Shown here piece after piece: positions 1 to 64,000 of a stretch of DNA of 64,000 nucleotides (within the stretch, counting starts at the first letter, position 1; each line of letters starts with the position of its first letter). The notes beneath the pieces were generated by a model. The model did not search any database. It saw only the letters and a list, made by a program, of their open reading frames with translations, and had not been told where the DNA came from. The position numbers and the translations under genes are program-made. Origin of the DNA: Alteromonadaceae bacterium (GTDB taxonomy: Bacteria > Pseudomonadota > Gammaproteobacteria > Enterobacterales > Alteromonadaceae); the NCBI GenBank assembly GCA_965279005.1, contig CBDIHK010000024.1:166562-230561 (forward strand). The letters are read 5' to 3'.

Positions 1-2
1 CC

Positions 3-584
3 TTGCCTTTGGATCTGAGCCAACACCGCAGCCGCATATTCTATTTATCTGGTGGCTATAAATATGCCCAAGGTGGTGAAGGTGTATGTTTTATGCATTG
101 TCCGAAAAGTATCCTACTAAGGCCGCTTTACACTGGCTGGTATGCAGAGTTTGGTGAGTTACAGAAGTTCAAGTCGCGCAAAGTGGACTACAGCAAAACG
201 GGTTTCCATTACGCTGGTTCTACCATGGACTACAGTGGCATTTACCGCCAGCTTGCTGTTTTTGAGCAGTGGCATGAGTTGGGGATCAGCATTGCTGATA
301 TCCATGGGCACGTACAAACCATGCAGGCCAGCTTTTTAGGGCACCTGGACAGCATTGGCCATGCAATATTGAACCGTGACAAATTGGTCGCAAATGACTT
401 ATCTGTGCATGGTCACTTCCTCAGTTTCGAATTACCCGGTGGTCAAGCTGGGCAGTTGCATGAATTTTTAAAGCAACACAAAATCATGACTGATCACCGT
501 GGCAACAGGTTGCGTTTTGGTTTTGCGCCGTACCATGAAGCTGGCGACATAGACTTGTCCTGCCTAGGACAATTCAATGTTTGA
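3..584 (+). CDS. C-terminal part of a kynureninase-like / class V aminotransferase-fold PLP enzyme (5' end lies outside the window)
   Basis: The ORF is open from the window edge. SGGYKYAQGGEG resembles the PLP-lysine motif of kynureninases. The tail DHRGNRLRFGFAPY resembles the kynureninase C-terminus. Confidence 0.45.
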   Translation: MPLDLSQHRSRIFYLSGGYKYAQGGEGVCFMHCPKSILLRPLYTGWYAEFGELQKFKSRKVDYSKTGFHYAGSTMDYSGIYRQLAVFEQWHELGISIADIHGHVQTMQASFLGHLDSIGHAILNRDKLVANDLSVHGHFLSFELPGGQAGQLHEFLKQHKIMTDHRGNRLRFGFAPYHEAGDIDLSCLGQFNV

Positions 585-762
585 TATTTTGTTATTGGCA
601 TTTGCCTTATTTCTGGTGTTGGAGGGGATAGGGCCGATGTTGTTTCCAAACAAGTGGCGCGCTTTTGTGCTCACCTTGGCAGATCGACCGGTCAATGAAT
701 TACGCATGATTGGCGGCGTGATGGTGACAATAGGCTTAGTGTCACTGCTTTATTGGTTGTGA
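577..762 (+). CDS. yjeT: DUF2065 (YjeT-like) small membrane protein
   Basis: A 61-aa two-TM protein (LFLVLEGIGPMLFPNKWR) immediately upstream of purA, as in E. coli. Its ATG overlaps the upstream stop (ATGTTTGA). Confidence 0.75.
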   Translation: MFDILLLAFALFLVLEGIGPMLFPNKWRAFVLTLADRPVNELRMIGGVMVTIGLVSLLYWL

Positions 763-899
763 AGCGCCTGAATAAGCCGTTTAAGCCAGCGTGCAGCGCC
801 AAATAGTGCTGTTGAATTGACCAAATAGACAACAAAATGGGTGATTCAAACTAGTCCTCTTGATAGAATCTTCCTCTAATTTTTCGAATAGCAAAATAA

Positions 900-2198
<1,299 letters not shown>

Positions 2199-2216
2199 TA
2201 CATCTGAAAAAAATTA

Positions 2217-2237
2217 GGTCGCGCTTGCGGCCTTTTT
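2217..2237 (+). terminator. rho-independent terminator after purA
   Basis: Hairpin ggtcgc-gctt-gcggcc followed by TTTTT. Confidence 0.6.
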
Positions 2238-2262
2238 CGCCTCTAACAGACAGGAAATCCAA

Positions 2263-3642
2263 GTGACTGATATTTCTACCATAGCTGGAAAAGTTGAACA
2301 CCTCAGGAAAACCTTCGCCACAGGTAAAACCCGCGATAGGCAGTGGCGTATCCAACAGCTGAAGCAGGTTAAACGGTTAACCATAGAAAATGAGCAAAAG
2401 ATACTGGACGCATTGGCCGCTGATCTCGGCAAGTGTGAATTGGAGGCCTGGAATTCAGAAATAAGCTATATCACCGGCGAAGTTGACCACAACATCAAAC
2501 ACCTGTCAGCCTGGATGCGCAGGCGTAGTGTGAAAACCCCTATCCTGGCACAGCCTGGCAAAAGCTATATCCAACCTGAGCCACTTGGGACTGCATTAAT
2601 CATCGGTGCTTGGAACTACCCATTCCAGCTAGTATTAGCGCCTTTTGTCGCCGCACTTGCTGCTGGCAACTGCGCGGTATTAAAGCCTTCTGAGCTGGCG
2701 GTAAATACCTCCGCTTTGCTCGCAGAGCTGGTGCCCCAGTACCTCGACAAAGATGCGGTTTGCGTGGTTGAGGGTGGCGTAGAGGAAACCACCGAGCTGT
2801 TGCAGCAGAAGTTTGACCATATCCTGTACACTGGCGGCGAAATGGTAGGCAAAATCATCATGCGCGCTGCAGCCGAGCATTTGACCCCGGTGACTTTGGA
2901 ACTTGGCGGCAAAAGCCCGTGTGTTGTCGACAAAAACACTAACCTAGATGTCTCAGTTTCCCGAATTGCCTGGTGTAAATGGATGAATGCAGGGCAAACC
3001 TGTGTTGCGCCTGATTATGTCATTGTGGAAAAACAATATGCCGATAAGCTCGTTGCTGCGCTTAAGCAGAAAATACACGCTTTCTATAGCAGTGATGCCC
3101 AGCAAAGCCAGGACTATGGCCGCATTATCAATGAACGGCACTGGCAGCGCATTATGGGCTACCTGGATGGACAAAACGTTGTCTTTGGTGGCTCTGGTAA
3201 CCAAGAAGACCGCTACATTGAACCAACCCTAGTACTCGATCCGGGCTGGGATAGCCCGCTAATGCAAAACGAGATATTTGGACCTATCCTGCCGATAATA
3301 ACGGTAGATAGTATCAGTGACGCAGAAGGTATTATTAATTCCCGACCCAAGCCCCTGGCAATGTATGTGTTTTCCAAAAACGATGCGTTTGTTGACAACC
3401 TATTGGCGCGAACTAGCGCCGGTAGTGTCTGTGTCAATGACGGCATGATGTTTATGGCAAACCAAGACTTGCCTTTTGGTGGGGTGGGCAATAGCGGCAT
3501 GGGTGCCTATTGTGGCAAAGCCGGGTTTGATACATTCAGCCACCTCAAGGCGGTAATGAAACGCAGCTTTGCTTTTGACGTGGACGTGCGCTACGCACCC
3601 TACTCAGACAAAAAATTAAAAATGTTGAAGATGTTGCGCTAA
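2263..3642 (+). CDS. NAD(P)-dependent aldehyde dehydrogenase (class 3-like)
   Basis: 459 aa with a GTG start. Contains ELGGKSP and the catalytic Cys motif GQTCVAPDY. Confidence 0.9.
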   Translation: MTDISTIAGKVEHLRKTFATGKTRDRQWRIQQLKQVKRLTIENEQKILDALAADLGKCELEAWNSEISYITGEVDHNIKHLSAWMRRRSVKTPILAQPGKSYIQPEPLGTALIIGAWNYPFQLVLAPFVAALAAGNCAVLKPSELAVNTSALLAELVPQYLDKDAVCVVEGGVEETTELLQQKFDHILYTGGEMVGKIIMRAAAEHLTPVTLELGGKSPCVVDKNTNLDVSVSRIAWCKWMNAGQTCVAPDYVIVEKQYADKLVAALKQKIHAFYSSDAQQSQDYGRIINERHWQRIMGYLDGQNVVFGGSGNQEDRYIEPTLVLDPGWDSPLMQNEIFGPILPIITVDSISDAEGIINSRPKPLAMYVFSKNDAFVDNLLARTSAGSVCVNDGMMFMANQDLPFGGVGNSGMGAYCGKAGFDTFSHLKAVMKRSFAFDVDVRYAPYSDKKLKMLKMLR

Positions 3643-3644
3643 CC

Positions 3645-4073
3645 ATGGCTGATGCATTGCGCCCCTTCCACTTGGCAATACCTGTACATGACCTGGCACT
3701 TGCCGATTCTTTCTATGGCGGTGTATTGGGTTGCACCAAGGGGCGCTTTAGCTCACGCTGGATCGATTGGGATTTCTGGGGGCACCAGCTAGTCACCCAC
3801 CAAGTGCCTGCAAAAAAGCAGGATGCTGGCGCCAATAATGTCGATGGCGAACAAGTATCAGTGCCACATTTTGGCGTTGTGATGACAAAAGCCCAGTGGT
3901 CAGATATCAAAGCCACCGTTGAAAAGCATAATATTCCCTATGTCATTAAACCTACCTTGCGTTTTGCCGGCGAACCGGGCGAACAAGGTACATTTTTTAT
4001 TCGTGACTATTCAGAAAATTTGCTAGAGTTTAAATACTTTGATGATTTAGATTCACTATTCAAAGCTGAGTAG
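3645..4073 (+). CDS. VOC/glyoxalase-fold protein
   Basis: 142 aa, with an N-terminal FHLAIPVHDL beta-alpha-beta-beta-beta signature. It starts 2 nt after the ALDH stop, so the two are probably an operon. Confidence 0.7.
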   Translation: MADALRPFHLAIPVHDLALADSFYGGVLGCTKGRFSSRWIDWDFWGHQLVTHQVPAKKQDAGANNVDGEQVSVPHFGVVMTKAQWSDIKATVEKHNIPYVIKPTLRFAGEPGEQGTFFIRDYSENLLEFKYFDDLDSLFKAE

Positions 4074-4135
4074 TATTCAACAAAAAAATGAATGCGGTTC
4101 GCTAAACGTGAGTCCGTTGGCTAAGATCGATTGCA

Positions 4136-5134
4136 ATGAAATACCACGAATCCTATTCTGATTCCCAAGCTCTGCTAGAAAAGGCACTGCGCTTCTTGGA
4201 TCAATATCAGCTAGCCTATAACCCAGTATTCTACGCTGTTGCCTACCAACATATGGCGGGTAACAACTTGGCATTAAGCGGCGCCATTGAACAGGCTATT
4301 GCTGCTGGAAAATTCGATCCCTATGGCGTGGAACAATTATTCGAACAATTCATTGAAAGCCAATCCAATGATAATGCCCCTGATTTTGATGAGCTGGGGA
4401 GCACCATCGACAAATTACAAGGTGCGGCTGAGAAAAACGGCGTGGCTGTGGACGCTTTGGATAAAGAGCTTGGCAATAACTATGGTTCTGCTTCAAGCAA
4501 TCCAGAACCCATTGTGGCTATCACAAAATCAATCGTTGATGGCCAGAAAAAGCTGATGAAGCAAGTGGCCAAGGCTAAAACCCAATCGGAACAAATAAAA
4601 GCGGAACTTGCGGCGGCAAAATTGCAAGCGGTTACCGACCCACTGACCAGCCTGCAAAACCGCAATGGCTTGGAAATCCAATTCAAGGGGTTGCTTGGCC
4701 AAGGCCAAAAACAGGGCATATATACCGGATTGCTCGACCTCGACCATTTTAAGAATTTTAACGACAGTTACGGCCACTTGGTTGGGGATCTTATTCTGAA
4801 GCGGATCGGTAAGCTGCTAAAAGAAGAATTACCAAATGAAGCTACGCCTTTCAGGTTTGGTGGCGAAGAATTTGTCATGCTGCTAACGGCTTCCCACATA
4901 GATGCTGCAATCTCAATTGCTGAGGAAATCCGCTATAAAGTGGAGAAATTGCGCTTCAAAAGTGCCAAGACGAAAGAGCGTTTACCGCAACTGACTATAT
5001 CCATAGGGCTTAGCCAATGGAGCCATGGTGAAACCTTGGAAGAGGTGCTTATCAGGGCGGACGAAGCCCTATACCAGGCGAAGAATGAAGGTAGGAACCT
5101 GGTTAAGTTTAGTTATGTAGAGGCGAGGGACTGA
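4136..5134 (+). CDS. diguanylate cyclase (GGDEF domain; GGEEF active site)
   Basis: The C-terminal domain carries DLDHFKNFND, RFGGEEF and the ADEALYQAKNEGRN motifs. Confidence 0.9.
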   Translation: MKYHESYSDSQALLEKALRFLDQYQLAYNPVFYAVAYQHMAGNNLALSGAIEQAIAAGKFDPYGVEQLFEQFIESQSNDNAPDFDELGSTIDKLQGAAEKNGVAVDALDKELGNNYGSASSNPEPIVAITKSIVDGQKKLMKQVAKAKTQSEQIKAELAAAKLQAVTDPLTSLQNRNGLEIQFKGLLGQGQKQGIYTGLLDLDHFKNFNDSYGHLVGDLILKRIGKLLKEELPNEATPFRFGGEEFVMLLTASHIDAAISIAEEIRYKVEKLRFKSAKTKERLPQLTISIGLSQWSHGETLEEVLIRADEALYQAKNEGRNLVKFSYVEARD

Positions 5135-5216
5135 ATAAAGTTTTCAATTTGGGGTGGCCTCCATTACACTTGCAGGGGCTTAACTTAAACTATTCTTGGA
5201 TGAAAGGTAAACTCCC

Positions 5217-5543
5217 ATGAAACTAATCTATGCTTTATTAGCCCTATTGTTGCCAATTAGTGTATACGCTGCTAATCAAACTATTCCGAGTGATCGTGAA
5301 ATAGTAGAAATTGTAAGTTATCATGATCATACGGTAATCAAGTTCTCCCCTGGGTTTCAAGATAGTCAGGATTGCACTAGCAATGCCACTAACACAATCC
5401 AGTTAGATACGGCAGACGATCCCAACGGGCAGATGTATGCACTAGTGTTGGCCGCGGCTGCCGCTTCTAAGAATATAGGGTTTGGCATAGGCGGATGTGC
5501 TGGCCAATATCCACGGGTCTATCGCGTTGATGTAAGATTCTGA
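5217..5543 (+). CDS. hypothetical small secreted protein
   Basis: 108 aa with a clear signal peptide (LLALLLPISVYA/AN) and two Cys residues. I recognise no family. Confidence 0.5.
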   Translation: MKLIYALLALLLPISVYAANQTIPSDREIVEIVSYHDHTVIKFSPGFQDSQDCTSNATNTIQLDTADDPNGQMYALVLAAAAASKNIGFGIGGCAGQYPRVYRVDVRF

Positions 5544-5593
5544 TTGCTACTTGGATTTGCTTACAAAAGCGGTTTTTTAACCTATGTGAAATG

Positions 5594-5625
5594 AAAAATG
5601 CCAGCTCAAAGCTGGCATTTTGTCT
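5594..5625. terminator. bidirectional rho-independent terminator between the secreted-protein gene and fadA
   Basis: aaaaatgccagct-caa-agctggcatttt: an A-run, a 9-bp stem and a T-run. Confidence 0.7.
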
Positions 5626-5646
5626 TTATGATAATAGCACTAGGGT

Positions 5647-6822
<1,176 letters not shown>

Positions 6823-6825
6823 CTA

Positions 6826-8979
6826 TTATTGCGCAAAAAAGCTTTTGCCAGACTTGGCCATTTCGCGAAGGCCGTCGGTTACTTGGTAAATCGCACCAAG
6901 ATCTGCGTACTTGTCAGCCATTTCAACAAAATTGGCAATACCAACGGTCTCGATGTAGCGGAAAATGCCGCCGCGGAATGGAGGGAAACCAAGGCCATAC
7001 AACAATGCCATGTCAGCTTCTGCTGCAGATGCGACAATGCCTTCTTCCAAACAACGCACGGCTTCGTTGGCCATAGGTACCATCAAGCGCGCGATGATCT
7101 CTTCTGCGTCGAAATCTGTTTTGTCCTGGCAATGTGGCTGCATAAGGGCATAGGCATCTTCAGCTGGTGACTTGCTTGGTCGGCCTTTTTTGTCGACACC
7201 GTGGTCATAGAAGCCTTTTTGGTTCTTCTGGCCATAGCGCTGCGCTTGGTACATCAGCGTGACTGGGTCATTTTCCAGTTTCTGCATACGCTCTGGGAAG
7301 CCCGACGCCATAACATCAGAAGCGTGGTCAGCAGTATCAATACCGACGACGTCAAGCAAATAGGCAGGACCCATAGGCCAACCAAACTGCTTCTCCATCA
7401 CTTTATCTACGGCAACAAAATCAGCACCATCGAGGATCAACTTGCTGAAGCCGGCAAAATAAGGGAATAGCACCCGGTTCACCAAGAATCCAGGGCAGTC
7501 GTTGACTACGATGGGGGTTTTACCCATCTTCAAGCTCATGGCAACAACATTGGCGATGGTTTCATCAGAGGTTTTTTCGCCACGGATAATTTCCACCAAG
7601 GGCATTTTGTGCACAGGGTTGAAAAAGTGCATGCCGCAGAATTTATCAGGGCGGGCAAGGTTTTCTGCCAAGCTATTGATTGAAATCGTGGAAGTGTTGG
7701 AACAAATCACGGTTTCTTCACCCACCGCTTGTTCGGTTTCCTTGAGTACAATGCCTTTCACTTTTGGATTTTCAACAACGGCTTCAATCACAATTTCAGC
7801 GTCTTTTATGGCTGAGTACTCTAAGCTAGGCACGATATTGTTGAGGGTATTGGCCATCTTCTTGGCATCGACTTTACCGCGCTTCATACCTTTGCCAAGG
7901 ATTTTACTCGCTTCATCCAAGCCAAGTTGCAATGCCGGCTGGGCGATGTCTTTCATGACTGTCTTCGTGCCTTTAAGGGCGGCCTGGTATGCGATACCGC
8001 CACCCATGATACCCGCACCCAATACAGCGGCTTCAGAGAAGCTCTTAGTGGCGGCTTTGGCTTGCTTCTTGCCTTTGCCCTTTACTACTTGATCCGCTAA
8101 GAATATACCGACCTGTGCAGTGGCTGCGTCAGATTTGGCTAAAGTCACAAAGCCTTGGTTTTCTAGCTTCAAAGCCTCTTCCCGGCCACAAGCCGCTGCT
8201 TTTTCCAAGGTTTTTACCACCATATGCGGCGCCGGGTAGTGCTTGCCTGCTTGGGCTGCTACCATGCCTTTTGCTGTTGCAAAGCTCATCATGGCTTCGT
8301 TTGGCGTGAGCTTTAATGGTGACTTTTTCGCTTCGCGGCGGGCTTTCCAGTCAATATCGCCGTCAGCGGCAGCGTTGAGCATCTTAAGCGCGACTGCCTG
8401 CAGCTGTTCTGGTGTCGTAGCGGCATCAATGGCGCCCTCTGCCAAGGCTTTGTCCGCCTTGCGGTCGCGGCCAGTGGTCATCCACTCCATCGCGTTGTCG
8501 GCACCGATGATACGGGGAAGGCGCACTGTACCACCAAACCCAGGCATCAAACCGAGCTTAACTTCTGGTAGGCCAATCGCCGCAGTACTGTCTGCAACCC
8601 TTAAGTCACAAGCGAGGGTCATCTCGCAACCGCCGCCTAGGGCAAAACCATTGATCGCTGCAATGGTTGGGAAAGGTAAATCTTCAAAGCGGTCGAATAC
8701 TTTTGAGGTTTTTTCGACCCAGGATAATAGCTCTGATTCTGGTGCTGCAAACAAGCCGGTAAATTCGGTGATATCAGCACCTACGATAAAGGTTGATTTA
8801 TTAGAGCGGACGAGTGCGCCCCTGATATCCGTTTGCGCTTCTAATGCTGCGCATAATTCATCGAGTTCGGTAACGGTTTGCTGGTCGAACTTATTAACCG
8901 AGCCTTGGGCATCAAATACGATATCGACAATATCATTTTCCAGGCGGTCGGCTTGTAAGCATTGGCCTTTAAATAACAT
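6826..8979 (-). CDS. fadB: fatty acid oxidation complex alpha subunit (enoyl-CoA hydratase / 3-hydroxyacyl-CoA dehydrogenase)
   Basis: I chose the start at MLFKGQ (ATG 8979, preceded by GGAG) by similarity to the FadB N-terminus MLYKGD. Contains the GADITEF and [10 protein letters not shown] motifs. The track ORF extends to 9033. Confidence 0.95.
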
Positions 8980-9030
8980 AGAGTTCTCCATTGCGGTAAG
9001 GGCTGGGTCAAAGCAGTTCGAAACAGTGTT

Positions 9031-9043
9031 CAAACATTGTTTC
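9031..9043. promoter_or_regulatory. PsrA-like operator candidate (CAAACattGTTTC) upstream of fadBA
   Basis: Matches the published Pseudomonas PsrA consensus G/CAAAC(N2-4)GTTTG/C. It lies about 50 nt upstream of the fadB start. Confidence 0.3.
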
Positions 9044-9129
9044 TGCTGCCTAAAAGAACTTCGCCCTTTTCCGGTCTTTTGTAGGGAGCATCATTGTTGT
9101 TGAGAAATTGTTAAATTTCAACTCAAATT

Positions 9130-9143
9130 CAAACAATTGTTTA
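9130..9143. promoter_or_regulatory. second PsrA-like palindrome (cAAACAATTGTTTa)
   Basis: A perfect 12-bp palindrome AAACAATTGTTT in the fadB upstream region. Confidence 0.3.
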
Positions 9144-9381
9144 AATTTGTGGAAGTGCCCTATTTTACTGGCGTAGCTGGCAGTAGTTCGGTATTTTATT
9201 GATGTAATCAGGGAGTTAGCTAAGCCACTTTGCATCGGGCGGGTTAGGCGCGGCTATAATGTAAATCTACTGTTACAATTAATGCAGTGAAAATTACTAA
9301 ATGGGCAGCCAATATGCTGCCTAAATTACCTATGAATCAACTTCTTAGCATCGCTGAATAAATATTACGTAAGGAAATTGA

Positions 9382-11310
9382 ATGCAGCGCAGAATCTTCA
9401 AGCAATTCCTTTGTCTATTGTGCGTCTCCTTTATACCCGCTAGCAGTTGGGCGGATGCTGGACAACAGCAGTTGCGGGATTGGTTTGAACGGGCGGAGCA
9501 AATCGCCCATCGCCCCAACAGCAGCGAGTACCGTTTTTTGCAAAAGGAGCTAGAGGGGTACCCACTGTGGCCCTATGTCGAGCAAAAAACCTTGCGCCGT
9601 TACCCTTACATTTCCAATGAAAAGCGTATTGCCCGGTTCCTTGAAGCCCACGCGGATACTATTTTAGACCGGCCGCTTCGGAAAAAGTGGCTGACTCATT
9701 TGGCCAAACAGAACCGGGGGGATCTGTTTTTAAAATACTACCGAGACATTGGTGATACGTCATTGCAATGCCACAAATTGCGCTTTGCAATCGATAAATC
9801 GAATCCTAGCAAGTCTGAATTGGACGCTATCGAGCAGCTTTGGTTAGTGGGTAAATCCCAACCGAAAGAATGTGATCCCCTTTTCGCTATGTGGAAAGGA
9901 CAAGGTCGTTTGACTGAGCAGACGGTACTAAAGCGCTTGGAATTGGCGGCTGATGGTGGCCGAGCCACGTTAATACCTTACCTGAAGACACTACTTCCGA
10001 AAAATAAGCAATATCTCGCCGATTTATGGCTTGAAGTACGGCGCTCCCCTAGCAAAGTGTCCCGTCTGTCAAAATTTATCGGTGCCAACCCGGACATTGA
10101 AACTGACATTATCAGCTACGGTTTGAGGCGGTTAATTTGGCGCAATACAGAATTAGCCTTAAAAACCTGGCCGAAGGCAGCAAAACGCTTCCCGTTTAGT
10201 TCCGGGCAAAAGCAGGCTATTTCAGCGAGATTTGCCATTGCATTGTCATCAAGAAACCACGACCAGGCAGAAACGTGGTTGGAGCGGGCGTCGTCGTTGC
10301 AGCAAAATGAGGAGTTGTTCCGCTGGCACTTGGCGCAAATATTACGCGAGCAAAATTGGGCACACGTACTGGAAATCATGCCCAATATGCCGGCAGAGCC
10401 TGACGAAGCTTTGGCCTACCAATATTGGCAAGCAAGGGCTGAACAGGAGCTTGGCATGGGCTCAACCGCACAGGCGTCCCTCAACCAGTTGGCGAAGTTA
10501 CGGCATTATTACGGCTTTTTAGCTTCTGGCAAACAAGGCAAGCCCATCTCCATGGTGGACATCCCGCTGAGTCCCAGCCAACAGCAATTGGTAGACGTAG
10601 CCAACCTGCCACCAGTGCAAAGGGCTAAAGAATTTTTGGCGCTTGGCCGGACTGCGTCTGCAAGGCGCGAATGGCGCTATTTCAGGGAGTCTGCGGCAAA
10701 AGAAGATATGCAGGTGGCTGCGGTATTGGCAAGCCAGTGGCAATGGCACGACCAGGCTATCCACACGTTTTCTGATTCTGGTTATTTGGATGATGTGAGC
10801 AAGCGCTTCCCCTTGGCTTTCAAACAGGATTTAGTGGCTAACTCCAAGCGCCACAATATCCTTCCGGCATGGGCTTTTGCCATCACCCGGCGCGAAAGTT
10901 CATTTTTAGTGGATGCCCACTCCAGTGCAGGTGCCCGGGGGTTGATGCAACTGTTGCCATCTACCGTGAGTTACATGGAGAAAAAGAAATACCGCAACCG
11001 GCAACTTTATGATCCGCGTATTAACGTCGCGATGGGAACCAAGTACATGCGCTACTTGATGGATAAAATGGATAACAATCCAGTGCTAGTGACAGCTTCC
11101 TATAATGCTGGCTGGCGCCGGGTCAAAGACTGGGTTCCAGAAGACGAAGCCATCCCTTTTGATATTTGGGTGGAAACTATTCCGTTTAAAGAGACCCGAA
11201 ACTATGTAAAAGCGGTCCTCGCTTATAAACAGATTTACCAAAAGCTACTCGGCGAGGACGAAAATTTCTTTGCCCAGTACGCCAATATGTCCATTGGTGG
11301 CAATGGCTAA
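9382..11310 (+). CDS. slt: soluble lytic murein transglycosylase
   Basis: 642 aa with a signal peptide, a superhelical N-terminal domain, and a C-terminal SLT domain (RRESSF...GLMQLLP, YNAG). Confidence 0.9.
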   Translation: MQRRIFKQFLCLLCVSFIPASSWADAGQQQLRDWFERAEQIAHRPNSSEYRFLQKELEGYPLWPYVEQKTLRRYPYISNEKRIARFLEAHADTILDRPLRKKWLTHLAKQNRGDLFLKYYRDIGDTSLQCHKLRFAIDKSNPSKSELDAIEQLWLVGKSQPKECDPLFAMWKGQGRLTEQTVLKRLELAADGGRATLIPYLKTLLPKNKQYLADLWLEVRRSPSKVSRLSKFIGANPDIETDIISYGLRRLIWRNTELALKTWPKAAKRFPFSSGQKQAISARFAIALSSRNHDQAETWLERASSLQQNEELFRWHLAQILREQNWAHVLEIMPNMPAEPDEALAYQYWQARAEQELGMGSTAQASLNQLAKLRHYYGFLASGKQGKPISMVDIPLSPSQQQLVDVANLPPVQRAKEFLALGRTASARREWRYFRESAAKEDMQVAAVLASQWQWHDQAIHTFSDSGYLDDVSKRFPLAFKQDLVANSKRHNILPAWAFAITRRESSFLVDAHSSAGARGLMQLLPSTVSYMEKKKYRNRQLYDPRINVAMGTKYMRYLMDKMDNNPVLVTASYNAGWRRVKDWVPEDEAIPFDIWVETIPFKETRNYVKAVLAYKQIYQKLLGEDENFFAQYANMSIGGNG

Positions 11311-11337
11311 GCATCACTTTGCCCCTAACCCGGCTGA

Positions 11338-12690
<1,353 letters not shown>

Positions 12691-12751
12691 CAATTGTTGG
12701 AAATACGGTAATAAGAGCGTGCATTCCAGTGAGGATCGCAGCGACAATCAG

Positions 12752-13069
12752 CTACTCATCTTCCTCTGGTATGGCCTTGCCCAGATCTGCCATTATTTTA
12801 CGTGCCGCAGTAGGAATTTTTTCAGGGTTGTCTTTGCGCAGGTCTGCGTCGTCAGGCAATGGCTGCCCAGTGAACGCATGCAGGAAGGCTTCGCAAAGCA
12901 ACTCAGAATTGGTAGCATGCTTTAAGTTGTTCACCTGGCGACGGGTACGCTCATCCGTCAACACTTGCAATACCTGCAGTGGAATGGAAACCGTTATCTT
13001 TTTAACTTGTTCACTCTTCTTGCCGTGCTCTGCATAAGGGTGGATATATTCGCCGTTCCACTTAGCCAT
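12752..13069 (-). CDS. metJ: methionine repressor
   Basis: 105 aa, [30 protein letters not shown]. Near-full-length identity pattern with MetJ. Confidence 0.97.
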
Positions 13070-13132
13070 GATGTGCTCCTGGTATAGTTTATAGTGTGGA
13101 TTTTAAATTTTATCTCGCCTGCGTCAACATTT

Positions 13133-13156
13133 AGGCATCTAAACATCTTGACGTCT
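13133..13156. promoter_or_regulatory. three tandem met boxes (MetJ operator)
   Basis: aggcatct/aaacatct/tgacgtct match the AGACGTCT consensus at 6/8, 6/8 and 7/8, in 8-bp register. Confidence 0.6.
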
Positions 13157-13177
13157 AGTGGCTCTACAGTTAGATTT

Positions 13178-13193
13178 GGCCATCTAAACGTCT
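13178..13193. promoter_or_regulatory. two tandem met boxes just upstream of metF
   Basis: ggccatct/aaacgtct match AGACGTCT at 5/8 and 7/8. They lie about 20-35 nt before the metF start. Confidence 0.5.
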
Positions 13194-13202
13194 AAATAAT
13201 GA

Positions 13203-14093
<891 letters not shown>

Positions 14094-14137
14094 AGGCGCT
14101 ACACTTCGATAACACAAGTGTATAATTTGCAGGTTAC

Positions 14138-15016
14138 ATGCAGGCGATAATTGACATGGTGGCCAAATACAGGCCCACCGCTGAACGGTTTTCCAAACAG
14201 TTTTTTAAACAAATCGTGGATGACAAAATTGCGGTGACTGCCGGCCACCTGGCCTATGTCACCCTGTTGTCATTGGTGCCTTTTATTGTTGTCTTTTTTG
14301 CCATCTTGCAGGCTTTCCCTGCATTCCAGAGTGCCAAGCAAAAACTAGAAGACTTTGTGTTTAGCAATTTTGTGCCGGCTGCGGGCGATGTAGTACAACG
14401 TTATGTCGGTGAATTTGTGGGCAATGCCTCGGAAATGGGAGCCATCAGCATTATGTTTTTGGTGGTGGTTGCACTGCTGCTGATACACAACGTTGATAAG
14501 ACGCTGAATATCATTTGGCGGACTCCGATCCAGCGCCGTGCTATTTTTACCTTTGCTATTTATTGGATGGTCTTGACCTTGGGTCCATTGTTGGTAGGCA
14601 CTAGCTTGGCAATGACATCGTATCTCGTTGCGTTGCAAGCATTTGCTGATGAGTATACGCCAGGTTTAGGTACGCTGTTTTTTAACTTTACTCCCTTCCT
14701 GATTTCTTGTGGTGTCTACTTCATCCTTTATATGGTTGTGCCCAACAAAACAGTTAAAGCTAAACACGCTGTCATTGGAGCAGTGTTTGCCGCGGTGCTA
14801 TTTGAGTTAGGTAAAAAGTTCTTCAGTATTTATGTGACGAGTTTCGATTCTTACCAGGTTATCTATGGTGCCCTAGCGGCTGTGCCCATCCTATTTGTGT
14901 GGGTCTACGTGTCTTGGTTTATCGTATTGTTAGGGGCGGTATTTACCGTTCAGGTGGAACATTTGGCAGCCCAGTTGGGTGACGATACGGATAATGGGGA
15001 GTCGACGGCGGAATAG
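14138..15016 (+). CDS. yihY: YihY/BrkB-family inner membrane protein
   Basis: 292 aa, multi-TM (AGHLAYVTLLSLVPF). Followed by dtd as in E. coli. Confidence 0.85.
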   Translation: MQAIIDMVAKYRPTAERFSKQFFKQIVDDKIAVTAGHLAYVTLLSLVPFIVVFFAILQAFPAFQSAKQKLEDFVFSNFVPAAGDVVQRYVGEFVGNASEMGAISIMFLVVVALLLIHNVDKTLNIIWRTPIQRRAIFTFAIYWMVLTLGPLLVGTSLAMTSYLVALQAFADEYTPGLGTLFFNFTPFLISCGVYFILYMVVPNKTVKAKHAVIGAVFAAVLFELGKKFFSIYVTSFDSYQVIYGALAAVPILFVWVYVSWFIVLLGAVFTVQVEHLAAQLGDDTDNGESTAE

Positions 15017-15018
15017 AC

Positions 15019-15053
15019 AAGCCTATGCAGTGTGATGCACTGTACAGGCTTGG
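15019..15053. terminator. long imperfect hairpin between the convergent yihY and DUF2959 genes
   Basis: caagcctatgcagtg-tgat-gcactgtacaggcttg forms a roughly 15-bp imperfect stem. There is no clear U-run. Confidence 0.35.
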
Positions 15054-15067
15054 AGATGTAGCCAATA

Positions 15068-15706
15068 TTAGCTGGTTTTGATGCTTTCGATAAACTCGGA
15101 AGATTGGCCTATGGCGCGGTTCATTTCGTCAATCAATGCCTGGATATCGCGTTTAATCTTGCCAAACTCACCCTGCAGTGCGCCAATCGCGCTGGCATTG
15201 AGGTTGTGTTTTAAATACAACACATTGTCGTTTAACGCAGTTAATACAGGCTGCATTTTATCAACGGAGCGGTTCATACTGGTTAGTAGGTTTTGGTATT
15301 TGCGCTGGGTGTCCTTGAGTTTGCGCTCACTATCACGGCGCAGGCTTTCATTGCTATACTGGGACAGTTCGTCTTGCCATTCATCAAATAACGCGTCAGC
15401 AACAGACTCGACTTTTGCCACCCGGCTTTCTAAGCGGTCAGCGCTATCTTTGCTGGCTTCATATTGGTCTTTGATGTTTTCGTAAGTGGCTTGTAAGTCA
15501 CCACCATCAAACTGGATAAGCGCTGTTAATTCCTCTAACGCTGATGCAAATTGTTGTTGGGCGTCGCTTTGTGCTTCGCTTACATCTTCTACCCGGTCAA
15601 CCAGGATTTCGCGCTTTTCAACACCAAGCTGTTCCCAAATCGAAAAATAAGTGCTTTGGCAGGCGCTAAGCACTAGCACCATGCACATGATGATAAAGGG
15701 ACGCAC
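15068..15706 (-). CDS. DUF2959-family lipoprotein
   Basis: 212 aa with a lipobox (VLSAC/Q) and a coiled-coil-rich body. Confidence 0.7.
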   Translation of the reverse strand: MRPFIIMCMVLVLSACQSTYFSIWEQLGVEKREILVDRVEDVSEAQSDAQQQFASALEELTALIQFDGGDLQATYENIKDQYEASKDSADRLESRVAKVESVADALFDEWQDELSQYSNESLRRDSERKLKDTQRKYQNLLTSMNRSVDKMQPVLTALNDNVLYLKHNLNASAIGALQGEFGKIKRDIQALIDEMNRAIGQSSEFIESIKTS

Positions 15707-15939
15707 TAGTCATCACCTTTATATTTGGCGGCATCAATAATGGCCCAGAGGTGGAAGATGGCGCCTACAAACCACATGAAAAATAGTATAACTGTGGCTG
15801 CTAAAGCATAGCTGACCGAACAAACTACAAAAAACATGAGCGCCATAATGATGCGACCTTGTACGAGTTGTCCTAAACCAGGAATAAAAATATTACATAT
15901 TGCGGCGATAACGTTACCGCCTGAACCTTGACCTGACAT
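15706..15939 (-). CDS. small two-TM membrane protein, unknown function
   Basis: 77 aa with a PGLGQLVQG motif. Its stop overlaps the downstream start by 1 nt. Confidence 0.5.
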   Translation of the reverse strand: MSGQGSGGNVIAAICNIFIPGLGQLVQGRIIMALMFFVVCSVSYALAATVILFFMWFVGAIFHLWAIIDAAKYKGDD

Positions 15940-16087
15940 TTGTGTTCTCCTTTAATTGCTCAATTGGATTTCTTTTTTGAGTTATAGCAACAACCTAATC
16001 TATCTTGCGCTGGGATACAATTACCAATAAGTTAAAGCGTGTAAGCTTTAGTCAGATAATGTGAAAAGTATTTCAGAAGGAGACAGC

Positions 16088-16525
16088 GTGATTGCACTTT
16101 TGCAGCGGGTAAAACAAGCCAATGTCACAGTAGGGGATGAGACTGTTGGTAGCATTGGTGCCGGGATCCTAGTGTTGCTTGGCGTGGAGGCGGACGACGA
16201 TGTGGCTAAGTGCGAGCGTTTGGCACAAAGGGTAGCTAACTATCGAATATTCCCGGATGCCGAGGGAAAAATGAACCTGAATGTGCAGCAAGCCTCAGGC
16301 GAAATTTTAGTGGTATCGCAATTTACCTTGCTGGCTGACACCAGGAAAGGCAACCGGCCTAGTTTTTCCAAGGCAGGCTCGCCCGCACTGGGCAAAGCCT
16401 TGTATGAGCATTTTATACAAGCGGTGGAACAGGAGGGGGTTAACTGTGCTAGTGGCCAGTTTGCCGCAGACATGCAAGTTGGCCTGGTCAATGATGGGCC
16501 GGTGACGTTTTGGTTGCAGCAATAA
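16088..16525 (+). CDS. dtd: D-aminoacyl-tRNA deacylase
   Basis: A GTG start at 16088 (AAGGAG 5 nt upstream) gives VIALLQRV, like Dtd MIALIQRV. Contains SQFTL and NDGPVT motifs. The track ORF begins at 16061. Confidence 0.93.
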
Positions 16526-16552
16526 TGTTGCTGCTGACTAGAGCAACAGGCT

Positions 16553-17296
16553 CTATAGCAATTCAATGATACTGTTTAATTGCAGGCCATAGTGCTTGCA
16601 CATCCGCATTAGTTTTTGATCATACTCTACTTTGGACAACCCAGACTTGCTGGCCAATAGCACCTTGTTGCGAAACCCAGGTATGCCAAATAAGCGTGGG
16701 GGATTTTCGCTCAGGTCGGTTACGCACTTTATTACCCAGTCATTTTGGCTTTCCAAAGGGTGAATTAGGTTGGCAACTAAAATGCCATCTTCAGACAAAC
16801 AGCGAAAACAATCTCGGTAAAAATCGGGCTCTTGTAAAAAAACTGGGCTGGCATTGGCTGAAAAGAGATCCACAAACAGTATGTCCAGCCCCGCCAGCTG
16901 TTTTACAGCCAATCCAGCGTCTTGCTGCACAATGCTTGCTGGGAGTGTGCCAGGATTAAAATAAGTTTGGAAACAGGCAATGACTTCCGAAGACAGCTCA
17001 ATACTGGTAAATTGAAGCTTTGGAAAGTAATGCTGGAAAAACCTTTGCAACGCGCCTCCGCCTAGGCCAAGTTCAACTGCAGTGCTTGGCGACGGTCGGT
17101 AATACAGCGCCATTAACATAGCACTGAGGTGCGGCAGCACTAAATTATGTGGTTGTCGCACATCCATTACGGTCTGCAAGGTGTCATTAATCCTAAGCCA
17201 ACGATATTGGTTATTTTCTTCGACATATAGGGCCTGCCCCTGTAGTTTAGTCAAGTGCAACAGGTGCTGACCTTCTAGATTGTCTGGTTTAAACAT
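16553..17296 (-). CDS. spermidine synthase-like class I SAM-dependent methyltransferase
   Basis: 247 aa, with ELGLGGGAL (SAM motif I) and DILFVDLF. Confidence 0.7.
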   Translation of the reverse strand: MFKPDNLEGQHLLHLTKLQGQALYVEENNQYRWLRINDTLQTVMDVRQPHNLVLPHLSAMLMALYYRPSPSTAVELGLGGGALQRFFQHYFPKLQFTSIELSSEVIACFQTYFNPGTLPASIVQQDAGLAVKQLAGLDILFVDLFSANASPVFLQEPDFYRDCFRCLSEDGILVANLIHPLESQNDWVIKCVTDLSENPPRLFGIPGFRNKVLLASKSGLSKVEYDQKLMRMCKHYGLQLNSIIELL

Positions 17297-17354
17297 AATG
17301 TCTGTGCGGTTTTTAACATCGGTCTACCATAACCTGATTATAGGGAAAATGTGA

Positions 17355-18260
17355 ATGTATAGAGTTATGACTCCCAGTAGTGAAGCTGAGCTGGAAGCCT
17401 ATTTTAAATTCCGCTGGCAGGTTTTAAGGGAGCCATTTAAATTTCCCCCCGGTTCTGAGAAGGATGAATACGAAACCGTAGGGGAACACCGTATGGTTGT
17501 CGACGCCAGTGGTAATATCATTGCTGCCGGTAGGGTTCACTTGAATACAGAAGAAGAAGCGCAAATCCGGCACATTGCCGTTTCTAAAGAGAAGCGTAAC
17601 AAAGGCCTGGGTAGCTTGATCCTGGCGGCATTGGAAGACGAAGCCCGCAAGCAGGGGGCTTGCAGGGCTGTGACTAATAGCCTGGATGCGTCTGTGGGCT
17701 TCTTTAAAGCCGCCGGATACCAAGTGCAAAAGCAAACGGCTGAAGAGTTGGACAAGCAGAATCGCCAACAAATGGTGAAAAAACTAGATGAGCTCAATGC
17801 CACTTTGTTGCATCCAAAGTGGTGCCAACAGTTGCAATCCACATGGCATGAAACCATTCCTATTTCCGAACAGATGGGCATCAAGCTGTTCCAATACACT
17901 GGAAAAACGTTGGAAGCCAGGGCGTCGTTAAATAAAAACATTAACCTGCACGGCACTATGTTCGCTGGCAGCATCTTTTCCCTGGCAACTTTAACTGGCT
18001 GGGGCATGATATTCCTGCAATTAAAAGAGCGGGGTTTAGACGGTGAGATTGTCTTGGGAGATGGCAATATCCACTACCATAAACCCGTGACAGCCCAGCC
18101 CAGGGCACTGTGTCATATCGAGTCCCTTAGCGGTAAGTTTAGTTACGTGGAAAAACGCAAAAAATGCCGCTTAGATTTGCTAGTCGAAATTAAGGACGGC
18201 GATGTAGCGGTTGCAGAGTTTAAGGGCGTGTATTGGGTGTTGCCCATTCGCACAGACTAA
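17355..18260 (+). CDS. yiiD: GNAT acetyltransferase fused to a YiiD-type hotdog thioesterase domain
   Basis: 301 aa. GNAT motif QIRHIAVSKEKRNKGLGS followed by a C-terminal YiiD_C-like domain. Sits near dtd as in E. coli. Confidence 0.85.
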   Translation: MYRVMTPSSEAELEAYFKFRWQVLREPFKFPPGSEKDEYETVGEHRMVVDASGNIIAAGRVHLNTEEEAQIRHIAVSKEKRNKGLGSLILAALEDEARKQGACRAVTNSLDASVGFFKAAGYQVQKQTAEELDKQNRQQMVKKLDELNATLLHPKWCQQLQSTWHETIPISEQMGIKLFQYTGKTLEARASLNKNINLHGTMFAGSIFSLATLTGWGMIFLQLKERGLDGEIVLGDGNIHYHKPVTAQPRALCHIESLSGKFSYVEKRKKCRLDLLVEIKDGDVAVAEFKGVYWVLPIRTD

Positions 18261-18283
18261 TACCGATTCCATTAAGTATTTGA
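18261..18283 (+). repeat. solo copy of the MITE terminal repeat (ATACCGATTCCATTAAGTATTTG)
   Basis: A 23/23 match to the left end of the element at 45293. It starts 1 nt after the yiiD stop codon. Confidence 0.7.
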
Positions 18284-18292
18284 ACTACAATA

Positions 18293-18321
18293 AAAAAGCC
18301 GCTGGATTGCGGCTTTTTTTG
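18293..18321. terminator. bidirectional rho-independent terminator (yiiD / rpoH)
   Basis: aaaaaagccgc-tggatt-gcggcttttttt. Confidence 0.85.
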
Positions 18322-18350
18322 GTTTGCTTGAAGCATTGCAGTGAATGGTG

Positions 18351-19202
18351 CTAACCCATTGCAACCTGCAATTTTTTCATGGCATTTTTCTCTATTTGGC
18401 GAACTCGTTCAGCTGAAACACTATATTTGTCAGCCAAGTCCTGTAGCGTGGTTTTATCTTCGTTTAACCAGCGGGTGCGGACGATGTGTTGGCTGCGCTC
18501 ATCTAGTGTTTTCAATGCGGCATAGAGCCTGCGTGATGCGTTTTGATCCCAGTCAGCGTTGATCACGCTGGCCTCAACATCTTCGCTCTTGTCTTCCAAA
18601 TACTGGACTGGAGCAAAGCTGCCGGTCTCGTCATCGTCTGCAGACAGGTCAAACGCTTGGTCTTGGGAGCTCATACGGGCTTCCATTTGCAATACTTCTT
18701 TTGTGCTTACGCCCAGCTCTTTTGCCACGGTTTGAACTTCTTCGTGAGTGAACCAGCCTAAACGCTTCTTCGCTTTACGCAAGTTAAAGAACAGTTTGCG
18801 CTGCGCTTTAGTTGTGGCGACTTTAACAATTCGCCAGTTGCGCAATACATATTCATGGATCTCAGCTTTAATCCAATGCACTGCAAAGGACACTAGGCGC
18901 ACACCCATAGTTGGGTCGAAGCGCTTAACCGCTTTCATAAGGCCGATGTTACCTTCTTGGATCAGGTCAGCTTGTGGTAAACCGTATCCAGAATAAGACT
19001 TTGCAATATGTACCACGAAACGCAGGTGGGACATAATCAATTTACGGGCTGATTCAAGATCTTCCTGTTCTTGCAGACGTGTTGCTAAGGCACGCTCCTC
19101 TTCAGCGGCCAGCATGTCAATGCTGCTCACGTACTGAATATATGAATCCAAGCTGCCACTTTGAGGGATGCTCAGCGCCATGGATTGCATTTTTGTGCTC
19201 AT
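18351..19202 (-). CDS. rpoH: RNA polymerase sigma-32 (heat shock sigma factor)
   Basis: 283 aa, with the RpoH box [10 protein letters not shown] and conserved regions 2-4. Confidence 0.97.
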
Positions 19203-19517
19203 CTATTACCTCGTTACTTTTTGCCGCAGGAATCCTACCATAGGAGACCGTCGATCGCTATATAGCATTCTACGTAAATTCTGACTTATTTGGTTTGCTA
19301 AAAATCAAATAAGTTCAATCTTAATTCGTAGAAGGGCTTTCCTTATTAATAGGAACTGGTAAAGTCTACTGCTATTTCGTGTCGATTGATTGGGTTTTCA
19401 AGAGTAAAGTGTAACAAAGTCGATAAGCGGCGGTTCAAAGAGTGCTTTACCTGGCTCGGCTAAACCCCCGTTTTTGGTGCTATCGCAGTTGGATTGTCCG
19501 AACGTTGAGGTTGTTGA

Positions 19518-20735
19518 ATGTTTGCATATGTTGCGCGTCAAGCGATTTTAGACAGGGATAAAAATGTCTTTGGCTATGAATTGCTATTCAGGGATGGCAA
19601 GCAAAATTGTTTCCCCAATATCGCGCCTGATGAAGCCACTTCCAAAATACTAGCCAGTAACCACCTTACCCTGGGCTTAGACGAAATTACTGGCGGCAAA
19701 ATCTCATTTATCAACTTCTACGAAGATACCCTGCTATACCGTTTCCCCACATCGCTCGACCCCATGGGGGTTGTTATTGAGATTGTCGAGACCGCACCTA
19801 TTAGCAACGCCTTGCTAGCAGCATGTAAACATATAAAGCAACTTGGCTATCGCTTGGCACTGGACGATCACGATTTTGATCCCAAGTGGGACGTGTTCCT
19901 ACCTTTTATTGATATCGTGAAAGTGGATATCCGTGAAAGTGACTATGACACCATTAAGCGCAATGTTCCCAAGTTCAAAGAAGCCAAAGTTAAGCTGATC
20001 GCAGAGAAGGTAGAGAATTACAAAGAGTTTGAGCAATACCACGAACTGGGATTCGATTATTACCAGGGTTATTTTTACGCCAAACCAGAAGTTATCAAAC
20101 AGAAAAACATCCCTTCTTCTAAACTGTCCTTGATTGAGCTAATAGGTGAAAGCTCAAAAATGGAAATGGACTTCAATAAGATTAACGGCATAATCGAACG
20201 CGACGTTGCGCTTTCTTACATGCTGCTGCGCTTTATCAATAATCCATTGGTCAACAAGCGCAACAAAATCACGTCACTTCGGCATGCCCTTAATTATATG
20301 GGGGAAGTGGAATTAAAAAAATTCATTGCCTTACTAGCCCTTGCCAATCTGGGTGATGAAAAACCCATGGAGCTTTTACAGGTTTCACTGGTACGGGCGA
20401 AATTCTGCGAATTGCTGGCCCAACACAGGCACGAATCTGAAAACCCGCCAAAAGGTTTCTTGGTGGGCCTGTTTTCTGCCATTGACGCCCTGCTTGACAG
20501 GAAAATGGAAGATATTGTTGGTAACCTGCCTTTGACCGAGGATCTCAAGCTAGCCTTGTGTGGCCAAAAGAACAACCTGCTGTTTTATTTAGAAATTGCC
20601 AAAACCTTCGAAACCGGCAACTGGCTGCGCACCCGCAAGCTAGCCAAAGCCATCAAAGTGGACCAAAAACTATTGCACGGTATCTACAACCAGGCACTAG
20701 TCTGGAGCAACGCCATGCGCCAAGCTGTGGGGTGA
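19518..20735 (+). CDS. EAL + HDOD two-domain protein
   Basis: 405 aa. The N-terminal EAL domain (YELLFR, DDHDF, VKVD, AEKVE, YQGYF) is followed by an HDOD-like C-terminal half. Confidence 0.88.
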   Translation: MFAYVARQAILDRDKNVFGYELLFRDGKQNCFPNIAPDEATSKILASNHLTLGLDEITGGKISFINFYEDTLLYRFPTSLDPMGVVIEIVETAPISNALLAACKHIKQLGYRLALDDHDFDPKWDVFLPFIDIVKVDIRESDYDTIKRNVPKFKEAKVKLIAEKVENYKEFEQYHELGFDYYQGYFYAKPEVIKQKNIPSSKLSLIELIGESSKMEMDFNKINGIIERDVALSYMLLRFINNPLVNKRNKITSLRHALNYMGEVELKKFIALLALANLGDEKPMELLQVSLVRAKFCELLAQHRHESENPPKGFLVGLFSAIDALLDRKMEDIVGNLPLTEDLKLALCGQKNNLLFYLEIAKTFETGNWLRTRKLAKAIKVDQKLLHGIYNQALVWSNAMRQAVG

Positions 20736-20744
20736 GGGAGGAAT

Positions 20745-21535
20745 CTTTAGGCGCGTAGCGCCGCCCGACCGAACGACTGGCCAACGGACGGCCAGGCCGG
20801 AAGCCCCTACCATGGATGGGTTAAACCTCGACCTTTAATATTTCACAATACCTGATTACATCAAGGAACTATTGGTTTCAGCGATGCTTTGCCAGGGGGG
20901 AACGCCAGACAAGTGGACGTCTGGCCGACTATTTTTTCTGGAACAAAATAGAACATCCGAAGGATGGCCCGAAGGGTGGAGGGCAGGAGCCCGGAATAAA
21001 GCCCTTACCAGGGAAGGTTTAAACCTCATTTCTTAATACTCCTTTGTATTTGATTACATCAAGGAATAGTTGATGTCCCCGTAGCGCCGCCCGACCGAAC
21101 GACTGGCCAATGGGTGAAGCGAGACTCTGTAGGTGCACCGCACCGCCTCGCTGAACGGCCTGCCAAGGGTGAACAACGAAACAGAAACAGCGAATACTTG
21201 GAGCTGTTTCCGTTGTGAACGGAAGGGCAAGGGACGCCCGACCTGGACTTTTTACAAAGGACAGGATGTCCGGCTAAAAAGGCGAGGCTGGGTGACGATC
21301 ATCAGGGATGTGTTTAAGACTTACTTTCTAGTGTTGCGACACTGAATCCTTTGACATTATTTGGCCGGGAGCCCTTACCAGGGAAGGTTTAAACCTCATT
21401 TCTTAATACTCCATTGCATTTGATTACATCAAGGAGTAGTTGATGTCCGCGTAGCGCCGCCCGACCGAAAGACTGGCCTATGGGTAAAACGAGGATCTTT
21501 AGGTGCACTGCACCGCCTCGCTGGACAACCTACAA
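20745..21535 (+). repeat. non-coding array of direct repeats (about 160-bp near-identical copies at 21001 and 21371, a diverged copy near 20797, and nested GC-rich boxes)
   Basis: gcccttaccagggaaggtttaaacctcatttcttaatactcc...gatgtcc(c/g)cgtagcgccgcccgaccgaa occurs twice, 370 bp apart. cgtagcgccgcccgaccgaacgactggcc occurs at about 20752, 21080 and 21450. Confidence 0.85.
20790..21350 (+). ncRNA. candidate Csr/Rsm-family (CsrA-sequestering) sRNA gene or genes; boundaries unknown
   Basis: I counted 29 GGA versus 8 TCC on the + strand across 20736-21605. Several hairpins carry GGA in the loop (ggaca-GGA-tgtcc, gggc-AGGA-gccc, acatcaa-GGAatag-ttgatgt). I found no clear promoter, GacA box or terminator. 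Confidence 0.25.
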
Positions 21536-21605
21536 ATGTTGCAAGAACAACCCAAAAACGATTTTGCCTAGGGCGTGCCTGGGGATGGCAAGCCACGGGG
21601 AGCAA

Positions 21606-22601
21606 CTATTGTGGCTCTATTTCATCCACATAGCGCTTTACCGAAATGGCCGAACCGATTAACCCCATCAGTACAGACATCAATAACATGGTATTGAGGG
21701 TGGCAAAATCCAGGCCTTGCAGCACAAATTCCTGGTTGTAAAGGGTGATAATGTCACCGATAGAATAGGACATCCACCAGAGCAGCAGGCCGACTGTGAT
21801 CCAGGACATAAAGCCACCTAAAACCCCGTACCACAAGCCCGTATACAAGAAAGGACGTTGGATAAACGCATCGGTAGCGCCAACCAGTTTCATGACCATG
21901 ATTTCATTGCGCTTGTTAAAGATATTCAAGCGGATGGTATTGCCCACGATTAAAATCACTGAAATAAACAGCAGAATCGCGATCATGCTGACCAGTTCAT
22001 TGGTAACTGACATCAAGGCGTGTAGGCGCTCCAACCACTCAATGTCGACTTTGCCAAATTCAATTTCCCGTTCTTGCTCCAGTTTTTGCAATAGGGTTTT
22101 GGCAGGCGCAGGTGAGCCATGCTTTTCAGTAGGGTAGACTAGCAAGACATCGGGTAGGGGATTTTCATCCAGATAGTCGATGGCACTGCCAAAACCTGAT
22201 TGCTGCTTAAATTCCTCAAGTGCTTGATCTGCCGGGATGTACTCTAGCGATTCGATTTCTGGCCAGGTGTTTAAACGCCGCACCAGCTGCTCGATATCAC
22301 CTTGGCCAGTGCCTTTTTTAATGAACACTGAGATTTCTGCGGCATCCTGTGTGCTGGCGCTGACACTATCCAAGTTTTTCACCAATACGTACAAGGTGCT
22401 AGGCAGGGTGATGCTGAGCCCCAATACTGCGATGGTCATCAAAGATGCCCACGGTGTGCGCAAGAGTTCGCCAAAGCTAGTAATGGCTTGCCTCACATGG
22501 CTGATAAACCACATGCTAATGCGTTGCTGCACGTTGATTTGGCTTTGTTGGGCGCCTGACTGACGGCTTTTAAACAATAGGCTCATATTTTGCCCTGCCA
22601 A
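21606..22601 (-). CDS. ftsX: cell division ABC transporter permease
   Basis: 331 aa with four TM segments, downstream of ftsE. An alternative start at 22586 forms an ATGA overlap with the ftsE stop. Confidence 0.93.
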   Translation of the reverse strand: MAGQNMSLLFKSRQSGAQQSQINVQQRISMWFISHVRQAITSFGELLRTPWASLMTIAVLGLSITLPSTLYVLVKNLDSVSASTQDAAEISVFIKKGTGQGDIEQLVRRLNTWPEIESLEYIPADQALEEFKQQSGFGSAIDYLDENPLPDVLLVYPTEKHGSPAPAKTLLQKLEQEREIEFGKVDIEWLERLHALMSVTNELVSMIAILLFISVILIVGNTIRLNIFNKRNEIMVMKLVGATDAFIQRPFLYTGLWYGVLGGFMSWITVGLLLWWMSYSIGDIITLYNQEFVLQGLDFATLNTMLLMSVLMGLIGSAISVKRYVDEIEPQ

Positions 22602-23269
22602 CTGTCGGCCAAGCCATCGTTAATCATTTGCCCGCCTTTGAGGGTGAGGGTGCGGTATTGCATGCGTGCTATTAGCCCCAGATCGTGGGTAGCAATAAAT
22701 ACAGCGGCGCCAGCCTGGTTAAAGTCTTCAAACAGCCTGATTATTTCTAGGGATAAAGCTGGGTCTAGGTTTCCGGTAGGCTCATCTGCCAATATGATTG
22801 GAGGGCGGTTGACTACGGCCCTGGCTATGCCAACCCGTTGTTGTTCACCGCCTGATAAGGTAGGCGGGAAGTTCCACTTTTTCTCCAATAAACCGACCCG
22901 ATCCAATGCGGCTTGTACCCGGGATTGGATTTGCTTGCGCGGGTAGCCTTCGATGACCAAAGGCAGCGCCACATTGTCAAATACGGTTTTATCCATCAGA
23001 AGCTGGTGGTTTTGGAAGATCATACCGATGTCACGGCGAATGTATGGCACATCACGGCGGCTAATCAGGCTCAGGTCATGTCCATTGATCAAGACTTTGC
23101 CCACGGTTGGCCGTTCCATAATACTGATCAGCTTTAACAGGGTACTTTTACCGGCGCCCGAATGCCCGGTCAGGAACACCATTTCACCAGGTGCAACATG
23201 GAAGTTGACCTTGGTCAGGGCCCGCTGCCCACCTGGATAGGTTTTACTGACGTCGACAAATTTGATCAT
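22583..23269 (-). CDS. ftsE: cell division ABC transporter ATP-binding protein
   Basis: 228 aa. Walker A GHSGAGKST, signature LSGGEQQRV, Walker B ILADEPTGNLD. Confidence 0.96.
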   Translation of the reverse strand: MIKFVDVSKTYPGGQRALTKVNFHVAPGEMVFLTGHSGAGKSTLLKLISIMERPTVGKVLINGHDLSLISRRDVPYIRRDIGMIFQNHQLLMDKTVFDNVALPLVIEGYPRKQIQSRVQAALDRVGLLEKKWNFPPTLSGGEQQRVGIARAVVNRPPIILADEPTGNLDPALSLEIIRLFEDFNQAGAAVFIATHDLGLIARMQYRTLTLKGGQMINDGLADSWQGKI

Positions 23270-23402
23270 GGGTCAAGGAGCCGTCCTTATTCGTACTCGG
23301 CTGAGCGGATTTTATTGTTTTTATCAAGAGCGAATAGGGTTGCTTCAGTCCCTGTCGCAAGCGATAAGTCCTGTGCAAATATCCTGTATCTTTGTATCAG
23401 AG

Positions 23403-24554
23403 TCAACTTTGCTGGCTAAACAAGGCCTCGACAAAATCCGGTGCGTAAAAAGCTTGCAAATCATCAATAGATTCACCGACTCCCACAAAGCGGATCGGTA
23501 CCTGGTATTGCTGGGCGAGAGGAAAAATAATGCCGCCTTTGGCCGTGCCATCTAATTTGGAAAGCGTGACGCCAGTCACCCCGACCGCCTGGTTGAATAG
23601 CTGCATTTGGCTCAACGCATTTTGGCCTGTGCCCGCATCTAAGGTCAGCATGATTTCATGCGGTGCATCGGGATCCAGCTTCTTCAGTACCCGCACCACT
23701 TTCTTCAGCTCTTCCATTAGGTGTTCTTTGTTTTGCAAGCGCCCGGCGGTATCGGCTATCAATACATCGACCCCCTTGGCTTTGGCCGACTGCAATGCAT
23801 CGAAAATCACTGAAGCACTGTCGGCACCGGTATGTTGTGCTACAACCGGGATCTGGTTGCGCTCGCCCCATACTTGCAGCTGCTCCACCGCCGCTGCCCG
23901 GAAAGTATCACCTGCGGCTAACATAACCTGCTTGCCTTGAGCCTGCAGCTGTTTGGCCATTTTTCCAATAGTTGTTGTCTTACCGACACCATTGACCCCC
24001 ACCATTAAAATAACAAATGGCGCATTGCTTTCCGGGATAGCTAGGGGTTGGCTGACTGGTTGTAATAACCCTGCTAGGTGGGCTTTTAGCAGCGGATATA
24101 GCTCGTCGGCATTTTTCAGTTGTCCGCGATCGGCCGCTTCGGTTAAACCTTCAATAATCTTAACTGTGGTATCCATACCCACATCGGCCATTAATAATTG
24201 GGTTTCAAGTTCCTCAAACAAGTCGTCATCGATTTTCTTGCCCATAAACAAATTGGCAATACCATCGCCAATGTTTGTACTGGTTTTCGACAAGCCGGCT
24301 TTTAAGCGTTGGAAAAAGGATACTTCTTCTTCAATTGCCTGTGCATCGTCTGCTTGAACAGCAGATCCTGCACTCGCTACTTGTTCTGTTACTGAACCGG
24401 GCTCTAGTACTTGCTTTTCAGTTGTATTTTCGGACACAGCGGCCTGTGAACCAGCCGGTTCATGTGACGGTTGCTCCTGCTGGCGCTGCTCATCTTGTTC
24501 GATGTCTTGCTGTTTTTTGTTATCTTTATTAAACCATCCAAAAAACTTTGACAT
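23403..24554 (-). CDS. ftsY: signal recognition particle receptor
   Basis: 383 aa. An acidic N-terminal region followed by an NG domain (GVNGVGKTTT, DTAGR, LSKLDGTAKGG). Confidence 0.96.
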   Translation of the reverse strand: MSKFFGWFNKDNKKQQDIEQDEQRQQEQPSHEPAGSQAAVSENTTEKQVLEPGSVTEQVASAGSAVQADDAQAIEEEVSFFQRLKAGLSKTSTNIGDGIANLFMGKKIDDDLFEELETQLLMADVGMDTTVKIIEGLTEAADRGQLKNADELYPLLKAHLAGLLQPVSQPLAIPESNAPFVILMVGVNGVGKTTTIGKMAKQLQAQGKQVMLAAGDTFRAAAVEQLQVWGERNQIPVVAQHTGADSASVIFDALQSAKAKGVDVLIADTAGRLQNKEHLMEELKKVVRVLKKLDPDAPHEIMLTLDAGTGQNALSQMQLFNQAVGVTGVTLSKLDGTAKGGIIFPLAQQYQVPIRFVGVGESIDDLQAFYAPDFVEALFSQQS

Positions 24555-24698
24555 GGGTGTGTCTTTCCTAACGTTGGCCCTTTGGTTTTCCTAACGATCC
24601 AGTAGCGAGGGCTAACCGAAAGGCAAAGGCGATAATTACTCAAAAGGCTATTGTAATGGCATTTTTATATTGGATAAACCGCGTAGGATATTATTGCC

Positions 24699-25346
24699 GT
24701 GGCGTCTAAACAAAAACGTTCTCGTAGGAACCTTACAATAAACAGGGCAAAACCCAGTAAGCACAATGGGGGAAGCGGGTTTATCCGCATTATTTCAGGC
24801 CGTTGGCGCGGTCGAAAAATTCCAGTGCCTGATAGCACGGGTTTGCGGCCCACCACAGACAGGACCAAAGAAACCCTGTTCAACTGGCTAATGCCTTACT
24901 TGGGATCCGGTTATCGTTGCTTAGATCTGTTTGCCGGATCTGGATCACTTGGTTTCGAAGCGCTATCCCGCTATGCACAACTGGTGGTTATGGTTGAAAA
25001 AGAACCTGCAATTGTCAAAAAACTTAAAACTGCCGCCGCTACACTGGCAAGTGATCAAGAGCAGGCCGCACCGCGTCTCGATATAGTTGAGGCGGATGCC
25101 TTGTCCTATCTCAGTGGCTGCAGGCAAACTTTTGACTTAGTATTTTTGGATCCCCCGTTTAATCAAGGGTTGCTGGTGCCCGCTTTGCAAAAGTTAGTAG
25201 CGTCTGGTTGCCTGGCGAAAGACGCGGTTATCTATGCTGAGCATGAAATAGAACTTGAATGGGGCTTACCCCATGGGATCCAGGAATTAAAACAAAAACA
25301 AACCAAACAAGTCGCCTCCAGGCTTTTGCAATATACGGGTGTTTAA
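24699..25346 (+). CDS. rsmD: 16S rRNA (guanine966-N2)-methyltransferase
   Basis: GTG start. Contains RIISGRWRGRK, LRPTTDRTKETLFNWL and the DPPF motif. Divergent from ftsY as in E. coli. Confidence 0.88.
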   Translation: MASKQKRSRRNLTINRAKPSKHNGGSGFIRIISGRWRGRKIPVPDSTGLRPTTDRTKETLFNWLMPYLGSGYRCLDLFAGSGSLGFEALSRYAQLVVMVEKEPAIVKKLKTAAATLASDQEQAAPRLDIVEADALSYLSGCRQTFDLVFLDPPFNQGLLVPALQKLVASGCLAKDAVIYAEHEIELEWGLPHGIQELKQKQTKQVASRLLQYTGV

Positions 25347-25385
25347 TCATTTGCATAAGGCTTGGCAGCGCAACAGGGGAAAGAA

Positions 25386-25760
25386 GTGCATAAACCCAAC
25401 GGGACTGGATTTACTAGACTGATCAAAGCTACCAATTGTTCCATGGACGGCATTAGATTAGCATGGCGCCATGAGTCTGCATTTAGACAAGAGTTAGCAC
25501 TTACTCTTATCTTGTTTCCGCTGGCAATTTTATTGAGTGAATCGACTACACAATTTATCTTGTTGGTCACGCCGTTGTTTTTGCTGCTTGTGGTGGAATG
25601 CTTGAACAGCGCGATTGAGGCGACTGTCGATCGCATTAGTACTGCGCTTCATCCATTGTCTAAACAAGCCAAAGATTTAGGCTCAGCCGCTGTATTTTTT
25701 GTGTTACTGATGCTGGGTTTAACTTGGGGTGTAATTGCTTACCAGAACCTCATTGCCTAG
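25386..25760 (+). CDS. dgkA: diacylglycerol kinase
   Basis: DgkA-like sequence (GFTRLIKA, ESAFRQE, ECLNSAIEATVDR). I prefer the GTG at 25386; the track ORF starts at TTG 25362. Confidence 0.88.
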   Translation: MHKPNGTGFTRLIKATNCSMDGIRLAWRHESAFRQELALTLILFPLAILLSESTTQFILLVTPLFLLLVVECLNSAIEATVDRISTALHPLSKQAKDLGSAAVFFVLLMLGLTWGVIAYQNLIA

Positions 25761-25784
25761 GTTTTCTATAACCCAATAATGTGG

Positions 25785-26366
25785 CTAGATCTCAATGCCA
25801 ATATTGCTGATCCCCTCGCTGGTGGCTAAGTCCTTTAGTTCAATGCTCAGCTGTTTATTGCGTTGTGGTTTCTGTTGCAAATACTCTAGCACCGCCTGTT
25901 GGCTGGCGAGTTCCCATTGCATTAAGGGGTGGGATCTGATTGCTTCAGATGACATTTCAGTTTCGCAGGTTGCTTCAATAAATGCTTCAACGCAGCCTTG
26001 GGAGATTTTACTGACAACAACTCCCCCTTGCGGGTCATCACCTGACATCTGGTTGAGTAGGGCGGCCAATGACACAGCAAAATCGAGCGCGGGATAAACA
26101 CCATAGTTGTCAAATTGATCAACATCAGGTGTTACTTCTTCAACTTTGAGTAACTGCACTTCATAATTTATCCTGCTGCGGGGCGAGGCCAACCAATCCC
26201 ACAACGCATCTAAGGTGTTACGCATCAGGTTGGCGTCTGCAAATTCCGTTGCTTCACAGAACAGCTGGTAGTTTGGAAACATGCGCTCAACCAAGGTCAG
26301 CGCAAATGCACTGGCATACCAACCTTCAAGTTCCCGCACTTGTTGAAATGTATTCAGCTTTGCCAT
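25785..26366 (-). CDS. yjaG: DUF416 (YjaG-like) protein
   Basis: 193 aa, LEGWYASAFALTLVERMFPNY. Typical of the YjaG family. Confidence 0.78.
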   Translation of the reverse strand: MAKLNTFQQVRELEGWYASAFALTLVERMFPNYQLFCEATEFADANLMRNTLDALWDWLASPRSRINYEVQLLKVEEVTPDVDQFDNYGVYPALDFAVSLAALLNQMSGDDPQGGVVVSKISQGCVEAFIEATCETEMSSEAIRSHPLMQWELASQQAVLEYLQQKPQRNKQLSIELKDLATSEGISNIGIEI

Positions 26367-26680
26367 TTTACCTGTTTCCTGTAGTCATCTGGTTTTAGGG
26401 TGTCCTGGACAATCATATCAAAAGCGCAGCAGCGTCTACTAAAGATATAGCTTAGCAGCCTTCCTGGGAGCTTATCTGTCCGGAAATGGGTAACTTATTC
26501 AAGAATAAATATTATTTTTTAAGTAATCTAATTGTAACATTTTACATTCCACTTTCTTGTGCTATTTATTACCTTCAATTGTTAAAAAATTGTTTAAATT
26601 TAAACGCTTGGGCGAATAACGCGAATTGCGCATATACACCTTAGTGGAATTGCCCGAGATGTGGTGTTGGAGGATACTAG

Positions 26681-26863
26681 ATGAGCCTAATGACAGTGGC
26701 GGAAGTGGCCAGCTTCCTGCAAGTGAAAGAGATTAGGGTAGAGCGTTTAGAAAGGGAACACCTGCTTACCGCCAAGGATAAAGATGGTGAAGGTAAGCCG
26801 TTATTCGATCGCGGGGACGTGGAAAAATACAAAACTTTGGCTGAGCGTTTAGGCGGCATCTGA
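26681..26863 (+). CDS. small helix-turn-helix (MerR/excisionase-like) DNA-binding protein
   Basis: 60 aa, LMTVAEVASFLQVKEIRVERLERE. GGAGG lies upstream and a strong terminator follows. Confidence 0.5.
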   Translation: MSLMTVAEVASFLQVKEIRVERLEREHLLTAKDKDGEGKPLFDRGDVEKYKTLAERLGGI

Positions 26864-26886
26864 CCTGGAACAGATGCGCCTTTTTT
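26852..26886 (+). terminator. rho-independent terminator
   Basis: ggcggcatctg-acctggaa-cagatgcgcc followed by TTTTTT. Confidence 0.8.
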
Positions 26887-27180
26887 GTGCAGCTTACCAG
26901 GCGTAGCCTTGGGCTTCTGAAATCAGCCTGGTGCCGGTGCCTGGTTCTGGGATCTTAATTATATTTGCTAGCTACCCTCATAGAAGCACGTCAGCCCATA
27001 CAGGGGGCTATTTTCTTCCAGTCAAACCAACATTGATAGCGTAAAGTCCAAAAAGAACTACACTTACTAAGGAAATTATCTTGCAACGCGTTTTTTGCCA
27101 TTTCCTGGCAAGCCACCCACAGTGCATCAAGCAGGTGCTCAATTTCCAGGGCTATTGGTAGCTATACCACCTAATAGTAA

Positions 27181-28458
27181 TCACTTACTAATTAGGCTGG
27201 ATATGGTGCGTATTCCCTGTGCGGTCGCGCCAGCTGGCCGGGTGGCGGTTGCACGGTCTTGGTACGCTGCCGCTAGGTCAATATGCAGCCAGCCTTGCCC
27301 TGGGTTTTCGACAAAGCGTGACAGGAATCCAGCTGCGTTGCTCGCACCGCCGGCACCACCTCCTTTTTGTGGACGGCTATTGGCCGTGTCGGCAAATGGC
27401 GATGGGCAGTTGTCTTTATGCCAAGGCATTAGCGGCAACGGCCAGGCGGGTTCATTCACCTCATTGGCTACTTTTTGTGCTGTGTCACGCAAATTGTCAT
27501 CCATGCTAAATAGGGCATTGTGTTCTGTCCCTACTGCTACTACCGCTGCACCGGTTAGGGTTGCGGCATCAATAATCAAGTCTGGGTTATTTTCGCTCGC
27601 TGCCATCAAGCCATCTGCCAGCACCAGCCGACCCTCAGCGTCGGTATTGACGATCTCAACAGTGGTGCCGTTTTTGTAAGTGATGATATCGCCAAGCTTA
27701 TAGGCGTGTCCGCTGATAAGGTTTTCAGCGCAGCACAAATAAAGCTTAACCCGCTTTTTCAGTCCAGACATGATTGCCAAGCCCAAGGCGCCGCTCACGG
27801 TAGCTGCACCACCCATGTCGCATTTCATCGCCAACATGCCTTCGCTGGATTTAATGCTGTAACCACCGCTGTCAAAGGTGATGCCTTTGCCAACAAGTGC
27901 ACAAGCTACCGGGGAGGCTTCATCCCCCGTCGGGTTGTAATCAATTTCCAATAATACCGGAGGCCGGTCGCTACCGCGTCCAACCTGGTATATGCCGTGC
28001 CATCCTGCGGCTTCTAGCTCTTCACCTACCCAGCTCTTGCTGGAAATGTGCCCGGGTGCCAGTTGCTGCAACCAATCCGTGACTTTTTGTGCTAATGCTT
28101 CAGGTGATACATCTTCTGGGGAGCCATTGACTAGATCACAAGTAAAACGATGTGCGGCCAGTAATTGCTCTAGCCCTGCCTGGTTTTGGTCTGCGCTAAA
28201 TTGAAATTGTTTCTTGCGCAGGGGGGATTCAAAACTACTGGCAAAAGCCCACTGTTGCTCAAATGACCAGTCCCCAGCCAATACCACGGCTCCTGCAAGC
28301 TGTTCCAGGTATCTCGCGGCCTTTTTAATTTGGGTTAATCCCTCACTACCTTCGGGCACGTGGACTGTGGCGCCTGATTGGTCAAACGAAAGTGGGCTGG
28401 ATTCACCCCATCCATTTACGGGGGCTTGGTGGGAAAGCATGACATTAACTGCGGTCAT
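27181..28458 (-). CDS. pepB: aminopeptidase B (M17 family)
   Basis: 425 aa with the NTDAEGRL motif and a PepB-type N-terminal domain. Confidence 0.92.
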   Translation of the reverse strand: MTAVNVMLSHQAPVNGWGESSPLSFDQSGATVHVPEGSEGLTQIKKAARYLEQLAGAVVLAGDWSFEQQWAFASSFESPLRKKQFQFSADQNQAGLEQLLAAHRFTCDLVNGSPEDVSPEALAQKVTDWLQQLAPGHISSKSWVGEELEAAGWHGIYQVGRGSDRPPVLLEIDYNPTGDEASPVACALVGKGITFDSGGYSIKSSEGMLAMKCDMGGAATVSGALGLAIMSGLKKRVKLYLCCAENLISGHAYKLGDIITYKNGTTVEIVNTDAEGRLVLADGLMAASENNPDLIIDAATLTGAAVVAVGTEHNALFSMDDNLRDTAQKVANEVNEPAWPLPLMPWHKDNCPSPFADTANSRPQKGGGAGGASNAAGFLSRFVENPGQGWLHIDLAAAYQDRATATRPAGATAQGIRTISSLISK

Positions 28459-28545
28459 GGAGGGCTCCTGGTTGTTGTTTTATAGTTGGGACTTGCCAAA
28501 GATGTTAGCATTCAATTCACCTAAATATGCGGTTAAAAAATCATA

Positions 28546-29247
28546 ATGCAATTTAAATCCCCAATAATTAGCGGCACTTTAATCAAGCGTTACAAGCGTT
28601 TTTTTGCTGACGTTAAATTGGAAGACGGTCGGATGGTGACTGCCCATTGCCCCAATACGGGTGCTATGACGGGTTGTGCAGAGCCCGGCTTTGAAGTTTG
28701 GCTAACGCAAAACAACGATCCTAAACGCAAGTTGAAATTCAGTTGGGAAGTGGCGGTCGACTCAGAAGGTCACCATATTGGTATCAATACCCACAATGCC
28801 AACCGCTTGGTTGAGGAAGCGCTATCCGAAGGCACAATTTCCGAGTTGGCTGATATGGTTTTGGTGGGACGCGAAGTCAAATATGGTTCTGAAGCCAGTA
28901 AAATTGATTTTTTGCTGGAAACCAAACAAAAACAGCAATGCTACTTGGAAGTCAAATCCGTTACCTTGTTGCAAGGCGGGCAAGGTTATTTTCCCGATAC
29001 TAAAAGTGAACGGGCACAAAAACATTTGCGCGAATTAATACAGATGGTGCAACAGGGGCACCGTGCCGTGTTATTGTTTTGCGTACAGCACACAGGTATC
29101 AACATCGTAAAGGCTGCGGCCCACCTGGATCCGGAGTATGCACGTTTATTGGAGCTGGCGCAGGCCGAAGGCGTAAAAGTGCTGGCTTACGGCTGTCGCT
29201 TCTCCAAGGACAGCATTGCCTTGGATAACTGCCTAACCTTTGGCTGA
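28546..29247 (+). CDS. sfsA: sugar fermentation stimulation protein A
   Basis: 233 aa (RYKRFFADV...HCPNTGAM). Located upstream of dksA as in E. coli. Confidence 0.93.
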   Translation: MQFKSPIISGTLIKRYKRFFADVKLEDGRMVTAHCPNTGAMTGCAEPGFEVWLTQNNDPKRKLKFSWEVAVDSEGHHIGINTHNANRLVEEALSEGTISELADMVLVGREVKYGSEASKIDFLLETKQKQQCYLEVKSVTLLQGGQGYFPDTKSERAQKHLRELIQMVQQGHRAVLLFCVQHTGINIVKAAAHLDPEYARLLELAQAEGVKVLAYGCRFSKDSIALDNCLTFG

Positions 29248-29564
29248 TTGGAGAACGCTTAGCGGCAAGGTGGGCGGCACTATACTTGGTGGAAAAAACA
29301 CCATTTGACCGCTTGAAATCCAAATTTTTGGCCCCACAATTGCCCAGCAAAGTTTTTTGTGTCAATCTGACAAATTGAGGTTTGCGACGACCCCTGTATT
29401 CGCTAAATAACAAAAAGAAAAGTGTGGTTATTGCGGCGGTGCTAACATTCGTCCCATATCCCTTAACACCCATGATGTTGGTGGTGATAGCTTTAGCCGA
29501 TGGAAAGCAGGCAGCGCAGCCATTAGCATTTAGACGCTAGTATGTCGTTTAGGAGTATTGGCCT

Positions 29565-30014
29565 ATGCCAACTGAAAAAGAGAGTAAGTCACTAGGGCTT
29601 TTAGCACTCGCTGGATTAGAACATTACCAGGAGAAAGACGGCGAAGAATACATGAACCCGGATCAACTGGAGCATTTCCGGTTGATATTGAGTGCATGGC
29701 GTGACCAGTTACGCGAAGAAGTTGACCGCACTGTACACCACATGCAGGATGAAGCAGCAAACTTCCCGGATCCGGTTGATCGTGCCGCCCAAGAAGAAGA
29801 GTTCAGCCTAGAACTAAGAACCCGTGACCGTGAGCGCAAGCTGATCAAGAAAATCGAAAAAACCTTGAAACGCATCGAAGAAGACGATTTTGGGTTTTGT
29901 GATTCTTGTGGCATTGAGATTGGCGTAAAACGGTTGGAAGCCAGGCCAACAGCTGACCTTTGTATCGATTGTAAAACGATGGCAGAGATTAAAGAGAAAC
30001 AGCTGCTAGGCTAG
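29565..30014 (+). CDS. dksA: RNA polymerase-binding transcription factor DksA
   Basis: 149 aa with a coiled coil and the zinc finger CDSCG...CIDC. Confidence 0.97.
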
Positions 30015-30026
30015 TCTTTTACCTGA

Positions 30027-30049
30027 GGCAACTGGCTCGGTCAGTTGCC
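30027..30049 (+). terminator. hairpin between dksA and gluQ (possible partial terminator or attenuator)
   Basis: ggcaactg-gctcggt-cagttgcc forms an 8-bp stem. No U-run follows. Confidence 0.4.
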
Positions 30050-30057
30050 ACAAACAC

Positions 30058-31020
30058 ATGACACCGTTACCTATTTCCCTACCTTCCGTAAAGGGCTATT
30101 GCGGTCGCTTTGCCCCATCGCCGTCTGGCAACTTGCATTTTGGTTCCCTATGCACAGCCCTCGCTAGTTATTTGCAGGCACGCAAAAACAACGGTCGCTG
30201 GTTGTTGCGCATTGATGACCTGGATCCGCCGCGGGAAGTGCCGGGTGCTGCAGACAGCATATTAGCAACTCTAGATGCCCATGGGTTGCACTGGGACGGG
30301 GATGTGCTTTATCAGAGCAAACAACAAGACTTATACAACTCGGTGCTAGCTTGGATGCAAGGGCAAGGCGCAATTTATGCCTGTTCTTGCACTAGGAAGC
30401 GGATCCAAGGCATAGGTGGTACTTACGATGGCCATTGTAGGGAGCTGGATCTTGAGCCCAGCCAGGCAGCACTGCAATGCAACCAGCTGGCATTGCGCTT
30501 ACGCAACCAATTTGGCATCGCTGGGTTCCAGGATGAAGTACAAGGGCGGGTTATGGTGCCTGTAGAAAAGGCCGAGGAGGATTTCATCGTCCGTCGCCGT
30601 GACGGTTTAGTTGCCTACCATTTGGCGGCGGTTATTGACGATATTTACCAGGGGGTTAGCCAAGTGGTAAGGGGGGCTGACCTACTGCTGCCTAGTGCTT
30701 GCCAACTCAACCTCTATCGATTGTTCCAGGTAACCCCTCCAAGTTACTTGCACATACCCGTTGCCCAGGCGCATACTGGCCTTAAGTTAAGTAAGCAAAA
30801 CCGGGCAAAGGAGCTCAACAATGCTAGTGCGGGCACAAACCTGGTGTTTGCATTGAGGTTTATTGGTATCCCGGTTGGTAAAGACTTAGTGAGTTATCCG
30901 GTAGATGCAATATTGGATTGGGCTATTGCAAACTGGGATACTGGCAGGATCCCCCCGGTTGAACATCGCGATATAACAGATGTATTGCGGGATGAGGCAT
31001 TTTTGCATTCTATTTTGTGA
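30058..31020 (+). CDS. gluQ: tRNA glutamyl-Q(34) synthetase
   Basis: 320 aa, GRFAPSPSGNLHFGSL (HIGH-like) and KLSKQ. Confidence 0.92.
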   Translation: MTPLPISLPSVKGYCGRFAPSPSGNLHFGSLCTALASYLQARKNNGRWLLRIDDLDPPREVPGAADSILATLDAHGLHWDGDVLYQSKQQDLYNSVLAWMQGQGAIYACSCTRKRIQGIGGTYDGHCRELDLEPSQAALQCNQLALRLRNQFGIAGFQDEVQGRVMVPVEKAEEDFIVRRRDGLVAYHLAAVIDDIYQGVSQVVRGADLLLPSACQLNLYRLFQVTPPSYLHIPVAQAHTGLKLSKQNRAKELNNASAGTNLVFALRFIGIPVGKDLVSYPVDAILDWAIANWDTGRIPPVEHRDITDVLRDEAFLHSIL

Positions 31021-31098
31021 CGTGCTGATATAAGATACGCGACCAATTTTTAAACATATTGGGAAACTAAAGGAGCCATTCCCATCATTACCAAAGTA

Positions 31099-32466
31099 TT
31101 GGACAAAATGAAGCGGGTTTTGGGCGGCGATAATACCCCCAAAGATAGCCAGAGGTTGTCATCCCACGTAGAGATTATCCCCAGGGAAGCACACAATATT
31201 TCACGGGATGATATCAGCGAAAACGCGTTGAAAGTACTGTACCGCTTGCACAGCAGTGGTTTTGCTGCTTATTTGGTGGGTGGCTGCGTCCGCGATCTTA
31301 TGTTGGGCTTGGAGCCGAAAGACTTTGATGTGGTCACAGATGCTACCCCTGAGCAGATTAAAGGTTTATTCCGCAACTGCCGGTTGATTGGAAGGCGCTT
31401 CCGTTTAGCCCATATCGTTTTTGGCCGCGATGTCATTGAGGTAGCCACATTCCGCGGCCACCATGATGAGCAACAAAATGCGGGCCAAAGCCATGTCAGT
31501 AGGCAAGGTGACGAAGGCCAGCTGCTGCGCGACAACGTCTACGGTTCCATTGATGAAGATGCAGAACGCCGGGACTTTAGCTGTAACGCTATGTATTACA
31601 ATATTGCTGATTTCACTATCGCCGACTACGCCAAAGGCATTGCTTCACTTAAAAACAAAGAACTATCCTTGATTGGCGATCCTGAGACCCGCTACCGGGA
31701 AGATCCCGTGCGCATGCTGCGTGCCGCACGCTTCGCTGCCAAACTTGATTTCACAATATCGGCTGATACTGCAGAACTGATCCCCGGGCTTGCCAACTTG
31801 CTGGCCAATGTGCCTGCTGCACGTTTGTTTGAAGAATCCCTTAAGTTGTTTTTAAGTGGCCAAGGTTTAAAAACCTTTGCCCTGATGCAGCAATACCATT
31901 TGTTTGGTGAGTTGTTCCCGCAAGTCCAACCATTTTTACACAATCCAGAAGGCCGTGAATACAAGTTCCTGGAAAAGGTATTGGTCAATACTGATAACAG
32001 GATTAACAGCGGCCTGAGGGTGACCCCGGCCTTTTTCTTTGCCGCTGTGCTTTGGTACAGCCTGGAAGAAAGGGTACAGCAGCACCTAGGGGATGGTGGC
32101 TTCAATTATCACGATGCCTTCAACTTGGCTATGAATGATGTGTTGCTAAGGCAATCGCAGCGTATTGCGATACCCAAACGCTTCAGCAATGTGATCCGCG
32201 ATATTTGGCAGCTGCAACATCGCTTGAACAAACGTTTTGGCAAACGGGCCTACATGACCCTGGAGCACCCCAAGTTCCGCGCAGGGTACGATTTCCTGCT
32301 GTTGCGTGGAGAAATTGAAGGCGGTGAATTACAAGAACTTGGACAGTGGTGGACGCAATTCCAAGATGCCGCGCCAGCCAAGCGCAAAAACATGTTGTCG
32401 GAATTGCGTGGCAGCGAACAACGCTCAGGTAAACGCCGCCGCCCGTATCGGAACAAAAAGAAATGA
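31099..32466 (+). CDS. pcnB: poly(A) polymerase I
   Basis: Contains GGCVRDLMLG, DFDV and RDFSCNAMYY. Coordinates follow the track TTG start, but the true start may be the in-frame ATT at 31087 (see findings). Confidence 0.93.
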   Translation: MDKMKRVLGGDNTPKDSQRLSSHVEIIPREAHNISRDDISENALKVLYRLHSSGFAAYLVGGCVRDLMLGLEPKDFDVVTDATPEQIKGLFRNCRLIGRRFRLAHIVFGRDVIEVATFRGHHDEQQNAGQSHVSRQGDEGQLLRDNVYGSIDEDAERRDFSCNAMYYNIADFTIADYAKGIASLKNKELSLIGDPETRYREDPVRMLRAARFAAKLDFTISADTAELIPGLANLLANVPAARLFEESLKLFLSGQGLKTFALMQQYHLFGELFPQVQPFLHNPEGREYKFLEKVLVNTDNRINSGLRVTPAFFFAAVLWYSLEERVQQHLGDGGFNYHDAFNLAMNDVLLRQSQRIAIPKRFSNVIRDIWQLQHRLNKRFGKRAYMTLEHPKFRAGYDFLLLRGEIEGGELQELGQWWTQFQDAAPAKRKNMLSELRGSEQRSGKRRRPYRNKKK

Positions 32467-32951
32467 GCATCACCTGCTACCTGGGTTTGGGCAGCAACCT
32501 GGGTGACCCGGTACGCCAGGTGCTGGCAGGTGTGGAGGCTATTTCACAATTGCGGCAATGCCAGGTAATACAAACGTCTTCCCTATATCGAAGCCTGCCC
32601 ATGGGGCCGCAAGACCAACCTGACTATATTAATGCCGTAGTAGCACTTAAAACCACACTGGGTTGCTACGAGTTGCTTCGCAATATGCAGGCTATAGAGC
32701 TGGCTCAAGGCCGGGAGCGCAAAGACGAGCGCTGGGGGGCACGAACCTTGGATATTGATATTTTATTTTACGGTAATACCCTGATTGACGAGCCAGATCT
32801 CAAGGTGCCCCATTACGGCATACGTGAGCGTGAGTTTGTGCTGGTACCGATGGCCGAAATAGCACCTGGCTGGAAAATGCCGGAGGGGGAAACCATGGCT
32901 GAGTTGGCGGCCATTATTCCCCAAAACAATTTGCAAAAACTTGCCAATTAG
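32463..32951 (+). CDS. folK: 2-amino-4-hydroxy-6-hydroxymethyldihydropteridine diphosphokinase
   Basis: 162 aa with an ATGA overlap onto the pcnB stop, and an HPPK-like sequence (YINAVVAL, RTLDIDIL). Confidence 0.93.
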   Translation: MSITCYLGLGSNLGDPVRQVLAGVEAISQLRQCQVIQTSSLYRSLPMGPQDQPDYINAVVALKTTLGCYELLRNMQAIELAQGRERKDERWGARTLDIDILFYGNTLIDEPDLKVPHYGIREREFVLVPMAEIAPGWKMPEGETMAELAAIIPQNNLQKLAN

Positions 32952-33118
32952 ACAAAAAAAACTGTCACAACACACCGTAAAGCCAATTCCCCTGTGTTAT
33001 TGGGCTTAAACACCCTCAAGACTTGAATTAACGCCTATTCTTCGTATAGTGCAGGTCAAACCAGTGCGTGAAAAGGCGCATTGGTAGGTTTATACCAGAC
33101 AATTGAGAAGGGCGGCTT

Positions 33119-33913
33119 ATGGCTAAGATGACGACGTCCCGTTTACTTAAGATGAAGCGGGAAGGTGAAAAAATAACAATGTTGACCGCCTACGATGCCA
33201 GCTTTGCCAAACTATTTGACGAGCAGGGCGTTGATACCATATTGGTGGGCGACTCATTGGGGATGGTGTTGCAGGGGCTAGACGATACCCTGGCAGTAAC
33301 GATAGATGATATTGCCTACCACACACGCAGTGTGAAGCAAGGGATCGAATCGGCATTTTTGATCGCAGACATGCCTTTTATGTCTTATGCCGATCCCGGG
33401 CAGGCATACCAGAATGCAGCCAGGCTTATGGCGGCAGGTGCCAACATGGTGAAGCTCGAAGGCGGTGAATGGCTACTGCAGACCATCAGTGGTTTGGTGG
33501 AACGCGGCGTACCGGTTTGTGGCCACTTGGGATTGACCCCGCAATCAGTTAATGTGTTTGGTGGTTTCAAAGTCCAGGGGCGCGCGCAGGCGCAAGCCGA
33601 TAAAATGGTGCAAGATGCCCTGGCGCTACAATCAGCTGGTGTCCAGCTATTGGTTTTGGAATGCATCCCAGTTGACCTTGCCAGCCGCATAAGTAGCGAG
33701 TTGGACATTCCTGTCATCGGCATAGGTGCAGGCGTTGGTACAGACGGTCAGGTTTTGGTAATGCATGATATGTTGGGGGTAAGTGCTAACTATATGCCAA
33801 AATTCTCAAAGAACTACTTGGCTGAAACTGGCGATATCCGAAGCGCAGTGACCCAATTTATCAGCGAGGTGAAATCGGGTCAGTTTCCATCTGACGAGCA
33901 CAGCTTTAAATAA
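33119..33913 (+). CDS. panB: 3-methyl-2-oxobutanoate hydroxymethyltransferase
   Basis: 264 aa, [19 protein letters not shown]. Confidence 0.96.
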
Positions 33914-33927
33914 TCCTGGATGTTGTT

Positions 33928-34779
33928 ATGCAGCAAATCTCCGAAATCCAATCACTGCGCGAATTGCGCCGCAAATGGCAACTAGAAGGTAAGGTCATCG
34001 GTTTTGTGCCTACTATGGGCAATTTGCACCAAGGCCACCTGAAACTAGTGCAAGAAGCGAAACAGCACTGTGATATTGTCGTGGTATCAATCTTTGTCAA
34101 TCCAATGCAGTTTGGACCAAGTGAAGACCTAGATGCGTACCCACGTACCTTGCAGCAAGACTGCCAACACCTAAGTGATTTGGGTGTTGATTGCGTGTTT
34201 ATGCCAAAAGCGCAAGATATTTACGCGCGCGGCCTGGAGCAGCAAACTTTCGTAGAAGTCCCCGGTTTGTCCTATATGATTTGCGGGGCAAGCCGTCCCG
34301 GGCACTTCCGGGGGGTTGCCACCATCGTTTGCAAGTTGTTCAATATGGTGCAGCCCAACCATGCCTTTTTTGGTGAGAAGGATTTCCAGCAATTGCAGGT
34401 GATTAAGGCCATGGTGCAGGATCTGTCCATGAACCTCGTGATCCACGGAGTGCCAACCGTGCGTGAACCTGATGGCCTGGCTATGAGCAGCCGCAACGGT
34501 TACCTAACTGAAAAGGAACGTAAAATCGCGCCCTTGCTGTACCAAACCTTGGAAAAGCTATCGGAGCAAATTATCGCCGGTAGGCGCGACTACAGGGCCT
34601 TGATTAAGGAGCATTCACTTACGCTCTACAATTCCGGTTTTAAGACTGATTATATAGAGATACGGGCTGCCAATACTTTGTCGCCGCCTAGCCATGAGGA
34701 TACCGAATTGGTGTTATTGGCCGCCGCGTTTTTGGGTAAAACCCGGCTTATTGACAACATGCCCGTGTCACTGGGTTAG
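33928..34779 (+). CDS. panC: pantoate--beta-alanine ligase
   Basis: 283 aa, [19 protein letters not shown]. Confidence 0.96.
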
Positions 34780-36866
34780 AACTCAATATCTTCAACGAGG
34801 CGCAGATCAGACTCTTGCCGCTGCGTTTGCACGAATATCAGGCGCTGGTTTTGTAAGTCCAGCGCCATTGTTTCAAAGGCCGCAATGCTTTCGTCTGGCA
34901 TTTGCATTATTGTTTTGTGTGATTGCGTATTGAAATCGTAAAACTTCACTTCGTCCATATTCTCCTGCCTGATCACATAATACATCCCTGTCTCTGACAA
35001 CACCCAGGTACTGCCATCGACTTTGCTATTGGTTTCCACCAGGAGTGATGTTTCACCGGATTCAATATCGTATTGCCATATTCCTGTTTTCGATAAATCC
35101 GCGAATATTAATTTGTTCTCAATAGGGTGTTGTTGGCCATATACCGCGGCTTGGGGCATCAATTTTTGTTTGCTTCCATCCATTGCGAGTTGGTGCAAGT
35201 AGAACTCATTGCCGTACCGTATCCCGGTATATATATGGTTTCCATCACGTGACCAGGTTGGCGGTGCATGGTCTTGGTCACCATCGGTGATTTGCCTTAA
35301 TGAACCATCGGAGAAGTCATAAATATGTATTTGTTTGAATTTATTGGCTTTATCGGCAGCTGTGAAGGCTATTGCGCTGCCATCGGGTGACCAAGTAGGG
35401 CCATACACTTGGGTTTGCATATGGGTCAGTTGCCGCGACTCCTCACCATTGCGATCCACCAACCACACTTCATCGTTACCGCTGCGGTTGGATACAAAGG
35501 CTAGCTGTCCGGTTGCCTGTGAAAAATTGGGATAGAAATCAATATTAGGCGAGCTAAGCAGGGGCGTAACCGGCGCTTGGTTGGCTTCGGCCACAAGCTC
35601 AAGTGCCATTATGCTCTTCCCGAAAGAGCGCCTGGCGTAAACTAGGGTTTTGTTGCGTTCCGAATAGTTTGGGAATAAGGCGTTGTTGATATGGGGCAAT
35701 ACTGGCTTGTAGGTTGCTGTTTTAACATCAAGTAGTTTCAGCTTGCTTTGGTTATTTTCTAAAAGGGAAAAAATGATGTCTGAACCAGCCCAGGATAAGC
35801 CCATTATGGTGCTGGCAATCGGCACCATTTCCAGGTTTGAGCCATCGAGTTGGCTGATAAAAATATCGCTGTTGTTGACCCCTTTATTGCGCACAAAAGC
35901 GACTCTCCTACCATCAGGTGAGATCTGCATATAACTATCTGCCAATCCTTTTTCCGAAGTTTCAACCGCCAATTGCAATGCTTCGCCACTTTGGTGGTTA
36001 AAAACTGTGGCCAGGCCGTTTTGTCCGCTCTCATCTGGTGTTGAAAAAACAAAAGTTGATTGCCCAGAATGCCAGCTCAACCCCCCCACGTGGCGGGTTT
36101 CGCAGTCACTAACTTTATATTGTTCACGGGTAACCAGTATTATCACCCTTACCTCGCATCGCTGTTCCGGCGTAAGCGCTATAAAGGCCAGGCGCTGGCT
36201 ATCTTGTGACCAGTTGGGATATGCAGCTCCAATAGCATTATCGGGAGAAACCTGGGTATCGGTGTTGCTACCGGTAATGCTTTGCACATGTAACTGGTAT
36301 TCCCCATCTTTGGAAATACGGGTGAAAGCGACAAAGTTGCCATCCGGCGATAACTTGGGATTGACCTCGTGCCCAGAGAGCTGGGTAAGTGCCCTGGGAA
36401 GCTTTTGGCTGGGGCTTGCTTGCTGGTCCAACTGCCTTTGCCACAATACCAAGAACACGGTGAATAGGATTATGGCCATGATACCCAGTGCGGTTGGTAG
36501 CGGCCTGAGAGTTTTGTGTTTGATATTTGTGTTTGGGCTGTGCTGTAGGCAATAACCAACCTTAGGCACAGTTCTTATCACTGAGCCGGATCCTGGCTCT
36601 TGCTCCAGAATTTTTCTTAGCTGCCAGATTGCGTCAGTGAGGCCTTTTTCACCACTGTATTGGTTACCTCGCCAGACTTCTTTGATGAGCTGCTCCCTGG
36701 TCACCGTGTTACCAGCGTGCGCCACAAGCAGTTGCAACACCTGCATGACCTTCGGCCTGATGGTCTGGCTAGTTCCGTCGCTTTTACTTAGCCGCAACTG
36801 TCCGGGCTGTATCAGCCAGTCACCTAGTTGGATACTTTCAGAGTCGTGCAACGGCATAATTACCAT
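34776..36866 (-). CDS. membrane-anchored winged-helix (CadC/OmpR-type) regulator fused to a TolB-like beta-propeller
   Basis: 696 aa. An N-terminal trans_reg_C-like domain ([12 protein letters not shown]...VWRG...LRK), one TM segment, then repeated PD40/WD40-like motifs (SPDG..xAF). Confidence 0.8.
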
Positions 36867-37160
36867 TTTTTAGTGCGAATTAGGTCGTATAGGGAAAATA
36901 CAATATATTTTCTAATCCCTCTATACACCCCACAGATTAAGCTCCTTGCCCCCAAAATAATACCTTTTGTAATTGACCTTCTTTCAGTTAAATGGTTGTA
37001 ACTTTTTGAAATATAGGGAAAAAGATAAATAAATATATTAATTCGAGCTTGTTTCGATATCAAGGTTGCTGTTTGTTTTCTTGTGTTTGGTTAAAAAGGG
37101 CGTAGACGAATTTGAAAGCTAGGTTAAGTGTAGTACCTAGCTAAAAACAGGGGAGTCGTC

Positions 37161-37646
37161 TTGCTAAAATCATCAAGTATGCATCCAGCGGATCCGAGGC
37201 AAGGATCGAACCATCCCAATGCAAACGAATGCCTATTTACCTGGTTATTCTTCTCGACAGGTTTGGTGGCTATTTGCTTTTATACAAGCCAGGTTTTAGC
37301 CAACCCAAGCGATACCGGTGAACATGGCCAAGAGGCGCCCGAACTCACTATTAAGCAAGAGCAACCAGCAGATCCTAATCAATCTAGAAACCATGATCTG
37401 ACATTTGTTGAGCCTGCTCGGGAAAACAACAGAAGCGGGGCAGGCCAACCTGATTGCCAAACGGATGCTACTGGTTGGCAGTGTCGTTTAGCTACGCTGG
37501 CACCCGTCGCTTCTTCGTCATGGTTAATTAAGTTGCAAGCTAAGGCAGAGGTTGGCACCACTGAACCAGAGCCTGCCCGCCCCGGTGAAAATACGAATGT
37601 TTCCCACGGCGGCTATGCAACGAGTTATAGAGGCAGCATAAACTGA
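37161..37646 (+). CDS. hypothetical exported or membrane protein (weak call)
   Basis: TTG start 5 nt after GGGGAG, and one hydrophobic segment. The sequence is low-complexity and I recognise no family. Confidence 0.3.
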   Translation: MLKSSSMHPADPRQGSNHPNANECLFTWLFFSTGLVAICFYTSQVLANPSDTGEHGQEAPELTIKQEQPADPNQSRNHDLTFVEPARENNRSGAGQPDCQTDATGWQCRLATLAPVASSSWLIKLQAKAEVGTTEPEPARPGENTNVSHGGYATSYRGSIN

Positions 37647-37735
37647 AGAACAGCGCCCTCTAATCGTTTCCTATCCACAACAATGACTGTTGCTTAGCAA
37701 ACCATCCCTACAGCCAAAGCACCAGACGATTTGGG

Positions 37736-38263
37736 CTATTCGGTGTAGTCCGCCATGGTTTTGCCGACGCGAGATTCTAAGCTGGACAAGCCGGCTTTTT
37801 TACCTTCTTGCATTGCTTCTTCTTGCGAGAGCCCTTTGTTCCAAAAAGCGTCTAGTGCAATCAAAGCGCCAACCCTATTGCTGCTGCCACAGTGCAAAAA
37901 GGCCTGGCCTTCGGCACCCGCCAACGCTTGGTTCATCAGGTCAACACTTTCTTTATTTAAGGCATCAGCGGACTCGATCGGTATTTCCACATACTGCATG
38001 CCCAGTGATTGCACCAGTTCAGCCTGGTTATAGCCGTCAAATTCCCCAGCGCCGCGGAAGTTCACAATAGTTGTAACCCCGTTATTGGCCATTTTCTCCA
38101 AATCTGCCTGGGTGGGCTGCCCTCCAGTGATGATCTTTTCATTGTAATGGCTCACGTTGCGGCCTTGGTAGCTAGCCTCGTCGCCAGCAACTAAGCTGAA
38201 AGGCAGCGCGAACACCAGTCCGAAGAAGAAAACAAGATCCCTGAATTTCATAGATATACCCAT
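37736..38263 (-). CDS. periplasmic DUF442-type phosphatase-fold protein (HCxxxxR-like P-loop)
   Basis: 175 aa with a signal peptide. FLHCGSSNRVG resembles the Cys-P-loop of the DUF442 / dual-specificity phosphatase fold. The start may be M5 (38251). Confidence 0.6.
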   Translation of the reverse strand: MGISMKFRDLVFFFGLVFALPFSLVAGDEASYQGRNVSHYNEKIITGGQPTQADLEKMANNGVTTIVNFRGAGEFDGYNQAELVQSLGMQYVEIPIESADALNKESVDLMNQALAGAEGQAFLHCGSSNRVGALIALDAFWNKGLSQEEAMQEGKKAGLSSLESRVGKTMADYTE

Positions 38264-38360
38264 AAATAGATGTAGCGTCTGGTTTGTTACTACTCAAGCG
38301 ATTTAAGGATCACCAGGTTCTAGTGCAAAATCCCTCTGCAAAGACAAACAGATGCTAGTC

Positions 38361-39962
38361 TCAAACGATTTGTTGGTACACCTTAGACCGGGCTGCAAGC
38401 TGTTTTTGTTCAGCCAAGATGTCTTTCAAATCTTGCTCTGTTGTCAATGGGTTGGCTAGGATCACCCTAAATACGGTGACAGCCTGTTCTGGGTATTTGG
38501 GGACTTCTAGGCGGGTACGGGAAACAAACGACTTGCCGGCTTCCCTTTGTTGCTTTTGCACACTGACGGTGAGCCTGTCTAGCGAGTCATTCAGGTCTTT
38601 TTGTTGCTTTTTACCAGCGTCCACTAGTCGTTGTTGTACCTTTTCTGGGCATACCCGGTAGGTCAAGATGCACAATGTGGGTTCTGTGACCAGTTCAAAG
38701 TCAGGGTCTTGCTCAATTAACCGGGCAAACAGTTGGGCTTTTGCAATGCTCTGGTCAATAAGCAGTTCATAACCTTGCCGGCCAATGATGTTCAAGGCCG
38801 AATACAGCATCATAGCCATACCGTTGCGTGAGCCTTCCAGGGTCGTGGCCCCTAGATCCTTAGATCCGGCCCGCAATATGTATTGGGCATGGTGGCGCAC
38901 CGCGTTGCTGTCTTCCGGGTTTTTAAACAGCACCATACCTGCACCCATGGGTACGTACATCTGTTTATGGGCATCCACGGTCACCGAGTCTGCCCGTTCA
39001 ATGCCTTTGAGTAACTGGCGGTAGTTGTTGGAAAACAGGGTTGCCCCACCCCAAGCCGCGTCAACATGGAAGTGGCAGCCGAGTTCGGCCGCGACGTCGG
39101 CCAGCTCATCAAGCGGATCTATATGGCCGGTTTCGGTAGTGCCCGCAACGCCGATGATAGCCAGTAGCTTGCTGCCTTGCTCAGCCAGCTGCTTACCATG
39201 TGCCAAGGCCGTCTGGGGATCCAAGGTCTGTGCTGGGCAGTCCAGGCTGTGCAGTTGCTCCCGGCCTATACCTAGGATATCAACCGCTTTGGAAATAGAA
39301 TAATGGCCGCGCTTAGAGCACAACACGGCTAGGTTGTCATAGCCATAGTGACGCAAGCCCGCTGCCAGGCCACTACGGGAAACGCCTTTGAAGGCGCCAT
39401 CTGCTGCCAGGCACTTGTTGCGCGCCACCCATAATGCGGTGATATTGGCCACGGTGCCGCCGGAACAAAATGCGCCTAGGCTTTGTTTGGCGCTGTGCAA
39501 ATAGTTTTGGTAAAAACTATCGGGTTCCTGGTATACCAGTTGATGTAACATACCAACCACCTGCCGCTCCAAGGGGGTAAAGGCCTTGGAGGTTTCTATT
39601 TTGACGGGGTTTTGGTTTAGCCCAACCAGCAGTTTTGCCAGAGGCAAGTGGAAATAGGGCAGTGCCGAGGTCATGTGGCCTATGAAGGTAGGTGCATAGG
39701 TGTTGACCGAATTGGCGACTAATTTTTCCAGCAAGTGCTCAGCATGTGCGGAAACAAACTGGGGCTTCTCTGGTACGTGGAACTCAGAAAAGTCTTGTTC
39801 AATGTGTTCTAGCGACGTTGCTTTGGCGACGACGTGTTGGTTTAGGAATTCCAACAGGTTATCAGACAACTGGCTTTCAATTTGTGCAAGTTTCGAATCT
39901 TGTTTTTCCGGAACTGTAAAGACCCGGTATAAATGTTCGAGGCTTGCTTCAGCTTGCTTCAC
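38361..39962 (-). CDS. group II PLP-dependent decarboxylase, PanP-like (putative aspartate 1-decarboxylase)
   Basis: 533 aa. Contains FIGHMTS, SGGTVANITAL, HVDAAWGG and the PLP-lysine motif VDAHKQ. Its size and motifs fit the family annotated as pyridoxal-dependent aspartate 1-decarboxylase. Confidence 0.75.
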   Translation of the reverse strand: MKQAEASLEHLYRVFTVPEKQDSKLAQIESQLSDNLLEFLNQHVVAKATSLEHIEQDFSEFHVPEKPQFVSAHAEHLLEKLVANSVNTYAPTFIGHMTSALPYFHLPLAKLLVGLNQNPVKIETSKAFTPLERQVVGMLHQLVYQEPDSFYQNYLHSAKQSLGAFCSGGTVANITALWVARNKCLAADGAFKGVSRSGLAAGLRHYGYDNLAVLCSKRGHYSISKAVDILGIGREQLHSLDCPAQTLDPQTALAHGKQLAEQGSKLLAIIGVAGTTETGHIDPLDELADVAAELGCHFHVDAAWGGATLFSNNYRQLLKGIERADSVTVDAHKQMYVPMGAGMVLFKNPEDSNAVRHHAQYILRAGSKDLGATTLEGSRNGMAMMLYSALNIIGRQGYELLIDQSIAKAQLFARLIEQDPDFELVTEPTLCILTYRVCPEKVQQRLVDAGKKQQKDLNDSLDRLTVSVQKQQREAGKSFVSRTRLEVPKYPEQAVTVFRVILANPLTTEQDLKDILAEQKQLAARSKVYQQIV

Positions 39963-40115
39963 TCAATCTACTCAAACGGCTGTTTAACGCGTGAATTTAA
40001 CCCCAATCAGCACCGGATTCAAACAGTACATGGTTTTATAAGCGGGTATGGTTAAATATTAGACAAATTTATATTTGTTGCTATATTTTTAGTGTAATTA
40101 GCTATAAGTAGGCTT

Positions 40116-40826
40116 ATGCGAGTACATGCAGTTAGTGATGACTTTTGTTTGGACAATGTCATCCCTTATTTCCAGCCAATAATCGATGTGCAACAGCAAA
40201 CTGTTTGGGGCTACGAATGTTTGGCCCGGCTATTAAAACAAGGTAGCCAAACCTTTTTACCTTGTGATTTTCTCTACTTAATAGATAAAAACAACGGCAA
40301 TGCTGGCCTAACCCAGCATATTTTCCACCAAAGTGCGGAATATTTCCGGCACCACCAAGTGAATTGGGGGATTAACATCTCTAAAGATGACGTGCTGGAT
40401 CCGGCAACGGTAACGTTCTTGCAGTCCTACCTTAAAGATTATCCCAATGCACACCGCGTCACCCTTGAAATTCAGGCCAAGACGGCCTTGCAGTACCAAC
40501 AGGAATTCAAAGCCTTCCTGCTGATTAGCAAGGCGCTCGGTATCAAGGTAGTAGTCGATCATTTTGGCGGTGTTGCTTCCAGTATTGAAGGCATGCTGGA
40601 AATGCCTATTGACGGGATCAAGATTGAAGCGAAATTACTAATACAACTAGCAAGTCACATTGAGAGTAAGCAATTACTTAATACGTTGTTGAAAAAAGCC
40701 AAATCCAATGATGTGGTGGTCATTGCTGAGCATATAGAAGATGCCGCAACGTTAGCCGCCATCGATAAACTACACATCCAGTTTGGCCAAGGATTTTACA
40801 TTAGCCAGCCCAGCTCAAGTGCTTAG
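40116..40826 (+). CDS. stand-alone EAL-domain protein (possibly degenerate)
   Basis: 236 aa, FQPIID...YECLARL, DHFGG, IKIE, AEHIE, GQGFY. Confidence 0.85.
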   Translation: MRVHAVSDDFCLDNVIPYFQPIIDVQQQTVWGYECLARLLKQGSQTFLPCDFLYLIDKNNGNAGLTQHIFHQSAEYFRHHQVNWGINISKDDVLDPATVTFLQSYLKDYPNAHRVTLEIQAKTALQYQQEFKAFLLISKALGIKVVVDHFGGVASSIEGMLEMPIDGIKIEAKLLIQLASHIESKQLLNTLLKKAKSNDVVVIAEHIEDAATLAAIDKLHIQFGQGFYISQPSSSA

Positions 40827-40870
40827 TAAAGGACAAGCAAGCGCTTAACAATGCCTCAAGTGCATCAATG

Positions 40871-41569
40871 CTACTGGTTTGTGCTGTAATCTAAATGGCA
40901 TACCAACTGCCATGAACTTTGCCCTGACTGCCAATATTTGCGTTCAAATGGGGTAATCGGCGCCGACGGCTCCAATTGTTTTTCTACAGCGCGTTGCCCT
41001 GCGCATTCCAGGGCGAATACAAATTCCTGGATATAGATGTGCCAATTGCTGCGTACCCGCAATTCACCACCAAGCAGCAAGATGTCTTTTAATGAAGGGC
41101 TGGCGTGCCAACGGCGCTGAACTTGGCTAGATTTGGGATAGGGGTTGGGGTAGAACAAGGTATGCAGCTGGGGCTGCCACCCCGCTTTCGCCATCAAATG
41201 CCACATGTCGATGACGTCTGCCCTAAATACTGCATAATTACCAGTTTGGTTGCTTGCTTTACCGGATAGGCTGGGCGTTTGGTAATGTATGTGTTTGCCC
41301 ACCCTGAGCGCCGATTTGTCCAGCCCCAATACCTGGGCTGTAGGGAAAAGTTGTGCCAAGTTACGGGTGCTTTCTCCGACACCACAGCAAGAATCAAGAA
41401 TCAGTACTTTATTGGGATCCCGCCAGCTTTTGATTTCCTCAAAAACCGCCAGGCTATGCCCGGGTACCGGCCTTTTACTGTCACTGTTTAAATAGCGTTC
41501 AACCAATTCAGGTATCTTTTTGTGGACACCTAGTTGGTTGGTACTTACTACTTTGGAATTATGCTTCAA
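40871..41569 (-). CDS. SAM-dependent methyltransferase (TrmB-like fold)
   Basis: 232 aa, with ILDSCCGVGEST (motif I) and LGLDKS. Confidence 0.65.
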   Translation of the reverse strand: MKHNSKVVSTNQLGVHKKIPELVERYLNSDSKRPVPGHSLAVFEEIKSWRDPNKVLILDSCCGVGESTRNLAQLFPTAQVLGLDKSALRVGKHIHYQTPSLSGKASNQTGNYAVFRADVIDMWHLMAKAGWQPQLHTLFYPNPYPKSSQVQRRWHASPSLKDILLLGGELRVRSNWHIYIQEFVFALECAGQRAVEKQLEPSAPITPFERKYWQSGQSSWQLVCHLDYSTNQ

Positions 41570-41591
41570 TTATATACTTCGTTTTTGAATG

Positions 41592-42362
41592 CTAAGAACG
41601 AATCCCGGTACCCTTGGAAATTAGGCGGTAGGCTATGGCAAAAAACAAGGCGTTAAACACCAATAACACCGTCATTGAAGTGGCCACAGAAAAGTCAGAA
41701 ACACCTAAAAACCCATACCTAAAGCCACTTACCATATAAACAATGGGGTTTATCTGGCTTACGCTCTGCCAAAACTCTGGTAACAGGCTCAGCGAATAAA
41801 ACACGCCGCCCAGGTAGGTTAATGGGGTTAGCACAAATGTCGGCACAATGCTGATATCGTCAAAGGATTTTGCGAATACGGCATTGATAAGACCCGCTGT
41901 TGCGAACAAGGTCGAGGTCAATACCAAAGTCGCCATTATCACCAACAGGTTGTGTACTTTAATGTCTACAAACAACATGGAGATGAAGGTGACGATAATG
42001 CCAATCAATACCGCCCTAAACAGCCCTCCGCCGACGTATCCAACAATGATAATCCAGTTGGGGACGGGCGATACCATCAGCTCCTCAATATTGCGCTGGA
42101 ATTTCGCACTAAAGAATGATGAGGAGACGTTGGCATAGGAATTGGTGATCACCGACATCATGATCAACCCCGGAACAATAAACTCCATGTAGCTGAAGCC
42201 ACCCATTTGCCCGATACGGCTACCTATCAGGCTGCCGAAGATGACAAAATAGAGGGACATCGTAATGGCCGGTGGTACCAAGGTTTGCACCCAAATCCGC
42301 ATGAAACGCGTGATTTCTTTGCGCCATATAGTTTTCAGTGCGACTAAGTTTCGATTTGCCAT
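41592..42362 (-). CDS. yadH: ABC-2 type transporter permease
   Basis: 256 aa with six TM segments, downstream of the ATPase. The yadGH pair sits near panBC as in E. coli. Confidence 0.88.
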   Translation of the reverse strand: MANRNLVALKTIWRKEITRFMRIWVQTLVPPAITMSLYFVIFGSLIGSRIGQMGGFSYMEFIVPGLIMMSVITNSYANVSSSFFSAKFQRNIEELMVSPVPNWIIIVGYVGGGLFRAVLIGIIVTFISMLFVDIKVHNLLVIMATLVLTSTLFATAGLINAVFAKSFDDISIVPTFVLTPLTYLGGVFYSLSLLPEFWQSVSQINPIVYMVSGFRYGFLGVSDFSVATSMTVLLVFNALFFAIAYRLISKGTGIRS

Positions 42363-42364
42363 TG

Positions 42365-43303
42365 CTAGGCTCCTTGGGCGGCTTCAGTGCCGTTACGGCC
42401 ATCTTCTACTAAACGCACAAACAACTCTTCCAACCGGTTGGCCTTATTGCGCATACTCATAATCTCGATGTTTTTGTCTGAAAGCTGTTGGAATAAATTA
42501 TTCAGGCTATTTTCCTTCGGGATGTCTACTTCCAAGGTGTGGATATCCAACATGCGGTATTGGAAGCCTTCCAGTTCGGGATCTTTGCTGCATTTAGGCA
42601 AATCCAGGACAAAGGTCTCTACGTTGAGCTTGCTGAGCAAGCGTTTCATGCTGGTATTTTCTACGATCCTGCCTTTATCAATAATGGCAATATTACGGCA
42701 TAACATTTCTGCTTCTTCCAAATAATGGGTGGTCAGGATAATGGTGATACCTTGGCCATTGATCTCTTTCAGGAACTCCCACATGGAGCGGCGGATCTCA
42801 ATGTCCACACCAGCTGTAGGCTCATCCAATATTAGCATTCTAGGTTCATGCATCAACGCCCTGGCAATCATCAGCCGCCTTTTCATACCACCCGACAGGG
42901 TTCGGGAAGCTTGGTTGCGCTTTTCCCACAAATCTAACTGTTTGAGGTATTTTTCAGCGCGCTCAAGTGCAATATCCCTGGGCACACCGTAGTAGCCTGC
43001 TTGGTTTACCACTATTTGCAATAGGGTCTCGAACTGGTTGAAATTGAACTCTTGCGGTACCAGGCCGATATGGGATTTGGCTGCCACCAGGTCAGTATCA
43101 ATACAATCACCAAATACCTTTACCTCGCCAGTGGACTTGTTGACTAGCGAACTTATCACGCCGATGGTGGTGGACTTTCCTGCGCCGTTGGGGCCAAGTA
43201 ATGCAAAAAAGTCACCGCTTTCCACGGTCAAATCAATGCCTTTTAGCGCCTGCACGCCACCTTTGTAGGTTTTGGTCAAACCCTTTATTTCAAGTGCGTT
43301 CAT
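42365..43303 (-). CDS. yadG: ABC transporter ATP-binding protein
   Basis: 312 aa. GPNGAGKST, LSGGMKRRL, LILDEPTAGVD. Confidence 0.92.
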   Translation of the reverse strand: MNALEIKGLTKTYKGGVQALKGIDLTVESGDFFALLGPNGAGKSTTIGVISSLVNKSTGEVKVFGDCIDTDLVAAKSHIGLVPQEFNFNQFETLLQIVVNQAGYYGVPRDIALERAEKYLKQLDLWEKRNQASRTLSGGMKRRLMIARALMHEPRMLILDEPTAGVDIEIRRSMWEFLKEINGQGITIILTTHYLEEAEMLCRNIAIIDKGRIVENTSMKRLLSKLNVETFVLDLPKCSKDPELEGFQYRMLDIHTLEVDIPKENSLNNLFQQLSDKNIEIMSMRNKANRLEELFVRLVEDGRNGTEAAQGA

Positions 43304-43590
43304 ATTCTATCCAAGTGTTGGAATTGGTGCTTATTAGAACCGGTATAGTTGGGGAGTTGCCGCTCAATTCAAGCCAGCAGAACCATACTGTTTATCTCTA
43401 TCATATTACAGATAATGGCGTGAAAGAACCCAATGGTCCCATTGTGCATTACCAATGGGGCACTTGGCCTGATCTAGCGAGGTTGTTCCCATTCTGTTAC
43501 AGCAGGCCTGGGGCTCAATTCCAATGACCCTTTACCGGGGCTATTTAACTAGGTAAGTTGCTTTTTACAACAAACGACTAAGGAACACAA

Positions 43591-44190
43591 ATGGCCCACC
43601 TCGAACCTTTGCCGCCGGAAACCACCCCGGAACTAGCAGATGATTTTGCTATTTTTGAACGTATTTTAGGGTTCATTCCCAATTCACTGCTCACTATGCA
43701 GCGCAAGCCAGAAATCGTGAAAGGTTTTGGTGTATTGACCAAAGCGGTAATGGCGGAAGACGGCGAAGTTGATCCCGGTTTCAAGCGCGTATTGGCGCAT
43801 TTTGCCAGCCGCGCAGCGGGTTGCCAATACTGTGAAGCCCACAGCTTAGTTGCAGCGAAGATCCATGGTATATCCGAAGAAAAAGTGGCGGCAGTATGGG
43901 AATACCAAACCAGCCCCCTATACACTGAAGCAGAGCGGGTTGCATTAGACTACGCACTGGCGGCAGGCAGCGTGCCCAATGCCGTGGATACTGAGCTGGT
44001 CGCGCGCATGAAGCAGCACTGGAGCGAAAACCAAATTGTCGAAATCCTCGGCGCGATTTGCCTGTACGGATTCTTAAACCGTTGGAACGATTCCATGGCA
44101 ACCTCATTGGAACAGTCGCCAAGTTCATTGGGGGAAGATGTACTCGCCAAAGGCGGTTGGACCGGCGGTAAACACCGCGAACAAGGTTGA
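43591..44190 (+). CDS. carboxymuconolactone decarboxylase / AhpD-like peroxidase-related protein
   Basis: 199 aa with a CQYCEAH (CxxC) motif typical of the family. Confidence 0.78.
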   Translation: MAHLEPLPPETTPELADDFAIFERILGFIPNSLLTMQRKPEIVKGFGVLTKAVMAEDGEVDPGFKRVLAHFASRAAGCQYCEAHSLVAAKIHGISEEKVAAVWEYQTSPLYTEAERVALDYALAAGSVPNAVDTELVARMKQHWSENQIVEILGAICLYGFLNRWNDSMATSLEQSPSSLGEDVLAKGGWTGGKHREQG

Positions 44191-44228
44191 TACCCAGACT
44201 AACTGTATTTTCTAATAGGTTATTGGCG

Positions 44229-45005
44229 CTAACCCCTAGCGCCTACAAACCAAGATTCGAAGTCTTGTGATGGTAGTGGTTGTGCCGCATAGAATCCTTG
44301 GAACAGCTCTATGTTTAATTCTTGGCACAGCTTGAGGTCTGGTTTGCCTTCTACGCCGACTGCGACCGGCTTCGCCCCGTATTTTTCTAACGCTTTCAAA
44401 TAACGGACTATTTTTTCTTTGTTTTCATCACCGCTAAATAACTTTTTATCCAGCTTGTAGCTGTCGAACACGTCATTGGGGAACAAAATAGTGCTGGCGT
44501 CACGCTTGCCGACATTATCCAGGGTGACTTTCACGCCTTTCTCCCGCAACATCCTGGCATTGCTTACGCAAGCGGGGTTGTAAAAGGCGCCTTCATTGAT
44601 CTCTAGGTTAAGCTCACCGTAGGCCAAGCCACTGTTTTCTAACATGGCTTCAATAAAGTCGGGGAAGTCTGCTTCCGCCATGGCAGGTTCAGATACATTT
44701 ACAAACAGCAGCAGTGGGTGGTTCGAAGTGCGGTTCCAATGGGCTATTTGTTTGCAAGACTCTGCAATCACCCAGCGATCAATATCTTCGATCAATCCGG
44801 TGCTGTGGGCAATGTGAAGGTAATTGCGGGTGGCCTGTTCGCAATCGTTTTCGTGGATACGCACCAACGCTTCAGCACCTCTGACGGAAGCGTCCTGGGT
44901 GCTGAGTATTGCTTGGTAATGGATACTAAGTGCGCCGCTGGCGACACATTCACTGAGAGTCTGCTGATCCTTGCTGATACTGGCCATGGAAACCTGCATT
45001 TTCAA
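44229..45005 (-). CDS. stand-alone EAL-domain protein (probably degenerate)
   Basis: 258 aa, GAEALVR, LEINE, LDNVG, YKLD, AVGVE, FQGFY. Confidence 0.85.
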   Translation of the reverse strand: MKMQVSMASISKDQQTLSECVASGALSIHYQAILSTQDASVRGAEALVRIHENDCEQATRNYLHIAHSTGLIEDIDRWVIAESCKQIAHWNRTSNHPLLLFVNVSEPAMAEADFPDFIEAMLENSGLAYGELNLEINEGAFYNPACVSNARMLREKGVKVTLDNVGKRDASTILFPNDVFDSYKLDKKLFSGDENKEKIVRYLKALEKYGAKPVAVGVEGKPDLKLCQELNIELFQGFYAAQPLPSQDFESWFVGARG

Positions 45006-45292
45006 TCAACCTCTAATATTAATCTATCACACCTGGCCTAAACCACTTACTCGCCAGCTTTAAATTTGAAGATTAATCTAGCATTTAATCTGAAACAATC
45101 ATTTCGCAGCGATTTTACACTAAAGTATGAGCGCGGCTAAAATTCAGCTAATTCATTTTTAATGCTTAAAAGCGGGTCGTATTTGGTCTCGTTTATATTC
45201 ACAAATGGCAAGCCGAAAGTTAACTAACTATATGAAAAAGAATATTTAAATATCTAAAGTGACGTAATTAAAAAGTTGTGTTGGTATAAGTG

Positions 45293-45624
45293 ATACCGAT
45301 TCCATTAAGTATTTGTTCACCCAGCGCTCCCTCAGGGACTCAAGTTCAAGGCGCTCGAATGAAGTAATACTGGTGGCTTTACTCCGGGCATCCTGCCCTC
45401 CGCCTTTCAGGCCGGCTTCGCCGTTTAATTTCTTTCCAGAAGAAATTATCGAACTTCGAGCAACGCAGAAATTGTGTTCCTGAGGTGCGTCTTCGATGGG
45501 TTTGAAAAGGGTTTATACTGCGTTAAATGTTCTCGATTTAGAACCACTAGACCATTAAACATTTGCCTTGTCTAAACCCTTTTCAATTCCCACTGGGTGA
45601 GCAAATACTTAATGGAATCGGTAT
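45293..45624. mobile_element. 332-bp MITE-like non-autonomous element with 32-bp terminal inverted repeats
   Basis: ATACCGATTCCATTAAGTATTTGTTCACCCAG (45293-45324) matches the reverse complement of 45593-45624 at 31/32. There is no ORF inside. Nested internal inverted repeats are present (ttgaaaagggttta / taaacccttttcaa). Confidence 0.55.
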
Positions 45625-45637
45625 GAAAATTACCAAA

Positions 45638-45670
45638 CAAAAAAACGCAGAAATTAATTTCTGCGTTTTT
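45638..45670. terminator. bidirectional rho-independent terminator downstream of the MCP gene
   Basis: aaaaaaaacgcagaaa-ttaa-tttctgcgttttt. Confidence 0.85.
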
Positions 45671-45735
45671 AATTTGAAACAAATTTCAATAAAACACTAA
45701 TTTTGATGTGGTTTAAATATTATCCGTTTTTGAAC

Positions 45736-47886
45736 TCACACTTTAAATTGATGTACGATATCGAGCAGCGTATGGCTATTTTGCGCAAGTGATTGTGATT
45801 GGTCAGCCAATTCAATTGCCCGCTGTGCAACGTTAGTTACGTCACTGCCAACATTGTTGATGTCTTTTGACATGTTGTGGGCAAGTTGGTTTTGCTCTTC
45901 CGCAGCTGCCGCGATAACCGACGTCATGTCGGTTATTTTTTCCATTGATGTGCGGATCCCCTGCAGGTGTTCGCCCGTTTCTTGCACTAGTGTCGTGGCC
46001 ATGGCTGTAATTTGGTTGCCATGTGCCATGGCCTGTACCGCTTGTTGTGAGCCTGATTGGATGCTTTGGATTATGTCCTGGGTTTCTTCCACCGCGGTTT
46101 GGGTACTTCCCGCCAGCTTGCGAACCTCATCGGCCACAACGGCAAACCCGCGCCCCTGTTCACCAGCCCTGGCAGCTTCGATAGCGGCATTTAGTGCCAA
46201 TAGGTTGGTTTGGTTGGCGATAGTCTGGATAGTTATCAGGATATTGGTTATCTGTTCGATATCGCTGTTAAGCTGCCCAATAACCGTAGTTGCCTTGTCC
46301 ACTTCCGTATTCACGTCGCCTATGGTATTGACCAGGTTGCCCATGGCGTTGCTGCTCTCGGCAACCTGTTGGTTGGTCTGGTCGGTCACTTCAGCTACGT
46401 GCTGGATATTCTGGGTTACTTCCAAAGATGCCAATGACATTTGTTCTGATTCAGACACTATCCGGTCAACGGCATGCCGGCTGTCGGCCAGTTCCTTGTT
46501 GCACTGGTTGGCTATTTCCTGGCTTTTTTGGCATCCCGAATTAACTGCCATGGCATTGCTGTCAATGGTACGCACCATATGTGCTAAGTTGTCGATGAAT
46601 TTATTGATCCACTTTGCCAGTTCGCCGGTTTCGTCGCTTGAGCGCACCCGGATATGTTTGGTCAGGTCGCCTTCACCTTCTGCGATATCCTTGGTGAGAT
46701 CCCGAATCTTCACCACCGGCTTGCTGATTTGACCACTGATAATGGTGATAAAGGCACCACCTGCCACTGCTATTATAACTGCGGTGATGATTAAGATTAG
46801 TATGCCTTGCCCGGCCATGGCTGATATGTCTTCGCTCAGCTCGTTGGAGGTGGCTAGCATGACATCCTCGGGCACACTGACCAGTAAATACCACTGTTTA
46901 TCGACGCCGTCGATTTCGGTACGGGTGATCACATTAATCCGGCCGTTGACCGTGGAGGCATAGTTGCTACGGTTAGCGGAAATGGCAGTGTTCAGCTCCC
47001 TTGCCAAGTTGTTGCCCAGTTCACTGACGGCTTTACCTGACGCACTGGGATCTTCGCTGTATCCGATAATATTGCCAGTCTCGCTCAATAACATAACCTC
47101 GCCTTTGCCGCTGAACAAGGCTTCGTCGGCGCGGGTCATTAGTCCTTTTACAAAGTTGGCATCAAAATCGACGCCTACTGCACCGATAAACTGACCGTTG
47201 GCCACAATGGGGACTGAAATAGTGGTCAGTAAGTACTCAACACCGCTTAAATCAAAGACATCCGGGTCAATCAGGCAGGCAGCACGCCGGGTGCGGGGGC
47301 AGCTGAAGTAGCCGTTTTTATTTTCATCCACAACCGAGCTAACCCAGTCCAATTTGATTTGTCCGTTTTCACGGTACCAATAGGGGGACACCCTGCCATT
47401 GGCGAGCATGCCCAAGTCTTTATTGGTTTCGCCGCCACTGGCAAAATCAGCGTCCGAGCCAAAAACATCGGGGTTTAATGGGGACATTATCCCCATGTAG
47501 CCAGCATGGGCTTCCAATAGGTTGCGCAATTTTGCCAGTACCATAGCACGGGCTTTTTGGTCGCTAATGTTGTCTTGCTGGTAGGTCCGTTTCAGGAAGG
47601 CGAGATCTGCGGCAAAGGTTTCCGCCACCATGCGTGCGCTAACAACGTTTTTGGCAATAACGGCTGCTTGGACCTGTGACTCGGCCTTGATCAGGGCAAG
47701 CCCGTCTTCACGCAATACCGCTTGGGTGACGTCTTGCACCTCTTCATTGACGTTGCTGCTATTAATGTAGGAAACCAATAACATGACTGCGGTCAGGGTG
47801 ACCACGATTAACTGCACCGAAAAAGTAATTTTCGTTCTAATACTGCGGGTAAATATACTTAACATTACGCCTGCCACCACCAACAC
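45736..47886 (-). CDS. methyl-accepting chemotaxis protein (double-Cache-like periplasmic domain, HAMP, MCP signalling domain)
   Basis: 716 aa with two TM segments and the highly conserved [30 protein letters not shown]. Confidence 0.93.
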
Positions 47887-48084
47887 GTTGTTTAGTTTTT
47901 ATTACATTTCTAGGGTTGTTGTCCAATGTTTTGTAACTTAACTTATTGATTAAAAACAGCTTTGTCGCATAGGTATGCAGGTAGCTGGGTATTTATGCAA
48001 TATCCCTGTTAACTTCCCTAACCTTAAGTGTATCTGCAATTTTCAGATTTTCTTGCATTTTTGCGTTGTCTACCTGGATAGCCA

Positions 48085-48489
48085 TCAAAAGTCTGACTCT
48101 GACAGGATTTTATCTAAGCGTCCGGTATCCATGCATTTGCCAGATGACCAAATTTGGTCAAGTTCATTTATAAGCAGGTTCAGTTGGGTTTCTTTTTGCA
48201 GCAGTGACTCGATCATACTGCGCAAATCACGTTGCTTTTCCAATAGCTTTTGCATCACCAGGCCGTGATCCCAGCCCAAATCGTTGTTTAGCAGCTTTGG
48301 CAGTTCTTCCAGGTTAAATCCCAGTTTTTGGCTAAACCGGATGAGGCGCAGCCGCTCTAGGGCGGTATTATCGTAATTTCGGTAGCCGCTTTCAGTGCGT
48401 TTTACTTTGGGCAGCAGGCCCTGGGATTCGTAATACCGGATGGTAGATGCCGGGACATCGCTCAACTTTGCTAATTCACCAATGCGCAT
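48085..48489 (-). CDS. MerR-family transcriptional regulator
   Basis: 134 aa, MRIGELAKLSDVPASTIRYYESQGLL. Confidence 0.9.
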   Translation of the reverse strand: MRIGELAKLSDVPASTIRYYESQGLLPKVKRTESGYRNYDNTALERLRLIRFSQKLGFNLEELPKLLNNDLGWDHGLVMQKLLEKQRDLRSMIESLLQKETQLNLLINELDQIWSSGKCMDTGRLDKILSESDF

Positions 48490-48515
48490 AGTTATCCAAT
48501 GTTCAAAAAATAGCC

Positions 48516-48546
48516 TTGACCTTAAAGTTCACTTTAAGGATATGAT
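48516..48546 (+). promoter_or_regulatory. MerR-type promoter/operator of the OYE gene (19-bp spacer)
   Basis: TTGACC-N19-TATGAT. The spacer carries a perfect 9-bp inverted repeat, CCTTAAAGT-tc-ACTTTAAGG. Confidence 0.7.
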
Positions 48547-48582
48547 GCGCTAGGTCAAGTTTTTACTATAGAGGTATGCACT

Positions 48583-49821
48583 ATGTCGTCACTTATTTTC
48601 AACCCCTATACCCTGCCTTGTGGCGCGGTGCTCAAGAACCGTATTGTCAAAGCTGCTATGGAAGAAAATCTCGCGACTAAATCCCAATTGCCGGGCCAAC
48701 AGTTGTTTAACCTGTACCAAGCCTGGGCAAAAGGTGGAGTTGGCTTGATCATCACGGGTAATGTCATGGTGGATCACCTTGCGATGACTGGCCCCGGAGG
48801 CGTCGCCTTAGAATCGGCTAGTGATTTAGCTCCCTTCAAAACCCTTGCCAAAAAAGCCAAGGACAACGGTGCCAGTATATGGATGCAGATAAACCATCCT
48901 GGCAGGCAAGTGTTCAAAAAAATGGGGGGGAAAGTGCTGTCACCATCGGATGTGGCTTTAGATATGGGCGCCCATTCAGGTATGTTTACCCAGCCCAAGC
49001 CAATGGACGAAGCAGAAATCCAGGACGTTATTACCCGATTTGTGACTACCGCTACGTTGGCAGAGCAAAGTGGTTTCGATGGTGTCGAAATACATGCCGC
49101 CCATGGCTATCTAATTGCGCAATTCCTGTCGCCATTGACCAACAAACGCAGCGACCAATGGGGTGGTAGTATTGAAAATAGGGCACGCTTGTTACTCGAA
49201 ATCGTTAGGCAAATCCGGGCAAACGTGGCACCGGGTTTTGCCGTTGCTGTAAAGCTCAATTCCGCGGATTTCCAGCGCGGTGGTTTTGACGTGGAGGATG
49301 CTCAAAAAGTAGTATCTATGCTGCAAACAATGCAGGTGGACATGGTGGAATTGTCCGGAGGCAGCTATGAGGCACCTGCTATGCAGGGGCGCACAGCCGA
49401 TGGCCGCACCTTGGCAAGGGAAGCGTACTTTTTAGAGTTTGCCCAATCCATTGCGGCCAACACTAACTTGCCGGTCATGACCACGGGGGGCGTGCGCCGG
49501 TTATCCATTGCAGAGAAAGTGCTTAACAGTGGTGTCGAGCTGGTGGGGATTGCCAGTGCCTTGGCTATGACACCGGACTTGGTTAATAAATGGCGGCAAC
49601 AACCTGGTTTTGTCGGGCAAATTCCCTTAGTGAATTGGAAAGACAAAACGCTCGCGGGCCTGGCTACAATGGCGATAGTCAAACGCCAGCTGCGCCGGAT
49701 CAGTAAAAACAAAGCCGCCAAACTTAGCTTGTCCCCTATATGGTCACTGATTGCAGACCAAATCAATGCCGCTAAATTGACCAAGCGCTACCGCAAGCAA
49801 TACCAAAGCGAGGTGAGTTAA
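48583..49821 (+). CDS. NADH:flavin oxidoreductase (Old Yellow Enzyme / 2,4-dienoyl-CoA reductase-like)
   Basis: 412 aa, with HAAHGYLIAQFLSP and a TIM-barrel OYE pattern. Confidence 0.9.
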   Translation: MSSLIFNPYTLPCGAVLKNRIVKAAMEENLATKSQLPGQQLFNLYQAWAKGGVGLIITGNVMVDHLAMTGPGGVALESASDLAPFKTLAKKAKDNGASIWMQINHPGRQVFKKMGGKVLSPSDVALDMGAHSGMFTQPKPMDEAEIQDVITRFVTTATLAEQSGFDGVEIHAAHGYLIAQFLSPLTNKRSDQWGGSIENRARLLLEIVRQIRANVAPGFAVAVKLNSADFQRGGFDVEDAQKVVSMLQTMQVDMVELSGGSYEAPAMQGRTADGRTLAREAYFLEFAQSIAANTNLPVMTTGGVRRLSIAEKVLNSGVELVGIASALAMTPDLVNKWRQQPGFVGQIPLVNWKDKTLAGLATMAIVKRQLRRISKNKAAKLSLSPIWSLIADQINAAKLTKRYRKQYQSEVS

Positions 49822-49909
49822 GCTTTCTGATAATGTTTTCTTTCAAATAGTTAATGCTCCAAAAAGCCTAGTTGCACGTATCCACAACAAACCAATTTGG
49901 AGCTGTACT

Positions 49910-50086
49910 ATGTTTGGATTTCTCAAAGCTGACCCTAAAAAGAAGCTGAAAAAGCAATATGACCAAAAGTTGGAGCAAGCAATGCTGGCACAACGCAAAG
50001 GTGACATTAAGACCTATTCCATGTTGACCGCTGAATCTGAGGAGATTTGGAAACAAATTGAAGCATTAGAACAAAAAGGTGTCTGA
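49910..50086 (+). CDS. 58-aa conserved-looking small protein (Lacal_2735/DUF6435-like), absent from the ORF track
   Basis: MFGFLKADPKKKLKKQYDQKLEQAMLAQRKGDIKTYSMLTAESEEIWKQIEALEQKGV. GGAG lies 7 nt upstream and the stop lies 2 nt before the HAD start. The family assignment is from memory. Confidence 0.55.
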   Translation: MFGFLKADPKKKLKKQYDQKLEQAMLAQRKGDIKTYSMLTAESEEIWKQIEALEQKGV

Positions 50087-50088
50087 GT

Positions 50089-50688
50089 ATGATGCCCAAA
50101 GGCATAGTGTTTGACCTGGACAACACCCTGTTGACCTCAAAGTTGGATTTCAGCGCCATCCGCCAGTCCATCGGGTGCCAGCCCGGTGACGATATTATTC
50201 GCTTTATTGACGCTATAGGCTGCCCAGACAAAAAGCAGGAAGCGATGGAGAAAGTGGTTGCATTTGAAATGCAGGACGCACGGGATTCCAGCTGGTTGCC
50301 TGGTGCTCGGGAAACCATCAGTTTCCTACACCAATGTGACTTGCCAATGGCGATTGTGACCCGCAATTGCCGCGACGCAGCGCTGTTAAAAATGCGCTCA
50401 AACCAAGTGCCGATCGACCTGGTATTATCCCGCGAAGACGCTGAAGCCAAACCTAGCCCACAAGCGTTGTTGCTGGTGGCGGAAACCTGGAATATTGAGC
50501 CTGGGTTCTTGAGCTATGTAGGGGATTACAAATATGACGTGCAAGCGGCGAACCGCGCGGGCATGCACAGCGTGTTATTGGCGTCAACAGCAGCCGGTTG
50601 CACACCCGATTACGCCGACACTGCTGATTTAGTGGTGAACGATTGGCACGGCTACCTCGCGCACCTTCAAGCCTTGGCTGGTGCCTAA
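50089..50688 (+). CDS. HAD-superfamily hydrolase
   Basis: 199 aa, with motif I FDLDNTL and motif IV GDYKYDVQAA. Confidence 0.85.
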   Translation: MMPKGIVFDLDNTLLTSKLDFSAIRQSIGCQPGDDIIRFIDAIGCPDKKQEAMEKVVAFEMQDARDSSWLPGARETISFLHQCDLPMAIVTRNCRDAALLKMRSNQVPIDLVLSREDAEAKPSPQALLLVAETWNIEPGFLSYVGDYKYDVQAANRAGMHSVLLASTAAGCTPDYADTADLVVNDWHGYLAHLQALAGA

Positions 50689-50707
50689 TACTTAATTGAA
50701 TCGGTTT
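50687..50707 (-). repeat. degenerate solo copy of the MITE terminal repeat
   Basis: aatacttaattgaatcggttt matches aatacttaatggaatcggtat at 19/21. It overlaps the HAD stop codon. Confidence 0.5.
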
Positions 50708-50809
50708 AATTAACGCAGTTTATAGTAAACATGCAGCGTGCATGCATTGCATTGCTGCCTGACTTATTCTAAATAAAGAATATCCACCTTTAATAGTTTC
50801 CCGCACCTT

Positions 50810-52567
50810 ATGGACAGCAGCGCGCCGAATAAAACAATCCTGCGCAGGTTTTCATTTTGGCAACCTTGGTTGCTTTTGCTGATCCTGGTATTTATCGCCT
50901 TGCAAATATGGTTTTTGACGGCCCTGACCTACTCGGTGGCGAGTGCCGGTATGCAGCTGGACATTGACGCTATGGAACTGGCCGGGCGCAGCATTGCCAG
51001 CGCCGGGTTTAGCCTCTCCGTTATCATTGGCATCAGCCGCTTTAGGCGTTTGTATTCAAGGCCGCGCTGGCAACGCGGCTTGATAAAAATAGCGGTCGGT
51101 GTGGTTAGCACGGTAGTTGTTTATTTTGGGTTGAAGCTGGCGTACCAAGGCATCCAGGAGCGGGTCAGGTTTGATCTTATCCACTGCAGTGTGGCCGGTG
51201 GCCTGGCTAGCCAATCCTTGCACGGATGGCAGGTAGATGCGTCGGGCAGTATGTCTGTGGACAAAGCACTGCTGCAACTATTGCTGCCCTTAGCTGTGTG
51301 TTTAGATGATGGCCTGTATGAAAAAGTGCTCGCATCTGAATCTACCGAAAGGGATTTAAAAAACCTATTTGCAAGCCAAGGCAAATTAGAGTTAATACAG
51401 CGGCGCATGGTCAACCTATACCGGCAACTACTGCACAGGTTGCCGCAGTTATTGCCATGGTATAGCCAATATTTGGCTGCGGAAAAAGGCAATCAAAGGC
51501 AGTTAGTGCTAGCTGACTTTGAGCAGCAACTGCAAATTAGGGCTATGTTGGATAGCCAGCTCAATCGATCGCAAATTGAGAGGATTGTGCAGTTGTTCGA
51601 AAGTGGCGCCGCCCTGCACCAAACGAGTCCTGGCCTGAACCAGGCCTACAGTTTAATGCTAGCAGCTACCCAATTGTTATACGATGGCTTGTCAAAGAGG
51701 CAACCCTATTTAGTGCAACCGGTGGCGGCAAACCAAATCTATACTGTCGCCAATGACATGGCCGATGCCATGGCTAGGTTGTTTTTAGCACAGCAACAGC
51801 CTGCCCAAAATCAACTATTAGAAGCCATGCGCCCAAGCTTTGGCCTCGTTTTGCTGCCCGTTTTTGCGGTGGCATTAAGTACTTTCGTAATCAGCCTCGC
51901 CATTGCCAATTATGTCCGTAGCAGGTTGTTTCGCTATGCGCACCACAAAGGCGGCCAGGTTAATCCCATTTTTAACGCGGTTCTGTCGGTATTGGTGATC
52001 ATTCCCTTGGTATGGTGGTTGCTGTTTAATTTGCTCAACGAAACGCCGCTTGAGCGGCAACTATTTCCGCAGCACGTGCAAAGTCCTGGCGTCATAGCCC
52101 TAAAGGTAGCGCTGCGGCCACTGCTGTACCTTTATGAACCCTCAAAAAGTGCCACCAGTTCTTTTGTTGGCTATGATGCTTTGCGGGTATTCGCTAAACC
52201 AATTGAACTGGCTGAACAACAACCCACTTCTGCCGTTAGCTTGGCAGGCTTGTGGTTTGGTGATGTGTGTTTGTCTAGCAATAACTGTGAACCTATAGGT
52301 TTGGTTGTCTCGCCAGGCGCCAGTTATGCCTATTTTCCGAACCAAGGCTTTTGCCAGGTGCCAATAGTGCCATTGCCTGGCCTTTCTGCACAAAGCGATA
52401 CCGTGGTATTTGCAGGCCAAGCGGGGGCGGGGGATTGTAGTTTGGTTGCGAGGGTATCGATTCCTGCAATTAAACCAGCTGATATGGCCACTGGCCAGAC
52501 GTTAGCTATTGGCTTTATAAGAAGCGGAAAATCAACCAGTGCGCTAATGGCCTATTACCCGTTATAG
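50810..52567 (+). CDS. hypothetical polytopic membrane protein
   Basis: 585 aa with about five predicted TM segments. I recognise no motif. Confidence 0.55.
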   Translation: MDSSAPNKTILRRFSFWQPWLLLLILVFIALQIWFLTALTYSVASAGMQLDIDAMELAGRSIASAGFSLSVIIGISRFRRLYSRPRWQRGLIKIAVGVVSTVVVYFGLKLAYQGIQERVRFDLIHCSVAGGLASQSLHGWQVDASGSMSVDKALLQLLLPLAVCLDDGLYEKVLASESTERDLKNLFASQGKLELIQRRMVNLYRQLLHRLPQLLPWYSQYLAAEKGNQRQLVLADFEQQLQIRAMLDSQLNRSQIERIVQLFESGAALHQTSPGLNQAYSLMLAATQLLYDGLSKRQPYLVQPVAANQIYTVANDMADAMARLFLAQQQPAQNQLLEAMRPSFGLVLLPVFAVALSTFVISLAIANYVRSRLFRYAHHKGGQVNPIFNAVLSVLVIIPLVWWLLFNLLNETPLERQLFPQHVQSPGVIALKVALRPLLYLYEPSKSATSSFVGYDALRVFAKPIELAEQQPTSAVSLAGLWFGDVCLSSNNCEPIGLVVSPGASYAYFPNQGFCQVPIVPLPGLSAQSDTVVFAGQAGAGDCSLVARVSIPAIKPADMATGQTLAIGFIRSGKSTSALMAYYPL

Positions 52568-52584
52568 AATCGATACAAATGGTT

Positions 52585-54936
52585 CTAGAATAGGCCGAGT
52601 TGGCTGGAGGCGATTTGTTCAAACTTTAATCCGACAAAGGGCAAAATCCCCTCTGCAATTGGTTTAATCTGTTTTTCAATGTAATGCTCATAGTCCAAAC
52701 GACTTTCCTGGTATTCCACCGGTTCCGGCCCGTTGATAGTAAGCACATACTTAATCCAACCCTTATTCTGGTACTGCAACTGCCTACCAAGTGCAGCATT
52801 GCGTTCGTCGGCAATGCGGGCCGCCTTTACGTGTGGTGGCACGTTTTTCACGTACTTGTCCAAAGGTTGCCGTAGGCGTTTCCGGTACACCAGCATATCA
52901 TCCAGTGTGCCGCTGCGGGTTTGTTCTATGGTTTCCAGGATGTAGTGGCTAACATCCTGGCCTGAAAAGACCCGCTGGTACAAAGCAGTTTGGAAGTTTT
53001 TGGCCAATGCGGTCCAGTCTGAACGGACTGACTCCAAGCCTTTGAACACCAGCTCATCGCCAGCTTCCGTGGTTTTTAAGCCGGCATAGCGCTTTTTACT
53101 GCCCTTGTCCGAACCGCGGATAGTGGGCATCAAAAACTGGCTGAAATAAGTTTCGAATTCCAGTTCCAAAAAGCATTCTAGCTGGAAATCTTCCGACAAC
53201 TTGTTTTGCCAGTTTTGGTTGATCATTTTGGCCAAGGATTGGCCTATTAGATTGGCTTGCCCTGCATCCACATCATCACCCAACCAAACAAAGGTCGAGT
53301 CGGTGTCGCCATAGATAACCTTGTAACCTTCTGCTTCAATCCAGGCGGCGCTAGTTTGCATTATCTCATGGCCGCGCATTGTGATTGAGCTGGCTAGCCT
53401 TGTATCGTAAAACCGGCAGCCACCGGAACCGAGCACACCGTAAAAGGAATTCATTAGGATTTTTATAGCTTGGGAGCGGGCGCTGTCTTTTGCTGTTTTG
53501 GCCTTGTCCCGTTCATTCCAAAGCTGGGTAATAATATCGGGTAGAAAGTGCTTGTCGCGATCAAAAAACGCCCCCTTAAAACCCGGTATAGCATCATCAT
53601 TTTGGCGCAACCCCTCAATCAGCCCCAATGGGTCAATCTTGAAGGTACGGATAATCGACGGATACAGGCTTTTGAAGTCCAGTACCAGTACATTGCGGTA
53701 TAGGCCAGGCAACGAATCCATCACATACCCGCCTGGGCTAGCTAAGCCTCCCCCTGCAGGTAAATTAGGTGCAACATAGCCTGCCCGGTGCAATTTAGGT
53801 AAATACAAGTTGGTAAAAGCTGCAACTGAACCGCCCGCCCGATCCAGATCCAAGCCGGTTAACTGGCTACGTAAAATTAAAAAATCGAGTAGTTGGGTTT
53901 TCTCGAATATCTTTAAAACCAGGATGCAGTCTTGGAGGTTGTATTCTGCCAGCTGTACCTTGTTGAACTGGAAATCGTGGTTGATATGTGCCATTCGGTT
54001 TTGCACGTCATCCACTTTCTTGCCTTCACCTAGCAACTGTTGTGATACAGATTCAAGGCTAAAGCTGTCAAACTGGTAGGTGGCTGATTTCAGGGCATCG
54101 ATTCCGTCCAGTACCACCCGGCCTGCCAAATCCAAGAAACCTTGCCCGCCGTTGCGGGACTCGCGCCAATTCGCTGCCGTTTCACCCCTGCCAATAATGA
54201 GCTGCATTTGATGCTGCTTTGCCCGGCGCAGCAATAGCCGAAAATCAAACGCAACCACACTCCAACCCACAATAATGTCGGGATCGTATTGGTTAAACTG
54301 GCTGACAAAGGTGTCCAGCAAGTGGGCTTCATCGCTAACCCAGGTTATCCAAGCAGGGGCGCCTGCTTGGCTGTCACCGATCATAATTACTGACCGGTAG
54401 CCGTCATCGGCGGCCAAACCAATGGAATAGAGTTCGCCTGTTTCACTGCATTCAATGTCCAGGGATAGCACCCGCAAATTGGGTAGGTATTCGCTGGGTT
54501 TTAGTTGGCAGTTATGCCAACGTCCTGACGCTTGTGGTTCACCTTTAAAACTGGCGCTGCCATAGGTAAACCGCTCCATCAAAAACCGGTCGGCGAGGCG
54601 GATATCATCCTCATAACAGGTGATATGATTGGATTTTAGGTGCTCCCTGGCAGTAAAAAAGGTTTTGCTATCGTTAAAATAGAGGGCAGTAACAGGCTCT
54701 TGCTGGTAAGTTTTTAGCGAGACCGTACGGCTTTGGAATGGCAATGTCTGGCTGTCGAGTGTCGCTTTTGCTTCTGGATACTGGGAACTGGCGACAAACA
54801 AAACAAACGGCTGGGGAGGCGTGGTCAAACAGGTACTGCCATCGGGTGTTGCTAACCAGAACTTCAAATAGGTGAGGCCATTCTGCTCATATTGTTGTTT
54901 GGTCAGGATAAAGCCTGTTCCCGTCGCTGGCACCAT
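52585..54936 (-). CDS. polB: DNA polymerase II (family B)
   Basis: 783 aa. Exo motif LSLDIECS, and polymerase motifs DFKSLYPSII and YGDTDS. Confidence 0.95.
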   Translation of the reverse strand: MVPATGTGFILTKQQYEQNGLTYLKFWLATPDGSTCLTTPPQPFVLFVASSQYPEAKATLDSQTLPFQSRTVSLKTYQQEPVTALYFNDSKTFFTAREHLKSNHITCYEDDIRLADRFLMERFTYGSASFKGEPQASGRWHNCQLKPSEYLPNLRVLSLDIECSETGELYSIGLAADDGYRSVIMIGDSQAGAPAWITWVSDEAHLLDTFVSQFNQYDPDIIVGWSVVAFDFRLLLRRAKQHQMQLIIGRGETAANWRESRNGGQGFLDLAGRVVLDGIDALKSATYQFDSFSLESVSQQLLGEGKKVDDVQNRMAHINHDFQFNKVQLAEYNLQDCILVLKIFEKTQLLDFLILRSQLTGLDLDRAGGSVAAFTNLYLPKLHRAGYVAPNLPAGGGLASPGGYVMDSLPGLYRNVLVLDFKSLYPSIIRTFKIDPLGLIEGLRQNDDAIPGFKGAFFDRDKHFLPDIITQLWNERDKAKTAKDSARSQAIKILMNSFYGVLGSGGCRFYDTRLASSITMRGHEIMQTSAAWIEAEGYKVIYGDTDSTFVWLGDDVDAGQANLIGQSLAKMINQNWQNKLSEDFQLECFLELEFETYFSQFLMPTIRGSDKGSKKRYAGLKTTEAGDELVFKGLESVRSDWTALAKNFQTALYQRVFSGQDVSHYILETIEQTRSGTLDDMLVYRKRLRQPLDKYVKNVPPHVKAARIADERNAALGRQLQYQNKGWIKYVLTINGPEPVEYQESRLDYEHYIEKQIKPIAEGILPFVGLKFEQIASSQLGLF

Positions 54937-55113
54937 TGCTCCGCTTTAATTACGCAAGGCTGGATTATGGCGTTGGCTAGCCTTAAGTACAATACACAGT
55001 GCCTGTCCGTGCAGACAAAGTGTGGCAGTAGTTGCGATTTCAATGCAGGGTCTATGCTTGGGAGGATGCTTTGACACATCCTGTACACCCCCCCAAGCCC
55101 CTTAGGTAACTTG

Positions 55114-56493
55114 TTAGCCGATAAAGCCAATCGGTGCCTGGCCACTGGCCGGGTCGTAGAACCGGGTAATGTTTGGCAAAATGTCTGGCAACACGCTTGG
55201 CGCCACGCCAAACCAAAGGGCTAGTTCACCAAAGTATTGGTCAAGCGAGGTAGTTGGCATCAACACCCCCCTACCGGTATCCAATGGATTGCCAAGCTGG
55301 AGGCTAGGGTAGGTGCCATAAGCGGAACCGCCCCGTACTGCCCCACCCATGATCATGGCGTTGCCGCCCCAGCCATGGTCTGAACCTCGGCCATTGGAAG
55401 ACAGGGTACGGGCGAAGTCTGAGGTAGTGAAGGTGGTCACTTGGTTGGCCATACCCATTTCATTAATGGCAGCTTGGAACGAACTTAAACCTGCATCTAA
55501 AACTGTGAGCAACTGGTTCAGGGACGCAGTGAGTTCATCGTGGTGATCCCATCCGCCCAAAGTGACAAAAAACGTTTGCCGCTGCATCCCCAGGGTTTGG
55601 TTGGCTGCGATGGTTTTGGCCACCATTTGCATTTGCGACGAGAATTCATCGTTACCAAATTGGGTCGTGAATGGAGATGTTCCCGCCACTGCTGCGGCAA
55701 ATTCAGAGTTGGCCGCAATAGAGTCGTTGAATAGTTTCTGGTATGTGCGCCGGAACAAGTTGTTATATTCCTGCCCATAGATTTGGTTAATGGCTGCGCT
55801 CCTGGTGCTATTGCCCAACTCATCTTCAATGCCACTAATGGTGGCCGTCGGGGCATCGGCGCTACCGACGCTATAATAATCAGTCAGCCTACCTGCTTGG
55901 AACTCATTCGCGCCTGAAGTCGAGATGCTCATGGAAATACGCTGGCTACTGTTTTGTGAGGCTAGGATATCCGCCATGCGGCCGCCCCAGCCGGTGGCGC
56001 TGCGCACATCTGGAATAGCCGTTTGCCATTGGCTGATTTGGTCTGAGTGGGACTGCAAGCCCAACGGCAATTTTGCGGTACCATTGGCCAATGCCTGGGT
56101 ACTGGTAGGTTCAACCAAAGTACCGACGTTGCTTAAAAAGGCCAGGTTGCCACTGTTGTAGAGGGATTGCAGCCCAGTCATAGCTGGATGCAGGCCCAAG
56201 GTGCGCCCGTTGTTCTGGCTATTATTGATCGCAAGCAATTGCGCTTTGGCCAAGGCCAAGTCGGTGCGGGTATTACGGTATTGCTGGTAATAAGTATCGT
56301 CGCTTGGCACCAGCATATTGAACGAGTCGGCACCACCTGCCAATAACACGCATACCAGGGCTTTGTAGTCATTGCTTTGGGCGCTGGCCTTGGCCATTGC
56401 CCCAAGCTGGGCTGCGCCAGCCAAAGTCATGGCTGAAAGGGCATGGCCCGAATGGCGTAAGAATGTCCGTCTTGAAAGTTTATGTTGTTTCAT
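55114..56493 (-). CDS. DUF1501-family protein (sulfatase/alkaline-phosphatase-like fold) with a Tat signal
   Basis: 459 aa. Twin-arginine motif SRRTFLR, plus LLAGGADSFN and GGWDHH, which are typical of DUF1501. Confidence 0.9.
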   Translation of the reverse strand: MKQHKLSRRTFLRHSGHALSAMTLAGAAQLGAMAKASAQSNDYKALVCVLLAGGADSFNMLVPSDDTYYQQYRNTRTDLALAKAQLLAINNSQNNGRTLGLHPAMTGLQSLYNSGNLAFLSNVGTLVEPTSTQALANGTAKLPLGLQSHSDQISQWQTAIPDVRSATGWGGRMADILASQNSSQRISMSISTSGANEFQAGRLTDYYSVGSADAPTATISGIEDELGNSTRSAAINQIYGQEYNNLFRRTYQKLFNDSIAANSEFAAAVAGTSPFTTQFGNDEFSSQMQMVAKTIAANQTLGMQRQTFFVTLGGWDHHDELTASLNQLLTVLDAGLSSFQAAINEMGMANQVTTFTTSDFARTLSSNGRGSDHGWGGNAMIMGGAVRGGSAYGTYPSLQLGNPLDTGRGVLMPTTSLDQYFGELALWFGVAPSVLPDILPNITRFYDPASGQAPIGFIG

Positions 56494-56555
56494 TTTGCTA
56501 AACCTTTATCTAATAGCCAACGGCAGATGCTTGTCTGCCGCTGGCCTTAATCAAC

Positions 56556-59195
56556 TTAAATTGCCACTGCGTAATCAGGGGAAATGGCAAGGAGATAAAC
56601 CGCGGCCGCGACGCGCTCCTGGTGGTCTTCAATGGCTTCGATTACCGTTTTGATGGCTTCCCGCGTGCCGCTGGTTAGGGTGCCGTAGGTCATAACCGTA
56701 TCTAGCCGGTCAAGCAGGGCATCGGCGTCGGCTGCTAAGGCAACTTCTTCTGAAAAATCCAATTTTTCTGCGGGCAGTGCCCCTGAATTATCTAATACCT
56801 GTCCAGTTTCCAACGAGTAGTAAATAACATTCTTGATATCCATAATGGTGGAGGCATTGGTGATTTGGAACTCAGGCGCTACCAAGCCAGCGTCTTTCAG
56901 TTCACCATTGGGTGCATAACTCGGTAAAAAGAAATTAAACACGCTAGGTGCTGACAACACGTATTGCCTGATGGTGGCTGCCATTTCATAGCCATCATCG
57001 CTATAGGTGTTGTCGCTGGATGTGGCGTTGAAGGTCCGCATTAAATGGGCAACCCGCAAGAAGGGTTCCCGCAACCGGCCATCTGAGGATGAGGCCAGGT
57101 TAGGGGCTTGGCGCGCTTCTGGATCCATCAGGATGGCTCGGACAACCGCTTTCATGTCGCCCCGGGCTGAACCTGTTTCGCCATTGAAGGCGGCAGTTAC
57201 ACGTGCAATATAGGCTGGGCTGGGGTTTGACTTGACCAACCGCTGGATCAGCTGTTTGCCGATAAATGGGCCAACGTTAGGGTGGTTGAACAGGTTGTCG
57301 ATGGCGGCATTGATATCTTGCATACCGGTTTGTCCCGCTGGCACAACTTGTCCGCGCAACAAGGTCTTGCTACTGGTGTCGTGGTGTTGCTCATACATTT
57401 TCATGGGCAGCAAGAAAATGTTGGTATCAGAGTCAGATTCCAATTCATCAACATCCCGCTGGCCAAAAGCGTTGGGATCATCGCTGTTCCAGCTTAAGCC
57501 GGTGAATACCTTGGCGAATTCACGTATTTCATCTTGGCCATAGGTTGGGATAGGGTCGCCAGAAGCATCCAATTTGCGCGAACCATCAGGATTCAATTCG
57601 TACAGCCCTATGCTAAACAGCTGCATGACTTCTCGGGCGTAGTTTTCGTCTGGGAAGGTGCCTTTGCTAGGGTCTGCTTTTGCGTTGTGGATATGGCTTA
57701 GGTAAATCCCCATGGTGTGGCTAAGGGTTACGTCTTTCAACAAATCCCTAAAATTGCCCAAGCTATTTTTTATCAAAAGGTCGTAGTAACCCGCCATAGC
57801 AAAGTTATTAATGCCAATTTCCTCAACATTGCTTGAGACAACGAATATTTCACTCAACGCCATGGCAACCCGCTGCCTAACCACATCTGGCGACGTCATC
57901 ACCGTAGTCCACCATCCATCTACCCAAAAGCGTTCAGGATCACCTAGGCGTTCAAATATTACTTCAAATTCTTCGTCGCTCAGGTCTTCATTGGCCAAAT
58001 AGAATTTCTCGACTTCAGCCATTAGGAACTCGGCAAAGGGCAAGGTATAACTCGGCGGCAACTCAAATTGTTGCTCCAACCACATATCAGGACCGGTGGC
58101 AGCAACTTGGGTAATAGTGGCGTAGTTGGCGCCTAGCGTTGCTTGTGACAAGAAGCGCGAGGCGTCATTGGCGGCGTCTTTGTCAACCGTCATTACAGTC
58201 CTGTCAGCCGCTGGATTTGGATTTACAAAACCTGAAGGCTGCTCAACTGTGTTTTCTTCGCAGTCTTCTTCCTGGCCTTCTTCACACTCATCAGAGAAGT
58301 CTTCGCAGTCTTCTTCCTGGCCTTCTTCGCACTCATCCATGAAGTCTTCACAGTCTTCTTCCTGGCCTTCTTCACACTCATCAGAAAAGTCTTCGCAGTC
58401 CTCTTCCTGGCCGTCTTCGCACTCATCTGTGAAGTCTTCGCAGTCTTCTTCCTGGCCGTCTTCGCACTCATCAGAAAAGTCTTCGCAGTCTTCTTCCTGG
58501 CCTTCTTCACATTCATCAGAGAAGTCTTCGCAGTCTTCTTCCTGGCCTTCTTCACACTCATCAGAGAAGTCTTCGCAGTCTTCTTCCTGGCCTTCTTCGC
58601 ACTCATCTGTGAAGTCTTCGCAGTCTTCTTCCTGGCCTTCTTCACACTCTTCAGAGAAGTCTTCGCAGTCTTCTTCGTTACCTTCTTCGCACTCTTCAGT
58701 GAAATCTTCGCAGTCTTCTTCTTGGCCTTCTTCGCACTCTTCAGTGAAATCTTCGCAGTCTTCTTCGTTACCTTCTTCACACTCATCAGAGAAGTCTTCA
58801 CAGTCTTCTTCTTGGCCGTCTTCGCACTCCTCTGTGAAGTCTTCGCAGTCTTCTTCGTCACATTCCTCGGGTGGGCCGATTATCTCTATACACCACTCTG
58901 GGTCTTCGATGCAGATCCGCAAAAGTTCACGACAGAGCTCGCGGTCTTCGCAGATTTCTTGGATGAATTCACAGGCTTCGTCGCCATCGCAATCTATGTC
59001 CTGGCCAACGATTTGTCGCCTTAGTTGCTGGCTTGCAGATAATGCTGAAAAAGCGGGTTGGTTGATAAGTTTTGCTGTGTTCTCTTTGGCAAAAATGTCA
59101 AATGTGGTAAATGCCAATGTGAGGTAAAGCAGCGAAAACAACATGCTGTGCCAGGCAAACCTTCGGGTTTTGCCGGAAGAAGTATTGTATTTCAT
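56556..59195 (-). CDS. DUF1800-family protein with an N-terminal Cys-rich hyper-acidic tandem-repeat extension
   Basis: 879 aa. A Sec signal peptide, then 13 copies of CEDF(T/S)(D/E)ECE(E/D)G(Q/N)EED, then a DUF1800 body (PDENYAREVMQLFSIGL). Confidence 0.88.
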   Translation of the reverse strand: MKYNTSSGKTRRFAWHSMLFSLLYLTLAFTTFDIFAKENTAKLINQPAFSALSASQQLRRQIVGQDIDCDGDEACEFIQEICEDRELCRELLRICIEDPEWCIEIIGPPEECDEEDCEDFTEECEDGQEEDCEDFSDECEEGNEEDCEDFTEECEEGQEEDCEDFTEECEEGNEEDCEDFSEECEEGQEEDCEDFTDECEEGQEEDCEDFSDECEEGQEEDCEDFSDECEEGQEEDCEDFSDECEDGQEEDCEDFTDECEDGQEEDCEDFSDECEEGQEEDCEDFMDECEEGQEEDCEDFSDECEEGQEEDCEENTVEQPSGFVNPNPAADRTVMTVDKDAANDASRFLSQATLGANYATITQVAATGPDMWLEQQFELPPSYTLPFAEFLMAEVEKFYLANEDLSDEEFEVIFERLGDPERFWVDGWWTTVMTSPDVVRQRVAMALSEIFVVSSNVEEIGINNFAMAGYYDLLIKNSLGNFRDLLKDVTLSHTMGIYLSHIHNAKADPSKGTFPDENYAREVMQLFSIGLYELNPDGSRKLDASGDPIPTYGQDEIREFAKVFTGLSWNSDDPNAFGQRDVDELESDSDTNIFLLPMKMYEQHHDTSSKTLLRGQVVPAGQTGMQDINAAIDNLFNHPNVGPFIGKQLIQRLVKSNPSPAYIARVTAAFNGETGSARGDMKAVVRAILMDPEARQAPNLASSSDGRLREPFLRVAHLMRTFNATSSDNTYSDDGYEMAATIRQYVLSAPSVFNFFLPSYAPNGELKDAGLVAPEFQITNASTIMDIKNVIYYSLETGQVLDNSGALPAEKLDFSEEVALAADADALLDRLDTVMTYGTLTSGTREAIKTVIEAIEDHQERVAAAVYLLAISPDYAVAI
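58263..58847 (-). repeat. 13 tandem 45-bp in-frame repeats inside the DUF1800 gene
   Basis: The period-45 unit gcagtcttcttcctggccttcttc(a/g)cactcatc(a/t)g(a/t)gaagtcttc is visible directly in the sequence. Coordinates were derived from the translation. Confidence 0.9.
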
Positions 59196-59275
59196 TGTGC
59201 ACCTTTGGGTTGAGGGTGGCTGCCGTATCCTTACTGCTTAACCACTGCCTAAAAAAGATTGTCCGTTTAAGGAGG

Positions 59276-59305
59276 AAACGATTGGTTCTTGCGAACTATT
59301 CCACA
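59276..59305 (-). promoter_or_regulatory. ECF-type promoter candidate upstream of the DUF1800-DUF1501 genes
   Basis: The minus strand reads GTGGAATAGTTCGCAAGAACCAATCGTTT. This is 20/29 identical, with the same spacing, to the motif upstream of the S8 protease gene. Confidence 0.45.
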
Positions 59306-59381
59306 ATCTAAAAAATTGCTGCTGAGCAAAGCGTGTTTTTTTCTGCTAGTCTGCAAGCAAAGCCACTAGTTTGTTTTGAGC

Positions 59382-60290
59382 ATGAAATTAAAGTGTTTGC
59401 TGTTTTCTGTGTTAGTTGTCCTGGCCAACCACAACGCCTATAGCAAAGAAGTGCATAGTTTTAACGGCGCCATCGAACTCGCCACAGAAAATGATTCCAC
59501 GGTTGTGGTGGATGAAATTGACAATGTTGCGCGGGACAGCAGTAGTAGCTGGAAATACAAACTCAATGCCCGCTACCGCTACCGCCCTTATGAGCACACC
59601 AAGGCGTCCTTGAGTTTTACCTTCTCTGATAAAAACTACAAGCAAGACGATAGTTTCAACAGTGAATTACGCATGTTTTCAGCTAGTATCAGCAGGGAGT
59701 TTGAGCATTTCACTTTAGGGCTAAGGGCACAGGATATCGATTCTAAACTGGGCGGCCAGGATTTTTTAACGATAGAACAAGTATCTCCTTACCTCACTTT
59801 CTTTTTGAGTAAAAAGTGGTTTGTTAACTTGAGTTACCGCCATGCTGATAAGGAAATTGTCAGTAATTCGTCCCGTTCCGGCGACAGTGATTTGTTTAAT
59901 GCCGACTTGTACTTTTTCCAACAAGGGGTACGCCAGTTCTGGATAGCCTCAGTGCGTCACAAGTCTGAACAAGCCCAAGACCCCATTTTTAGCTATGATC
60001 TGCAACAATTTAGGTTAGTGTATTCCCAGCGCTTTGATTGGTGGCAATGGCAGCATAAGCTGCGGTTATCGTGGCGTTTCCAGGAGCGGGACTACGATTC
60101 AGCTATCAATCCTGATTTAAATGACTTTCGCCGCGACATAAGGCGCCAGTGGCGTTTCGAATGGGAAGCTGAGTTCCATGAAGATTGGTTTTTGATTTTG
60201 GAGTTAAAACGCAATGACAATAATTCCAATTTTACGACATCAGATTACAACCAAAATGTGACCGGCTTAGCGCTTAAGTACGAGTTTTAG
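59382..60290 (+). CDS. outer-membrane beta-barrel protein, unknown family
   Basis: Signal peptide MKLKCLLFSVLVVLANHNAYS, alternating amphipathic strands, and a C-terminal ...LALKYEF (terminal Phe). The track ORF starts at TTG 59376. Confidence 0.7.
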   Translation: MKLKCLLFSVLVVLANHNAYSKEVHSFNGAIELATENDSTVVVDEIDNVARDSSSSWKYKLNARYRYRPYEHTKASLSFTFSDKNYKQDDSFNSELRMFSASISREFEHFTLGLRAQDIDSKLGGQDFLTIEQVSPYLTFFLSKKWFVNLSYRHADKEIVSNSSRSGDSDLFNADLYFFQQGVRQFWIASVRHKSEQAQDPIFSYDLQQFRLVYSQRFDWWQWQHKLRLSWRFQERDYDSAINPDLNDFRRDIRRQWRFEWEAEFHEDWFLILELKRNDNNSNFTTSDYNQNVTGLALKYEF

Positions 60291-63200
60291 CGAGCAGTTC
60301 TGTCACTTTTTGCTTTAATTTCACTTGCACTTTTTGAGTGCCCAATACAGGCAATAACCCATGGCCAAACTGTGGGTCAAAGCCGCGCTTACCCAAGTCT
60401 AAACAATTGTTAAACAAGTCCATCCAAGGTGCAGGGCCCGTTGTTTGGTAGTGTCCTTGGGCATTGGCTGCCAAATAAGCTGCAACAAATGGGGCGGCCA
60501 TGGAAGTACCGGTCTGGGTGCCATAGCTTTGGTTTGGTTGTGCAGTGATCACATCAACCCCATATGCCGCTAGATCGATATGTTGGCCCTGTACAGCGCG
60601 TTTATACAAATTCAAGTCGCTATCCACTGCGGTAACCGCAATGGCGCAATCGTAAGCCGCAGGAAACAGCGGACTCGATAAAGGGCCGGCATTACCTGCT
60701 GCGGCCACCAAGGTAATGCCTTTTTCACACAGCTTGTTTACAGAAAATTTAAGCAGGCGGTTAGCAGGACCGGCGAGGCTCATATTGACCACCTTGACGT
60801 CCTGCTGCAATAACCAATCTAAGCCCTTGATAATGTTTAAGGTTGTGGCAATGCTACCGCCTTGTTTATCGTTAAAAAACACCGAAGCACTATAGAGTTG
60901 GGCATTAGGTAGTAGCCCGCGGTAATCGTTACTATCGGCTACCAGGATTGACGCAACTGCAGTACCGTGTTGGTAGTCTTTTTTATGTTGTCCTTGGATA
61001 AAATGCCGTTGTTTGATCTGTGCAGCTTGCAAAGATTGGTGTTCGGTATCGACAGCGGTATCCACCATACCTAATTTTATACCGTTGCCATTTAGTTGCA
61101 TGACTTGGCCTGGAATGATGCCGCCTTTATCTGCTTTATTTGATTGGGCATAGCGATATATATGGTTGAAGTCAGCGATGCTATTGTCCCGGTTTAACCT
61201 AGTTAAAACTGTTTGGTAGTCCCGTTGCAAGTCAAATGAGGCTGGTGCGACTACTTTTGCCACAATGGCATCTAGTGCTTCCAGGCTCTCTTGCTCTTTG
61301 AATTGATAACCTTCTTTTTCTAATTCGGCTTTAGTCTCTGCATCTGCCATGATCAACCATTCGTTTGTCCATATCTCGTTGCCGTCAAAGTCTTCAAACA
61401 ACTGATCGGTTTCATCAATCACTGCTTGTTCTGGCTGTTCCTGTTCTTGCCAGAAGCGGCTTAATGCTGCTTCCGGTGATGGCTGGTCATTGAATCCGTC
61501 CTTGCGCATTTCGTTAGTCCCATCGAAATCGAAGTCGAAAGCATCATGGCCGTTTGTACCGCCTTCTTCAGTATCTAAATCTTCATCATCTTCGTTCCCG
61601 AACCCTACTTCATGTTCGGAGCCTTCATGGTCATCTTCGTTTTGGTGGTCGAGTTCTTCGTCTTCAAAATTGTCCTCTTCTGCAGCGAATTCATCCTCGC
61701 CTTCGAATTCGCCTTCATCTTCGAATTCGCCCTCGTCTTCGAACTCACCTTCATCTTCGAACTCCCCCTCGTCTTTGAATTCATCCCCCTCTTCGAATTC
61801 ATCCCCCTCTTCGAATTCATCCCCCTCTTCGAATTCATCCCCCTCTTCGAATTCTTCCTCGTCTTCGAATTCATCCTCATGTTCGAATTCATGCTCAGCT
61901 TCGAATTCGTCTTCATCTTCGAATTCATGCTCACCTTCGAATTCGTCTTCTAGTTCTTCGTCGAATATTTCATCTTCTTCAAATTCTTCATCAAAACCAT
62001 CTTCAATTTCATTTTCTAGATCGTCTTCCGTTTCATCTTCCCAATCGTTTTCCAGCTCATCCTCGGTGTCTTCTTCTATCTCCTCTTCGACTTCGTCCTC
62101 GGTGTCTGCTTCGATTTCCTCTTCGACTTCATCCTCGGTGTCTTCTTCGATCTCGTCTTCGACTTCATCCTCGGTGTCTTCTTCTATCTCGTCTTCGACT
62201 TCATCCTCAGTGTCTTCTTCGATTTCCTCTTCGACTTCGTCCTCGGTGTCTTCTTCGATTTCCTCTTCGACCTCATCCTCGGTGTCTTCTTCGATTTCCT
62301 CTTCGACTTCGTCCTCGGTGTCTTCTTCGATTTCCTCTTCGACCTCATCCTCGGTGTCTTCTTCGATTTCCTCTTCGACCTCGTCCTCGGTGTCTTCTTC
62401 TATCTCGTCTTCGACTTCGTCCTCGGTGTCTTCTTCGATTTCGTCTTCGACCTCATCCTCGGTGTCTTCTTCGATTTCGTCTTCGACCTCATCCTCGGTG
62501 TCTTCTTCGATTTCCTCTTCGACTTCGTCCTCGGTGTCTTCTTCGATTTCGTCTTCGACTTCATCCTCGGTGTCTTCTTCGATTTCGTCTTCGACCTCAT
62601 CCTCGGTGTCTTCTTCGATTTCCTCTTCGACTTCGTCCTCGGTGTCTTCTTCGATTTCCTCTTCGACTTCATCCTCGGTGTCTTCTTCTATCTCGTCTTC
62701 GACTTCGTCCTCGGTGTCTTCTTCGATTTCCTCTTCGACTTCATCCTCGGTGTCTTCTTCGATTTCGTCTTCGACCTCATCCTCGGTGTCTTCTTCGATT
62801 TCCTCTTCGACTTCATCCTCGGTGTCTTCTTCGATTTCCTCTTCGAATTCATCCTCGGTGTCTTCTTCGATCTCGTCTTCGACTTCGTCCTCGGTGTCTT
62901 CTTCGATTTCCTCTTCGACCTCGTCCTCGGTGTCTTCTTCGATTTCGTCTTCGACTTCATCCTCGGTATCTTCTTCGATCTCGTCTTCGACCTCGTCTTC
63001 GGTGTCTTCTTCGATCTCGTCTTCGACTTCATCCTCGGTGTCTTCTTCGATTTCGTCTTCGACCTCGTCCTCGGTGTCTTCTTCGATGTCATCCTCTATA
63101 TCATCTTCCCAATCATCTTCAGGATCAGACATAAAAAAACTATTGTTGGAATGGTTGTTGGGTAATAGGGCAAAATCCGATCTGATACGTTGGGCCGTTG

Positions 63201-63303
63201 CCTGATTTGCAATACCGAGTGACGCGCAATAGGCCAATACCAGCAATAACAATGCTGTTGGTTTTAGTTGCTTTATGAAGAGACGCAGATTAATTTTGAT
63301 CAT
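60274..63303 (-). CDS. S8 (subtilisin-like) serine peptidase with a giant polyacidic tandem-repeat region between the signal peptide and the pro/catalytic domains
   Basis: Catalytic triad context MVDTAVD / HGTAVAS / GTSMAAPF. The N-terminus MIKINLRLFIKQLKPTALLLLVLAYCASLG starts at ATG 63303. About 29 copies of EDTEDEVE(D/E)EIE. Confidence 0.9.
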   Translation of the reverse strand: MIKINLRLFIKQLKPTALLLLVLAYCASLGIANQATAQRIRSDFALLPNNHSNNSFFMSDPEDDWEDDIEDDIEEDTEDEVEDEIEEDTEDEVEDEIEEDTEDEVEDEIEEDTEDEVEDEIEEDTEDEVEEEIEEDTEDEVEDEIEEDTEDEFEEEIEEDTEDEVEEEIEEDTEDEVEDEIEEDTEDEVEEEIEEDTEDEVEDEIEEDTEDEVEEEIEEDTEDEVEEEIEEDTEDEVEDEIEEDTEDEVEDEIEEDTEDEVEEEIEEDTEDEVEDEIEEDTEDEVEDEIEEDTEDEVEDEIEEDTEDEVEEEIEEDTEDEVEEEIEEDTEDEVEEEIEEDTEDEVEEEIEEDTEDEVEEEIEEDTEDEVEDEIEEDTEDEVEDEIEEDTEDEVEEEIEADTEDEVEEEIEEDTEDELENDWEDETEDDLENEIEDGFDEEFEEDEIFDEELEDEFEGEHEFEDEDEFEAEHEFEHEDEFEDEEEFEEGDEFEEGDEFEEGDEFEEGDEFKDEGEFEDEGEFEDEGEFEDEGEFEGEDEFAAEEDNFEDEELDHQNEDDHEGSEHEVGFGNEDDEDLDTEEGGTNGHDAFDFDFDGTNEMRKDGFNDQPSPEAALSRFWQEQEQPEQAVIDETDQLFEDFDGNEIWTNEWLIMADAETKAELEKEGYQFKEQESLEALDAIVAKVVAPASFDLQRDYQTVLTRLNRDNSIADFNHIYRYAQSNKADKGGIIPGQVMQLNGNGIKLGMVDTAVDTEHQSLQAAQIKQRHFIQGQHKKDYQHGTAVASILVADSNDYRGLLPNAQLYSASVFFNDKQGGSIATTLNIIKGLDWLLQQDVKVVNMSLAGPANRLLKFSVNKLCEKGITLVAAAGNAGPLSSPLFPAAYDCAIAVTAVDSDLNLYKRAVQGQHIDLAAYGVDVITAQPNQSYGTQTGTSMAAPFVAAYLAANAQGHYQTTGPAPWMDLFNNCLDLGKRGFDPQFGHGLLPVLGTQKVQVKLKQKVTELLAKTRT
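61777..61848 (-). repeat. four tandem 18-bp repeats (encoding GDEFEE), flanked by related GEFEDE repeats
   Basis: gaattcatccccctcttc occurs four times in tandem. Confidence 0.85.
62038..63081 (-). repeat. about 29 tandem 36-bp in-frame repeats inside the S8 peptidase gene
   Basis: The + strand unit is gac(t/c)tc(a/g)tcctcggtgtcttcttc(g/t)at(t/c)tc(c/g)tcttc. I counted 29 EDTEDE units in the translation. Confidence 0.9.
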
Positions 63304-63360
63304 AAACGCACGCAAAAAAGATAGCTGCCTATAATAAGGGCTTGATTAACCATTACCTTA

Positions 63361-63389
63361 TTAACGTTTAAGTATAGTGAACTATTTCA
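63361..63389 (-). promoter_or_regulatory. ECF-type promoter candidate upstream of the S8 peptidase gene
   Basis: The minus strand reads GTGAAATAGTTCACTATACTTAAACGTTA (GAAAT-N17-CGTTA). Confidence 0.45.
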
Positions 63390-63412
63390 CTGATTTAATA
63401 ATTGTAAAAAAG

Positions 63413-63441
63413 GCTGGAATAAGTTTCAGGCTATAACCGTT
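63413..63441 (+). promoter_or_regulatory. ECF-type (autoregulatory) promoter candidate upstream of the ECF sigma gene
   Basis: CTGGAATAAGTTTCAGGCTATAACCGTTA (GGAAT-N17-CGTTA). It ends 20 nt before the ATG. Confidence 0.4.
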
Positions 63442-63460
63442 ACCTTCACAGAGCGACAGG

Positions 63461-63964
63461 ATGCAGATATCGCAAAATGAACTGAAAAAAATACTGGTTA
63501 AGGAAATGCCCCGTCTACGCAGGTTTGCCTATTCATTGACGGGAAGTAAAGCGGATGCGGACGATTTGGTGCAGAACCTGATCCTGAAAATGCTCAATAA
63601 AGGGTTGCCAGATTCGGTACAACCATTGCCCTGGTTGTTCCGTGTTTGCAAAAACCTCTGGTTAGATGAAATTAGAGCACGAGATGTGAGGGTCAGGGCG
63701 GTGCAAGAAAAGAAAATCCCACAAGCAGAACAAGAATCGAAACAAGATTTGCACGAAATCGCCTATTCAGCTGAGCAGGTGATGCAGGTGATGCAATCTT
63801 TACCAGAGGAGCAACGTGTTATTATCAGCCTGGTGCTGGTGGAGGGCTTTAGCTACAGCGAAGCGGCTGATGTGCTGGAGATCCCCAAAGGTACCGTTAT
63901 GAGTCGATTGTCACGGGCGCGGCATAAGTTGCTCGACTTATTAGAGCAAGGTAAACAGAGTTAA
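63461..63964 (+). CDS. ECF-family RNA polymerase sigma-70 factor
   Basis: 167 aa. Region 2 (LRRFAYSLTGSKADADDLVQN, PWLFRVCKNLWLDEIR) and region 4 (GFSYSEAADVLEIPKGTVMSRLSRARHKL). Confidence 0.9.
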   Translation: MQISQNELKKILVKEMPRLRRFAYSLTGSKADADDLVQNLILKMLNKGLPDSVQPLPWLFRVCKNLWLDEIRARDVRVRAVQEKKIPQAEQESKQDLHEIAYSAEQVMQVMQSLPEEQRVIISLVLVEGFSYSEAADVLEIPKGTVMSRLSRARHKLLDLLEQGKQS

Positions 63965-63966
63965 TT

Positions 63967-64000
63967 ATGAAGATCGAAGATCAAGAGTTGTTGTCGCAAT
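63967..64000 (+). CDS. start of a probable anti-sigma factor (truncated by the window end)
   Basis: The ATG lies 2 nt after the sigma factor stop (MKIEDQELLSQ...). The call rests on position only. Confidence 0.35.
   Translation, partial: MKIEDQELLSQ

Follow-up and report, generated by a model that had tools for sequence, protein, structure and literature searches.

The σE/RseA/DegS system, an envelope-stress pathway with σE-dependent sRNAs, brings together an ECF sigma factor, a single-pass anti-sigma factor, a periplasmic serine protease and an outer-membrane protein, and FecI/FecR/FecA joins an autoregulated ECF sigma factor to a single-pass anti-sigma factor and an outer-membrane protein. 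In Neisseria, Slam, a predicted 14-stranded barrel, exports LbpB, which has negatively charged regions, and NalP, an S8 autotransporter, processes other neisserial surface proteins (PMC7857515). DUF1800 and DUF1501 proteins form a conserved pair of function not known (PMC5122149, PMC3542564), in agreement with a preliminary description of the present DNA, which had stated that such pairs have no established function.

The 64,000-nucleotide stretch of DNA analysed here (the window) contains the full gene set named in that description, i.e., sigma, S8, outer-membrane protein (OMP), DUF1800 and DUF1501, with the following features:

54993-55017, minus strand: terminator-like hairpin and T-run 3' of the DUF1501 gene
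55114-56493, minus strand: DUF1501 gene (PF07394, E = 1e-35), product predicted to be Tat-exported
56556-59195, minus strand: DUF1800 gene, 879 aa (PF08811, E = 1e-85)
58255-58856, minus strand: 45-bp array (EEDCEDFSDECEEGQ) in DUF1800, 13.4 copies, in frame
59277-59302, minus strand: predicted ECF-type promoter motif of the DUF1800-DUF1501 operon (GGAATAGTTCGCAAGAACCAATCGTT)
59376-60290, plus strand: OMP gene, 304 aa, C-terminus YEF
60274-63315, minus strand: S8 protease gene, 1013 aa (Peptidase_S8, E = 1e-32, residues 743-986)
61686-61944, minus strand: 18-bp array in S8, units of the (D/G)EFE(E/D)(E/G) type, 14.4 copies, in frame
62057-63087, minus strand: 36-bp array in S8, encoding IEEDTEDEVEDE, 28.6 copies, in frame
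63363-63388, minus strand: predicted ECF-type promoter motif of the S8 gene (GAAATAGTTCACTATACTTAAACGTT)
63416-63441, plus strand: predicted ECF-type promoter motif of the sigma/anti-sigma operon (GGAATAAGTTTCAGGCTATAACCGTT)
63461-63964, plus strand: ECF (group 4) sigma gene, 167 aa (Pfam Sigma70_r2 and Sigma70_r4_2)
63968-64000, plus strand: first 11 codons of the anti-sigma gene (MKIEDQELLSQ), which continues past the window end

The four-gene module

The sigma factor scores 85 bits against NCBIfam TIGR02937 (cut-off 42.9). The putative anti-sigma gene of the preliminary description begins 4 nt past the sigma stop codon; just 33 nt of it lie inside the window, but the 11 codons found there align with the N-terminus (...DQDLLSQYVDEELD) of the anti-sigma factor of L002, the closest relative. 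Members of this anti-sigma family, which is of DUF3379-like and not FecR type, consist of an N-terminal anti-sigma domain, one transmembrane segment and a periplasmic WCREY...GVACR domain.

The S8 protease, predicted to be Sec-exported, runs from a signal peptide through a polyanionic extension of ~540 residues and a conserved pre-catalytic segment of ~90 residues to a catalytic domain that is complete, lacks a P-domain, and retains the four residues invariant in the family (D752, H783, N875 and S938), the D752/H783/S938 triad being intact. Its best NCBIfam similarity is to the mycosin and QhpE processing proteases, with scores far under the equivalog cut-offs. The conserved segment sits at the usual propeptide position, as in other subtilases with N-terminal pro-regions, and gave no Pfam match as an Inhibitor_I9 propeptide. 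A pro-extension this long (200-540 residues) and this acidic (~70% D/E) is not known to us from any other subtilase.

The OMP gene is convergent with the S8 gene and overlaps it by 17 bp. An AlphaFold2 model of its product (pLDDT 69.8) has 14 strands and no periplasmic domain, with CymA and OmpG as the best fold matches; the protein covers the whole Pfam SlipAM model at 20.6 bits (cut-off 22), and among 36 homologues SlipAM matches 16 (best 5e-13) and BBP2_2 matches 19. The product is a predicted 14-stranded outer-membrane β-barrel, distantly similar to SlipAM/DUF560 and BBP2_2.

An anti-sigma/ECF sigma pair with a divergent S8 gene and a convergent OMP gene is found at 68 of 80 S8-anchored loci, most of the incomplete ones ending at a contig end, and the gene arrangement is identical in 63 of the four-gene loci. 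These four are the sole genes universal across the module neighbourhoods, whose hosts are Halieaceae, Alteromonadaceae, Cellvibrionaceae and marine Alphaproteobacteria, and we found no earlier description of such a four-gene module. As judged by conserved gene content and order, the window is one copy of a widespread, undescribed four-gene module of marine Proteobacteria. The module differs from FecI/FecR/FecA in its DUF3379-like anti-sigma factor and dedicated S8 protease, and in that the window OMP is a 300-aa barrel without plug, TonB box or STN domain. In contrast to σE/RseA/DegS, its protease, which lacks a PDZ domain, belongs to the S8 subtilases and counts among the predicted sigma targets, one specific barrel gene is co-inherited, and RseB and RseP genes are not linked.

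ECF-type promoters and the DUF1800/DUF1501 pair

The window contains four matches to the pattern G[GA]AATA-N16-CGTT, where 0.22 would be expected; three of these sites lie in two intergenic regions, facing the DUF1800, S8 and sigma genes, which locates the ECF-like promoter previously said to be common to three transcription units; no site lies upstream of the window OMP gene. In an unbiased count of dyads GGAAT..CGTC ranked first, with 60 of 79 loci carrying it on the sigma strand and 41 of 79 on the S8 strand; a looser pattern finds, in related loci, 75 sites ahead of sigma genes, 69 ahead of S8 genes and 4 ahead of OMP genes. Sigma and S8 genes share the conserved consensus GGAATA-N16-CGT(C/T) upstream; before the OMP gene it is rare (just 4 of 77 loci), which removes the OMP from the shared promoter set. 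Wherever the pair lies beside the module (8/8 loci: the window, L002, L003, L004, L093, L167, L168 and L169), the motif precedes DUF1800; it is absent before DUF1800 in the four TonB-linked loci scanned (L001, L006, L087 and L170). With the dyad kept over ~80 loci, predicted control by the ECF sigma, as proposed earlier, is well supported for the sigma operon, S8 and, here, DUF1800-DUF1501.

The window pair has the canonical order, spacing (the DUF1501 gene lies 62 bp 3' of the DUF1800 gene) and DUF1501 Tat signal of ordinary DUF1800/DUF1501 pairs. The Sec and Tat signals assigned previously both hold: the DUF1800 leader is Sec-type, its RR not being kept among homologues, and the Tat motif of DUF1501, SRRTFL, is kept in 7/7 homologues. 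Beyond its leader, the DUF1800 protein consists of a Cys-rich helical leader motif, 13 copies of CEDFSDECEEGQEED, a GFxNPNP junction and the DUF1800 domain, which AlphaFold2 models as all-α (pLDDT 89.6, pTM 0.92) and for which we found no relative in the PDB. DUF1501 carries the conserved motifs SRRxFL, GGxDSxN, HSDQ, GGWDHHDE and GSDHGWGGN, and we could detect no connection with any enzyme characterised so far.

The preliminary description had grouped the pair with the sigma, S8 and OMP genes in one module. Seven loci besides the window do combine all of these, but none of the 80 S8-anchored loci carries the pair, and the conserved unit is the four genes. Elsewhere in the same DUF1800 clade, FecI/FecR/TBDT or TBDT genes lie upstream in L001, L006, L087 and L170, and a probable TBDT lies upstream in L005, so that the clade, which differs from ordinary pairs by an N-terminal polyanionic tail that is often Cys-rich, also differs in always adjoining an ECF-controlled outer-membrane module. 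In 78 more distant DUF1800/DUF1501 loci we found no S8, OMP, adjacent TBDT or acidic tail. On this distribution, the pair, whose products are predicted to be periplasmic, is outside the core module and became attached to it in the lineage of the window.

Acidic tails and repeat arrays

In both proteins the tail follows the signal peptide and precedes the folded domain. Residues 63-600 of S8 are 69% D/E with a net charge of -372 and no Cys, and T, V, I or F occupies each fourth position; the stretch is acidic, but the earlier wording of almost pure Asp/Glu over about 500 residues overstates its purity. Residues 66-322 of DUF1800 are 55% D/E with a net charge of -138 and 34 Cys, spaced 7-8 residues apart. 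The 45-bp and 36-bp arrays reported before are present and are unrelated in sequence; the third, 18-bp array had not been mentioned. The longest exact internal repeats are 83-98 bp, and units differ by 36 synonymous and 16 non-synonymous changes in S8 and by 18 and 22 in DUF1800, the non-synonymous ones being mostly conservative in our reading of the alignment. The arrays are not assembly artefacts, because they are in frame and homologues have comparable ones.

Acidic tails are found in ~25 of the closest DUF1800 homologues, with units that differ between them and many without Cys; in tail-less members the conserved G(F/Y)xNPNP junction that otherwise comes after the tail follows directly on the signal peptide. 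Most S8 homologues of 550-740 aa are tailed, with the 4-residue period. The tail is dispensable for the module, since the Luminiphilus-type S8 has none and its loci keep the sigma, anti-sigma and OMP genes. Acidic arrays thus recur at related loci, and the acidic module, once described as gained by this DUF1800 protein, is instead an ancestral, hypervariable hallmark shared by the S8 family and a single DUF1800 clade. Slippage that lengthens and shortens the arrays fits the differences in copy number and unit among homologues. Among seven loci, the S8/DUF1800 acidic lengths are 538/225, 303/270, 239/160, 227/154, 247/134, 297/64 and 58/0, i.e., long in both proteins at six and nearly absent from both at the seventh.

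The DUF1800 unit DCEDFSDE resembles the DCxDGSDE of LDL-A, with Cys within Asp/Glu-rich units, and regular Cys also recalls the acidic Ca2+-binding repeats of thrombospondin type 3, LDL-A and calsequestrin and the Cys-lined copper storage helices of Csp. The DUF1800 tail differs from all of these in Cys spacing, and many tails of the clade are Cys-free. A search against Pfam and the PDB (E ≤ 10) returned one de novo designed mini-protein and three matches above E = 1, and no TSP3, LDL-A, metallothionein or other Ca- or metal-binding family.

Proposed mechanism and alternatives

We lean, by somewhat more than an even chance, towards an outer-membrane signalling/uptake unit, composed of the four-gene ECF module and the attached DUF1800/DUF1501 pair, in which the tails are pro-regions of shared purpose. 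The anti-sigma factor would free the sigma factor, and RNA polymerase would be directed to the conserved GGAATA-N16-CGT(C/T) promoters, switching on, by autoregulation, the sigma/anti-sigma operon, and with it the S8 gene and, in the window, the DUF1800-DUF1501 operon; the OMP gene would have its own, sigma-independent transcription. The tails may act as divalent-cation-loaded polyanionic handles that keep S8 and DUF1800 at one envelope site or, alternatively, bring both to the same cationic or mineral target, and S8, a small processing-type subtilase, may cut off both. That Pfam detects no I9 propeptide in the pre-catalytic segment counts against such removal; the barrel lumen, with 18 K+R versus 18 D+E at the family level, is not net positive and so gives direct barrel-tail binding no support. 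Before the same acid-tailed operon, sister lineages have a true FecI/FecR/STN-TonB transducer in the place of the module, which suggests that the module is an outer-membrane-linked ECF signalling/uptake unit, with DUF1800/DUF1501 as part of its output.

The same context bears on the hypothesis of the preliminary description, which we consider unlikely: an envelope-stress regulon whose polyanionic products would bind Ca2+ or metals in the periplasm or at the surface and so buffer cations, interact with minerals or detoxify metals. ECF control, the extreme D/E content, the regularly spaced Cys of DUF1800, and sister loci behind FecI/FecR/TonB transducers, the usual handlers of metal complexes, are consistent with it, as are, weakly, the presence of DUF1800 proteins in a mineral-vesicle proteome and the enrichment of DUF1800 genes in the upregulated set of a study on calcium-induced biomineralization. 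However, ~90 loci show no linked genes for metal resistance, efflux or minerals, tails range from 0 to ~540 residues and can lack Cys or, in Luminiphilus-type S8, be missing, and they match no metal-binding family. In seawater a low-affinity polyanion would already be saturated by the ~50 mM Mg2+ and 10 mM Ca2+, which makes buffering seem pointless, and the FecIR-TonB context of the sister loci suggests acquisition, pointing to uptake or signalling over buffering or detoxification.

Equally doubtful is a functional equivalent of FecA/FecR or OMP/DegS/RseA, with the barrel sensing an outer-membrane or extracellular cue and S8, held latent by its acidic tail, serving as site-1 protease on the periplasmic domain of the anti-sigma factor. 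Strict co-inheritance of a sigma factor, single-pass anti-sigma factor, periplasmic serine protease and OMP argues for this, as do the conserved WCREY...GVACR domain, the FecI/FecR/TBDT genes at the same place before the same operon, and the sigma-independent OMP gene, as expected of a sensor. S8 is itself sigma-dependent, however, which would produce runaway positive feedback unless it is latent; most loci would be left with no further local target as sigma output; and the site-1 proteases known to us are S1C or S41 enzymes, none of them S8.

It is more improbable still that the barrel is a type-11 (Slam-like) pore exporting S8 and acid-tailed DUF1800 to the cell surface, with the tails as export signal, surface anchor or, like the LbpB acidic regions, polycation decoy. 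The parallel with Slam/LbpB/NalP (PMC7857515) consists in a DUF560-like, 14-stranded barrel, supported by the SlipAM matches of its homologues, beside long-acidic exported proteins and an S8 protease; a barrel gene always adjoins the S8 gene, and an outer-membrane protein gene always lies beside the acid-tailed DUF1800. Against it, the barrel lacks a TPR domain and a net positive lumen, its SlipAM match is marginal, and BBP2_2 is as frequent among its homologues; S8, which is not an autotransporter, and DUF1800 have neither a lipobox nor a C-terminal TbpB-like barrel domain; there is no lipoprotein cargo; no barrel gene adjoins in L003; and tail-less S8 proteins keep the barrel. A last reading, in which the arrays are low-complexity expansions without function, or assembly artefacts, and the genes are linked by accident, is very improbable: copy number and unit sequence vary freely among relatives and tail-less members occur, but the arrays are in frame, favour synonymous differences in S8 and hold no exact repeat above 98 bp, tails persist over orders and two protein families and are jointly present or nearly absent at each locus, and the linkage repeats in eight loci with a common promoter.

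As a separate observation, in Halieaceae copies of the module a candidate sigma-dependent sRNA adjoins the anti-sigma gene, a parallel to the sRNAs of σE.

Genes and hyper-acidic segments of the cluster

At the right end of the window (55114–64000), a four-gene module of anti-sigma factor, ECF sigma factor, divergent S8 protease and convergent outer-membrane barrel (OMP) adjoins a DUF1800 (PF08811)/DUF1501 (PF07394) gene pair. We find that an ORF listing, Pfam and NCBIfam scans and Tandem Repeats Finder recover the genes and the two acidic arrays of the preliminary description and add a third array, of 18-bp units, as follows.

63968–64000, + strand: anti-sigma factor, first 11 codons
63461–63964, + strand: ECF sigma factor, 167 aa (Sigma70_r2, E = 3.8e-11; Sigma70_r4_2, E = 1.1e-15)
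60274–63315, − strand: S8 subtilase, 1013 aa (PF00082, E = 1.2e-32)
59376–60290, + strand: outer-membrane barrel, 304 aa, convergent with S8, 17 bp overlap
56556–59195, − strand: DUF1800 protein, 879 aa, Sec-type leader (PF08811, E = 9.6e-86)
55114–56493, − strand: DUF1501 protein, 459 aa, 62 bp downstream of DUF1800 (Pfam, E = 1e-35)
58255–58856: in-frame array in DUF1800, 45 bp x 13.4
62057–63087: in-frame array in S8, 36 bp x 28.6
61686–61944: in-frame array in S8, 18 bp x 14.4

DUF1501 is followed by a terminator-like hairpin and then by DNA polymerase II (PolB).

Asp and Glu make up 69% of S8 residues 63–600, where Lys occurs once, Arg and Cys are absent and every fourth position holds T, V, I or F; to our knowledge, this segment by the signal peptide, with a net charge of −372, is among the most extreme bacterial polyanionic protein segments. 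DUF1800 residues 66–322 are 55% Asp/Glu (net charge −138) and contain 34 Cys at a spacing of 7–8 residues. Neither acidic region matches a Pfam family at E ≤ 10, the Ca2+-binding Cys/Asp repeats of TSP type 3 and LDL-A included, and a PDB search matches nothing but designed helical proteins (a single hit at E = 0.036, the other three at E > 1). Upstream of the 15-aa repeats of DUF1800, at about residues 66–105 (window 59019–59075), lies a Cys-rich helical leader, DCDGDEACEFIQEICEDRELCRELLRICIEDPEWC, with a Cys every 6–7 residues. This leader forms a small domain separate from the repeat units and is conserved in the Cys-type homologues P0002, P0003, P0005, P0006 and P0023.

That the arrays are an artefact or a neutral expansion is unlikely. 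The copies are in register and exact internal repeats reach at most 83–98 bp, while the units differ from their consensus by 36 synonymous and 16 non-synonymous changes in S8 and by 18 and 22, respectively, in DUF1800, the non-synonymous ones being, on our reading of the unit alignment, mostly D/E, S/T and Q/N exchanges. Comparable arrays are found in homologues from other assemblies, and register, unit divergence and this recurrence together speak against the assembly error that the preliminary description had allowed for.

In most S8 homologues of 550–740 aa, the signal peptide is followed by a (hydrophobic-E-E/D-x)n region, which versions of ~420 aa, e.g., the Luminiphilus type, lack. Nearly all of the ~25 closest DUF1800 homologues (50–75% identity; one of them a lipoprotein type) have N-terminal acidic tails that differ in unit sequence and length, many Cys-rich and some Cys-free. 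The DUF1800 tail is an insertion just ahead of a conserved G(F/Y)xNPNP junction; members without a tail have this junction directly after the signal peptide.

Acidic residues in the S8 and DUF1800 proteins at seven module-linked loci (L numbers, related loci from other genomes)
Locus: S8; DUF1800
Window: 538; 225
L002: 303; 270
L003: 239; 160
L004: 227; 154
L168: 247; 134
L169: 297; 64
L167: 58; 0

The two proteins had been proposed to gain their acidity independently, and their array sequences are indeed unrelated, but the trait is old, recurrent and common to both proteins of a locus, and this favours a function that they share. The evolution of such segments, apparently through repeat slippage, in two exported proteins that are unrelated but encoded at one locus points to a shared envelope interaction.

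Conservation and predicted ECF control of the module

Bacterial signalling has its third pillar in ECF sigma systems, most groups of which lack a known input or output. Scanning GTDB species genomes with the S8 alignment yields 80 loci, hosted by Halieaceae, Alteromonadaceae, Cellvibrionaceae and the alphaproteobacterial Robiginitomaculum, Marinicaulis and Parvularculaceae. HMMs made for this analysis find anti-sigma, sigma, S8 and OMP genes together in 68 of the 80, and the window's arrangement is seen in 63; most incomplete loci end at contig ends. Cultured carriers include Planctobacterium marinum, Haliea salexigens DSM 19537, Luminiphilus syltensis NOR5-1B and strain NOR5-3. Neighbourhood comparison of these loci reveals no fifth universally shared gene, CBS, GGDEF-EAL and SDR genes being rejected as plain lineage synteny, and none of the 80 S8-anchored loci has a DUF1800 or DUF1501 gene within 10 kb. 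We find no description of the module in the searchable literature, and an S8-linked group is mentioned neither in the main text of an ECF reclassification paper nor in a survey of T11SS cargo.

The sigma factor (ECF group 4) has only sigma-2 and sigma-4 regions and scores 85 bits against TIGR02937 (cut-off, 42.9). The anti-sigma ORF begins 4 nt past the sigma stop codon, and 74 loci encode a homologous single-TM anti-sigma. In relatives, an N-terminal anti-sigma domain is joined through the one TM segment to a periplasmic WCREY...GVACR domain, which is conserved.

The pattern G[GA]AATA-N16-CGTT occurs four times in the 64 kb against 0.22 expected; since it was derived from the window itself, an independent test was run on related loci. 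Three of the four sites lie in the two intergenic regions, facing DUF1800, S8 and the sigma gene, with GGAATA-N16-CGTT 20 nt before the sigma ATG. Unbiased dyad counting in 79 related sigma–S8 intergenic regions places GGAAT...CGTC at the top on both strands (60/79 and 41/79), and a looser whole-locus scan counts 75 sites ahead of sigma genes and 69 ahead of S8 genes, against only 4 ahead of OMP genes. A motif conserved before sigma and S8 and rare before OMP indicates that the sigma factor is autoregulated and drives S8, with the barrel expressed independently. Judged by this motif conservation, control of the cluster by its ECF sigma, as originally proposed, is borne out, and it is well supported that an autoregulated ECF switch would drive the exported S8 and, in the window's lineage, the DUF1800–DUF1501 operon. 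The module regulon is thereby comparatively defined as the sigma factor itself, S8 and, in some lineages, DUF1800/DUF1501.

Linkage of the DUF1800/DUF1501 pair

Contigs of the closest DUF1800 homologues present two contexts only, the sigma/S8/(OMP) module or a FecI/FecR/STN-TonB transducer. The pair adjoins the module in the window and in L002, L003, L004, L093, L167, L168 and L169, so that the predicted co-occurrence of ECF, S8, OMP and DUF1800/DUF1501 genes holds in seven loci besides the window. It stands behind FecI/FecR/STN-TonB in L001 (Planctobacterium marinum), L006 and L170, and behind a TonB-dependent transducer (TBDT) alone in L087, where the contig is cut; L005, with an upstream, contig-cut 737-aa gene that has no Pfam record, is probably also TBDT-linked. 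GGAATA-N16-CGT(C/T) precedes DUF1800 in 8/8 module-linked loci and is absent in the 4/4 TonB-linked loci scanned. Among the first 600 pattern matches of a metagenome scan, which suits as an outgroup but does not count the acidic clade, 78 of 80 DUF1800 loci are more distant (at most 53% identity) and have a DUF1501 partner; in these 78 the acidic tail is absent, and S8, OMP and TBDT genes are missing from the adjacent positions. Since the closest homologues are tailed and module- or TonB-linked and these 78 are neither, the DUF1800 clade, the tail and an ECF-controlled outer-membrane module go together.

Plain tail-less pairs in L099 (11561–14300), L104, L095 and ~10 more loci often have a different ECF sigma gene directly after them on the same strand, followed in L099 by two small ORFs with no Pfam match and a fasciclin-domain gene. 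At least three kinds of ECF sigma factor thus seem to be tied to DUF1800/DUF1501 pairs.

The DUF1800 match is C-terminal in the protein and spans model positions 1–418 of 419. An AlphaFold2 (AF2) model of the domain is all-alpha and of high confidence (pLDDT 89.6, pTM 0.92); a Foldseek search of the PDB with this model finds nothing below E = 0.3 (TM ≤ 0.18), and a sequence search of the PDB is empty. The twin-arginine leader of DUF1501, SRRxFL, is invariant in 7/7 homologues, and its conserved DS, HSD, DHH and SDHG motifs resemble the alkaline-phosphatase superfamily; PDB and Pfam searches, a seven-sequence profile included, return no match beyond DUF1501 itself. A literature search finds no functional study of DUF1800, DUF1501 or DUF3379. 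For the thousands of members of the orphan families PF08811 and PF07394, the predicted promoters would offer a first concrete regulatory handle, switchable by freeing one sigma factor.

In the 62-bp spacer of the pair (window 56494–56555) lies an inverted repeat, GGCAGA-N6-TCTGCC, with no T-run, which could be an mRNA-stabilising or processing hairpin within the operon.

Possible roles of the barrel, the protease and the tails

The catalytic Asp-His-Ser triad and oxyanion Asn of S8 (D752, H783, N875, S938) are invariant in a 30-sequence alignment, and a pre-catalytic segment, EWLVMA...GYxF...APASFD...VDLNHIY, is conserved. None of the 30 members matches the Inhibitor_I9 propeptide at E ≤ 0.1, and the protein ends with its catalytic domain. 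In NCBIfam, S8 is most similar to mycosin and QhpE, both processing proteases, at scores far below the cut-offs. An AF2 model of the barrel from a three-sequence alignment has 14 strands (pLDDT 69.8), and its best fold matches, the 14-stranded CymA and OmpG (TM about 0.45), read as generic barrels of that size and give no specific assignment. An OMP profile finds OpcA alone in the PDB (E = 1.5). Seven conserved Arg prompted the idea of an Arg-lined polyanion channel, which is not supported, as 18 K+R and 18 D+E face the lumen (family-level strand phases).

The module takes the place of FecI/FecR/TonB transducers before the same operon, and this interchangeability suggests a unit for signalling and uptake that is linked to the outer membrane; the window differs from FecI/FecR/TonB signalling in that the STN-domain receptor and FecR are absent there and are found in the sister loci L001, L006 and L170 instead. 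The tails may serve as shared pro-regions or handles, would likely be Mg2+- and Ca2+-loaded in seawater, and could possibly be removed by S8. We offer as a long shot that each polyanionic tail is a portable label addressing an exported protein to the co-inherited 14-stranded barrel, which is Slam/BBP2-like, or to the TBDT of sister lineages; the acid- and Cys-tailed pair would then be surface-exposed and capture a cationic nutrient, such as iron or a different metal, or organic matter that is cationic or bound to minerals. If true, the tailed proteins would form a new class of cargo, with a new signal, in a type-11-like route to the surface under a dedicated ECF sigma.

Three rival explanations bear on the same parts. 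The tails may bind metal or mineral, a reading that sits with their charge and the Cys content of the DUF1800 tail and gains nothing from the searches against TSP type 3 and LDL-A repeats. Alternatively, S8 may cleave the anti-sigma as its site-1 protease while the barrel acts as the sensor; the barrel would be expressed independently of the sigma factor. Slam-like export, in which the tails would be the signal or a polycation decoy, draws on the similarity of the window barrel to SlipAM/DUF560 (PF04575), which covers the full model at 20.6 bits, below the cut-off of 22, and on SlipAM/DUF560 matches in 16/36 barrel homologues (best, 5e-13). BBP2_2, however, is matched by 19/36; unlike Slam, the barrel has no counterpart of the TPR domain, its first strand starting at residue 27, where the signal peptide has just ended, and neither S8 nor DUF1800 has the Slam/T11SS cargo features of a C-terminal TbpB-like barrel domain (no TbpBBD match) or a lipobox.

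The observation is confirmed, as an ECF signalling variant with an unusual, evolvable polyanionic feature, and its original interpretation is partly supported, regulation and co-occurrence being the parts that hold. Halieaceae/OM60 and Alteromonadaceae are abundant coastal bacteria, and the module's function may therefore matter for particle, metal or organic-matter turnover.

L003 and L077, the latter with an OMP, are two S8 modules on the same 4.17-Mb contig, and Planctobacterium marinum has an S8 module (L007) separate from its FecIR/TonB-linked acid-tailed DUF1800 pair (L001); such genomes indicate that the parts can act in trans.

The fourth motif site, 52042–52067 (−), is antisense inside a + strand ORF (window 50810–52567, 585 aa, no Pfam family at E ≤ 0.001), overlaps a GCCGC...GCGGC hairpin, and is best taken as chance. 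In 34–40 Halieaceae-type loci, a third promoter, GGAATAA-N16-CGTC, lies just past the anti-sigma 3' end on the opposite strand, followed by a conserved non-coding element of ~280 nt with GTGGAGTGAAAC near its start and a terminal hairpin plus T-run. The element is seen in relatives only (e.g., L014:7560–7880(+), L020:7499–7820(+) and L043:7566–7890(+)), as the window ends 33 nt into the anti-sigma gene; Rfam families match neither the window region nor the intergenic element of the relatives. With 44 predicted pairs, 22 of which show compensatory changes, it is a candidate ECF-dependent small RNA.

Follow-up and report, generated by a model that had tools for sequence, protein, structure and literature searches.

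The DUF1800 protein encoded on the minus strand of the window (the whole 64,000-nt stretch of DNA analysed here, from a marine Alteromonadaceae-like bacterium) carries thirteen strongly acidic 15-residue units, each with two cysteines, between its export signal and its body. The array is best explained as a polyanionic linker that disulfides close into loops and that binds cations non-specifically, a reading to which we assign a probability of about 0.45. Acidic repeats are found at the same place in at least 15 clusters of homologues, which belong to one marine gammaproteobacterial clade and, where named at all, are Alteromonadaceae, Planctobacterium or Psychrosphaera. Among them the unit drifts fast in sequence and length; it stays acidic and keeps its two Cys, and the Cys total stays even. 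The module is clade-restricted, fast-evolving and labile in copy number.

Layout of the protein and its repeat array

The ATG-start reading frame at 56556..59195 encodes 879 aa, in which an export signal, a basic linker, a 7-Cys helical lead-in, 13 repeat units, a closing Cys, an NPNP linker and the DUF1800 body follow one another from the N-terminus (Table 1). An earlier sequence-only reading had described about 300 aa of extra sequence between signal peptide and body, consisting of a Cys-rich lead-in and 13 copies of a 45-bp unit that encodes 2 Cys and 9 acidic residues. This description holds in every part. The extension is 310 aa long with a net charge of -137, the lead-in sequence DIDCDGDEACEFIQEICEDRELCRELLRICIEDPEWCIEII lies at aa 66-106, and 13 full units of that composition are followed by a partial 14th. 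All 34 Cys of the protein sit in the extension and none in the body. The body itself is a clear family member, as PF08811 matches aa 347-876 with 289 bits against a cut-off of 26.1 (E 9.6e-86) and is covered over profile positions 1-418 of 419. A Foldseek search of the full AlphaFold2 model against the PDB gave no fold match for DUF1800 (best E 0.97).

Table 1. Features of the DUF1800 protein and of its neighbourhood in the window
Feature	Coordinates	Strand	Basis
Export signal, aa 1-36 (MKYNTSSGKTRRFAWHSMLFSLLYLTLAFTTFDIFA)	59088..59195	-	sequence; AlphaFold2 helix at aa 12-31
Short basic linker, aa 37-65, poorly conserved	59001..59087	-	AlphaFold2 pLDDT <50
Cys-rich helical lead-in, aa 66-116	58848..59000	-	AlphaFold2 pLDDT ~85
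Thirteen 15-aa units, aa 117-311	58263..58847	-	Tandem Repeats Finder; protein reading
Partial 14th unit, closing Cys (C312), 'SGFVNPNP' linker into body	58158..58262	-	sequence
DUF1800 body, aa 347-879, Cys-free, mostly alpha-helical	56556..58157	-	Pfam PF08811; pLDDT mostly >90
DUF1501 partner gene, 62 bp downstream, same strand	55114..56493	-	Pfam PF07394, E 1e-35
ECF-sigma-type promoter-like motif GGAATA-N16-CGT, ~107 nt upstream of DUF1800 ATG	59278..59302	-	motif scan
Divergent small outer-membrane protein, 14-stranded beta-barrel model	59376..60290	+	AlphaFold2 pLDDT 82, 14 long strands
S8 subtilase with ~580 aa of Cys-free D/E repeats	60274..63315	-	ORF, Pfam
ECF-type motif upstream of S8 gene	63364..63388	-	also in L002, L086
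ECF-type motif upstream of ECF sigma gene	63416..63440	+	motif scan
ECF sigma factor gene	63461..63964	+	Pfam and NCBIfam

The first 36 residues would be a Sec signal peptide whose cleavage site is I-F-A|K or, as the hydrophobic stretch is 20 residues long, possibly a signal anchor that stays uncleaved. This segment is kept in three homologues (P0002, P0005, P0121). It does not end in a lipobox of the form [LVI][ASTVI][GAS]C, and aa 1-68 are free of Cys. The lead-in has seven cysteines (C69, C75, C82, C88, C95, C102, C112), of which six lie within the sequence given above and the seventh falls just ahead of the first repeat unit; they are invariant across six orthologues (alignment A3). AlphaFold2 places three helices here, at 73-81, 85-97 and 99-106. 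The DIDCDGDE of the lead-in was considered as a Ca loop and rejected, there being a single DIDCDG that is not conserved among orthologues. When a profile of the lead-in was run against 1.84 billion representatives, it returned two N-terminal fragments of DUF1800 proteins and one weak, unrelated Cys-rich helical protein, a further match to a Lys-rich repeat protein being spurious; judged by this search, the lead-in has not spread widely as a mobile domain. At the other end of the array the 'SGFVNPNP' linker is conserved, with its N5 and N7 invariant in alignment A2.

Tandem Repeats Finder reports the array at 58255..58856 as a 45-bp unit in 13.4 copies, with 89% matches and no indels; for a near-identical array of ~600 bp this copy number is as assembled and depends on assembly quality. 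The 13 units stand in exact register with the consensus CEDF[ST/M][DE]ECE[ED]G[QN]EED, and together they have a net charge of -117, 26 Cys and zero basic residues. Variation is confined to positions 5 (T/S/M), 6 (D/E), 10 (E/D) and 12 (Q/N). Both Cys are invariant with synonymously varying codons (TGC/TGT 11:2 at position 1 and 7:6 at position 8), and the same is true of Phe and Gly. The 'terminators' that a sigma-70 promoter/terminator scan placed inside the array are repeat artefacts.

Is the array real and is it translated? Repeat arrays misassemble easily, and other frames are open across this one (58126..59127 on the plus strand and 58223..58861 on the minus strand), so that an assembly artefact, or an N-terminal region left untranslated by a start downstream of the repeats, has to be considered; the sequence-only reading had itself allowed for a start downstream of 58263. 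Against this, signal, repeats and body share one frame both here and in independently assembled homologues, including one complete genome. The first Met past the array is M335 and no signal sequence comes after it, while the partner DUF1501 protein is Tat-exported. We regard this explanation as highly improbable. Being in frame with a conserved signal and body, and part of an architecture that is the same in homologues, the array is almost certainly translated and exported.

For the N-terminal region, Pfam gave no family match at E up to 10, and a sequence search of the PDB matched designed helical repeat proteins by composition only; the repeat module has no match in Pfam, NCBIfam or PDB. The searchable literature holds no description of it, and a query for acidic Cys repeats in the periplasm returned no papers. 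A protein search for which the N-terminal 280 aa were the whole query produced 20 candidates, none of which was scored, probably owing to the low complexity of the query. Two metagenome scans for this exact repeat, one with the repeat DNA pattern and one with the protein, found no match.

Conservation of paired cysteines among homologues

The sequence-only reading named no described DUF1800 member with such a module, and this stands for these databases and the searchable literature; the module is not, however, peculiar to the window protein. As the comparison of homologue architectures shows, it is common in its clade and at the same time uncharacterised. In a genome-collection scan, acidic repeats appear in 2 of 76 broad-family loci among the matches listed, a background set made up mostly of distant DUF1800 members and missing close relatives such as Planctobacterium. 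The unit is 13-16 aa long in different homologues and always has two Cys. D and E swap freely between lineages, and the acidic extension is kept clade-wide although the bodies have diverged to ~50-60% identity. Copy number, which the earlier reading had proposed to compare, differs between relatives: of two near-identical proteins with 97.7% identity over their bodies, one has 10 units and the other 6. By locus, the window has 13.4 copies of a 45-bp unit, and L002 and L001 have 16.4 and 12.3 copies, respectively, of 39-bp units; in all three arrays the units are nearly identical at the DNA level.

An N-terminal export feature, such as a signal peptide or a lipobox, is present in every family member examined. 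Many gammaproteobacterial homologues, of a ~565-aa kind, have L-x-A-C-GGGG and then a Pro-rich stretch at the position of the repeats. In some members of the clade a lipobox stands ahead of the acidic repeats (LFAC in P0009 and L004, LFTC in P0018). Related lineages also include acidic extensions with only 2-4 Cys (P0016, P0024, P0025, P0028).

What are the cysteines for? An even number of Cys in the exported part is a bioinformatic hallmark of disulfide-bonded exported proteins, and exported Cys are normally oxidised in bacteria with DsbA. The window protein conforms to the hallmark with its 34 Cys, all in the extension, the disulfides themselves being predicted. In 21 of 22 homologues the mature extension has an even number of Cys, the body having 0 or 2, and a layout of '7 + 2n + 1' Cys recurs in 6 of 6 proteins that bear the lead-in (P0001, P0002, P0003, P0005 and P0023 among them); these counts follow partly from two Cys per unit and shared ancestry and are not independent observations. 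Spacings between successive Cys fall in the range of 4-9 residues, in alternating patterns of (5,6), (6,7), (6,8) or (7,7). The sequence-only reading had offered metal coordination or a disulfide-stapled rod. Cys pairing is favoured by this pattern over thiolate metal coordination, and most likely the extension is held in small loops by disulfide bonds. Thiolate metal binding appears less likely because the compartment is oxidising and the counts of 34, 26 and 22 are multiples of 2, not 4.

Of the disulfide-stapled rod, the stapling is favoured and the rod is not supported. AlphaFold2 models the repeats as disordered, with pLDDT <50 over aa 116-302, and orthologous units contain Pro or Gly. 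The low pLDDT may stem from a shallow, poorly alignable MSA rather than from true disorder. The free interchange of D and E between lineages suggests that charge matters rather than a defined coordination geometry.

Gene neighbourhood and probable regulation

The DUF1501 partner has a twin-arginine signal (SRRTFL) and belongs to an alkaline-phosphatase/sulfatase-like superfamily. The DUF1800-DUF1501 pair is also present in L001, L002, L003, L084, L085, L086 and L088, and the pairing is kept in every related locus examined. How might the pair be controlled? The pattern GRAATA-N16-CGT has 4 matches in the window against 0.64 expected, and three of these precede the DUF1800, S8 and sigma genes, which would make the three members of one ECF regulon. 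An ECF-type motif stands at the same distance from DUF1800 in L002 and L084, and a version one base shorter in L086. The motif at its own 5' side suggests that the ECF sigma gene is autoregulated. In the syntenic L002 the sigma gene is followed by a DUF3379 anti-sigma gene; the equivalent position lies beyond the window end.

The divergent barrel protein, conserved in L002 and L084, finds its best Foldseek matches in CymA and OmpG (E ~1e-9). Its assignment to Slam/T11SS (SlipAM, DUF560) was rejected, given 20.6 bits against a cut-off of 22, the CymA/OmpG folds and the lack of a TPR domain; a paper on T11SS cargo makes no mention of such loci.

The neighbouring S8 protease bears on two other explanations. 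Its repeats comprise a 36-bp unit in 28.6 copies (62057..63087) and an 18-bp unit in 14.4 copies (61686..61944), and its orthologues in L002, L084 and L086 have different acidic units. One might suppose that the DUF1800 array is a low-complexity linker in essentially neutral, runaway expansion, with no role except to join signal sequence and domain, its acidity being a general bias of the secreted proteins of this cluster or organism. The even larger acidic arrays of the S8 protease agree with this, as do the rapid change of copy number and unit length, the near-identity of unit DNA that recent duplication or concerted evolution predicts, and the absence of repeat structure in the AlphaFold2 model. 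However, the ~580-aa acidic region of the S8 protease is entirely Cys-free, whereas in DUF1800 proteins of at least 15 clusters, whose units differ, each unit has kept two Cys, their spacing stays within a narrow range and the totals stay even. Within the array Phe and Gly are as invariant as Cys despite synonymous codon variation, and the extension is retained across the clade at the body divergence given above. Neutral expansion is in our view unlikely.

The S8 protease could also be a processing enzyme: the extension might be a removable pro-region, acting as intramolecular chaperone or autoinhibitor and possibly as a polyanionic substrate mimic, that the co-regulated protease cuts off. In four loci (window, L002, L084, L086) the ECF-motif cluster of the pair also contains the protease gene, and an N-terminal position is typical of pro-domains. 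The gene was, however, not found in the examined flanks of L001, L003, L085 and L087 (the last a 4.3-kb contig), a cleavage motif was not identified, and nothing ties the protease to a DUF1800 substrate. We hold this to be improbable.

Some related loci have a different partner. A FecI-type sigma, FecR and STN-Plug-barrel receptor adjoining the pair were not found in the window; FecI-FecR precede a TonB receptor in L001 and L085, and a TonB receptor lies upstream in L003 and L087. This raises the question whether the array is a specific metal capture or storage domain, in which one particular metal (Fe, Zn, Cu, Ca or a lanthanide) is held by Cys thiolates, by pre-organised carboxylate loops or by both. 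The metal would enter through the outer-membrane channel or TonB receptor and be handed to, or buffered for, DUF1800-DUF1501. The pair stands directly downstream of the receptor in all four of these loci, DUF1501 is a member of a metallo-hydrolase superfamily, and the Cys are under selection in every unit across lineages. DUF1800 proteins are also mentioned briefly in a proteome of mineralising vesicles and in a set of calcification genes induced by Ca, links that are incidental. The receptors of L001, L003 and L085 resemble siderophore receptors, but at 126-164 bits they fall under the NCBIfam cut-off of 223.5. The array has no CxC/CxxC clusters, His, Met or DxDxDG repeat; a fixed coordination site is hard to reconcile with the free interchange of D and E and with loops of variable length, and most of the Cys are dispensed with in the sister lineages P0016, P0024 and P0025. 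The Cys counts and the normal oxidation of exported Cys, discussed above, also weigh against it. Specific metal capture seems doubtful to us. Quite unlikely, too, is a bolder form in which disulfide-closed polycarboxylate loops, a kind of periplasmic or surface domain not recognised before, capture a specific hard cation (Fe3+, Ca2+ or a lanthanide) from the TonB receptor or porin; if true, DUF1800-DUF1501 would serve to acquire metal or to handle minerals under ECF control.

The proposed linker and known systems

How would a disulfide-looped polyanionic linker work? The array sits where many other DUF1800 proteins have a lipid anchor and a Gly/Pro-rich tether. After Sec export, periplasmic oxidation would produce short-range, probably consecutive, disulfides: C69-C75, C82-C88, C95-C102 and C112-C117 are the predicted pairs, and onward the second Cys of each unit would pair with the first Cys of the next, the last at C312. 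The array would thereby become a row of small acidic loops (C-EEGQEED-C) with short Phe-containing spacers between them. It would form an extended stalk with a net charge of about -137 that does not collapse and probably resists proteases. From physical chemistry, such a stalk in a marine periplasm would be loaded with many Mg2+/Ca2+ counter-ions and act as a high-capacity, low-specificity cation binder. It would be an accessory of the DUF1800-DUF1501 pair, which is apparently ECF-sigma-controlled and linked to an outer-membrane channel, here the 14-stranded barrel and in sister genomes a FecIR-coupled TonB receptor. Against this reading, a pure spacer needs neither cysteines nor a conserved hydrophobic residue in each unit, which hints at a more specific role. 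'Stalk' would be the wrong word if the signal peptide is cleaved; since the window protein lacks a lipobox, there would then be nothing to tether.

DUF1800-DUF1501 is a widespread bacterial envelope gene pair still without a function, with only passing mentions in the literature searched. The present clade supplies a conspicuous accessory module under selection, a probable regulator in an ECF sigma with a recognisable promoter motif, and consistent outer-membrane partners in the form of a 14-stranded channel or a TonB-dependent receptor. With these features to hand, the pair becomes open to experiment, and the cultured Planctobacterium marinum is one organism suited to it. Should cation binding by the loops prove to be well defined, they would be a new bacterial metal-binding repeat; if not, they would be an instructive disulfide-stabilised polyanionic linker in place of a lipoprotein tether.

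Several known systems invite comparison. Like metallothioneins or phytochelatin-like (Glu-Cys)n, the array is Cys-rich and repetitive, with Cys flanked by Glu or Asp. However, metallothionein-like proteins have CxC/CxxC clusters, ~25-33% Cys and a reducing compartment; here 26 Cys in 195 aa make ~13% rather than ~30%, they stand at intervals of 6-7 residues, and the compartment that receives the exported domain is oxidising. The S8 subtilase ~1 kb away shares the ECF-motif cluster, the layout of signal, acidic tandem repeats and catalytic domain, and the lability of copy number; its repeats differ in being Cys-free. Thrombospondin type-3 repeats form the Ca2+-binding 'wire' of TSP/COMP, with local disulfides, and resemble the array as short acidic tandem repeats with regularly placed Cys in an oxidising compartment. 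The array is instead Glu-rich, with units of 13-16 aa and no DxDxDGxxDxxD; TSP_3 is likewise absent from the Pfam result for the N-terminal region, and a folded wire is unsupported by AlphaFold2. Extreme D/E content is known from calsequestrin, the acidic repeat domain of MamJ and the anionic regions of Neisseria LbpB, the last being an exported accessory protein that partners a TonB-dependent receptor. The array shares this content, and non-specific multivalent binding would be expected of it too; those proteins have no periodic Cys pairs, no sequence relationship to the array and other partner proteins. A parallel in position is the tether of DUF1800 lipoproteins, which also lies between export or anchor signal and body and is of low complexity, variable length and predicted disorder. 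Those tethers are Gly/Pro-rich, whereas the array is polyanionic, Cys-paired and 5-10 times longer.

The repeat array and its reading frame

The ORF of the window protein starts with ATG and encodes 879 aa, and through its body the product is a DUF1800 member, with a Pfam match at aa 347-876 (289 bits). The predicted signal (aa 1-36) is separated from the body by an extension of 310 aa with a net charge of -137. All 34 Cys of the protein are found in this extension, and the 533-aa body has 0. A Cys-rich helical lead-in (aa 66-116) is followed by the array, for which Tandem Repeats Finder gives a 45-bp unit repeated 13.4 times, with 89% matches and no indels. Cut in the protein register, the array consists of 13 full units of 15 aa with the consensus CEDF[ST/M][DE]ECE[ED]G[QN]EED, and a partial 14th unit follows, its first residue being C312. 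The two Cys, the Phe and the Gly are invariant across all copies while their codons differ synonymously (for the second Cys, TGC in seven units and TGT in six). Amino-acid changes occur at four positions only, and all are conservative. The sequence-only reading, which had described 13 acidic Cys-x6-Cys copies in front of a DUF1800 body, was correct in every detail checked.

Is the N-terminal region really translated? The same reading had named a start downstream of 58263 as one case that would overturn it. Several observations speak against such a start. The array is in frame with both the export signal and the body, and the first Met 3' of it, M335, is followed by no signal sequence. The signal segment RxFAWH..LYLTLAFTTFDI[FY]AK is kept in three orthologues (P0002, P0005 and P0121). 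The order of signal, acidic array, NPNP linker and body is found in a single frame in every homologue with an extension, the one in the complete genome of Planctobacterium marinum among them. We consider it highly improbable that the region is non-translated or that the array is an assembly artefact. The hydrophobic stretch of the signal has 20 residues, so the N-terminus might possibly serve as an uncleaved signal anchor. The DUF1501 partner, whose gene lies 62 bp downstream of DUF1800, carries a twin-arginine signal (SRRTFL), and thus the pair belongs in the envelope. Two alternative-frame ORFs across the array (Table) are repeat by-products that could mislead gene callers.

Table. Coordinates of features in the window and in related loci
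Feature	Locus	Coordinates	Strand	Remark
DUF1800 ORF	window	56556..59195	-	
45-bp repeats	window	58255..58856		
13 full 15-aa units	window	58263..58847	-	aa 117-311
Alternative-frame ORF	window	58126..59127	+	Ser-rich, 333 aa
Alternative-frame ORF	window	58223..58861	-	Lys-rich, 212 aa
Barrel gene	window	59376..60290	+	14-stranded outer-membrane barrel model
S8 subtilase	window	60274..63315	-	1013 aa; repeats 62057..63087 and 61686..61944
ECF-type motif	window	59278..59302	-	upstream of DUF1800 operon
ECF-type motif	window	63364..63388	-	upstream of S8 gene
ECF-type motif	window	63416..63440	+	upstream of ECF sigma gene itself
ECF-type motif, fourth copy	window	52043..52067		inside the next ORF, opposite strand
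ORF	window	50810..52567	+	585 aa
DUF1800 gene	L004	5194..7632		
Secreted protein gene	L084	6994..7650	-	218 aa
Receptor-pair, acidic-Cys DUF1800-DUF1501 directly downstream	L001	5594..9779		
Receptor-pair, as above	L085	3343..7389		
Receptor-pair, as above	L003	2..2215		
Receptor-pair, as above	L087	2..1009		

Distribution among DUF1800 relatives

The nearest relatives are P0002 from an Alteromonadaceae MAG (921 aa) and P0003 from P. marinum (823 aa), whose bodies share 74-75% identity with that of the window protein. The architecture comparison proposed in the sequence-only reading turned up similar N-terminal repeats: at least 15 clusters within the 38 best homologues carry an acidic (over 35% D/E), Cys-containing extension at the same position. 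Therefore the acidic-Cys module is a feature common to the clade and not an oddity of the window protein. That reading had known of no described DUF1800 member with such a module, and the module is still undescribed. Pfam and NCBIfam searches gave DUF1800 alone or nothing, and the N-terminal module is in no described family. A PDB sequence search with the module gave compositional matches only, and in the searchable literature DUF1800 is mentioned but never functionally.

The unit has 13 aa in P0002 (CDDMRECDEDDED) and P0003 (CDDFPECNENEEE), 14 aa in P0012 (CEPELPECDEEDEE), 15 aa in the window protein (CEDFSDECEEGQEED) and 16 aa in P0007 (CEGRGDDEECDEDDEE) and P0009 (CEHDFDDEECDEDEDE). At the DNA level, the arrays of loci L002 and L001 are 39 bp x 16.4 and 39 bp x 12.3, against 45 bp x 13.4 in the window. 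Four homologues (P0016, P0024, P0025, P0028) have acidic extensions holding just 2-4 Cys, and in the more remote gammaproteobacterial members (about 565 aa) a lipobox precedes tethers of poly-Gly and Pro-rich sequence. Of the 76 background family loci among the matches listed, which come from many phyla, just two have acidic repeats, one in a Psychrosphaera MAG and one in an Alteromonadaceae MAG. The Psychrosphaera-type proteins of L004 and P0009 have bodies 97.7% identical and contain 10 and 6 CEHDFDDEEC units, so copy number differs between close strains, both counts being taken from assemblies. Both proteins carry an LFAC lipobox with Asp after it, and by sequence they appear to be lipoprotein forms of the acidic-Cys architecture.

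Gene neighbourhoods and a predicted ECF regulon

The DUF1501 gene follows DUF1800 in all related loci, and two arrangements are seen. In type A (window, L002, L084, L086) the genes are ECF sigma, anti-sigma (a position beyond the window end in the window), acidic-repeat S8 protease, DUF1800 and DUF1501, and all of these loci but L086 have a gene for a barrel protein of about 305 aa between the protease gene and DUF1800. In type B (L001, L003, L085, L087) a TonB-dependent receptor precedes the pair, with FecI-FecR upstream of the receptor in L001 and L085. The receptors scanned (L001, L003, L085) resemble siderophore receptors best, with scores under the curated cut-off. In L088, a lipoprotein-type pair with an ordinary 568-aa DUF1800 is followed by an ECF sigma gene. 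Between its barrel gene and DUF1800, L084 has a gene for an extra secreted protein whose low-complexity centre is acidic and rich in D/E/N; the window has no counterpart of it.

The barrel model (pLDDT 82) is closest to CymA and OmpG, and the protein is treated as a putative channel. Its score against Pfam SlipAM (Slam/T11SS) is just under the cut-off, and it has only 3 clusters among 5.8 billion proteins. The 3' end of its gene overlaps the convergent S8 gene by 17 bp. In the S8 protease, about 580 aa between signal and catalytic domain consist of tandem repeats of almost nothing but D/E (36 bp x 28.6, DEVEDEIEEDTE; 18 bp x 14.4), and the orthologues in L002, L084 and L086 have other acidic units in other copy numbers.

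A promoter-like motif of the ECF-sigma type, GRAATA-N16-CGT, matches four times in the window, where 0.64 matches would be expected. Three copies precede the DUF1800 operon, the S8 gene and the sigma gene; L002 and L084 have the motif at unchanged distances, and L086 has a form shorter by one base. The predicted ECF regulon covering these genes is therefore well supported, and the DUF1800 transcript would start a few bases downstream of 59278 on the - strand. The fourth match is probably due to chance; a Pfam search to E 0.001 gave nothing for the ORF around it. Co-regulation would also suit an extension that is a pro-region cut off by the S8 protease, which we regard as quite improbable. The chief practical gain lies in this predicted regulon and the putative outer-membrane channel, which give experiments a way into the DUF1800-DUF1501 pair.

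Cysteine pattern and the nature of the array

An even Cys count is a hallmark of exported disulfide-bonded proteins, and DsbA tends to link consecutive Cys during their exit from the translocon. Of the 22 homologues with extension Cys, 21 have an even number in the mature extension, although such totals arise partly from two Cys per unit and shared ancestry; the bodies have 0 or 2. Cys spacings are 4-9 residues, alternating as (5,6), (6,7), (6,8) or (7,7) independently of the unit sequence. Proteins with the helical lead-in have in common a "7 + 2n + 1" layout, with 7 Cys from the lead-in, 2n from the array and a single closing Cys. In contrast, the acidic repeats of the adjoining S8 protease have 0 Cys. 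Consecutive pairing would produce disulfides spanning the C-EEGQEED-C segments, with the EDF[ST][DE]E segments as spacers between them; the orthologue counterparts of these spacers contain Pro in many cases.

In an AlphaFold2 model built on a 63-sequence alignment, most of the body has a pLDDT over 90. The lead-in reaches about 85 and is modelled with three short helices (aa 73-106), and aa 116-302 stay below 50. Foldseek found no relative of the whole model in the PDB (best E 0.97). The lead-in profile, searched against 1.84 billion representatives, matched only two DUF1800 N-terminal fragments, one spurious sequence and one weak Cys-rich helical protein. P0124 from the representatives library (199 aa) is a secreted, Cys-rich helical protein with HP[ED]xCRxF[IV]E[FY]C about 8 times; it matches the lead-in profile weakly (E 7e-5) and might be distantly related to the 7-Cys lead-in domain.

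What, then, might the array be? Our leading reading, with a probability of about 0.45, is a disulfide-looped, polyanionic and largely disordered linker. It would stand in for the Gly/Pro tether of many other family members, and a polyanionic linker would necessarily bind divalent counter-ions in large number. Selection acts on the charge, on the two Cys of each unit and on its one hydrophobic residue, while neither exact sequence nor loop length is conserved. This pattern counts against both a fixed metal site and pure neutrality. The sequence-only reading had suggested either metal coordination or a disulfide-stapled rod. Specific metal capture is made attractive by the TonB/FecIR surroundings, but with sequence and loop length so free we think it unlikely. 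We are equally doubtful of a neutral expansion, since charge, Cys and the hydrophobic residue are kept. The array is real, under selection and undescribed, yet it is frequent in the clade and of low complexity.

Sequence comparison does not place the array among the metallothioneins, nor do motif and HMM place it with thrombospondin type-3 repeats, whose "calcium wire" is the nearest structural analogy. In its mode of working, the disulfide-looped linker would most resemble a cross between a lipoprotein tether and an acidic cation binder of high capacity.

What the first reader, a model, noticed from the sequence alone, without database searches (positions are those of the whole stretch)
60274..63303. 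S8 subtilase with about 29 copies of EDTEDEVE(D/E)EIE, plus further D/E/F/G repeats, placed ahead of its prodomain
The domain order read from the translation is:
- a signal peptide;
- an acidic region from about residue 64 to about residue 585 of the 1013-aa track ORF;
- a segment that looks like an I9-type inhibitor prodomain (EWLIMADAETKAELEKEGYQF...AKVVAP);
- an ordinary S8 catalytic domain.

Nine of the twelve residues in the main unit are Asp or Glu. The repeat copies differ almost only by D/E swaps and synonymous changes, which suggests selection for charge rather than sequence, plus recombinational homogenisation.

Subtilase prodomains are normally cleaved off. The polyacidic polypeptide could therefore be released as a separate product on maturation (inference).
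Basis: partly seen in the sequence, partly recalled or inferred. Interest (0 to 1): 0.72.

Follow-up and report, generated by a model that had tools for sequence, protein, structure and literature searches.

The report
Giant acidic tail on subtilase precursor
A marine bacterium encodes a secreted subtilisin-type protease whose removable pro-piece carries a roughly 600-residue, almost purely acidic repeat tract; this is the most extreme case found here of an undescribed protease family that sits next to, and appears to be switched on by, its own stress-type sigma factor.

Summary
ORF 60274..63303 (minus strand, 1009 aa) reads: signal peptide, 608-aa acidic extension (net charge -382), a prodomain-like beta-alpha-beta-beta-alpha-beta module, then an intact S8 catalytic domain. 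The extension holds 27 in-register EDTEDEVE(D/E)EIE units plus degenerate ones, and 14 six-residue D/E/F/G units.

Pfam's I9 model is silent. AlphaFold2 plus Foldseek, however, place the module on unprocessed pro-subtilisin E and pro-Tk-subtilisin.

- **Family trait.** An acidic, mostly 4-residue-periodic N-terminal extension of about 40-500 aa recurs across a large uncharacterised S8 clade. Different repeat units have expanded independently. The window's is the longest seen.
- **Conserved cassette.** The gene lies in a fixed arrangement: anti-sigma and ECF sigma divergent from the S8 gene, with a 14-stranded outer-membrane barrel convergent.
- **Shared promoter.** GGAATAA-N15/16-CGTT sits upstream of the sigma gene and, as a TGAAATA variant, of the S8 gene. 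Here it also precedes a DUF1800-DUF1501 operon whose first protein has its own acidic, Cys-rich array.

The nearest relative has about 10 copies of the same unit.

The function of the acidic tract is unknown. Its release together with the prodomain is plausible but untested. I rate this a new variant of a known kind, of moderate to high interest.

The parts
60274..63303 (-). S8 subtilase precursor gene: 1009 aa from the ATG, with an in-frame TTG at 63315 giving 1013 aa. The stop codon is at 60274-60276.
   Evidence: No clear Shine-Dalgarno sequence precedes either start. The nearest relative also has a signal peptide followed by 'DPEDD' at the start of its acidic tract.
63193..63303 (-). Predicted Sec signal peptide, residues 1-37 (MIKINLRLFIKQLKPTALLLLVLAYCASLGIANQATA|Q).
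   Evidence: Read directly from the sequence; no predictor was run. Every full-length homologue whose sequence was read has an equivalent hydrophobic N-terminus.
61366..63192 (-). N-terminal extension of the pro-region, residues 38-646: 608 aa by the split at Gln38/Arg39, 388 D+E against 6 K+R, net charge -382, 72.6 kDa.
   Evidence: The tract with at least 50% D/E is residues 53-590 (61534-63147).
62057..63087 (-). 36-bp tandem array with 28.6 copies, encoding EDTEDEVE(D/E)EIE.
61686..61944 (-). 18-bp tandem array with 14.4 copies, encoding EFEEGD / EFEDEG-type units.
61150..61365 (-). Prodomain-like beta-alpha-beta-beta-alpha-beta module, residues 647-718 (NEWLIMAD...FNHIYRY). The predicted autoprocessing junction lies near Y718|A719 (YRY|AQS).
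   Evidence: AlphaFold2 model. Foldseek to 3whi and 2e1p precursors. Conserved family motifs W68, G84, P106, H133 of alignment A1. The cleavage site is inferred by analogy with subtilisin (...HAY|AQSVPYG) and was not tested.
60277..61149 (-). S8A catalytic domain, residues 719-1009 (31 kDa, pI 9.0). Asp748 (61060-61062), His779 (60967-60969), oxyanion Asn871 (60691-60693), Ser934 (60502-60504).
63361..63389 (-). ECF-type promoter-like motif directed at the S8 gene: TGAAATA-N16-CGTTAA.
   Evidence: The same element is found in L004, L009 and L091. The family-wide motif is enriched over shuffles.
63416..63441 (+). ECF-type promoter-like motif directed at the sigma gene: GGAATAA-N15-CGTT (putative autoregulation).
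63461..63964 (+). ECF sigma factor gene (167 aa), divergent from the S8 gene. The cognate anti-sigma gene lies beyond the window end.
   Evidence: In all 8 looked-up loci a 223-256 aa single-pass anti-sigma follows the sigma gene.
59376..60290 (+). Outer-membrane 14-stranded beta-barrel gene (304 aa), convergent with the S8 gene and overlapping its 3' end by 17 bp.
59277..59302 (-). Second exact GGAATA-N16-CGTT motif, about 80 bp upstream of the DUF1800 start codon.
   Evidence: only two matches in the 64-kb window, 0.17 expected. The same motif lies upstream of DUF1800 in L010 and L091 (read from the intergenic sequence).
55114..59195 (-). DUF1800 (879 aa, 56556-59195) and DUF1501 (459 aa, 55114-56493) operon. 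DUF1800 carries a 45-bp array of 13.4 copies (58255-58856) encoding the acidic, Cys-rich unit CEDF(S/T)(D/E)ECE(E/D)G(Q/N)EED.

Best explanation
**What it is.** The gene encodes the precursor of a Sec-exported subtilase of the subtilisin type (S8, D-H-S triad). Its prodomain is I9-like by fold and is preceded by a 608-residue, non-globular polyanionic extension built from tandem repeats.

**Shown here.**
- The domain order and the intact catalytic residues.
- Membership of a large, uncharacterised S8 clade in which an acidic, usually 4-residue-periodic N-terminal extension is common and highly variable in length.
- A conserved cassette: anti-sigma and ECF sigma divergent from the S8 gene, with a 14-stranded outer-membrane barrel convergent in the marine clade.
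- The same ECF-type promoter motif in front of the sigma gene and the S8 gene. In this lineage it also precedes a DUF1800-DUF1501 operon whose first product is polyacidic too.

**Inferred.**
- The ECF sigma switches on the protease, and here DUF1800-DUF1501 as well, in response to an unknown envelope signal.
- After export the prodomain assists folding. The enzyme then cuts at the prodomain/catalytic junction (near ...HIYRY|AQS...). This leaves a 31-kDa protease and an acidic pro-fragment of about 81 kDa, which stays bound as an inhibitor until it dissociates or is degraded.
- The acidic extension therefore acts on the zymogen or as a separate polyanion, not on the mature enzyme.

**Most likely role (low confidence).** It is an extended, highly charged, cation-binding and solubilising appendage that governs the latency or location of the zymogen.

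**Origin of the array.** Its length is free to drift by slippage or unequal recombination of the 36-bp unit: about 10 copies in the nearest relative against about 29 here.
For: **Architecture.**
- ORF and repeat arrays.
- Pfam S8 hit; subtilisin alignment with the D/H/S motifs; invariant D167, H198, N290 and S353 in alignment A1.
- AlphaFold2 model with pLDDT 85 and a beta-alpha-beta-beta-alpha-beta module; best structural matches are unprocessed pro-subtilisins.

**Coding frame.** Eight of the nine variable repeat positions are third codon positions. The signal peptide and the 'DPEDD' start of the tract are conserved in the nearest relative.

**Family trait.**
- N-terminal extensions of about 20-355 aa (after a nominal 35-residue signal region) with 30-65% D/E and almost no K/R. 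The hydrophobic period is exactly 4.0, or its harmonic 2.0, in most marine members.
- Independent expansions of other acidic units in other lineages.
- No other protein among the 150 best cluster representatives exceeds 878 aa.

**Cassette.**
- All 8 looked-up loci have it.
- Among metagenome loci with enough flank, 28 of 41 have the sigma gene (26 of them divergent) and 29 of 41 the anti-sigma gene. In the closest subset, 7 of 7 have the sigma gene and 12 of 13 the barrel.
- The anti-sigma identity rests on zf-HC2 hits in 12 of 20 members plus a transmembrane segment.

**Regulation.**
- The strict motif occurs toward the S8 gene in 15 of 31 intergenic regions and toward the sigma gene in 22 of 31, against 0.09 expected.
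- Instances upstream of DUF1800 occur in three genomes.

**Copy-number change.**

**Precedent for a stable pro-region product.** B. subtilis WprA is processed into CWBP23 and CWBP52 (PMC8767453).
Against: - No experiment or expression data exist. The promoter assignment rests on motif enrichment only.
- The Pfam I9 model does not match, so the prodomain assignment rests on a predicted structure.
- The cleavage site is assigned by analogy.
- Nothing tested here shows cation binding, latency control or the cellular location.
- Net charge of the extension does not correlate with charge of the catalytic domain across the family (Spearman rho 0.12, p = 0.16). There is therefore no sign of an intramolecular electrostatic partnership.
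- The barrel gene carries the ECF motif in only 2 of 22 loci.
- The strict co-occurrence with sigma/anti-sigma would equally fit a regulatory protease.
Confidence: 0.5

Rival explanations
1. **Regulatory (site-1) protease.** The subtilase is part of the signalling pathway. Once activated it cleaves the periplasmic domain of the cognate anti-sigma factor and so releases the ECF sigma. Because the sigma also drives the S8 gene, this would be positive feedback. The acidic extension would be the sensor or gate, for example responding to divalent cations or to cationic peptides.
For: - The sigma/anti-sigma/S8 trio is conserved far beyond the marine clade, including soil and freshwater relatives that lack both the acidic tract and the barrel. 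In a few loci the three genes are co-oriented like an operon.
- The catalytic domain is minimal, with no extra substrate-binding domains. Its best NCBIfam matches are dedicated processing proteases (mycosin, QhpE, PatA), all far below their cut-offs.
- The anti-sigma has a conserved periplasmic domain of about 110 aa with two invariant Cys and a CRE(F/Y) motif that matches no known fold.
Against: - The S8 gene has its own ECF-type promoter, the usual signature of a regulon output.
- No known ECF system uses an S8 site-1 protease. The only subtilase-linked ECF group found in the literature, ECF54, lacks an anti-sigma factor (PMC8999054).
- Nothing here tests cleavage.
Confidence: 0.2
2. **Neutral runaway repeat.** The extension is a tolerated disordered linker. 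Its length and sequence drift by slippage, and the 29-copy array has no function beyond being harmless.
For: - Extension length varies from about 40 to 640 aa within one family, with unrelated repeat units in different lineages.
- There are about 10 copies in the nearest relative against about 29 here.
- Minimal members of about 420 aa keep the same cassette with only a 39-aa acidic segment.
Against: - The frame is kept open over 1.8 kb, and the variation is almost entirely synonymous or D/E.
- T, V and I are strictly conserved in register between two species whose catalytic modules are 56% identical.
- Acidity and the 4-residue period recur in many independent expansions, and K/R are almost excluded.
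- A second polyacidic array sits in the co-regulated DUF1800, and the window has no other tandem arrays.
Confidence: 0.2
3. **Export or surface-display leader.** The unfolded polyanionic chain threads through the neighbouring 14-stranded barrel. That barrel is a TPR-less, distantly Slam/DUF560-like outer-membrane protein. Threading would carry or tether the protease, or only the acidic brush, to the cell surface.
For: - The barrel is convergent with the S8 gene, and overlaps its 3' end, in the closest clade: 12 of 13 evaluable metagenome loci and all 8 looked-up loci.
- Fifteen of 24 barrels give weak Pfam SlipAM hits, the best at 4.5e-7.
- The AlphaFold2 model has 14 strands (pLDDT 90), the same count as the monomeric channels CymA, OmpG and FadL.
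- Marine DUF560 proteins are reported to lack classical cargo (PMC12282271).
Against: - The window protein scores 20.6 bits against a SlipAM cut-off of 22, and it has no TPR domain.
- The subtilase lacks the C-terminal beta-barrel cargo domain that defines known type 11 secretion cargo.
- Barrels also accompany members with short, weakly acidic extensions (L024, L027, L046), and acidic members exist without a barrel (L022, L032).
- BBP2 and generic outer-membrane barrel models hit about as well as SlipAM.
Confidence: 0.1
4. **Artefact.** Either the array is collapsed or expanded by misassembly, or the true start lies downstream so that the acidic tract is not translated.
For: - A 1-kb array of 36-bp units at 93% identity is hard to assemble from short reads.
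- An independent short-read assembly of the relative ends inside its array (L092).
- No convincing ribosome-binding site precedes ATG 63303 or TTG 63315.
- The window's own S8 protein did not appear among the database hits, whereas its barrel neighbour did.
Against: - The variation falls at third codon positions in exactly this frame.
- The frame is continuous from the signal peptide to the catalytic domain.
- The same signal, acidic array, prodomain and S8 order occurs in the nearest relative and across hundreds of homologues.
- A start after the tract would leave an I9-type secreted protease without a signal peptide.
- Misassembly could change the copy number but not the existence of the array.
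Confidence: 0.05

Closest known systems
Subtilisin E / BPN' and Tk-subtilisin precursors (S8A catalytic domain with an I9 propeptide acting as intramolecular chaperone and inhibitor)
   Same: - The D-H-S triad and oxyanion Asn sit in the canonical motifs.
- A beta-alpha-beta-beta-alpha-beta module lies directly before the catalytic domain.
- These precursors are the best structural matches, and the alignment covers their propeptides.
- The junction sequence resembles subtilisin's: ...YRY|AQS... against ...HAY|AQS...
   Different: - The Pfam I9 model does not detect the module.
- About 600 acidic residues precede it, where classical precursors go straight from signal peptide to propeptide.
- The gene is tied to an ECF sigma/anti-sigma pair and an outer-membrane barrel.
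Bacillus subtilis WprA (S8 wall protease whose 96-kDa precursor yields the stable pro-region product CWBP23 plus the protease CWBP52; PMC8767453)
   Same: It is a subtilase with an unusually large N-terminal pro-region that survives as a separate polypeptide after processing.
   Different: WprA is Gram-positive and wall-bound. I do not know CWBP23 to be a polyacidic tandem repeat (from memory; no sequence comparison was run). There is no ECF cassette. Homology of the pro-regions was not tested.
Highly charged repeat stalks and spacers: staphylococcal Ser-Asp (Sdr/Clf) repeat regions, ER/K single alpha-helices, TolA/TonB periplasmic spacers (from my own knowledge; not tested here)
   Same: These are long, low-complexity, strongly charged tandem repeats whose copy number varies. 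Their presumed role is physical (reach, spacing, charge) rather than enzymatic. Several family members have A/E/K/Q-type units (AEKQAEEE, AAEEAEKAAEEAAEQ) typical of stable single helices.
   Different: - The tract sits on the pro-piece of a protease and has a free N-terminus after signal-peptide cleavage, so it is not obviously anchored at either end.
- The window's unit has beta-branched T/V/I every fourth residue and almost no basic residues.
- One family member uses a Pro-containing 5-residue unit (P0151), which argues against a universal helix.
ECF sigma systems with proteases in their conserved neighbourhood (for example group ECF54, with subtilase, carboxypeptidase or CHAT proteins; PMC8999054)
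   Same: An ECF sigma gene is conserved next to a subtilase gene.
   Different: ECF54 is described as lacking an anti-sigma factor, with the protease proposed to degrade the sigma itself. Here a classical single-pass anti-sigma is always present, the subtilase has a signal peptide, and it carries the sigma's promoter motif. The ECF group of the window's sigma was not determined.
Type 11 secretion / Slam outer-membrane proteins (DUF560, Pfam SlipAM)
   Same: The neighbouring barrel has 14 predicted strands and gives weak SlipAM matches that span nearly the whole profile.
   Different: [quoted passage not shown] Generic barrel families match equally well.
Mycosin, QhpE and PatA/PatG (best NCBIfam hits for the catalytic domain)
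   Same: These are compact S8 domains with no large accessory domains.
   Different: All scores are far below the family cut-offs: 105 against 279, 74 against 165, and 50 against 421. The genomic context is neither type VII secretion, nor quinohemoprotein amine dehydrogenase, nor cyanobactin biosynthesis.

Membership tests
Peptidase family S8 (Pfam PF00082) | Profile match above the curated cut-off | tested here: met
   113.9 bits against a cut-off of 21.8, E = 1.2e-32, covering the full profile 1-288.
Peptidase family S8 (Pfam PF00082) | Asp-His-Ser catalytic triad in that order, plus the oxyanion Asn, in conserved motifs | tested here: met
   D748 (GMVDTAVD), H779 (HGTAVAS), N871 (AAAGNAG) and S934 (GTSMAAPF). 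All four are invariant in 62 family sequences.
Peptidase inhibitor I9 propeptide | Sequence match to the Pfam I9 model | tested here: not met
   The Pfam scan at E <= 0.01 returned only PF00082.
Peptidase inhibitor I9 propeptide | Beta-alpha-beta-beta-alpha-beta fold placed immediately N-terminal to the catalytic domain, as in solved pro-subtilisins | tested here: met
   The AlphaFold2 elements are E62-72, H74-82, E86-93, E98-104, H115-122 and E127-136, at pLDDT about 85-95. Foldseek's top hits 3whi and 2e1p align over 377-430 columns, which includes their propeptides. This is a predicted structure, not a solved one.
Peptidase inhibitor I9 propeptide | Autocatalytic removal, and inhibition or chaperoning of the cognate enzyme | not testable with these tools
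   This needs expression, a Ser934Ala mutant and N-terminal mapping.
Mycosin (TIGR03921) | Equivalog score above the cut-off, with a type VII secretion context | tested here: not met
   105.4 bits against a cut-off of 278.75. The neighbours are an ECF sigma, an outer-membrane barrel and DUF1800.
QhpE (NF049966) | Equivalog score above the cut-off | tested here: not met
   73.6 bits against a cut-off of 165.
ECF sigma / class I anti-sigma pair (neighbouring genes) | Sigma-70 regions 2 and 4 only, in a protein of about 170 aa | tested here: met
   Sigma70_r2, Sigma70_r4_2 and Sigma70_ECF hits, and TIGR02937 at 85 bits against a cut-off of 42.9.
ECF sigma / class I anti-sigma pair (neighbouring genes) | Adjacent membrane anti-sigma with an N-terminal anti-sigma (zf-HC2-type) domain | tested here: inconclusive
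   The gene lies beyond the window end. In related loci, 12 of 20 members hit zf-HC2 (best 2.3e-6, all below or near the cut-off) and all have one transmembrane segment.
ECF sigma regulon membership of the S8 gene | Promoter of the same -35/-10 type as the autoregulated sigma promoter | tested here: met
   The motif is enriched in both directions of the intergenic region, 15 of 31 and 22 of 31 against 0.09 expected. The window instances are at 63361-63389 and 63416-63441. Transcription itself was not tested.
Type 11 secretion / Slam outer-membrane protein (neighbouring barrel) | DUF560 (SlipAM) profile match above the cut-off | tested here: not met
   The window protein scores 20.6 bits against a cut-off of 22. 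Fifteen of 24 orthologues match at E <= 0.01, the best at 4.5e-7.
Type 11 secretion / Slam outer-membrane protein (neighbouring barrel) | N-terminal periplasmic TPR domain ahead of the barrel | tested here: not met
   The protein is 304 aa, and the barrel begins at residue 27 of the model straight after the signal helix.
Type 11 secretion / Slam outer-membrane protein (neighbouring barrel) | 14-stranded barrel | tested here: met
   The AlphaFold2 model (pLDDT 90) has 14 long strands. The nearest solved folds are the 14-stranded CymA, OmpG and FadL.
Type 11 secretion cargo (would apply to the S8 protein) | C-terminal 8-stranded beta-barrel (TbpBBD-type) domain | tested here: not met
   The protein ends about 25 residues after the catalytic domain, in a predicted helix. 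The defining feature is taken from PMC12282271.

The most novel reading that the evidence does not exclude
The four-gene cassette (ECF sigma, membrane anti-sigma, polyanion-tailed subtilase, 14-stranded barrel) could be a previously unrecognised envelope sensing or defence module. In this reading the polyanionic pro-region is the working part. It would either thread through the barrel to the cell surface, or capture cations or cationic peptides in the periplasm. That would gate activation of the subtilase, which then cleaves the anti-sigma factor. In this lineage the same sigma also deploys a second polyacidic, Cys-rich protein (DUF1800). Polyacidic repeat length would then be a tunable sensor or decoy parameter.
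Probability: 0.1. Interest if true: 0.8.

Novelty: new variant of a known kind. Interest (0 to 1): 0.6.

Why it matters
Subtilase propeptides are a textbook case of intramolecular chaperones. A family in which the propeptide is routinely extended by tens to hundreds of acidic, periodic residues has not been described in anything I could find. Here the extension is about 72 kDa with net charge -382, more than twice the mass of the enzyme.

The family is large (2025 cluster representatives at E <= 1e-30) and common in marine Gammaproteobacteria. It is tied to a dedicated ECF sigma/anti-sigma pair whose signal and output are unknown. Characterising one member would therefore assign a function to thousands of 'S8 family serine peptidase' annotations and to one ECF group.

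The locus also offers three further opportunities:
- a natural test of how a bacterium translates and exports a 500-residue D/E-rich chain, since runs of acidic residues are known to destabilise ribosomes;
- a possible handle on the function of the widespread DUF1800/DUF1501 pair;
- a source of very long natural polyanionic polypeptides for cation-binding or biomineral work.

Tried and rejected
1. **Intramolecular electrostatic pairing.** The window's catalytic domain is basic (pI 9.0, net +5) while the family median is acidic (pI 4.9). Across 128 distinct family members, extension charge and catalytic-domain charge do not correlate (rho 0.12, p = 0.16). The nearest relative has net -1. I dropped this as a general mechanism.

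2. **Literature.** Full-text searches found no description of the cassette or of acidic pro-extensions. Terms covered ECF sigma with subtilisin, subtilase or Peptidase_S8; acidic-repeat propeptides; DUF1800/DUF1501; DUF3379; and type 11 secretion cargo. The supplementary tables of the ECF classification paper were not available.

3. **Anti-sigma periplasmic domain.** A profile search against PDB sequences and a Pfam scan found no informative match.

4. **Barrel against PDB by sequence.** No match. By fold it matches only generic 14-stranded channels, so Slam-likeness stays weak.

5. **ECF motif upstream of the barrel gene.** It is present in only 2 of 22 loci with the strict form (L004, L009), and not in the window.

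6. **Locating the window's own contig.** I tried through its barrel protein, to read the anti-sigma gene; it is not on record.

7. **Genome-collection scan.** This returned only two distant Kordiimonas loci, so the organism was not identified directly. Synteny and the best hits point to Alteromonadaceae near Planctobacterium.

8. **Upstream ORF.** A 17-codon ORF whose stop overlaps the S8 ATG (63300-63353) is not conserved in the nearest relative, so I treat it as chance.

9. **Antisense ORFs.** The long ORFs across the array, such as the 571-aa Ser-rich ORF at 61490-63205, are by-products of the repeat.

Full report

Yes.

Tandem Repeats Finder reports a 36-bp unit with 28.6 copies at 62057-63087 (92% matches, score 1691) and an 18-bp unit with 14.4 copies at 61686-61944. 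These two arrays and one in the neighbouring gene are the only tandem arrays scoring 80 or more in the whole 64-kb window.

In protein register there are 27 units EDTEDE(V/F)E(D/E)EIE, one ADTEDEVEEEIE and three degenerate flanking units. Among the 27 core units, nine of the 36 nucleotide positions vary, and eight of these are third codon positions. Four sites are dimorphic at high frequency. Only the D/E swap at codon 9 and a single V>F change the protein. That pattern fixes the reading frame and shows purifying selection on it.

The tract with at least 50% D/E covers residues 53-590 and is 69% D/E. After the predicted signal peptide, the whole extension before the prodomain is 608 aa, with 388 D+E against 6 K+R. 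Its net charge is -382 and its mass 72.6 kDa.

**2. Domain order**

The N-terminus (MIKINLRLFIKQLKP-TALLLLVLAYCASLGIA-NQATA|Q) has the features of a Sec signal peptide. I read this by eye; no predictor was run.

Pfam finds only Peptidase_S8, at residues 743-986 of the 1013-aa form (E = 1.2e-32). It gives no I9 hit.

A phmmer search against PDB sequences aligns the C-terminal part with subtilisins DY and BPN' (E about 1e-29) through the GxxDTG, HGTxVA, AAAGN and GTSMAxP motifs. In a 62-sequence family alignment the triad residues and the oxyanion Asn are invariant. In the 1009-aa numbering they are D748, H779, N871 and S934.

AlphaFold2, run on the last 428 residues with that alignment, gives mean pLDDT 85. 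It folds a beta-alpha-beta-beta-alpha-beta module (fragment residues 62-136) directly ahead of the catalytic domain.

The best Foldseek matches in the PDB are unautoprocessed pro-subtilisin E (3whi, E = 2e-22, 377 aligned columns) and pro-Tk-subtilisin (2e1p and its mutants, about 425-430 columns), ahead of mature subtilisins, which align over about 255 columns.

The junction ...FNHIYRY|AQSNK... resembles the subtilisin junction ...HAY|AQSVPYG. The cleavage site is an inference.

**3. It is a family trait, and the window is the extreme case**

A search with the C-terminal 428 aa finds more than 2000 relatives. The best named ones are 'S8 family serine peptidase' from Planctobacterium marinum, Aestuariibacter, Glaciecola, Halioglobus and Luminiphilus. 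None is more than 56% identical. An exhaustive HMMER scan of 1.84 billion cluster representatives gives 2025 proteins at E <= 1e-30.

The C-terminal module of about 340-360 aa (prodomain plus catalytic domain) is constant in size. The part before it ranges from about 35 to 400 aa in the first 120 hits and reaches about 510 aa among the representatives. The longest protein other than the window's is 878 aa.

In the marine clade the extension is 30-65% D/E with almost no K/R. A Fourier analysis of hydrophobic positions peaks at exactly 4.0 residues, or the harmonic 2.0, in most members. More distant soil and freshwater relatives have non-acidic extensions.

Different lineages have amplified different units:
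- EDEVEDQVEDEI (P0017);
- EEDIEREI (L010);
- EGELEEEV, AEKQAEEE, AETSAEEE and EEGLEEEM;
- the Pro-containing DEPE(V/I) followed by D- and SG-rich repeats (P0151).

D/E runs are short throughout. In the window, 100 of 157 runs are exactly three residues and the longest is five. In four of the five other members checked the longest run is three; L012 reaches five, and some long members reach four to seven.

What is conserved is therefore acidity, non-globular repetitiveness and, usually, a 4-residue period. The sequence itself is not conserved.

**4. The nearest relative**

A MAG assigned to Alteromonadaceae (GCA_014872785.1, locus L091) has the same gene order as the window: polB, a short-chain dehydrogenase (absent from the window), DUF1501, DUF1800, barrel, S8, sigma, anti-sigma.

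Its S8 protein is 692 aa and carries about 10 copies of EEDTEEDVEEEI. This is the same 12-residue unit with T, V and I in the same register.

Unit-to-unit nucleotide identity is 93% within the window array, 92% within the relative's array and 83% between them. The catalytic modules are only about 60% identical at the nucleotide level and 56% at the protein level.

Five of the six pairs of dimorphic sites in the window array show all four combinations. This fits exchange between units, or independent recent expansion.

An independent short-read assembly of the same relative (L092) ends inside the array. This is a caution that copy numbers in such assemblies, possibly including the window's, are uncertain.

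**5. Genomic context**

The S8 gene belongs to a conserved cassette. In all eight loci retrieved by exact protein look-up (L003, L004, L006, L008, L009, L010, L091 and the L007 duplicate), the arrangement is the same:
- the S8 gene is divergent from an ECF sigma gene (164-173 aa);
- the sigma gene is followed by a 223-256 aa protein;
- the S8 gene is convergent with a 287-307 aa protein.

The window shows the same arrangement as far as it extends: sigma at 63461-63964 and the barrel at 59376-60290.

Among the 80 metagenome loci, 41 have enough upstream sequence to judge. Of these, 28 carry the sigma gene (26 divergent, 2 co-oriented) and 29 the second gene. In the closest subset, 7 of 7 have the sigma gene and 12 of 13 the convergent gene.

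The second gene encodes a single-pass membrane protein. Its N-terminal helix hits the zf-HC2 anti-sigma model in 12 of 20 members. Its periplasmic domain of about 110 aa has two invariant Cys and a CRE(F/Y) motif and matches nothing known.

The convergent gene encodes an outer-membrane barrel. AlphaFold2 gives 14 strands at pLDDT 90. The nearest solved folds are the 14-stranded CymA, OmpG and FadL. Fifteen of 24 orthologues give weak hits to the Slam/DUF560 model and 11 to BBP2. There is no TPR domain.

**6. Regulation**

The sigma/S8 intergenic regions share a bipartite motif, GGAATAA-N15/16-CGT(T/C). It occurs once toward the sigma gene and once toward the S8 gene.

A strict pattern matches toward the S8 gene in 15 of 31 regions, toward the sigma gene in 22 of 31, and in both directions in 12 of 31. 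Shuffled sequences give a mean of 0.09 and a maximum of 2.

In the window the sigma-directed copy is at 63416-63441. The S8-directed copy is at 63361-63389, reads TGAAATA-N16-CGTTAA, and is nearly identical in L004, L009 and L091.

The pattern GGAATA-N16-CGTT has exactly two matches in the window against 0.17 expected. The second, at 59277-59302 on the minus strand, lies about 80 bp upstream of the DUF1800 gene. The same motif precedes DUF1800 in L010 and in L091 (read from the intergenic sequence).

By inference, then, the ECF sigma autoregulates and drives the S8 gene, and in these genomes also DUF1800-DUF1501. The barrel gene has the motif in only two loci.

Synteny with L004 and L009, where polB directly follows the barrel, indicates that DUF1800-DUF1501 is an insertion next to the cassette.

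**7. The second acidic protein**

The window's DUF1800 protein (879 aa) has a signal peptide and a 45-bp array of 13.4 copies (58255-58856). The array encodes CEDF(S/T)(D/E)ECE(E/D)G(Q/N)EED.

The L091 orthologue has related but different acidic, Cys-rich repeats. L010's has an acidic insert flanked by Cys at another position.

So two co-regulated exported proteins carry polyacidic arrays, and the window has no other tandem array. This argues that the polyanionic character matters to whatever this regulon does.

**8. How it most likely works**

*Shown.* The architecture, the family distribution, the cassette and the shared promoter motif.

*Inferred from the established maturation of I9-bearing subtilases.* The precursor is exported by Sec, folds with the help of the prodomain and cuts itself at the prodomain/catalytic junction. 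That leaves the acidic extension on the pro-fragment (about 81 kDa) and not on the 31-kDa enzyme.

B. subtilis WprA shows that a large subtilase pro-region can persist as a separate protein, CWBP23 (PMC8767453).

*Speculative.* The role of the tract is unknown. The generic, sequence-independent conservation of charge and extended character points to a physical role at the zymogen stage. Candidates are cation binding, solubility, steric or electrostatic control of latency, and location.

*The 4-residue period.* Three explanations are possible:
- helical periodicity, since many members have A/E/K/Q units typical of stable single helices;
- a need to interrupt acidic runs, because consecutive D/E residues destabilise translating ribosomes and bulky residues counteract this (bioRxiv 10.1101/2021.02.02.429294);
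- both. The Pro-containing member (P0151) argues against a universal helix.

**9. Rivals**

- **Regulatory protease.** The trio sigma/anti-sigma/S8 is conserved well beyond the acidic, barrel-bearing clade, and the catalytic domain is minimal. The protease could therefore be the site-1 protease for the anti-sigma factor. Its own ECF promoter would then give feedback. Nothing tests this.
- **Neutral repeat drift.** This is contradicted by the frame conservation, the conserved T/V/I positions, the exclusion of K/R and the repeated independent emergence of such tracts.
- **Export or display through the barrel.** This stays possible but weak. The Slam similarity is below threshold, there is no TPR domain and no cargo domain, and the barrel and the acidic tract do not strictly co-occur.
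- **Artefact.** Misassembly could affect the copy number, not the existence of the array.

**10. Novelty and score**

The catalytic domain and prodomain fold are ordinary.

What is unusual is the polyacidic pro-extension, here at an extreme of 608 aa and net charge -382. Also unusual are its recurrence as a family trait, the dedicated ECF sigma/anti-sigma/barrel cassette, and the co-regulated polyacidic DUF1800.

I found no description of any of this in the searchable literature. The only ECF group reported with subtilases, ECF54, lacks an anti-sigma factor.

I classify it as a new variant of a known kind and score interest at 0.6. The feature is real, striking and widespread, with clear experiments available. 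Its function is still unknown, and its core enzyme is conventional.

Noticed in passing
window 58255-58856 (within the DUF1800 gene, 56556-59195, minus strand): This is a second acidic tandem array: a 45-bp unit with 13.4 copies encoding CEDF(S/T)(D/E)ECE(E/D)G(Q/N)EED, placed between the signal peptide and the DUF1800 domain. The orthologue in L091 has different Cys-rich acidic repeats. L010's DUF1800 has an acidic insert elsewhere. Paired Cys in an acidic context suggests metal binding or disulfide-stapled loops.
   Followed up: partly
window 59277-59302 (-), 63361-63389 (-), 63416-63441 (+): Three ECF-type promoter-like motifs (GGAATA/TGAAATA-N15/16-CGTT) point at DUF1800-DUF1501, the S8 gene and the sigma gene. 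They define a small putative regulon. The exact GGAATA-N16-CGTT pattern occurs nowhere else in the window.
   Followed up: yes
window 60274-60290; also L004 11775-11806, L009 9807-9830, L010 7913-7929: The convergent S8 and barrel genes overlap at their 3' ends by 17-32 bp in several genomes. This leaves no room for separate terminators, so antisense or transcriptional-interference coupling is possible.
   Followed up: no
window 52585-59195, compared with L004 and L009: The window is syntenic with Planctobacterium-type genomes (MCP, MerR, OYE, HAD, polB, barrel, S8, sigma). In the window and in L091, however, the DUF1800-DUF1501 operon sits between polB and the barrel. This suggests an insertion that brought, or acquired, the ECF promoter.
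   Followed up: partly
window 63300-63353 (-): A 17-codon upstream ORF (MVNQALIIGSYLFCVRL) has a TGA stop that overlaps the S8 ATG (ATGA). It starts at about the predicted transcription start. It is not conserved in L091, so it is probably chance.
   Followed up: partly
window 61490-63205 (+) and other frames across the array: Long ORFs lie antisense or out of frame across the repeat: a 571-aa Ser-rich ORF, and Lys/Thr/Ser-rich ORFs of 90-134 aa. They are by-products of the repeat. The restriction of variation to third codon positions identifies the acidic frame as the coding one.
   Followed up: yes
window 60277-61149 (catalytic domain): The window's catalytic domain is basic (pI 9.0, net +5), whereas the family median is acidic (pI 4.9, net -9). 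There is no family-wide correlation with extension charge, so the meaning is unclear.
   Followed up: partly
L092 1622-3136 (independent short-read assembly of the L091 organism): The contig ends exactly inside the acidic repeat array. This shows that these arrays break short-read assemblies, so copy numbers in MAGs are not reliable.
   Followed up: yes
related loci: anti-sigma genes, e.g. L091 13629-14339, L004 8651-9325: The cognate anti-sigma factors share a periplasmic domain of about 110 aa with two invariant Cys, a CRE(F/Y) motif and a C-terminal E..LI..GW. The domain matches no Pfam family or PDB sequence. It is the likely signal-sensing part of the system.
   Followed up: partly
related proteins P0151, P0152, P0199, P0209, P0141: Other family members carry long, independently amplified acidic arrays: DEPE(V/I) plus D/SG-rich repeats, EGELEEEV, AEKQAEEE (about 30 copies), AETSAEEE and EEGLEEEM. 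The family appears to be a hotspot for tandem expansion of acidic pro-extensions.
   Followed up: partly

Follow-up and report, generated by a model that had tools for sequence, protein, structure and literature searches.

Predicted divergent ECF26-type promoters between a sigma factor gene and an S8 protease gene in an Alteromonadaceae bacterium

Within a 64,000-nucleotide stretch of DNA from an Alteromonadaceae bacterium (hereafter the window; G000:C24:166562-230561, in a 6.28-Mb genome with 47% G+C), a gene for an ECF sigma factor and a gene for an S8 protease are arranged divergently, with a gap of 157 bp separating the sigma ATG (63461, + strand) from the protease ATG (63303, - strand). 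Two promoter-like motifs lie in this gap. The arrangement raises the question of whether both genes are read from promoters that are recognized by the neighboring sigma factor itself, as was proposed in a first-pass annotation of the sequence.

The sigma protein comprises sigma-2 and sigma-4 domains only, without region 3 or region 1, and scores well above the cut-off of the NCBIfam sigma70-ECF model (85 bits versus 42.9), while all of its matches to NCBIfam equivalog models fall below their cut-offs. The anti-sigma protein encoded immediately downstream is 243 residues long and features a weak zf-HC2 anti-sigma motif (residues 6-26), a single hydrophobic segment (IWYLPVAASVAFVFIIATYLM), and a C-terminal domain with two cysteines. 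On the other side of the gap, the S8 subtilase gene has 1009 codons and a possible alternative TTG start upstream at 63315, and its product combines a signal peptide with a very long acidic repeat region. A divergent DUF1800-DUF1501 gene pair is located past an outer-membrane barrel gene that follows the protease gene. The features of the locus are compiled in Table 1.

Table 1. Predicted promoters, transcription starts, and genes at the sigma/S8 protease locus (positions are those of the window)
Feature	Position	Strand	Details
P_sig, predicted ECF26-type promoter of the sigma/anti-sigma operon	63416..63441	+	-35 GGAATA 63416-63421; 16 nt; -10 CGTT 63438-63441
P_prot, predicted ECF26-type promoter of the S8 protease gene	63363..63388	-	-35 GAAATA 63388-63383; -10 CGTT 63366-63363
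A/T-rich segment between both -35 elements	63389..63415	.	27 nt
Predicted sigma-operon transcription start	63449..63450	+	By analogy with the SMa0142 start, 9 nt after CGTT; leader ~11-12 nt
Predicted protease-gene transcription start	63354..63355	-	By analogy with the SMa0142 9-nt distance; leader ~51 nt to ATG 63303
ECF sigma factor gene	63461..63964	+	167 aa; Pfam Sigma70_r2 residues 16-75, Sigma70_r4_2 residues 105-157
Anti-sigma gene start	63968..64000	+	3 nt past the sigma stop codon; gene extends beyond window end; full gene L001:2168-2899
S8 subtilase gene, divergent predicted target	60274..63303	-	Pfam Peptidase_S8, E 1.2e-32
Third motif copy (GGAATAGTTCGCAAGAACCAATCGTT), predicted DUF1800-DUF1501 operon promoter	59277..59302	-	81 nt upstream of DUF1800 ATG
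DUF1800 gene	56556-59195	-	Pfam DUF1800; motif upstream
DUF1501 gene	55114-56493	-	Pfam DUF1501; in pair with DUF1800 (55114..59195)

Both motifs were found where the first-pass annotation had placed them, with the sequences that it quoted, and both fit the pattern GRAAT-N17-CGTTA. Written as pentamers, the + strand motif reads GGAAT (63416-63420), a 17-nt spacer, and CGTTA (63438-63442), and the - strand motif reads GAAAT (63388-63384), a 17-nt spacer, and CGTTA (63366-63362). While the sites themselves were confirmed, their distances to the genes had to be revised: 18 nt rather than 20 nt lie between the + strand CGTTA and the sigma ATG, and the distance from the - strand CGTTA to the protease ATG is 58 nt rather than about 55 nt (46 nt if the TTG is used). 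Exactly two matches to the pattern were identified in the window versus 0.24 expected, these two being arranged back to back with each facing its own gene, and none of 100 shuffled sequences contained two or more. However, the pattern was drawn up after the sites had been seen. The real support therefore comes from the match to the independently published ECF26 consensus and from positional conservation in relatives.

Screening of the region for other signals revealed only weak sigma-70-like sites (9 of 12 positions), which were fewer than in shuffled sequence, and no terminators above chance level. Likewise, no match to an Rfam RNA family was detected between positions 59000 and 64000 at E-values up to 1, and a search for repeats within the intergenic region returned nothing meaningful. 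The A/T-rich segment that separates the two -35 elements may serve both promoters as an upstream (UP-like) element.

Group ECF26 includes the sigma factors RpoE1, RpoE3, RpoE4, and RpoE6 of Sinorhizobium meliloti, and its cross-species consensus has been given as GGAATA at -35 and GT at -10 (Lang et al., 2018, PMC6180224, where Staron 2009 and Rhodius 2013 are cited as sources of the consensus). The rpoE6 gene (SMa0143), which is accompanied by ecfR6 (SMa0144), and the serine protease gene SMa0142 are transcribed in divergent directions (PMC6180224), and a divergent protease is described there, with reference to Staron 2009, as widely conserved among ECF26 sigma factors. Overexpression of RpoE6 increased SMa0142 transcript levels by log2 4.7; the SMa0142 promoter is GGAATA-N16-CGTT, with a transcription start 9 nt after CGTT as mapped by RNA-seq and 5'-RACE (PMC6180224). 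RpoE6 also activated a heterologous ECF26 promoter by about log2 8 (PMC10880074). ECF26 was retained as a group in the 2021 re-classification of ECF sigma factors, in which other ECF26 subgroups have different neighbors, such as catalase or cytochrome b561; the main text of that paper makes no mention of S8 proteases or of the GGAATA-N16/17-CGTT motif (PMC7826278).

To relate the window to this system, we compared it with the corresponding stretch of S. meliloti pSymA (L093), in which the published promoters were located. The window sigma factor exhibits 38% identity to RpoE6 over 146 residues (E 3e-28), the catalytic part of the window protease 36% identity to SMa0142 (E 7e-51), and the C-terminal domain of the anti-sigma protein 31% identity to EcfR6 (E 1e-7). 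In the reverse comparison, the best match of RpoE6 in the Alteromonadaceae genome was the window sigma factor (E 6e-22; next best 1e-12), and that of SMa0142 was the window S8 protease. Judged by sequence, the sigma factor is probably a member of group ECF26 and the counterpart of RpoE6. Applying the S. meliloti 9-nt rule to the three motif copies, we infer by analogy that transcription starts at about 63449-63450, 63354-63355, and 59268.

The two systems share the order of genes (an S8 protease gene divergent from a sigma gene that is followed by an anti-sigma gene), the type of promoter on the protease side (GGAATA-N16/17-CGTT), and an anti-sigma protein with an N-terminal anti-sigma motif (a weak zf-HC2, as in EcfR6), a single membrane-spanning segment, and a periplasmic domain that contains two conserved cysteines. 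In both, the targets are mostly local. They differ in that the sigma gene in the window has a canonical GGAATA promoter, whereas the mapped rpoE6 start has RpoD/RpoH-like motifs (PMC6180224), which indicates that not all ECF26 members autoregulate from a canonical promoter. In S. meliloti a canonical promoter instead lies inside rpoE6, ahead of ecfR6, whereas the two promoters in the window are back to back and 27 nt apart. The additional targets differ as well, being SMa0139, SMa0146, and SMa0148 in S. meliloti and, as predicted, DUF1800-DUF1501 here. Furthermore, the window locus is chromosomal and belongs to a marine gammaproteobacterium, and the acidic tract of its protease is hugely expanded. 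Because SMa0142 (L093, 8823 downward) also has a short poly-Asp tract and a Gly/Ser-rich tract right after its signal peptide, acidic tracts preceding the protease domain may be typical of the family, with a great expansion in the window's protease.

When the sigma alignment was used to scan genomes, one for each species, 80 loci were returned, of which 39 were examined. At 33 of these 39 loci a homologous S8 protease gene was divergent from the sigma gene, and at 34 a homologous anti-sigma gene lay downstream of it. Hosts of the cassette include Alteromonadaceae, Pseudoalteromonas, Aliiglaciecola, Catenovulum, Parahaliea and other Halieaceae, Woeseiaceae, and Chromatiales, as well as Erythrobacter, Porphyrobacter, and other Sphingomonadales. 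Of 31 cassettes, 29 had the motif G[GA]AAT-N16/17-CGT on the sigma side and 23 had it on the protease side, with 22 having it on both. These counts are not to be read as independent trials because the loci are related to one another. Shuffled intergenic regions of the same 31 cassettes gave 0.4 loci with a sigma-side motif and 0.01 with both. At the level of sequence, the motif pattern of these cassettes holds across two classes of Proteobacteria.

The two sides of the cassette differ in how closely they keep to the consensus. All 29 family loci that have the sigma-side motif carry GGAATA at -35, with spacers of 16 or 17 nt, versus 9 of 24 family loci on the protease side, where the others carry GAAATA, GGAATT, GCAATT, or GAAATT. 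This asymmetry (L013-L057) suggests that the protease promoter is the weaker of the two or that it needs more sigma factor or a helper. In most family loci the two -35 pentamers are 6-10 nt apart (range 6 to 61) as measured between their 5' ends, which compares with 27 nt in the window.

Closer relatives were evaluated as well. One sigma ortholog (56-80% identity) was present in each of four other Planctobacterium-group genomes, one of which is that of Planctobacterium marinum K7, and no ortholog was detected at E-values up to 1e-20 in 36 genomes of other genera. The protease and sigma genes are arranged divergently in all five genomes of the genus, each of which contains both motifs in the same orientation and always with a 17-nt spacer. 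When the sigma sides were aligned on the -35 element, GGAATA and CGT were invariant in the five genomes. The A-rich run upstream of the P_sig -35 element is also kept in the genus, as is a CACAG/CTCAG block at the expected sigma-operon transcription start, which is found in all five species. All five genomes share AGTGAAATA, CAC, and CGT without change on the protease side, at identical spacing. The remaining intergenic DNA has diverged among the genus genomes and varies in length.

One further element is kept at the start of the sigma gene: (A/T)GGATG at the start codon (63456-63463) is present in all five congeners. For a ribosome-binding site, the purine-rich stretch is unusually near the start codon; the leader is predicted to be only about 12 nt long.

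The protease side contains a second potential binding site. An inverted repeat, GTGAA-N4-TTCAC (equivalent to GTGA-N6-TCAC; 63377-63390, - strand), overlaps the protease-side -35 element and is present in four of the five genus genomes. The CRP consensus of Escherichia coli is TGTGA-N6-TCACA, with which the repeat agrees at 8 of 10 core positions. The conserved block on this side (AGTGAAATAGTTCACT) might then be mainly a site for a dimeric factor of the CRP/FNR type that controls the protease gene instead of, or besides, the ECF sigma factor, and such a role would be in keeping with the invariance of AGTGAAATA and CAC in the genus, which goes beyond what the family-wide -35 element requires. 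However, the repeat is degenerate in one congener (ACAC in G002) and absent outside of the genus, where only G(G/A)AAT and CGT persist. A dimer site also does not explain why CGT is found at a fixed 17 nt in five species, the center of the repeat at about -29.5 from the predicted start is not a position from which CRP activates, and both P_sig and the DUF1800 site would be left unaccounted for. We therefore regard a mainly CRP/FNR-type site as improbable. An ECF26-type P_prot leaves room for additional control: the protease-side -35 element is off consensus (GAAATA) and set amid extra conserved bases, so that a further regulator may act there, and the CRP-like repeat could, with low probability, provide such an extra layer.

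Given that the motif carries little information, the case rests on position and conservation, and this is reflected in scans of the complete genome. The pattern G[GA]AAT-N17-CGTTA is not enriched, with 20 matches versus 10-24 at other spacings. The stricter TG[GA]AATA-N16-CGTT has 18 matches versus 3-9 at other spacings, three of which are at the locus. When a matrix was built from the genus sites, the third motif copy upstream of DUF1800 was the top-scoring site genome-wide, and the four best sites comprised the three at the locus and one before a cas2 pseudogene, a ranking with some circularity, given that the matrix included the sites of the window itself. A matrix built only from loci outside of the genus was too weak for ranking across the 6.3-Mb genome and did not place the window sites first. 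Motif scans of the rest of the genome identified no convincing distant target. Other intergenic matches precede unrelated genes (the cas2 pseudogene, a GspE/PilB-like ATPase gene, a MurB-like gene, and a small lipoprotein gene), lack conservation support, and were rejected as targets.

Two further observations concern matches elsewhere in the genome. An identical TGATGGAATATGAAGAATACATGAGCCGTATACG occurs at least nine times (C1:9679, C11:17540, C11:61011, C21:257342, C25:270538, C28:393138, C28:425317, C30:499691, and C30:620620 of G000) and therefore lies inside some multi-copy element, its match to the promoter matrix being due to chance. The cas2-like frame (MKRFPAIVSYDISCNKSRRKFARILEA...; G000 C27:371516-371830, L011 about 2017-2330), which is preceded by a high-scoring motif copy, contains an in-frame stop and looks like a decayed CRISPR adaptation gene.

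Could these motifs be genuine ECF-type promoters that are read by a different ECF sigma factor with overlapping specificity? Motifs resembling GGAA(T/C)-N16-17-CGT are common to several ECF groups, and RpoE1, RpoE4, and RpoE6 of S. meliloti cross-activate each other's targets (PMC6180224, PMC10880074). However, the genome encodes no second ECF26-like sigma factor; the closest of seven other ECF candidates is 30% identical to the window sigma factor, and none of the seven has a GGAATA-type motif upstream. Furthermore, the motifs travel with the sigma gene across two classes of Proteobacteria. Recognition by another sigma factor is accordingly very improbable. Hardly credible is the last alternative, that the motifs arose by chance in A/T-rich intergenic DNA and that the genes are transcribed from sigma-70 promoters: the low information content of the motif and its lack of genome-wide enrichment would favor it, but position, orientation, and spacing are kept in five of five congeners and in most of the 31 distant loci and arise in almost no shuffled sequence, and the sigma-70-like sites are weak and at or below chance level.

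The taxonomic distribution of the third motif copy is much narrower than that of P_sig and P_prot. It is kept in the nearest relative (G003). In G004 the DUF1800 gene is about 45 kb away and lacks the motif, and G001 and G002 have no DUF1800 gene; DUF1800 was therefore rejected as a conserved target, and this pattern indicates that DUF1800-DUF1501 joined the predicted regulon recently and in this lineage only.

The outer-membrane barrel gene (59376-60290, + strand, 304 aa) is convergent with the protease gene, the 3' ends of the two overlapping by 17 nt, and is a companion of the cassette in 29 related loci, mostly in Gammaproteobacteria. It was considered as a target and rejected, as no motif was found upstream of it in the window or in 17 of 19 orthologous loci, the exceptions being those in G001 and G004. 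In these two genomes, neither of which has an adjacent DUF1800 gene, the DNA that separates the barrel gene from polB still contains two divergent GGAAT-N17-CGT motifs, one facing each gene (G001, locus L008, 8937 on the + strand and 9087 on the - strand; G004, locus L009, 9309 on the + strand and 9459 on the - strand). They may have been left over from an arrangement like that of the window. Four of 13 barrel orthologs matched Pfam SlipAM, the Slam or type 11 secretion barrel (best E-value 2.4e-9), and the window's own copy scored just under the cut-off. The barrel protein lacks the N-terminal periplasmic domain of Slam proteins and the S8 protease lacks the C-terminal barrel domain of the known cargo type; the paper on type 11 secretion cargo mentions neither sigma factors nor subtilases.

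Collectively, the agreement with the published consensus, the conservation of the sites among relatives, and the analogy with S. meliloti make it very likely that P_sig and P_prot are divergent promoters read by the neighboring ECF26-type sigma factor and that the third copy drives DUF1800-DUF1501 in this lineage. The first-pass annotation had gone beyond locating the motifs and had proposed both that the sigma operon is autoregulated and that its sigma factor directly controls the protease gene. At the sequence level, the former gains support from P_sig in all five congeners and from the sigma-side motif in 29 of 31 cassettes. The latter is likewise favored, by P_prot in all five congeners and, by analogy, by the induction of SMa0142 by RpoE6.

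In the circuit that we propose, the membrane anti-sigma protein would hold the sigma factor, and all three promoters would be silent. An envelope signal would free the sigma factor, upon which P_sig, P_prot, and the third copy would fire together. The -35 element, GGAATA or, in the case of P_prot, GAAATA, would be bound by domain 4 of the sigma factor, and the -10 element CGT(T), located 16-17 nt downstream, by domain 2. P_sig would drive the sigma/anti-sigma operon, resulting in positive autoregulation, while P_prot would drive the gene for the secreted S8 protease and the third copy would drive the DUF1800-DUF1501 operon in the lineage of the window.

Such a circuit resembles the ECF26/Pecf26 switches (PMC6180224, PMC10880074) in its promoter elements (-35 GGAATA, -10 (C)GT, and a spacer of 16-17 nt) and in having an autoregulated sigma operon with a co-transcribed membrane anti-sigma protein. 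It also resembles the RpoE-RseA system of E. coli and the SigW-RsiW system of Bacillus subtilis, in which a membrane anti-sigma protein holds the sigma factor until an envelope signal frees it, the sigma factor amplifies itself from its own promoter, and promoters combine an AAC/AAT-type -35 with a CGT-type -10. It differs from the latter two in ECF group and in promoter sequence.

A more speculative extension, to which we assign a low probability, is that the S8 protease is itself part of the switch. The sigma factor would first amplify its own synthesis, and its higher level would then induce the protease as a periplasmic enzyme, which would cleave the two-cysteine periplasmic domain of the anti-sigma protein and lock the system on by positive feedback. 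This idea derives from the back-to-back promoters in almost every cassette of the two proteobacterial classes and from the asymmetry of the -35 elements (GGAATA in 29 of 29 loci on the sigma side versus 9 of 24 on the protease side). If true, two hyper-acidic secreted proteins would be released by this switch as well in this lineage.

The S8 protease/sigma/anti-sigma arrangement is already described for ECF26 sigma factors of the RpoE6 type, and the assignment made here is therefore a sound but ordinary annotation; the promoters themselves are nothing new in principle. What the predicted promoters would define is one small local regulon, comprising the sigma/anti-sigma pair, a hyper-acidic subtilase, and, in this lineage, a hyper-acidic DUF1800-DUF1501 operon. 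These observations add marine Gammaproteobacteria to rhizobia as hosts of the RpoE6-type ECF26 cassette. Planctobacterium constitutes a second, distant, and cultivable host with distinctive target proteins, and this could help to find the role of the cassette and the signal that induces it.
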